Assembly (NCBI GenBank): GCA_037147375.1
Contig: JBAWVI010000012.1
Location: 1 to 14,962, forward strand
Reading direction: 5' to 3'
Length of the DNA: 14,962 nt
From: an archaeon
GTDB lineage: Archaea > Iainarchaeota > Iainarchaeia > Iainarchaeales > CSSED10-239
Made by a program: the position numbers and the translations under genes. The notes under the pieces are model-generated. The model saw nothing but the letters and a program-made list of their open reading frames with translations. It did not search any database and was not told where the DNA came from. Positions 1 to 14,962 of this stretch are shown in pieces; within the stretch, counting starts at the first letter, position 1; each line of letters starts with the position of its first letter.

Positions 1-2
1 TA

Positions 3-197
3 AAATTATATACAAAATATGTGAGTGGTAGTTTATTTAGTGAACAAAATTCAAATTATAAATCATATTTAATTAATATAGATGTTGTTAAAACAATTAA
101 AGGGGTATATGGATCTCTAGATCATGTTTATCCTTTGTTTAATACAAACATAATGCCAGTTTATTTCTTTAATAAATTAATTAAATGGATAATATAA
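3..197 (+). CDS. 3' end of an unidentified upstream gene (5'-truncated by the window edge)
   Basis: Hand translation of frame 3 gives 64 stop-free codons from the window edge (KLYTKYVSGSLFSEQNSNYKSYLINIDVVKTIKGVYGSLDHVYPLFNTNIMPVYFFNKLIKWII) ending at TAA 195-197. A stop-free run this long is unlikely by chance in such AT-rich DNA. No family recognised. Confidence 0.35.
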   Translation, partial: KLYTKYVSGSLFSEQNSNYKSYLINIDVVKTIKGVYGSLDHVYPLFNTNIMPVYFFNKLIKWII

Positions 198-231
198 GTT
201 CTATTTATTTTTAATCTTACGGAATATAGTT

Positions 232-1755
232 ATGGATAAGAAAAAAGAACTATATAAATTCTTTAAAGATATTGATCAAAATAAAATAACACAAAAAGAA
301 TTACAAAATCTAAAAATTTCTTATTCTAAGAAAAATAAACTTAAAGGGATACTATTAACGTCAGACATACTTGCTGCTTTAAAGATAAAGAAGCCATCTA
401 AAACATTAATTACTAAGCCACACAGAACTGAATCAGGGGTCACTGTAATTGCAGTTATGACAAGACCAGAAGCGTGCCCTGGTAAATGTATTTACTGCCC
501 TAGCTACAAAGACGCACCAAAGAGTTATACTGGTTTTGAACCCGCTGCAATGAGAGGGAAACTTAATTTTTATGATCCAAGAAAGCAAATAAGAGATAGA
601 TTAAAACAACTTGAAGATACTGGGCATCCAACTAATAAACTTGAAGTTATTGTTATGGGTGGAACCTTTCCTGCAACAGATATTAAATATCAAGATGAAT
701 TTGTTAGAGGGATATATCAAGAAATAACAGGAAAGGAAGAAAAAGATATTTCTAAGCTTCAAAAACTAGCAATGAAATCTAAAAGAAGAATGGTTGGATT
801 AACTTTTGAAGCTAGACCTGATTTCTGTAACGAAAAGGAAATTAAAAAAATTCTTGAGTTTGGTGGAACTAGAGTTGAGATTGGAGTACAAACGGTTTAT
901 GATGATATTTTTAAAAAAATTAAAAGAGGACACACCACTAAAGAAGTTATTGAAGCTACTAGAAAATTAAAAGATTCTGGACTTAAAGTTTTATATCATA
1001 TGATGATTGGACTTCCTGGATCAAATATTAAAAAAGATCTGGAAGCATTTAAAGAAATATTTAGTAATCCAGATTATTGTCCAGATATGATAAAGATATA
1101 TCCTTGTCTTGTAACCAAATACACTAAACTTGAAAAAATGTATTATTCTGGAGAATACAAGGTTTATGATGATGAAAAATTAATTAAATTAATTGCAGAT
1201 ATTAAAGAAATTGTTCCTTCTTGGGTTAGGATCATGAGAATACAAAGAGATATTCCTGCAACAAAGATAATTGCTGGTGCAAAGAAAAGTAATTTGCGTG
1301 AGCTTGTACAAAAGGAACTAAAAATTAGAGGAACAAAATGTAATTGTATAAGGTGTAAAGAACCGGAAGGGAAAATAATTGATATAGATAATTTTGAAAT
1401 TAAAGAAGTTAAATATAAGGCATCTGGAGGAGAAGAATTCTTTATATCTGCAGAAACAAATGATTACTTGCTTGGATTTATTAGACTTAGATTTCCAAAA
1501 GAACCATTCATTAAAGAATTAAGTAAGAAAACATCTATTGTTAGAGAATTACATGTTTATGGAGAAGCAACAGAATTTAATGATAAGAACATACAACATA
1601 GAGGAATTGGTAAAAGGTTATTAAAAATTGCAGAAAATATATCTAGAGAACAAGAATTTGAAAAAATTGCAGTTATTAGTGGAGTTGGTGTTAGAGAATA
1701 TTACAAAAAACAAGGATATAAACTTATTGGAACATATATGATTAAGGAATTATAG
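232..1755 (+). CDS. elp3: Elp3-family radical SAM / GNAT acetyltransferase (tRNA U34 carboxymethylation enzyme, archaeal Elp3)
   Basis: 507-aa ORF. Radical-SAM CX3CX2C motif CPGKCIYC at nt 475-498. C-terminal GNAT acetyl-CoA motif QHRGIGKRLL. Length and domain order are typical of archaeal Elp3. Confidence 0.9.
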   Translation: MDKKKELYKFFKDIDQNKITQKELQNLKISYSKKNKLKGILLTSDILAALKIKKPSKTLITKPHRTESGVTVIAVMTRPEACPGKCIYCPSYKDAPKSYTGFEPAAMRGKLNFYDPRKQIRDRLKQLEDTGHPTNKLEVIVMGGTFPATDIKYQDEFVRGIYQEITGKEEKDISKLQKLAMKSKRRMVGLTFEARPDFCNEKEIKKILEFGGTRVEIGVQTVYDDIFKKIKRGHTTKEVIEATRKLKDSGLKVLYHMMIGLPGSNIKKDLEAFKEIFSNPDYCPDMIKIYPCLVTKYTKLEKMYYSGEYKVYDDEKLIKLIADIKEIVPSWVRIMRIQRDIPATKIIAGAKKSNLRELVQKELKIRGTKCNCIRCKEPEGKIIDIDNFEIKEVKYKASGGEEFFISAETNDYLLGFIRLRFPKEPFIKELSKKTSIVRELHVYGEATEFNDKNIQHRGIGKRLLKIAENISREQEFEKIAVISGVGVREYYKKQGYKLIGTYMIKEL

Positions 1756-1759
1756 GTGA
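1755..1759 (+). promoter_or_regulatory. Shine-Dalgarno GGTGA for the wHTH gene, overlapping the elp3 stop codon
   Basis: GGTGA lies 7 nt upstream of ATG 1767. It is complementary to the archaeal 16S 3' end. The elp3-wHTH spacer is only 11 nt. Confidence 0.55.
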
Positions 1760-1766
1760 AAATAAC

Positions 1767-2072
1767 ATGGAAGATAAGGATAAGTTAATTACTTTGATTG
1801 AATCAGATCCTGATTTATATAAAATAATTAATTCTAAAGAACATATTAAGGTTTTAAATATTATTGCTCTTGAATCCCTAGATTTTGAGGAATTAAGCAG
1901 AAAAACAGATTTTAAAAAGGTATCTATATTATATAATATATTAGATAATCTCTTAGATAAAAAGTATATAAAGAAACTAGAGGTTAATAATAATCAAGTT
2001 TATTACATTACAAATGAAGGAAAAAACATTTATAATTTAGTAAAAAGTGCGCAAAAAGATTTCAATCTATAG
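1767..2072 (+). CDS. Small winged helix-turn-helix protein (ArsR/MarR-like fold), putative transcriptional regulator
   Basis: 101-aa ORF preceded by an SD. The pattern HIKVLNIIALESLDFEELSRKTDFKKVSILYNILDNLLDKKYIKKLEVNNNQVYYITNEG fits H1-H2-H3 plus a beta-wing of a wHTH. The assignment rests on sequence pattern only. Confidence 0.55.
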   Translation: MEDKDKLITLIESDPDLYKIINSKEHIKVLNIIALESLDFEELSRKTDFKKVSILYNILDNLLDKKYIKKLEVNNNQVYYITNEGKNIYNLVKSAQKDFNL

Positions 2073-2080
2073 GGGTGAGG
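2072..2080 (+). promoter_or_regulatory. Shine-Dalgarno GGGGTGAGG for the 116-aa gene
   Basis: GGGGTGAGG directly follows and overlaps the TAG stop at 2070-2072. It ends 4 nt before ATG 2085. Confidence 0.55.
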
Positions 2081-2084
2081 ATAA

Positions 2085-2435
2085 ATGAAAGTGTTTTTAG
2101 GTGTTTTAAGTACAGGAAAAGGTACATGGGGACAAGTTGCTCACATTGTTGATCAATCAGAATATGATCAAGTTTATTTAGTCTCAAATGAATGGGCAAA
2201 GGACAAGTTTACTTGTACTAAGAAAGTTAATTGGATAATTGTTGATCCAAGAAAAGGTTTTTCTGAAATATTTGATGATATTGAAAAAGAATGGCCAAAG
2301 GATGTTAAAGAATTAGATTTAAACATACATTCTGGAAGCGGTAAAGAACATAGTGCAATACTTGCTCTTTTACAACAAAAGAATATTAAATATAAAATAG
2401 TAACAATAAATTCAGAGGGAATTAAAAGATATTAG
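2085..2435 (+). CDS. Hypothetical 116-aa protein, Rossmann-like with two glycine-rich loops (CARF-reminiscent); function unknown
   Basis: The ORF has a strong SD. It shows an N-terminal beta-strand plus Gly loop (MKVFLGVLSTGKGTWG), alternating hydrophobic strands, and a second loop NIHSGSGKEHSAILALL. No family recognised with certainty. Confidence 0.55.
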   Translation: MKVFLGVLSTGKGTWGQVAHIVDQSEYDQVYLVSNEWAKDKFTCTKKVNWIIVDPRKGFSEIFDDIEKEWPKDVKELDLNIHSGSGKEHSAILALLQQKNIKYKIVTINSEGIKRY

Positions 2436-2440
2436 AGGAA
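2434..2440 (+). promoter_or_regulatory. Shine-Dalgarno AGAGGAA for the 1186-aa gene (GTG start)
   Basis: GAGGA overlaps the stop of the previous gene and is followed by a 5-nt spacer before GTG 2445. The nearby ATG at 2441 terminates after 4 codons, so GTG 2445 is the usable start. Confidence 0.5.
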
Positions 2441-2444
2441 ATGA

Positions 2445-5400
2445 GTGAATTATAAATTATTTATAATTACACCTTTATTGATACTCTTAATCATACTATC
2501 TGGATGCGTGCATCTACTATCGACTGCAGAAAGGGAAGCGTGCCTTTCTGCAACACACTTTTCAACTAATTCTATTGATGTTTGTGAAACACAAAAAGAA
2601 TGCTATACAAAGATTGTTGATAATCAAAACATCTCTGATAAATTACCAATTTCAATTTATAATAGAAATATAGTTTACCTAAATAATATTGCATCAGCAT
2701 CATTTAACTTTAATCAAAGCACAAAATATTTAAAAGAGTTAAATAAATCTTGTGATGCTGAAGACGTCAATAAAATAATTAAAAGTAGTAATGATTTGTT
2801 TTCTAATCTTAGAAATATATTTGAGTATATTGATAACGCAAATTCAGAAAGTATAATATTAATTAAAGATTATGTTATTTACCTTGAAAGTGAGGGGATT
2901 GATAAAATACCTGAAGAGAAGATATATGATGAATATATTTTACTTAATAATAATTTAAATGAATTAAAGGTTGATTCAGATAATGAAAATTATGTGCATA
3001 ATCTTTTAGATGAAAGCGCGAAACTAAATTTAATTGCAAAAGACTTTGGATTTGAAAAGAATTATATTTCAAATGTGAATTATGTTGATTTGACTGCTTA
3101 TTATTTTAAGTTAATTGAAAATCCGTCTGGTGAAGTTAGAGTCCCAACTATAATTCCTGGATTTAATTATGTACTTGGAGAGCTTTCTAATCTTGAACAA
3201 TTAAGGAGTATAACTGTAAACTTACAAAGAGCGGACAACTATAACTTTTATATTGTTCTTGATAAATTTATTGGAAAAAATAATTCATTATATACCTCAT
3301 TTACTCAAATTAGTACAAATATTAATAAAGAAATTAGTGAAATATATGTTGAAATAGCTGATTTAGAAATTGAAATTGAAAAAAACACTTATTTTTTATC
3401 ACAAGAAAACTATGTTGCATATAATAGTGCTAAAACTGATTTTAGAGATGAAAAGCTTGGATTTGGAACATATCTTTCTATGCTTAAAAATATTAAAACA
3501 GAAATTGAATTAAATACAATAAATGAGATTGATCAAAATACACAAAATATAGAGACTATAAAAGATTGTGATCTAATCATAAAATCAGCAGAAAAGATAA
3601 ATAACACCTACCTTAACAAGTTAATTAAAGACTATAAGAAGGAAACTAATTTTAATACAAAATTAATAATTTGTAGTAAGATTACATTTGAAATAAATAA
3701 TACAAATTGTATATTTGATTTAGATAATATTTTAAATTTAGACACTAGTGAATTTAATAGTTATAAGGAAATATATAGAACAAACGTCACACAAGAAGAT
3801 TGCATCAATATTTTAAATAATATAAATAACTATTTAGAAAATAATGAAAAAATAAATTTATTAAAAGAAATAATAAGAGATAATGTATCTAAACTTATTG
3901 AAATAAATGAAAAAACACAATTAATTGATCTAAATAATAAAATAACAATTACAGACATTAATACAAATATAAGTAAAATTAGTAATGAACCAAATTATAG
4001 ATTATACATAGATATAGATAAGAAAATTAAAGAACAAAAAAGTATAAATGACGAATTATTAGATGTTGCAAAAGAGATAGAGAAAAGATATTTACAAAAT
4101 AATTACAAAATTGAATTAGTGGATTCAAACTATTATCTTATTCTTTCTAACATATTTTTATTCGAACTAAACAATCTTGAAATCGAGATTAATGAATTAG
4201 ATTCAAATATTTATTTTTACACTGCAGGAATAAAAATTAATAAAAATAAACTAACTATAGATAGATTATTTATAAATAAAAATCATTTCCAAATTAATTA
4301 TCAAAACAAAAAAGAAATAACTACAAAATTAATTGAATTGGACCTTGATAACACCTTATTTGAAATAACTATTAAAAACCAAATAGAAGGAATAACTGAT
4401 AAAATATACATCCCACTAGAGAAAAAATTAGTCACTGGACTAGTTGATGAAAAAAACTACCTCTATTATGTAACAGAAACAGAAAATAAAATTTTATACA
4501 CACAGGATATATTTTCAAACACAATACTTTCCAATGTATTTGAGCAACTAACTAATGATAAATTTGTTAATAAACTAGAAATTAAAATTAAAAATAATTA
4601 TGAAAAAGATATTTTAGGTAGAATTAAATTAATTGATGTAGACTCTTCCGCTGATGAGTATATAGCTTATTTATTGAAGATAAATAATAGAGAACAAGAT
4701 GCTTATTTAGAAAATAGAGGTATATACACTGAAATTAATTTAAGTAAAGGTGAAGAAAAAATATATGAATTACAAACATTATTTGATTTTAATGAAGTTA
4801 TATTAATCGCAAAAGATAATTTACTTGAAATGCAAAGATTAGAAAATTCTAGATTTTTAGACTTAAAGAAACTAGCAATAACTGAATTTTCAAGTGTAGA
4901 TGATTTAAGTATAACACACAATTCAAAAATAGAAGAAATACAATTACTATTTAGTAAAGATAACAAAATTAATCAAATTAAAAATAAAGAATTAGAATAT
5001 GCAATAGCAGAAGATGCATTCTTTATCTTATTTAATAGACTTGCATCTAATGAAAAATTATCTTTAGTAAATAAAAATAAGATTGATAAATTAAATGATA
5101 CCAAATATACAAATATAGTTGAAAGTTTAAGACAATTAAAATTAATTGAAAAAAGTCACAATATAGAGGTTGAATCAAAGGATATAGAGACAGACATTAC
5201 AAATTATGCTAAGTTACAAGAATTAAAATTAAAAATTAGTGATTATAATATTAATGATGATGTAATATCAGAATTAATTCTAAATGTGGATTATAAAAAT
5301 CAAACTGATTTAAATTTCCTAGAACAAAAAATTAATGACCAATTAAAAATACAAACTATAGAGATAAGTAAATTGATACAAACTATAGATGAGATAAACA

Positions 5401-6005
5401 CAAATACTGAAACTAATTTTATTGAGAAAATAAGGTGGGTATTTGAAGACTTTAGTTTAGATGAATTGTATACACAACATTACTTCCCTGGGATTACTAC
5501 CGCAGATTTAGATCGTTATAAGAAAAAACAAAGTTTCTTGGACACTCAAACGTTAAATAAAGAAGTAACTGAATTCAAATTTAATTTGGATTCAAAAGAC
5601 TATGAAGGTGCAATAAATTCTATGTCTGACGAAACTAAAAATAGACTTAAAGACATTGTGTCAGAATATAAATTTATAAATGATGAATTTGAAAAAATTA
5701 AAATAGATTCAAAAAACAAATTAAACGCATATATTGAAGAAAATCAGGACACACATAAACAAGAAATAAAAGATAAGATTACACTAGCAAAAGAATATTA
5801 CTCTAATGGAAAATATCTAAATACAATAAGTGTACTTAAAGAAGAACCACTAAATTCAAAAATAATAATAAATAATCAACTTATAATTATTTCTACAATC
5901 TTATTAATCATAATATTGCTTGGACTTTATTTTAGAATAGGAACCAAAAGGAAGAAAGAATTAAACTTCCAAGAACGTAAAAAAAGAGTAATTAGACATA
6001 ATTAA
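2445..6005 (+). CDS. Giant (1186 aa) N/I/K/E-rich surface protein with an N-terminal lipobox-like signal peptide and a C-terminal TM anchor; no recognised domain
   Basis: N-terminus MNYKLFIITPLLILLIILSGC gives a hydrophobic core followed by LSGC. There is a Cys-containing N-terminal segment, then about 1100 aa that look largely helical/coiled-coil. The C-terminus has the TM LIIISTILLIIILLGLYF followed by the basic tail RIGTKRKKELNFQERKKRVIRHN. A stop-free 3.5-kb frame in AT-rich DNA is strong coding evidence. Confidence 0.8.
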   Translation: MNYKLFIITPLLILLIILSGCVHLLSTAEREACLSATHFSTNSIDVCETQKECYTKIVDNQNISDKLPISIYNRNIVYLNNIASASFNFNQSTKYLKELNKSCDAEDVNKIIKSSNDLFSNLRNIFEYIDNANSESIILIKDYVIYLESEGIDKIPEEKIYDEYILLNNNLNELKVDSDNENYVHNLLDESAKLNLIAKDFGFEKNYISNVNYVDLTAYYFKLIENPSGEVRVPTIIPGFNYVLGELSNLEQLRSITVNLQRADNYNFYIVLDKFIGKNNSLYTSFTQISTNINKEISEIYVEIADLEIEIEKNTYFLSQENYVAYNSAKTDFRDEKLGFGTYLSMLKNIKTEIELNTINEIDQNTQNIETIKDCDLIIKSAEKINNTYLNKLIKDYKKETNFNTKLIICSKITFEINNTNCIFDLDNILNLDTSEFNSYKEIYRTNVTQEDCINILNNINNYLENNEKINLLKEIIRDNVSKLIEINEKTQLIDLNNKITITDINTNISKISNEPNYRLYIDIDKKIKEQKSINDELLDVAKEIEKRYLQNNYKIELVDSNYYLILSNIFLFELNNLEIEINELDSNIYFYTAGIKINKNKLTIDRLFINKNHFQINYQNKKEITTKLIELDLDNTLFEITIKNQIEGITDKIYIPLEKKLVTGLVDEKNYLYYVTETENKILYTQDIFSNTILSNVFEQLTNDKFVNKLEIKIKNNYEKDILGRIKLIDVDSSADEYIAYLLKINNREQDAYLENRGIYTEINLSKGEEKIYELQTLFDFNEVILIAKDNLLEMQRLENSRFLDLKKLAITEFSSVDDLSITHNSKIEEIQLLFSKDNKINQIKNKELEYAIAEDAFFILFNRLASNEKLSLVNKNKIDKLNDTKYTNIVESLRQLKLIEKSHNIEVESKDIETDITNYAKLQELKLKISDYNINDDVISELILNVDYKNQTDLNFLEQKINDQLKIQTIEISKLIQTIDEINTNTETNFIEKIRWVFEDFSLDELYTQHYFPGITTADLDRYKKKQSFLDTQTLNKEVTEFKFNLDSKDYEGAINSMSDETKNRLKDIVSEYKFINDEFEKIKIDSKNKLNAYIEENQDTHKQEIKDKITLAKEYYSNGKYLNTISVLKEEPLNSKIIINNQLIIISTILLIIILLGLYFRIGTKRKKELNFQERKKRVIRHN

Positions 6006-6037
6006 AATAAAGCAATATTAAAAAAGGTTTGTTAATA

Positions 6038-6047
6038 TTATATATAA
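6038..6047 (+). promoter_or_regulatory. Candidate TATA box (TTATATATAA) for the 392-aa gene
   Basis: It lies in the only real intergenic gap (70 nt) of the left block, centred about 33 nt upstream of ATG 6076. A partial SD (GTGAT, 6066-6070) follows. TATA-like strings are common in this composition. Confidence 0.3.
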
Positions 6048-6075
6048 GTAAAGATAAATACATATGTGATAAATT

Positions 6076-7254
6076 ATGAAAAAAACTATATTTTTTGTAT
6101 TACTACTAATCATAGCAATAATTGGAACTCCAATAATAAACGCTGAAAAAATATCAGAAAGTACATTTTTGGATTTAGGATATGCTGATTTTAGTATAGA
6201 TAAAGGAAATTCTGATTGTAAAAGTTATACACTTACGGGTATTGAATTAAATGTAGATGCAACATATGTACTTCAATTAAAAATTGCAAATTATATCCCT
6301 TTAAATGAACAAGATAATGTAAGTATTAAAGTTTATTTAAATAATGCATTAATTACAGAAATTAAAAATCAAGAAATTAAAGAACGTAATCTTGTTGAAT
6401 TAAAAGGTTATAAAGATGAAAGTCTATTAAGTGTTTGCGTAGATAATAATTTTATTCCAAGAATGGTTATATCAAAATATACAGTTGTAGGAAGTTATTT
6501 ATTACCAATAATTAAAAAAGAAGATTTTTATCAGGTTGTTCCAGAAAAGGTTTATAAAAACACATTAACACCTGTTGAAATATTTGTTAAAAATAGTGGA
6601 ATTAGAGATGTAACTGTTACAATCTTTAACGCTAGTAAAGAATTTTCAAAAAATTCAACACTTGATAATGTTTCTGGAGATACCACCTTTGAAGGAATAA
6701 TAAAAGCAGGAGAAACAAAGAATTTAAAGTATTTTATTAAAACATCAGATCAAACAAACTACGTAACTCCAAGAGCAACATTAAAATACATTAGTGAATT
6801 TGGAGATGAAATCACAATGTATACTGAACAGGAACAAATTAAAATAGATGATCTACAAACAAAATTAGATATATCTGTTGAAATAAATAGAGAAATAACA
6901 ACGAAAATAGATGCCTTTGGTAAAATAATATTAAGAAATGTTTCAGAAGATGATCTTCAAAATATTTATATTGTGCCTAAATTTGATGGAACTATAGAGG
7001 TATATAATCCACAAATTGCAAGACTTGATAAAAAAGAAGTTATGGAAATTCAATTTAAAGTAAACACAGTTACATCTAAGGATCATGATTTAAGTTTTAA
7101 TATTTATTATGACACACCTACAGAAAGTAATAAAAGTGTTGGATCTCAGAAAATCACAGTTACTTCTGTACCAGAAGATAATACAAACACACAAATTATT
7201 GCTGTTTTAATTGCAATTACAATTGTTTTGTTTATTTGGATATTTAAATTTTAA
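6076..7254 (+). CDS. Secreted, C-terminally membrane-anchored protein with CARDB/S-layer-like beta-sandwich segments
   Basis: Signal peptide MKKTIFFVLLLIIAIIGTPIINAEK. Two segments resemble CARDB/COG1361-type domains: LTPVEIFVKNSGIRDVTVTIFNAS and GKIILRNVSEDDLQNIYIVP. The C-terminal TM is IIAVLIAITIVLFIWIFKF. Confidence 0.7.
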   Translation: MKKTIFFVLLLIIAIIGTPIINAEKISESTFLDLGYADFSIDKGNSDCKSYTLTGIELNVDATYVLQLKIANYIPLNEQDNVSIKVYLNNALITEIKNQEIKERNLVELKGYKDESLLSVCVDNNFIPRMVISKYTVVGSYLLPIIKKEDFYQVVPEKVYKNTLTPVEIFVKNSGIRDVTVTIFNASKEFSKNSTLDNVSGDTTFEGIIKAGETKNLKYFIKTSDQTNYVTPRATLKYISEFGDEITMYTEQEQIKIDDLQTKLDISVEINREITTKIDAFGKIILRNVSEDDLQNIYIVPKFDGTIEVYNPQIARLDKKEVMEIQFKVNTVTSKDHDLSFNIYYDTPTESNKSVGSQKITVTSVPEDNTNTQIIAVLIAITIVLFIWIFKF

Positions 7255-9011
7255 ATAATCCTTTTAAACATCTTTTCTAATTCTTTTTTAGAAAAGTAAA
7301 TTATAGTTGGTCTTCCGTGTGCACAAATAGTTTTATCTTTACATTTTTCTAAATCATTAATAAGCGCCATTTGCTCAGAATAAGATAAAGGCTCATTTGC
7401 TTTTATTGAATTTTTACAGGTATATAATTTAATTAAATTATCTTTTAGTTTATCCACAGTATTATCTTTTTCTTTTAAATCATCTAATATATTTTGAAAG
7501 TAATTTATATCTAAATAGTTATTTAGAAATTTCGGAACAGTAATTAAACTATAATCTTGCTTATCTTTCTTGACTTCAAAACCTAAATTAGATAATTTTA
7601 AAATATTTTTTGAAATTAATTCTTTTTGCTCAATTGATAGTTTATCTAACTTTATTCCAGTAATTAATCTTTGTTTATCAAAGCTATTTGTGTGAGTTAA
7701 TCTATTTTTTTCAAGATTAATTCTTTCTGCAGCTGCATGCTGATCAATAAGCAAAGTCCCTGTTGTGGTTTCACAAACTATATATGTATCATGAATTTGA
7801 CCAATTATTTTTGTAATAAATTGATTATTCAATTGTAATTTTTTTGGGGATGATGAAAATTCATTGTTTTCAGAATAAATAATTTTTTGATTACCTTTAA
7901 AATCAGAAATAAATGATTTTTTAGAGATTGAAGGGAAAGAATTTGGGTAATCTGTATTTACTTTTGATTCTGATTTGGTTACTCTTGAACTAATAGAGGG
8001 TAAAGAAAAAGAAAATTCATTAAGTGTTTTTGTTGAACTTATTTTCTCATTTCCTTTATATAATTCATTTTCAATAGCATCCTTTAATAATGATAAAAAT
8101 ATCATCTCATTTTGTAATTTTACAATTCTTTTCTTTGGATGTACATTTACATCTATTGTTTTTGGATCAAGTTCAATAAATAATATAAAAAATGGTTTTT
8201 GTTGCACCATTAAATAATCTCTATAACAAGAGGTTATTGTTTTTTGAACTTGAGTTGAATAAACATATCTTTTATTAATAAATAAAAAGTTTGTTGGAAA
8301 ATAAAATTGATTAGTTGGTAAACTTATTAAACCAGATAACTTAAATAAATCTGTAGAAATATTTAATGGAATTGTTTTGTTTTTAATATCAACTCCGAAT
8401 ATCTGATTATATCTCTGTTCTTTTGTAGAACTTGGGAAAACAATTTTTTTCTTTTCTGAATCAAAAGAAAATCTTATTTGTGGATATAGTAGAACATAAG
8501 CAAGGAACATATCATAGATTAAAGTAAATTCTGCGGACTTAGATTTTAAAAACTTTTTTCTAACAGGCAAATTATAAAAAAGATCTTTAACAGTTATTGT
8601 GGTTCCTTTTTGAGAGCTTACTTCTTTTATTTTTTCATTTTCTAAAAGATAACCTTTTCCATTTGCGTTTGTTGATGTGACTATTGCTAATTTTGAAACT
8701 GCATTAATACTTGCAAGTGCTTCCCCTCTAAAACCAAATGTGTTTATTGAATATAATTCATCTATATTCGTTATCTTGCTTGTTGTGTGTCTTTCAGTAC
8801 ATATTTCTAAGTCTGCTTTTGAAATACCTACACCATCATCCTTTATTTCAAGTAAGTCAATTCCAGAGTTTTTTATAGAAATTGAAATTTGTTTTGCGTT
8901 TGCATCAATGGAATTTTCAATAAGTTCTTTAAGTATATCTGCTGGGCTTTCAATTGCTTCTCCAGCACTAATTAAATTTATAGTTTCTTTGCTAAGTCTT
9001 TTAATTACCAT
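7251..9011 (-). CDS. mutL: DNA mismatch repair protein MutL (GHKL ATPase N-domain plus endonuclease-type C-domain)
   Basis: N-terminal GHKL motifs are ELIENSIDA, DDGVGI and GFRGEAL. The C-terminal motifs are DQHAAAERINLE (nt 7710-7745, = DQHA(X)2E(X)4E), TCKNSIKAN and CAHGRPT. Confidence 0.92.
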   Translation of the reverse strand: MVIKRLSKETINLISAGEAIESPADILKELIENSIDANAKQISISIKNSGIDLLEIKDDGVGISKADLEICTERHTTSKITNIDELYSINTFGFRGEALASINAVSKLAIVTSTNANGKGYLLENEKIKEVSSQKGTTITVKDLFYNLPVRKKFLKSKSAEFTLIYDMFLAYVLLYPQIRFSFDSEKKKIVFPSSTKEQRYNQIFGVDIKNKTIPLNISTDLFKLSGLISLPTNQFYFPTNFLFINKRYVYSTQVQKTITSCYRDYLMVQQKPFFILFIELDPKTIDVNVHPKKRIVKLQNEMIFLSLLKDAIENELYKGNEKISSTKTLNEFSFSLPSISSRVTKSESKVNTDYPNSFPSISKKSFISDFKGNQKIIYSENNEFSSSPKKLQLNNQFITKIIGQIHDTYIVCETTTGTLLIDQHAAAERINLEKNRLTHTNSFDKQRLITGIKLDKLSIEQKELISKNILKLSNLGFEVKKDKQDYSLITVPKFLNNYLDINYFQNILDDLKEKDNTVDKLKDNLIKLYTCKNSIKANEPLSYSEQMALINDLEKCKDKTICAHGRPTIIYFSKKELEKMFKRII

Positions 9012-9022
9012 ATAATCACAAA

Positions 9023-11533
9023 CTATTCCTTATAATCAGTAATTCCTTTTTGTTCTTTAATTTTTCTTGGATTCTTTGAAGATGGAGATTTCTCAGGTGT
9101 AATTGAGATTTGTTTATTTGAAGAATCAATTTTTAAGAATACATCTTCCTCCAAAGCCTTCTGAATAATAAGTGCGTTTTTAATTACGTTATCAGAAATA
9201 CCAGCCATTTTTGCAACCTGAATACCATAACTTTTGTTTATTCCACCAACCATTAGTTTATGATAGAAACGAAGACCAGAACCTTCTTCTTCTGCAGTTA
9301 CATGATAATTTGTTATTCCTTCATATTTATCCTGCATCTTGTTTAGTATATGATAATGAGTTGCAACTAAAGTCTTACATTTAGTTTCATTATTTAATTG
9401 CTCAACAATTGCCCATGCTAAACTTAATCCATCATAGGTACTTGTTCCTCTTCCAATTTCATCAAGTATTACAAACGAATTACTTGTTGCGTGATTAAGG
9501 ATATAAGCAACTTCTGACATTTCAACAAGGAAAGTACTTTGACCATGAAGAATATCATCTGATGCTCCAACTCTTGTAAATACAGCATCAACAAGTCCTA
9601 TTTCTGAATCGTTTGCTGGAATAAATGAACCCATCTGTCCAAGAATAATAGCAAGACATACACTTCGCATGTAACTACTTTTACCAGCCATATTTGGACC
9701 AGTTATTATCATAGTTCTATTATTATTAGTTAATTCACAATCATTTGGTATGAAATCAACAAGTGTTTCAATTATAGGGTGCCTTAAATCTTTAAAATAA
9801 ACTTTATTAGAATTTGTTAATTTAGGTCTAACATAATTATGAGAGATTGCAGTTTTTGCATGAGAACAATAAACATCTAATTTACCAAGTAGTTTTGAAA
9901 TTACTTGTATTTGGTCTTGGAATTTGATTGTAAACTTACAAACATCTAAAAAAATATTATATTCAAGTTCTATTCTTTTATCTTCTGAATTTAAATATAT
10001 TCCTTCTTTTTCTATTAATTCTTTTGTTGTAAATCTCTCTGCATTAACTAATGTTTGTTTTCTTTCAAAATAATCAGGAACTGTTTTAAGTTGAGCTTTT
10101 GGAACTTCAATATAATAACCATATACTTTATTGTATTTAAGTTTAAGTGATTTAATATCGGTTTCATTTCTAAGTCTAGCTTCAAATTCAGTTACCCATG
10201 AATCAATGAATTTATGTGTGTTTATTAAGTCAGATAATTCTTTTGAATAATTTGGTTTTATGAATTTACCTTCTCTAATACTAAATGGAGGGTCATCAAC
10301 TATTGATTCATCTAGTACTTTTCTTAATTCTTCTAGATCTAATAAATTTATTTTTATTTCTTTTAAATTTATGGTGTGTACATTAGAAAGGTTGGATTTA
10401 ATTTTTGGAATTATAGATAAACTTTGACGAAGAGAAACTAAATCTCTAGGGGATGCATTTCCAAATCCAATTTTACTTATTATTCTATCAAGATCACTCA
10501 CGTATGATAAATCACTAGCTGTGGTTTCAAGTAAAGAATAATCATCAACAAATTCAGTAACTGAATCTTGTATATTTATTACTTCTTGTTTATCAAGAAG
10601 TGGGTGAAGTGCATCAAAATAAAGTTTTCTAAAACCCATAGCTGTTTTAGTTTTATTAATTAAATTAAATAACGAATCTTTATGTGTATTATCTTGAAGA
10701 TTAGTTATGAGCTCTAAATTTCTTACTGTTTTTTTATCAAGTTTTAAATATTTATTTGAATCAAGTTGTTTAATTGAATTAATATATTTTAATTCAGAAA
10801 ATTGAGTTTCTTTTAAATATTTTAATGCATTATATGCAGAAACATAAATCTCTGGTCTGCTATTCATTCCAAAAGAATCTAGAGTTTTTAAATTAAAATG
10901 CTTTTTTAATTCTTCTTCGGAAAGACCATAATCTAAATTATCAGTGTAATTAATTATAGTGTGAGGTATTATTTTTTTAATATTATCAATAGTATCTGGA
11001 AATTTTAAAATGTTTTTAGTTAAAACTAATTCTTTTGGTTTTATTAAGCTTAATTCATTTAAAAGATCATTTATTGTACTAAAAAAACCAATTTTAAATT
11101 CTCCAGTTGTGATATCAACTATTGAAAAACCTAGTGATTCTTTTATTTGAGATATTGAACAGAGAAAATTATTTTCATAAGATTCAGAAAATAGGGTGCT
11201 TGGAGTAATTACTCTTGTTACTGCTCTCTTTACAATACCAACTGCAAGTTTTGGATCTTCTATCTGTTCGCAGATGACTACCTTCTTGCCAGCCTTAATT
11301 AGTTTATTTATATATGGATCTATTGAGTGATATGGAATTCCTGCAAGTGGTGCTTCTGTTTCTCCCTTACCTCTCTTTGTTAAGGTTATATTTAGTATTA
11401 AGGATGCGATTTTAGCATCATCATAAAACATTTCATAAAAGTCTCCTGCTCGAAAAAGTAAGATGCCATCAGGATATTCTTTTTTAGTTGCAATGTATTG
11501 TTTCATCATTGGGGTTAATATTCTTCCTTCCAT
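9023..11533 (-). CDS. mutS: DNA mismatch repair protein MutS (MutS1 type)
   Basis: 836 aa. Mismatch-binding motif GDFYEMF, Walker A GPNMAGKSSYMRS, Walker B ILDEIGRGTSTYDG, THYH, and the C-terminal HTH SYGIQVAKMAGI. The stop lies 11 nt upstream of the mutL ATG, with GTGAT between them, so the two form an operon. Confidence 0.95.
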   Translation of the reverse strand: MEGRILTPMMKQYIATKKEYPDGILLFRAGDFYEMFYDDAKIASLILNITLTKRGKGETEAPLAGIPYHSIDPYINKLIKAGKKVVICEQIEDPKLAVGIVKRAVTRVITPSTLFSESYENNFLCSISQIKESLGFSIVDITTGEFKIGFFSTINDLLNELSLIKPKELVLTKNILKFPDTIDNIKKIIPHTIINYTDNLDYGLSEEELKKHFNLKTLDSFGMNSRPEIYVSAYNALKYLKETQFSELKYINSIKQLDSNKYLKLDKKTVRNLELITNLQDNTHKDSLFNLINKTKTAMGFRKLYFDALHPLLDKQEVINIQDSVTEFVDDYSLLETTASDLSYVSDLDRIISKIGFGNASPRDLVSLRQSLSIIPKIKSNLSNVHTINLKEIKINLLDLEELRKVLDESIVDDPPFSIREGKFIKPNYSKELSDLINTHKFIDSWVTEFEARLRNETDIKSLKLKYNKVYGYYIEVPKAQLKTVPDYFERKQTLVNAERFTTKELIEKEGIYLNSEDKRIELEYNIFLDVCKFTIKFQDQIQVISKLLGKLDVYCSHAKTAISHNYVRPKLTNSNKVYFKDLRHPIIETLVDFIPNDCELTNNNRTMIITGPNMAGKSSYMRSVCLAIILGQMGSFIPANDSEIGLVDAVFTRVGASDDILHGQSTFLVEMSEVAYILNHATSNSFVILDEIGRGTSTYDGLSLAWAIVEQLNNETKCKTLVATHYHILNKMQDKYEGITNYHVTAEEEGSGLRFYHKLMVGGINKSYGIQVAKMAGISDNVIKNALIIQKALEEDVFLKIDSSNKQISITPEKSPSSKNPRKIKEQKGITDYKE

Positions 11534-11555
11534 AATTAAACCACATGCAAAATTC

Positions 11556-11563
11556 TTTAAAAA
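11556..11563 (-). promoter_or_regulatory. Candidate TATA box (TTTTTAAA on the minus strand) for mutS
   Basis: It sits in the 41-nt gap between tRNA-Phe and the mutS ATG, with 22 nt between the box and the ATG. That spacing fits a leaderless or near-leaderless archaeal mRNA. Readthrough from the tRNA cluster is an alternative. Confidence 0.3.
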
Positions 11564-11574
11564 GAGATTTATTA

Positions 11575-11648
11575 TAGGCTCGGGGGGATTTGAACCCCCG
11601 ACACATAGGTCTTCAGCCTATTGCTCTCCCAGGCTGAGCTACGAGCCT
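11575..11648 (-). tRNA. tRNA-Phe (anticodon GAA), 74 nt, no encoded CCA, no intron
   Basis: Hand-folded cloverleaf: AGGCTCG TA GCTC AGCCTGGGA GAGC A ATAGG CTGAAGA CCTAT GTGTC GGGGG TTCAAAT CCCCC CGAGCCT A. All stems pair. The first base pair is A1:U72. Confidence 0.88.
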
Positions 11649-11684
11649 AATATTTCGATCTCCTGGTGTTTATAGGGTGTTAAA

Positions 11685-11759
11685 TGAGCTTGAGGGGATT
11701 TGAACCCCTGACACCCGGATTAAAAGTCCGGTGCTCTAGCCAGACTGAGCTACAAGCCC
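11685..11759 (-). tRNA. tRNA-Lys (anticodon UUU), 75 nt
   Basis: Hand-folded cloverleaf: GGGCTTG TA GCTC AGTCTGGCTA GAGC A CCGGA CTTTTAA TCCGG GTGTC AGGGG TTCAAAT CCCCT CAAGCTC A. There is one G:U pair at 2:71. Confidence 0.9.
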
Positions 11760-11781
11760 TATACTTTGTTTGTTGATGTTA

Positions 11782-11856
11782 TGAGCTCGGGGGGATTTGA
11801 ACCCCCGACACCTGGATTAAGAGTCCAGTGCTCTAGCCAGACTGAGCTACGAGCCC
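11782..11856 (-). tRNA. tRNA-Lys (anticodon CUU), 75 nt
   Basis: Hand-folded cloverleaf: GGGCTCG TA GCTC AGTCTGGCTA GAGC A CTGGA CTCTTAA TCCAG GTGTC GGGGG TTCAAAT CCCCC CGAGCTC A. It differs from the UUU isoacceptor at position 34 plus compensatory stem changes. Confidence 0.9.
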
Positions 11857-11957
11857 TTAAAGTTACAACGTAAATTCAAACACAAATAAAATAACTACTT
11901 ATTAATTTGAAGATAATATGTAATTCGTTTTTAAAATGTATTTTATATAATATATTT

Positions 11958-12500
11958 ATGGGTAAAAAGATTTATAAAGTAAATATATTAAAGCTAGATC
12001 ATAGACCTGAAAGAGATAAAAGAATAACTACACACTGTGCATTAGTTTCTCGTGCTTTTGGAGCAAATGAATTTTATTATTCAGGGATTGAAGATTATAG
12101 ATTACATGAAAACATTAATAAAATTGTGAAAAAGTGGGGTGGAGACTTTAAAATTAATTATTGCTCATCTCCCACATCTTTTGTTAGGGAATTTAAAAGA
12201 AAAGAAAATGGAATTGTTATTCATTTAACAATGTATGGAGAACAAGTTATAAAAATTATTAAAAATATTAAAATTAAGGAAAACATACTTTTTATTGTTG
12301 GTGGGCCAAAGGTCCCTAGAATTTATTATGAACTTGCGGATTATAATGTTTCTGTAACAAACCAACCACATAGTGAGGTTGCTGCTCTTGCAATATCTTT
12401 ATATTTACTATTTCCAGATAAATTAGATGGAGATGAATTTAATGGAAATATTAAAATCATTCCTGATGAAAACAGAAAGAATGTTATTAACTTAAAATAA
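11958..12500 (+). CDS. trm56: tRNA (cytidine56-2'-O)-methyltransferase, archaeal Trm56 (SPOUT family, COG1303)
   Basis: Family-typical motifs are LDHRPERDKRITTHCALVSRAFGA and GGPKVPRIYYELADYNVSVTNQPHSEVAALA. The ORF track starts at TTG 11907, but the 17 extra residues (MKIICNSFLKCILYNIF) have no counterpart in the family. ATG 11958 (MGKKIYKVNILKLDHR) is the more likely start. Confidence 0.85.
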   Translation: MGKKIYKVNILKLDHRPERDKRITTHCALVSRAFGANEFYYSGIEDYRLHENINKIVKKWGGDFKINYCSSPTSFVREFKRKENGIVIHLTMYGEQVIKIIKNIKIKENILFIVGGPKVPRIYYELADYNVSVTNQPHSEVAALAISLYLLFPDKLDGDEFNGNIKIIPDENRKNVINLK

Positions 12501-12510
12501 GATAGTATCA

Positions 12511-12523
12511 TAATTATATATAG
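12511..12523 (+). promoter_or_regulatory. Candidate TATA box (TAATTATATATAG) for tfe
   Basis: It is centred about 26 nt upstream of GTG 12543 and about 35 nt upstream of ATG 12552, in the 42-nt trm56-tfe gap. This fits a leaderless or very short-leader transcript. Confidence 0.35.
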
Positions 12524-12542
12524 ATTAGATAATTTTCTAGTA

Positions 12543-13121
12543 GTGATAATTATGAATAAACTAAAAAAAGAACTATTAAGTGAAAAAAATACAAACTATT
12601 TTTTAGAACAGATTGCTGGGCCTCTTGCACCAAGTGTTGTTAAAATATTCAATAACGAGGCTTTATCTCCAGAAGATATATCTAAAAGACTTAAACAAAA
12701 GATAACAACAGTTAGATCTACATTAAATAGTCTACATTACAGAGGAATAGCTTGTTATAAGAAACAGAGAAATGATAAAAACATGTATGAGTTTCTTTGG
12801 GAAATTAAATTTAAGAAAATTATTGAAATATTATTATTACAAGAAATGAAAAAGTATAAGAAAAACGAAGATAGTATTAATGATAAAGAAGTTCATGATT
12901 TTTTCTATTGCCCAAACAAATGTACAGAGGTTGCTTTTGAAATTGCAGCAGCTTATGATTTTAAATGCCCAACTTGTGGAAAGGGACTTGAAGTTGTGAA
13001 TACAAAGAACAAACTTACTAATCTTAAGAAGCAAAATAAACAGATTGCAGAGAATATTAAAAAACTTGAAAGTCTTATTGAAAAGATTAAGGATAATACA
13101 AATGGGTATGTTTGCGAGTAA
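12543..13121 (+). CDS. tfe: Transcription factor E (TFE-alpha, archaeal TFIIE-alpha homologue)
   Basis: An N-terminal winged helix (SPEDISKRLKQKITTVRSTLNSLHYRGIACYKKQRNDKNMYEFLWEI) is followed by the zinc ribbon CPNKC...(17 aa)...CPTCG. The start is ambiguous between GTG 12543 and ATG 12552. Confidence 0.8.
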   Translation: MIIMNKLKKELLSEKNTNYFLEQIAGPLAPSVVKIFNNEALSPEDISKRLKQKITTVRSTLNSLHYRGIACYKKQRNDKNMYEFLWEIKFKKIIEILLLQEMKKYKKNEDSINDKEVHDFFYCPNKCTEVAFEIAAAYDFKCPTCGKGLEVVNTKNKLTNLKKQNKQIAENIKKLESLIEKIKDNTNGYVCE

Positions 13122-13219
13122 AAGTACCTTTTATATATATTTTGGTAGCATTAATAGATATTTAGTAACTCTCTTTTTAATAATTAAATATTATTAAAGA
13201 TAATCAATCGAAAATAATT

Positions 13220-13294
13220 AGCGGGGTGGGGCAGCCTGGAGTGCCCGCCGGGCTCATAACCCGGAGGTCGATGGTTCAAATCCATCCCCCGCTA
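13220..13294 (+). tRNA. Initiator tRNA-Met (anticodon CAU), 75 nt
   Basis: Hand-folded cloverleaf: AGCGGGG TG GGGC AGCCTGGAGT GCCC G CCGGG CTCATAA CCCGG AGGTC GATGG TTCAAAT CCATC CCCCGCT A. The A1:U72 pair and three consecutive G:C pairs closing the anticodon loop are archaeal/eukaryal initiator hallmarks. Confidence 0.9.
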
Positions 13295-13312
13295 TATTTC
13301 TAATTTTTATTT
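13295..13312 (+). terminator. Oligo-T tract immediately 3' of tRNA-iMet (TATTTCTAATTTTTATTT)
   Basis: Archaeal RNA polymerase terminates at oligo-T runs, and a TTTTT run lies at 13304-13308, directly after the tRNA. A 7-bp hairpin ACCAAAT/ATTTGGT (13315-13321 / 13332-13338) follows. Confidence 0.4.
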
Positions 13313-13336
13313 AAACCAAATTATTAATTTTATTTG

Positions 13337-13905
13337 GTAATTACTACATCAACAAGCAATTTCTGTTATATTTGTTGGACACTATTTGCTAAAATCATTT
13401 TTGATGGTTAAAGATATTAAAACACCTTAAATCATAAAAAAAGCACAAAATAACCTAATAAGTTGCATTAGTGGCTTTTTTAGCCAAATAAATACAAAAT
13501 AAACCAAAAAAAATTATTAAAATAACTATTTTTTATAGTAATTACTTAAAAACTACAGTAATTACTTAAAATTTGGTTTAAAATAAGCAAGAAAAACACA
13601 AACATATACATAAAATAAATATATACTAAAATTCAAATAAATTTAAATTTCAGAGCAACACAAAAAACAAATAAATAGTTATGTCTAATTAATGGTAATT
13701 ACCATAATTACCAAAACCAGTGTTAAGTAATTACTGTGCGTACAGAAACCTTTATAATAATTACGGTAATTACTATATAGGATAAGTTATGAATATAAAA
13801 GAAATATTTAAAGGATTTACAAATTTATTTAAATCTAAGGATAAAGTTAAATTTGAAATTAATAATAAAGAATCAAATGGTAATTACTATAATGAACGTA
13901 ATTAC
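13337..13905. repeat. Array of the perfect palindrome GTAATTAC (8 exact copies plus 2 ATAATTAC variants)
   Basis: Exact copies start at 13337, 13538, 13558, 13695, 13727, 13766, 13880 and 13898. ATAATTAC variants start at 13704 and 13757. Several copies extend to 10-bp palindromes: AGTAATTACT at 13537, 13557 and 13726; GGTAATTACC at 13694; CGTAATTACG at 13897. AGTAATTACTTAAAA is a 15-nt direct repeat with a 20-bp period (13537, 13557). Confidence 0.85.
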
Positions 13906-14373
13906 GAAAGAGAAATTGAAAATAATGAAAATATAGTAGCTGATAGAATAAATAAAGATGAAATAAATTTCGAAAAGCTTAAAAAAATATCAGAACACAC
14001 AGCGATATATAATGAAAAACAAACAACAGAGATGATTACAGAAGAAAGAAGATCTCAAAATATAATAACTAATACATTAATAAATAATGCAAAAGAAAAT
14101 ATAAGTGTCAGATCAGTAACCATAGAAGAACTAAAGAACGAAATAAATACAATTTGGGACATACTAAAAATAAAAGAAAATACACAAGCAGAGCATATAA
14201 TTAAATCCACACCAGCAGATAAGTGGGTTACAATGGATGAAATAAGGCACAACATAAAAATACAATTTAATGTTGAATACTCTTCAATGTTTTTACCTAA
14301 CGGGTTAAGAAGCCTTTCAATGTTGAGCTGGTTTGTTTCGGTAAATCGTTTGCTTTTGTCTTCAAGTATCTGA
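13789..14373 (+). CDS. Orphan hypothetical protein. The native part is about 13789-14280; the remaining codons are read-through into compositionally foreign DNA.
   Basis: ATG is preceded by AGGA (13779-13782). About 164 stop-free, K/E/N-rich codons match the local AT-rich composition (MNIKEIFKGF...ADKWVTMDEIRHNIKIQFNVEY). After about 14280 the frame continues by chance across the antisense of the RmuC-like gene. No family recognised. Confidence 0.45.
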   Translation: MNIKEIFKGFTNLFKSKDKVKFEINNKESNGNYYNERNYEREIENNENIVADRINKDEINFEKLKKISEHTAIYNEKQTTEMITEERRSQNIITNTLINNAKENISVRSVTIEELKNEINTIWDILKIKENTQAEHIIKSTPADKWVTMDEIRHNIKIQFNVEYSSMFLPNGLRSLSMLSWFVSVNRLLLSSSI

Positions 14374-14669
14374 CCGGCAAGAAGCTTAAACTGATCGCTG
14401 AATTTTTTGCCGATATCCTCATAATCGCTTTTCTGGTTTTCGAGTTTTTCTTTAAGGAAGCCGTTTTCGGTCTGCATTACTGCAAGGTTTTTAATTAAAC
14501 CGGTTAGTTCAGAACGCCTTTTTTCAAGCTCTGTTTTAAGTTCGTTAAGCTGCCCGGTAAGTTCAAGCCGCGATTTTTCGGCATAGTTGTTCACGGTTCT
14601 GTTTCGGAACCAAAGCGCTGCCGCACCCGAAAGAACACCCACGGCAAAAATAATTATTTCGATTACCAT
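14055..14669 (-). CDS. rmuC: RmuC-family DNA recombination protein, N-terminal fragment only. The homology-supported part is about 14281-14669; codons from 14055 to about 14280 are read-through into the AT-rich DNA.
   Basis: It has an N-terminal TM helix (VIEIIIFAVGVLSGAAALWF), a coiled coil, and then DQFKLLAGQILEDKSKRFTETNQLNIERLLNPLGKNIEEY. That segment parallels E. coli RmuC QFENLANRIFEHSNRRVDEQNRQSLNSLLSPLREQLDGF. Full-length RmuC proteins are several hundred aa with a C-terminal nuclease-like domain, which is absent here. Codon usage (GCC, CCG, CTG, GGC) is unlike the rest of the window. Confidence 0.7.
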   Translation of the reverse strand: MVIEIIIFAVGVLSGAAALWFRNRTVNNYAEKSRLELTGQLNELKTELEKRRSELTGLIKNLAVMQTENGFLKEKLENQKSDYEDIGKKFSDQFKLLAGQILEDKSKRFTETNQLNIERLLNPLGKNIEEYSTLNCIFMLCLISSIVTHLSAGVDLIICSACVFSFIFSMSQIVFISFFSSSMVTDLTLIFSFALFINVLVIIF

Positions 14670-14758
14670 GCAAAAACCCGTTTTACTTTGTTGAAATTAC
14701 CGGTTTATAGTAGTTTTTCATTTGTACGGCATTTAACATCCCCCTGGGAATTAACTCT

Positions 14759-14807
14759 TCACTGTTCACTTTTCACTTTTCATTATTCATTATTCATTAT
14801 TCATTCA
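14759..14807. repeat. Seven tandem heptads TCAYTNT (TCACTGT TCACTTT TCACTTT TCATTAT TCATTAT TCATTAT TCATTCA)
   Basis: Read directly from the sequence. It lies in the intergenic region upstream (minus sense) of the RmuC-like start, within the GC-richer segment. Confidence 0.8.
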
Positions 14808-14826
14808 GCTGAAACATCCCCCCTGC

Positions 14827-14842
14827 CCCCCTTCGAAGGGGG
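14827..14842. terminator. Perfect 16-nt palindrome CCCCCTTCGAAGGGGG, possible terminator hairpin for the minus-strand partial gene to its right
   Basis: The G/C-rich stem lies 11 nt beyond the stop (14853-14855, minus strand) of the partial ORF. No clean U-tract follows on the minus strand, while an A/T-rich stretch follows on the plus strand. Confidence 0.35.
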
Positions 14843-14852
14843 AATTATTAGT

Positions 14853-14962
14853 TTATTTACTTCTTATTGAAAAGAAGAGATAAACCGCCACGGCAGCGCT
14901 TCCAATAGCTACAGCGGGTTCTACAATACTTGACCAGAAAGGCTCTGCAGGAACAACCCCCT
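14853..14962 (-). CDS. 3' end of an unidentified membrane protein gene (5' part lies beyond the window edge)
   Basis: Hand translation of the minus strand gives ...GVVPAEPFWSSIVEPAVAIGSAAVAVYLFFSIRSK*, with stop TAA at 14853-14855. It is a hydrophobic helix followed by a basic end. GC-rich codons match the RmuC-like segment. The ORF is short, so support is weak. Confidence 0.3.
   Translation of the reverse strand, partial: GVVPAEPFWSSIVEPAVAIGSAAVAVYLFFSIRSK

Follow-up and report, generated by a model that had tools for sequence, protein, structure and literature searches.

In the Iainarchaeota, a dense array of the palindromic octamer GTAATTAC surrounds, and runs into, the gene of a previously unannotated protein with a predicted winged-helix fold. 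We consider the array to consist of dedicated predicted binding sites of this protein (probability roughly 0.6), through which it would cooperatively repress its own gene and form a larger nucleoprotein complex. The window, by which we mean the whole stretch of DNA analysed, is 14,962 bp long, and the tract holding the array, beside the initiator tRNA-Met gene, is its longest non-coding stretch. DPANN archaea are uncultured, and gene regulation and chromosome organisation in these organisms are almost unstudied. The locus defines an unannotated, sharply bounded protein family, whose DNA motif is probably RGTAATTACY and whose sites are arranged in a conserved multiple array.

Eight exact copies of GTAATTAC lie within 569 bp (13337-13905), accompanied by two ATAATTAC variants, and five of the eight extend to 10-bp palindromes (Table 1). 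These counts, and the spacings of 20, 9, 23, 30, 9 and 18 bp, agree with an earlier note made from the letters of this DNA, although its statement that the window holds no other exact copy was mistaken; a ninth is found at 11205, within the V-I-T codons of MutS, which are kept in other genomes. The shuffled control proposed at that time confirms the local enrichment. In 200 dinucleotide-preserving shuffles of the 14,962-bp window, the octamer is expected 0.34 times, the maximum was two copies and none of the 200 reached the nine or more observed. The chance rate is therefore about one per 44 kb and not one per 20 kb as first estimated, so that the enrichment exceeds what had been supposed. A chance origin in tandem repetition or low complexity was rejected, given nine copies observed against 0.34 in shuffled DNA and the lack of head-to-tail copies at a constant period; Tandem Repeats Finder gives just a 9-bp unit, repeated twice, at the array.

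Table 1. Coordinates of the array and of the features along the tract (positions in the 14,962-bp window)
Feature	Position	Strand	Basis or detail
Initiator tRNA-Met	13219..13295	+	ARAGORN, Rfam; CAT anticodon; A1:T72; GGG/CCC beside anticodon loop
Exact GTAATTAC copies (starts)	13337, 13538, 13558, 13695, 13727, 13766, 13880, 13898		
ATAATTAC variants (starts; n=2)	13704, 13757		
10-bp palindrome extensions (n=5)	13538, 13558, 13727; 13695; 13898		AGTAATTACT (three copies); GGTAATTACC; CGTAATTACG
tRNA-proximal octamer (GGTAATTACT)	13337..13344		Exact-copy count
Second conserved box, TTYYTGGACA	13371..13381	+	Outside the palindrome family
Distal octamer pair (AGTAATTACTTAAAA twice, 20 bp apart)	13538..13565		Exact-copy count and repeat search
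A-rich spacer, ~130 bp, distal pair to proximal cluster	13566..13694		Read from sequence
Promoter-proximal candidate operator cluster	13695..13773		Composite, single, composite
Composite GTAATTAC-C-ATAATTAC	13695-13711		Part of proximal cluster
Single octamer of proximal cluster	13727-13734		Exact-copy count
Candidate TATA box (TTTATAAT)	13751..13758	+	Sequence and alignment; 3' end overlaps proximal composite
Composite ATAATTAC-G-GTAATTAC	13757-13773		Part of proximal cluster
5' part of winged-helix protein gene (491 nt, 163.7 codons)	13789..14279	+	Match to L001
Two octamers in linker codons	13880..13905		GNY = GGT AAT TAC; RNY = CGT AAT TAC
Foreign DNA joined by misassembly, outside the feature	14280..14962		GC jump, end of homology

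On base composition and homology, the window is chimeric after 14279. GC content shifts from ~0.21 to 0.38 at the join (14279/14280), homology to the related contig L001 stops at 14279 and contig L002 terminates on exactly that base, and the minus strand of 14280..14962 carries the start of a cut-off protein that resembles RmuC weakly (E 5.7e-4). L001 runs on past 14279 to a full-length product of 206 aa; hence, the reading frame is truncated in the window and lacks the final 42 aa of the DNA-binding domain. Fourteen differences separate the window from L001, all inside one 68-bp patch around site 13337, the octamer itself being intact, and contig L003 shows zero differences from the window in the array.

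Fifteen related Iainarchaeota loci, with 50-100% identity in the protein and 18-46% GC, formed the comparison set. All fifteen keep the order MutL-MutS-tRNAs-Trm56-TFE-tRNAi-Met-array-ORF-ORF~200-PRC-XerA, with tRNA-Met 325-496 bp upstream of the ORF start. Array and ORF co-occur in every case (15/15), with 5-13 sites per module, situated on both sides of the gene and within it. The modules contain 99 exact octamers in 17.3 kb, compared with 18 in 226.9 kb of outside DNA (the ±10 kb flanks), a 72-fold difference which, over these flanks, runs counter to the possibility, foreseen in the earlier note, that the octamer is equally common elsewhere. An unbiased k-mer screen of 11 loci returned GTAATTAC and its overlapping words as the sole non-tRNA 8-mers present in multiple copies in every locus, and the motif is unchanged across the whole range of GC content and at 50% protein identity. 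Scattered further copies and pairs lie outside the module, among them those at the Trm56 promoter of L073 and L197 and a pair in L075. Metagenomes were scanned for triple octamers and, among at least 120 matches listed, three loci (L091, L168 and L178) carry the gene, the remaining matches listed being tandem repeats or hairpin elements. A literature search for GTAATTAC in archaea gave Cren7 crystallisation oligonucleotides alone, none of them relevant.

The spacing of the sites is conserved as well as their presence. Across 13 loci there are 72 neighbouring spacings of 45 bp or less, all of which are 9, 12-13, 18-23, 29-32 or 42 bp; the resultant length at a 10.5-bp period is R = 0.65, with zero out-of-phase spacings, and the phasing persists after clade de-duplication (26 spacings, P = 0.0004). 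Composite sites recur each 30-32 bp. These spacings support the earlier proposal of same-face phasing, an arrangement that would favour the cooperative binding of a protein.

Individual elements of the tract are retained to differing degrees. Equivalents of the tRNA-proximal octamer occupy the first ~80 nt past the tRNA (~+25 to +75) in L012, L015 and L075, and are missing from several other related loci. The TTYYTGGACA box lies 32-123 nt past the tRNA in 12 of the 15 loci and precedes that gene in L073 and L091; it was considered as a dif site for XerA and rejected, having neither the 11-6-11 inverted-repeat form nor the archaeal TAA-N6-TTA core. In most related loci, the distal pair has a counterpart of 12-22 bp spacing, 165-250 bp upstream of the ATG, and the A-rich spacer, which in the window is bracketed by a 25-nt inverted repeat (13555-13579 / 13713-13737), has a counterpart of 84-138 bp. 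A search of the spacer for structured RNA with Rfam at E <= 1 gave tRNAs alone, and a scan for bacterial-type promoters and terminators gave a signal no higher than in shuffles.

The reading frame downstream of the array had been described as an orphan; in fact it has 90 homologue clusters, and its apparent isolation is accompanied by truncation at the join. HMMER recovered 37 representative clusters among 1.84 billion representative proteins, with zero links to other families, and the family has neither a Pfam nor an NCBIfam model. The protein begins with a conserved peptide that is amphipathic and rich in Lys, continues through a disordered linker that is unconserved in both sequence and length, and ends in a very conserved winged helix. 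The peptide is conserved in 89 of the 89 members scored and has a computed mean hydrophobic moment of 0.66, against 0.47 in shuffles. The AlphaFold2 model of the C-terminal domain (pLDDT ~90 for residues 120-203; 88-94 for 130-200) has the three helices (H133-140, H149-160, H171-179) and beta-hairpin wing (strands E183-188 and E191-196) that define a winged helix-turn-helix. Recognition helix, of the SLYPYLKTL type, and wing are near-invariant, with 23 invariant columns and the same motifs in 37 of 37 representative clusters. Foldseek matches to the model are winged-helix DNA binders throughout: Fur, BlaI/MecI, PadR (8ioi, 5dym), ArsR/SmtB and F93. By sequence, matches to PadR (PF03551) fall short of the gathering score, the window and L001 proteins having none at E <= 0.01, and weak sub-threshold matches occur in 12 of 26 members (best E 0.014). 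A search of the PDB with the family profile gave zero matches even at E <= 10, and the model shows no C-terminal dimerisation helix, a short strand (E200-202) following directly after the wing. The protein is, as far as the predicted structure shows, a lineage-specific, weakly PadR-like winged-helix protein of Iainarchaeota, previously unannotated.

Some of the sites fall where a repressor of this gene might be expected to bind. A candidate core promoter, TTTAAAATAATTACgGTAATTAC, shows no variation in 11 of 14 loci, its end falling 7-15 nt short of the ATG, and TTTA(A/T)AATAATTACgGTAATTAC is likewise invariant in 11 of the 14 aligned loci. In nearly all of the aligned loci, the stretch from TATA box to start codon holds a proximal 17-bp composite (ATAATTAC-N-GTAATTAC). 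A conserved site thereby overlaps the candidate core promoter of the adjacent gene, an arrangement expected of an autoregulatory operator. The TATA centre is ~26 nt before the ATG in the clade L012-L015, L168 and L200, for which archaeal promoter geometry predicts a leaderless transcript, and ~34 nt before it in the window, for which the predicted leader is ~8 nt. The same arrangement of TATA box and composite also stands ahead of the Trm56-TFE operon in L073 and L197.

Octamers 13880 and 13898 coincide with codons 31-33 and 37-39 of ORF 13789, encoding GNY and RNY as had been noted from the translation. They use codons that are rare in the window (CGT is 6% of Arg and TAC 15.5% of Tyr codons), and the same codons are retained in L178, where the full-length protein (P0007) has 71% identity. 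Family linkers contain 67 octamer-compatible tripeptides, compared with 7.1 +/- 2.6 in shuffles (an excess of ~9-fold), and further sites in related loci lie within linker codons or directly past the stop codon. Codon and tripeptide statistics thus show the intragenic sites to be under selection as DNA. A separate observation is relevant to annotation: within the linker, the array is visible in translation as GNY, RNY and VIT tripeptides, and gene callers, by translating the array, add spurious N-terminal extensions, of which ITVIT is an example.

The mechanism that we propose takes as its functional unit the 17-bp composite of two octamers, whose centres are 9 bp apart, a distance that suits a winged-helix dimer. 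Bound to the composite between the TATA box and the leaderless or near-leaderless start, the protein would exclude TBP/TFB or RNA polymerase and so shut off its own gene. Extra composites and single sites, at 30-32 bp (three helical turns) and 12-23 bp, lie upstream, within the gene or past its stop codon, and all face the same side of the helix. Such a layout would permit cooperative binding and, probably, looping or wrapping over 0.6-1.1 kb with the gene inside. On present sequence evidence, the downstream winged-helix protein is the most likely binder, and the constancy of the motif matches the near-invariance of its recognition helix and wing. Several considerations weigh against autorepression as a complete account. 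For a classical winged-helix dimer, a palindrome of 8 bp is short, so that the stoichiometry is a guess; it is not obvious what a regulator confined essentially to the surroundings of its own gene would be for; and autorepression needs fewer than 5-13 sites. A simple repressor role leaves unexplained both the long disordered linker and the conserved amphipathic peptide at the N-terminus, and the true binder could be another DNA-binding protein.

There is a second reading, to which we give a smaller but appreciable chance, that the complex of protein and array is itself functional as a chromosomal landmark, whether centromere-like, a tether or a domain boundary. The winged helix would coat the array, and the N-terminal Lys-rich helix would attach the locus through its flexible linker to the membrane or to a partner, for example the division or segregation machinery, autorepression being a side effect of the kind known from plasmid centromeres. 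The module, with its 5-13 sites, is self-contained, octamers being concentrated 72-fold around its own gene on both sides. Each of the 89 members scored has the N-terminal peptide, with its raised hydrophobic moment, and the linker is unconserved, although the amphipathic helix is a computed property and could be an oligomerisation motif instead. A PRC-barrel protein and XerA are among the conserved neighbours; PRC-barrel proteins function in archaeal cell division, but their genes are near-ubiquitous and often stand beside translation genes (bioRxiv 10.1101/2023.03.28.534520). In Thermococcus, an SMC domain boundary depends on TrmBL2, a nucleoid protein with a winged helix (PMC11840125). The array is at ~770 kb of the 839.6-kb Forterrea record CP045477.1, ~70 kb from the record start, which would place it ~8% of the genome from the skew-predicted origin (PMC5905446), a distance that comes from one genome and assumes that the record starts at the origin. 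Of the marks of a partition centromere (ParABS, ParMRC, AspA-ParBA, SegAB), a role suggested in the earlier note, the locus has clustered repeats overlapping the promoter of the predicted binder's gene, but no motor NTPase gene adjacent or in the operon. The neighbours are the tRNA and, downstream, a convergent gene of ~198 aa (28 homologues; confident model, pLDDT 88), whose product matches neither a known family, P-loop families included, nor any fold in the PDB. The specific version, in which the protein of these tiny DPANN cells coats ~1 kb beside tRNAi-Met and, by way of its N-terminal peptide, ties the locus to the membrane or division machinery as a minimal centromere, tether or boundary free of a dedicated motor ATPase, is a minority reading to which we give a low probability. 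It is rather improbable that the sites serve some other binder, be it some global regulator, a protein of the chromatin or the 101-aa product of 1767-2072, with the adjacent ORF only a regulated target. Scattered copies and pairs outside the module, at the Trm56 promoter in L073 and L197 and in L075, would fit such a binder, and the 1767-2072 product has weak winged-helix, PadR and Sso10a-like matches, but nothing specific ties it to the array. Moreover, array and ORF occur together in all fifteen loci with sites flanking and inside the gene, the octamers persist whatever sequence the linker codons take, and the invariant motif parallels the invariant recognition helix of this protein.

Two further readings concern the tract as such. 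Were it a replication origin, an A-rich unwinding element would lie between palindromes that bind the initiator, and the winged-helix protein would be an origin-binding factor. Origin-binding proteins commonly use winged helices, inverted repeats flank the ~130-bp A-rich spacer and the tract is unmatched in non-coding length within the window. Against this, the protein has no AAA+ domain, orc1/cdc6 is absent within ±10 kb (L001, L073, L075, L197-L200) and, to our knowledge, the octamer motif is unlike ORB or mini-ORB elements. Furthermore, the complete Forterrea genome has a single GC-skew-predicted origin, which adjoins cdc6 (PMC5905446). A canonical origin at the array is unlikely, as is the origin or iteron role once suggested for it, and we rate this reading as very improbable. 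Still less weight attaches to the idea that a plasmid or virus has integrated at the tRNA and that the tract is its edge, with its own repressor or operator, iterons or partition site. It adjoins a tRNA gene, a hypervariable patch lies just past the tRNA and a tyrosine recombinase is found 2.3-3 kb away; but the recombinase scores 277.7 bits as chromosomal XerA (NF040815, cut-off 220), a repeat search finds no copy of the tRNA 3' end within 7.3 kb downstream, and gene order is identical across genera. Alignment of the related loci gave the same synteny in 15 of 15, to 50% identity, where an insertion had been suggested as one possibility, and a scan of viral contigs for triple octamers gave 57 matches, all unrelated tandem repeats and none with a homologue of the protein. 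Conserved synteny, the identity of XerA and the missing att repeat effectively refute integration. Of the suggested operator array for an element-encoded repressor, a probable operator of the adjacent ORF is supported, with its composite between TATA box and start, and the element is not.

Motif and protein form a pair that is directly testable in vitro, and the locus offers a case of predicted protein-binding sites written into codons that specify a disordered linker. If a tether or centromere function were true, it would represent a new kind of archaeal chromosome-organising device.

Autorepression through a phased array has parallels among archaeal regulators. Ss-LrpB of Saccharolobus is an autoregulator with several phased operators, and MDR1, Phr and TrmB-family repressors bind between the TATA box and the start site. 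As in these systems, palindromes lie on one helical face in the control region of the protein's own gene, and one site of the array is downstream of and overlaps the TATA box, where binding should block the pre-initiation complex or polymerase recruitment. The present protein belongs to a different family, however, and has 5-13 sites compared with 1-3, some of them within and after the gene, together with an N-terminal amphipathic peptide and a long disordered linker. With the PadR family it shares the predicted winged-helix fold, weak Pfam matches, the Foldseek matches 8ioi and 5dym and a recognition helix of the SLYPYLKTL type. AspA, the PadR-family centromere adaptor of pNOB8, likewise has a palindromic binding site ahead of its own operon, from which it spreads. 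Unlike PadR and AspA, all Pfam matches here are below threshold, the protein is predicted to have no C-terminal dimerisation helix and the locus has no ParA or ParB genes. The ParR-parC, omega and ParG sites resemble the array in that many short phased repeats overlap the promoter of the predicted binder's gene, such that the complex would be operator and higher-order structure at once. The binders of R1 ParR-parC, omega and ParG are ribbon-helix-helix proteins encoded with a motor NTPase, which is not so here; in contrast to plasmid centromere arrays, the locus is chromosomal, the gene solitary and the repeats palindromic. A further analogy may be drawn with the bacterial chromosome tethers Noc-NBS and RacA-ram, which combine a palindrome-specific DNA-binding domain with a terminal amphipathic or anchoring segment, both putative in our case, although the present protein has neither a ParB/CTPase nor a MerR-like domain. 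RacA sites are clustered near the origin and Noc sites are dispersed, whereas the octamers described here form a single 1-kb cluster.

Nine exact copies of the self-complementary octamer GTAATTAC occur in the window, eight of them within 13337–13905, 3' of the initiator tRNA-Met; when the whole window is shuffled with dinucleotides preserved, the mean count is 0.34 and the maximum 2, which upholds the enrichment claimed in the earlier note. That note also described correctly the spacings, the 10-bp palindromes and both sites within ORF codons 31–39, but its statement that no exact copy exists elsewhere in the window had overlooked a ninth. This copy encodes V-I-T in MutS domain I, and two related loci (L199 and L200) have an octamer at the matching codon, 328 nt into the gene; the copy is explained by protein coding, the V-I-T codons being conserved in other genomes. 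Each of two ATAATTAC variants lies 9 bp from one exact octamer, and the array does not form a tandem repeat. A 25-nt inverted repeat, 84% complementary and with perfect 15-nt cores (ACAGTAATTACTTAA / TTAAGTAATTACTGT), brackets a 133-bp A-rich spacer, so that the context of the sites exceeds the octamer and has orientation. Just past the tRNA, a 68-bp patch holds all 14 differences from L001, the contig of a sister strain, across 13296–14279; its one octamer is unchanged, and the patch may be a recombination tract.

Coordinates of the array, its surroundings and comparable features in related contigs
Feature	Contig	Position	Remark
Exact octamers, array	window	13337, 13538, 13558, 13695, 13727, 13766, 13880, 13898	start positions
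Exact octamer outside array	window	11205–11212	MutS
ATAATTAC variants	window	13704, 13757	
Inverted repeat	window	13555–13579, 13713–13737	
Variable patch	window	13296–13363	
Candidate TATA box	window	13751–13758	ATG at 13789
TTYYTGGACA box	window	13371–13381	also in L011–L015, L168, L197–L199, L075; upstream of tRNA in L073, L091
Foreign segment	window	14280–14962	
Heptamer repeats	window	14750–14805	ACTTTTC ~4x, TTCATTA ~4x
G/C-rich hairpin	window	about 14815–14850	after heptamer repeats
Convergent neighbour	L001	11860–12456 (-)	
Composite sites before Trm56-TFE	L073	8193–8210	
Composite sites before Trm56-TFE	L197	8312–8350	
False N-termini	L013	9653–9712	also P0074, P0017, P0064, P0036, P0139; gene callers run ORF upstream through array

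The genes of the window are archaeal (Elp3, MutL, MutS, aTrm56 and TFE), and its tRNAs comprise tRNA-Phe, two tRNA-Lys and one tRNA-Met with initiator features. Its final 683 bp are foreign and the contig end is chimeric. The 21-kb contig L001 is 99.86% identical up to base 14279 and divergent beyond, contig L002, from another assembly, stops at exactly that base, and GC rises from ~0.21 to ~0.38 at the foreign segment; in the window, the supposed orphan ORF therefore amounts to a truncated fusion, and the annotated 194-aa protein WCF78_01395 is a fusion artefact. In L001 the product has 206 aa. On the minus strand, the foreign segment encodes an N-terminus, truncated and of coiled-coil/TM type, that matches RmuC weakly (E 5.7e-4); the segment also contains short heptamer tandem repeats and a hairpin.

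We compared 15 loci: five were obtained through a GTDB species scan, among them those of Candidatus Iainarchaeum and of the complete Candidatus Forterrea multitransposorum genome, and the remainder from metagenomes. Their C-terminal identity spans 50–100% and their GC 18–46%, and an initiator-type tRNA-Met lies 325–496 bp upstream of the ORF in every one. In nearly all of them the elements run Trm56-TFE-tRNA-array-ORF, and beyond the ORF come a convergent gene of ~200 aa, a gene for a PRC-barrel protein and one for a tyrosine recombinase, which scores as archaeal XerA (NF040815, 277.7 bits; cut-off 220). A repeat search found no downstream copy of the tRNA 3' end. The common gene order, the XerA identity and the missing copy rule out recent integration, and the suggestion of an integrated plasmid or virus-like element at the tRNA falls with it. 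The convergent neighbour (~198 aa) has equivalents in all related loci and 28 homologue clusters; its confident AlphaFold2 model (pLDDT 88) combines a ferredoxin-like N-terminal half with a helical C-terminal half. The protein matches nothing in Pfam or NCBIfam and no PDB sequence, and a fold search of the PDB gave no significant match. A second conserved, non-palindromic box, TTYYTGGACA, follows tRNAi-Met by 32–123 nt in 12 of the 15 loci, and a 20-nt version flanks the entire tRNA-array-ORF module in locus L073; its form does not match an archaeal dif site.

Across the 15 loci, 99 exact octamers fall in 17.3 kb of module (from the end of the tRNA to 150 bp beyond the stop codon) against 18 in the remaining 226.9 kb, a 72-fold enrichment. 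An unbiased k-mer screen of 11 loci had the same outcome: tRNA-derived words aside, GTAATTAC and overlapping words were the only multi-copy 8-mers in every locus. Purines precede 79 and pyrimidines follow 85 of the 99 sites, extending the motif to RGTAATTACY. The architecture is also conserved, with a site pair 165–250 bp before the ATG, 84–138 bp of A-rich spacer, and then 2–4 composite sites (ATAATTAC-N-GTAATTAC) at 30–32 bp intervals; extra sites lie in the 5' coding region in the window clade and L197, and right at and after the stop codon in the clade of L012–L015, L168 and L200. All 72 neighbouring spacings of up to 45 bp measure 9, 12–13, 18–23, 29–32 or 42 bp, and their resultant length (0.65) is highest, among periods tested, at 10.5 bp. 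The helical phasing read from the window alone thus recurs, at P = 0.0004 with each spacing counted once per clade, the loci being homologous and hence not independent samples. Among the matches listed, triple GTAATTAC arrays are common elsewhere, in viral contigs (L016–L072) and metagenome contigs (L077–L196), as regular tandem repeats or as the tips of long hairpin elements in AT-rich, possibly organellar contigs. These arrays have no relation to the present system, and the metagenome matches listed are mostly unrelated tandem repeats.

With the ATG as the point of alignment, 11 of 14 loci have the string TTTA(A/T)AATAATTACgGTAATTAC in invariant form. In the clade of L012–L015, L168 and L200, the final octamer stops 7 nt short of the ATG and a TATA-like TTTAAAAT is centred ~26 nt upstream of the ATG. 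Archaeal TATA boxes are centred about 26–27 nt upstream of the start site, so this geometry implies a leaderless transcript in that clade; in the window, the candidate box would imply a leader of about 8 nt. From these positions we infer that the composite operator fills the stretch between TATA and start site, overlapping the 3' end of the TATA box.

Sites also persist within the gene. The two intragenic octamers of the window read GGT AAT TAC and CGT AAT TAC; over the window, CGT makes up 6% of Arg and TAC 15.5% of Tyr codons. L178, with a full-length product that is 71% identical, keeps these codons. Octamer-capable tripeptides (VIT or [GSRC]NY) number 67 in 114 distinct linkers, compared with 7.1 +/- 2.6 in shuffles; the disordered linker therefore tolerates embedded putative binding sites, which are selected at the DNA level. 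Gene callers also translate the array itself, leaving false N-terminal extensions (ITVIT, SNYGNY, HIITVITNLFKIITVITIY) in several database proteins.

Homologues of the 206-aa protein form 90 clusters, and no cluster carries a Pfam domain or an informative name. When HMMER was run over the full 1.84 billion representatives, only 37 clusters came up, 35 at E < 1e-10; the family is therefore sharply bounded. Its members comprise a conserved N-terminal peptide of 15–20 aa (for example MNIKEIFKGFTNLFKSK and MGLLKFIKKIFSK), an unconserved N/K/E/Q-rich linker of 0–110 aa, disordered in the AlphaFold2 model, and an extremely conserved C-terminal domain of ~85 aa with 23 invariant columns, modelled (pLDDT ~90) as three helices and a beta-hairpin wing. 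Foldseek matches are all winged-helix DNA binders (Fur/PerR, BlaI/MecI, PadR, ArsR/SmtB, STIV F93 and RosR), and 12 of 26 members have sub-threshold Pfam matches to PadR; a profile search of PDB sequences found no match. The peptide is amphipathic: over 89 proteins its hydrophobic moment averages 0.66, compared with 0.47 in shuffles.

On the best-supported reading of these comparisons, the adjacent, predicted winged-helix protein would bind the array as its cognate site, because array and gene co-occur in 15/15 loci, an invariant motif is paralleled by an invariant recognition helix and wing, proximal site and core promoter overlap, and sites persist within the gene's own codons. Binding at the proximal composite site would autorepress the ORF, while the phased extra sites would make binding cooperative, probably with looping or wrapping about the gene. 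This reading leaves unexplained why, in the loci compared, predicted binding is almost confined to the protein's own locus, why there are up to 13 sites, and why a conserved terminal amphipathic peptide is carried on a flexible linker; all three fit a second reading, with the nucleoprotein complex as a product in its own right: a tether, centromere-like site or domain boundary. The PRC-barrel and XerA neighbours and the position of the array in Forterrea are only circumstantial evidence for this second reading (PMC5905446; bioRxiv 10.1101/2023.03.28.534520; PMC11840125), the place of the Forterrea origin relative to the record start being that given in the text of PMC5905446. A canonical replication origin is unlikely, since no orc1/cdc6 gene lies near the array and the single, skew-defined origin of Forterrea adjoins cdc6, away from the array (PMC5905446).

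As to further targets of the proposed cognate protein, composite operator-like sites directly follow a TATA-like box before the Trm56-TFE operon in L073 and L197; some extra putative targets therefore exist, and the arrangement suggests that in these two lineages the general factor TFE may be under the protein's control as well. In the window, Trm56 has none of these sites in front of it. Archaeal repressors that have been characterised work from between TATA and start site, and the predicted amphipathic N-terminal peptide presumably resembles the membrane-targeting helices of MinD, SepF or Noc type.
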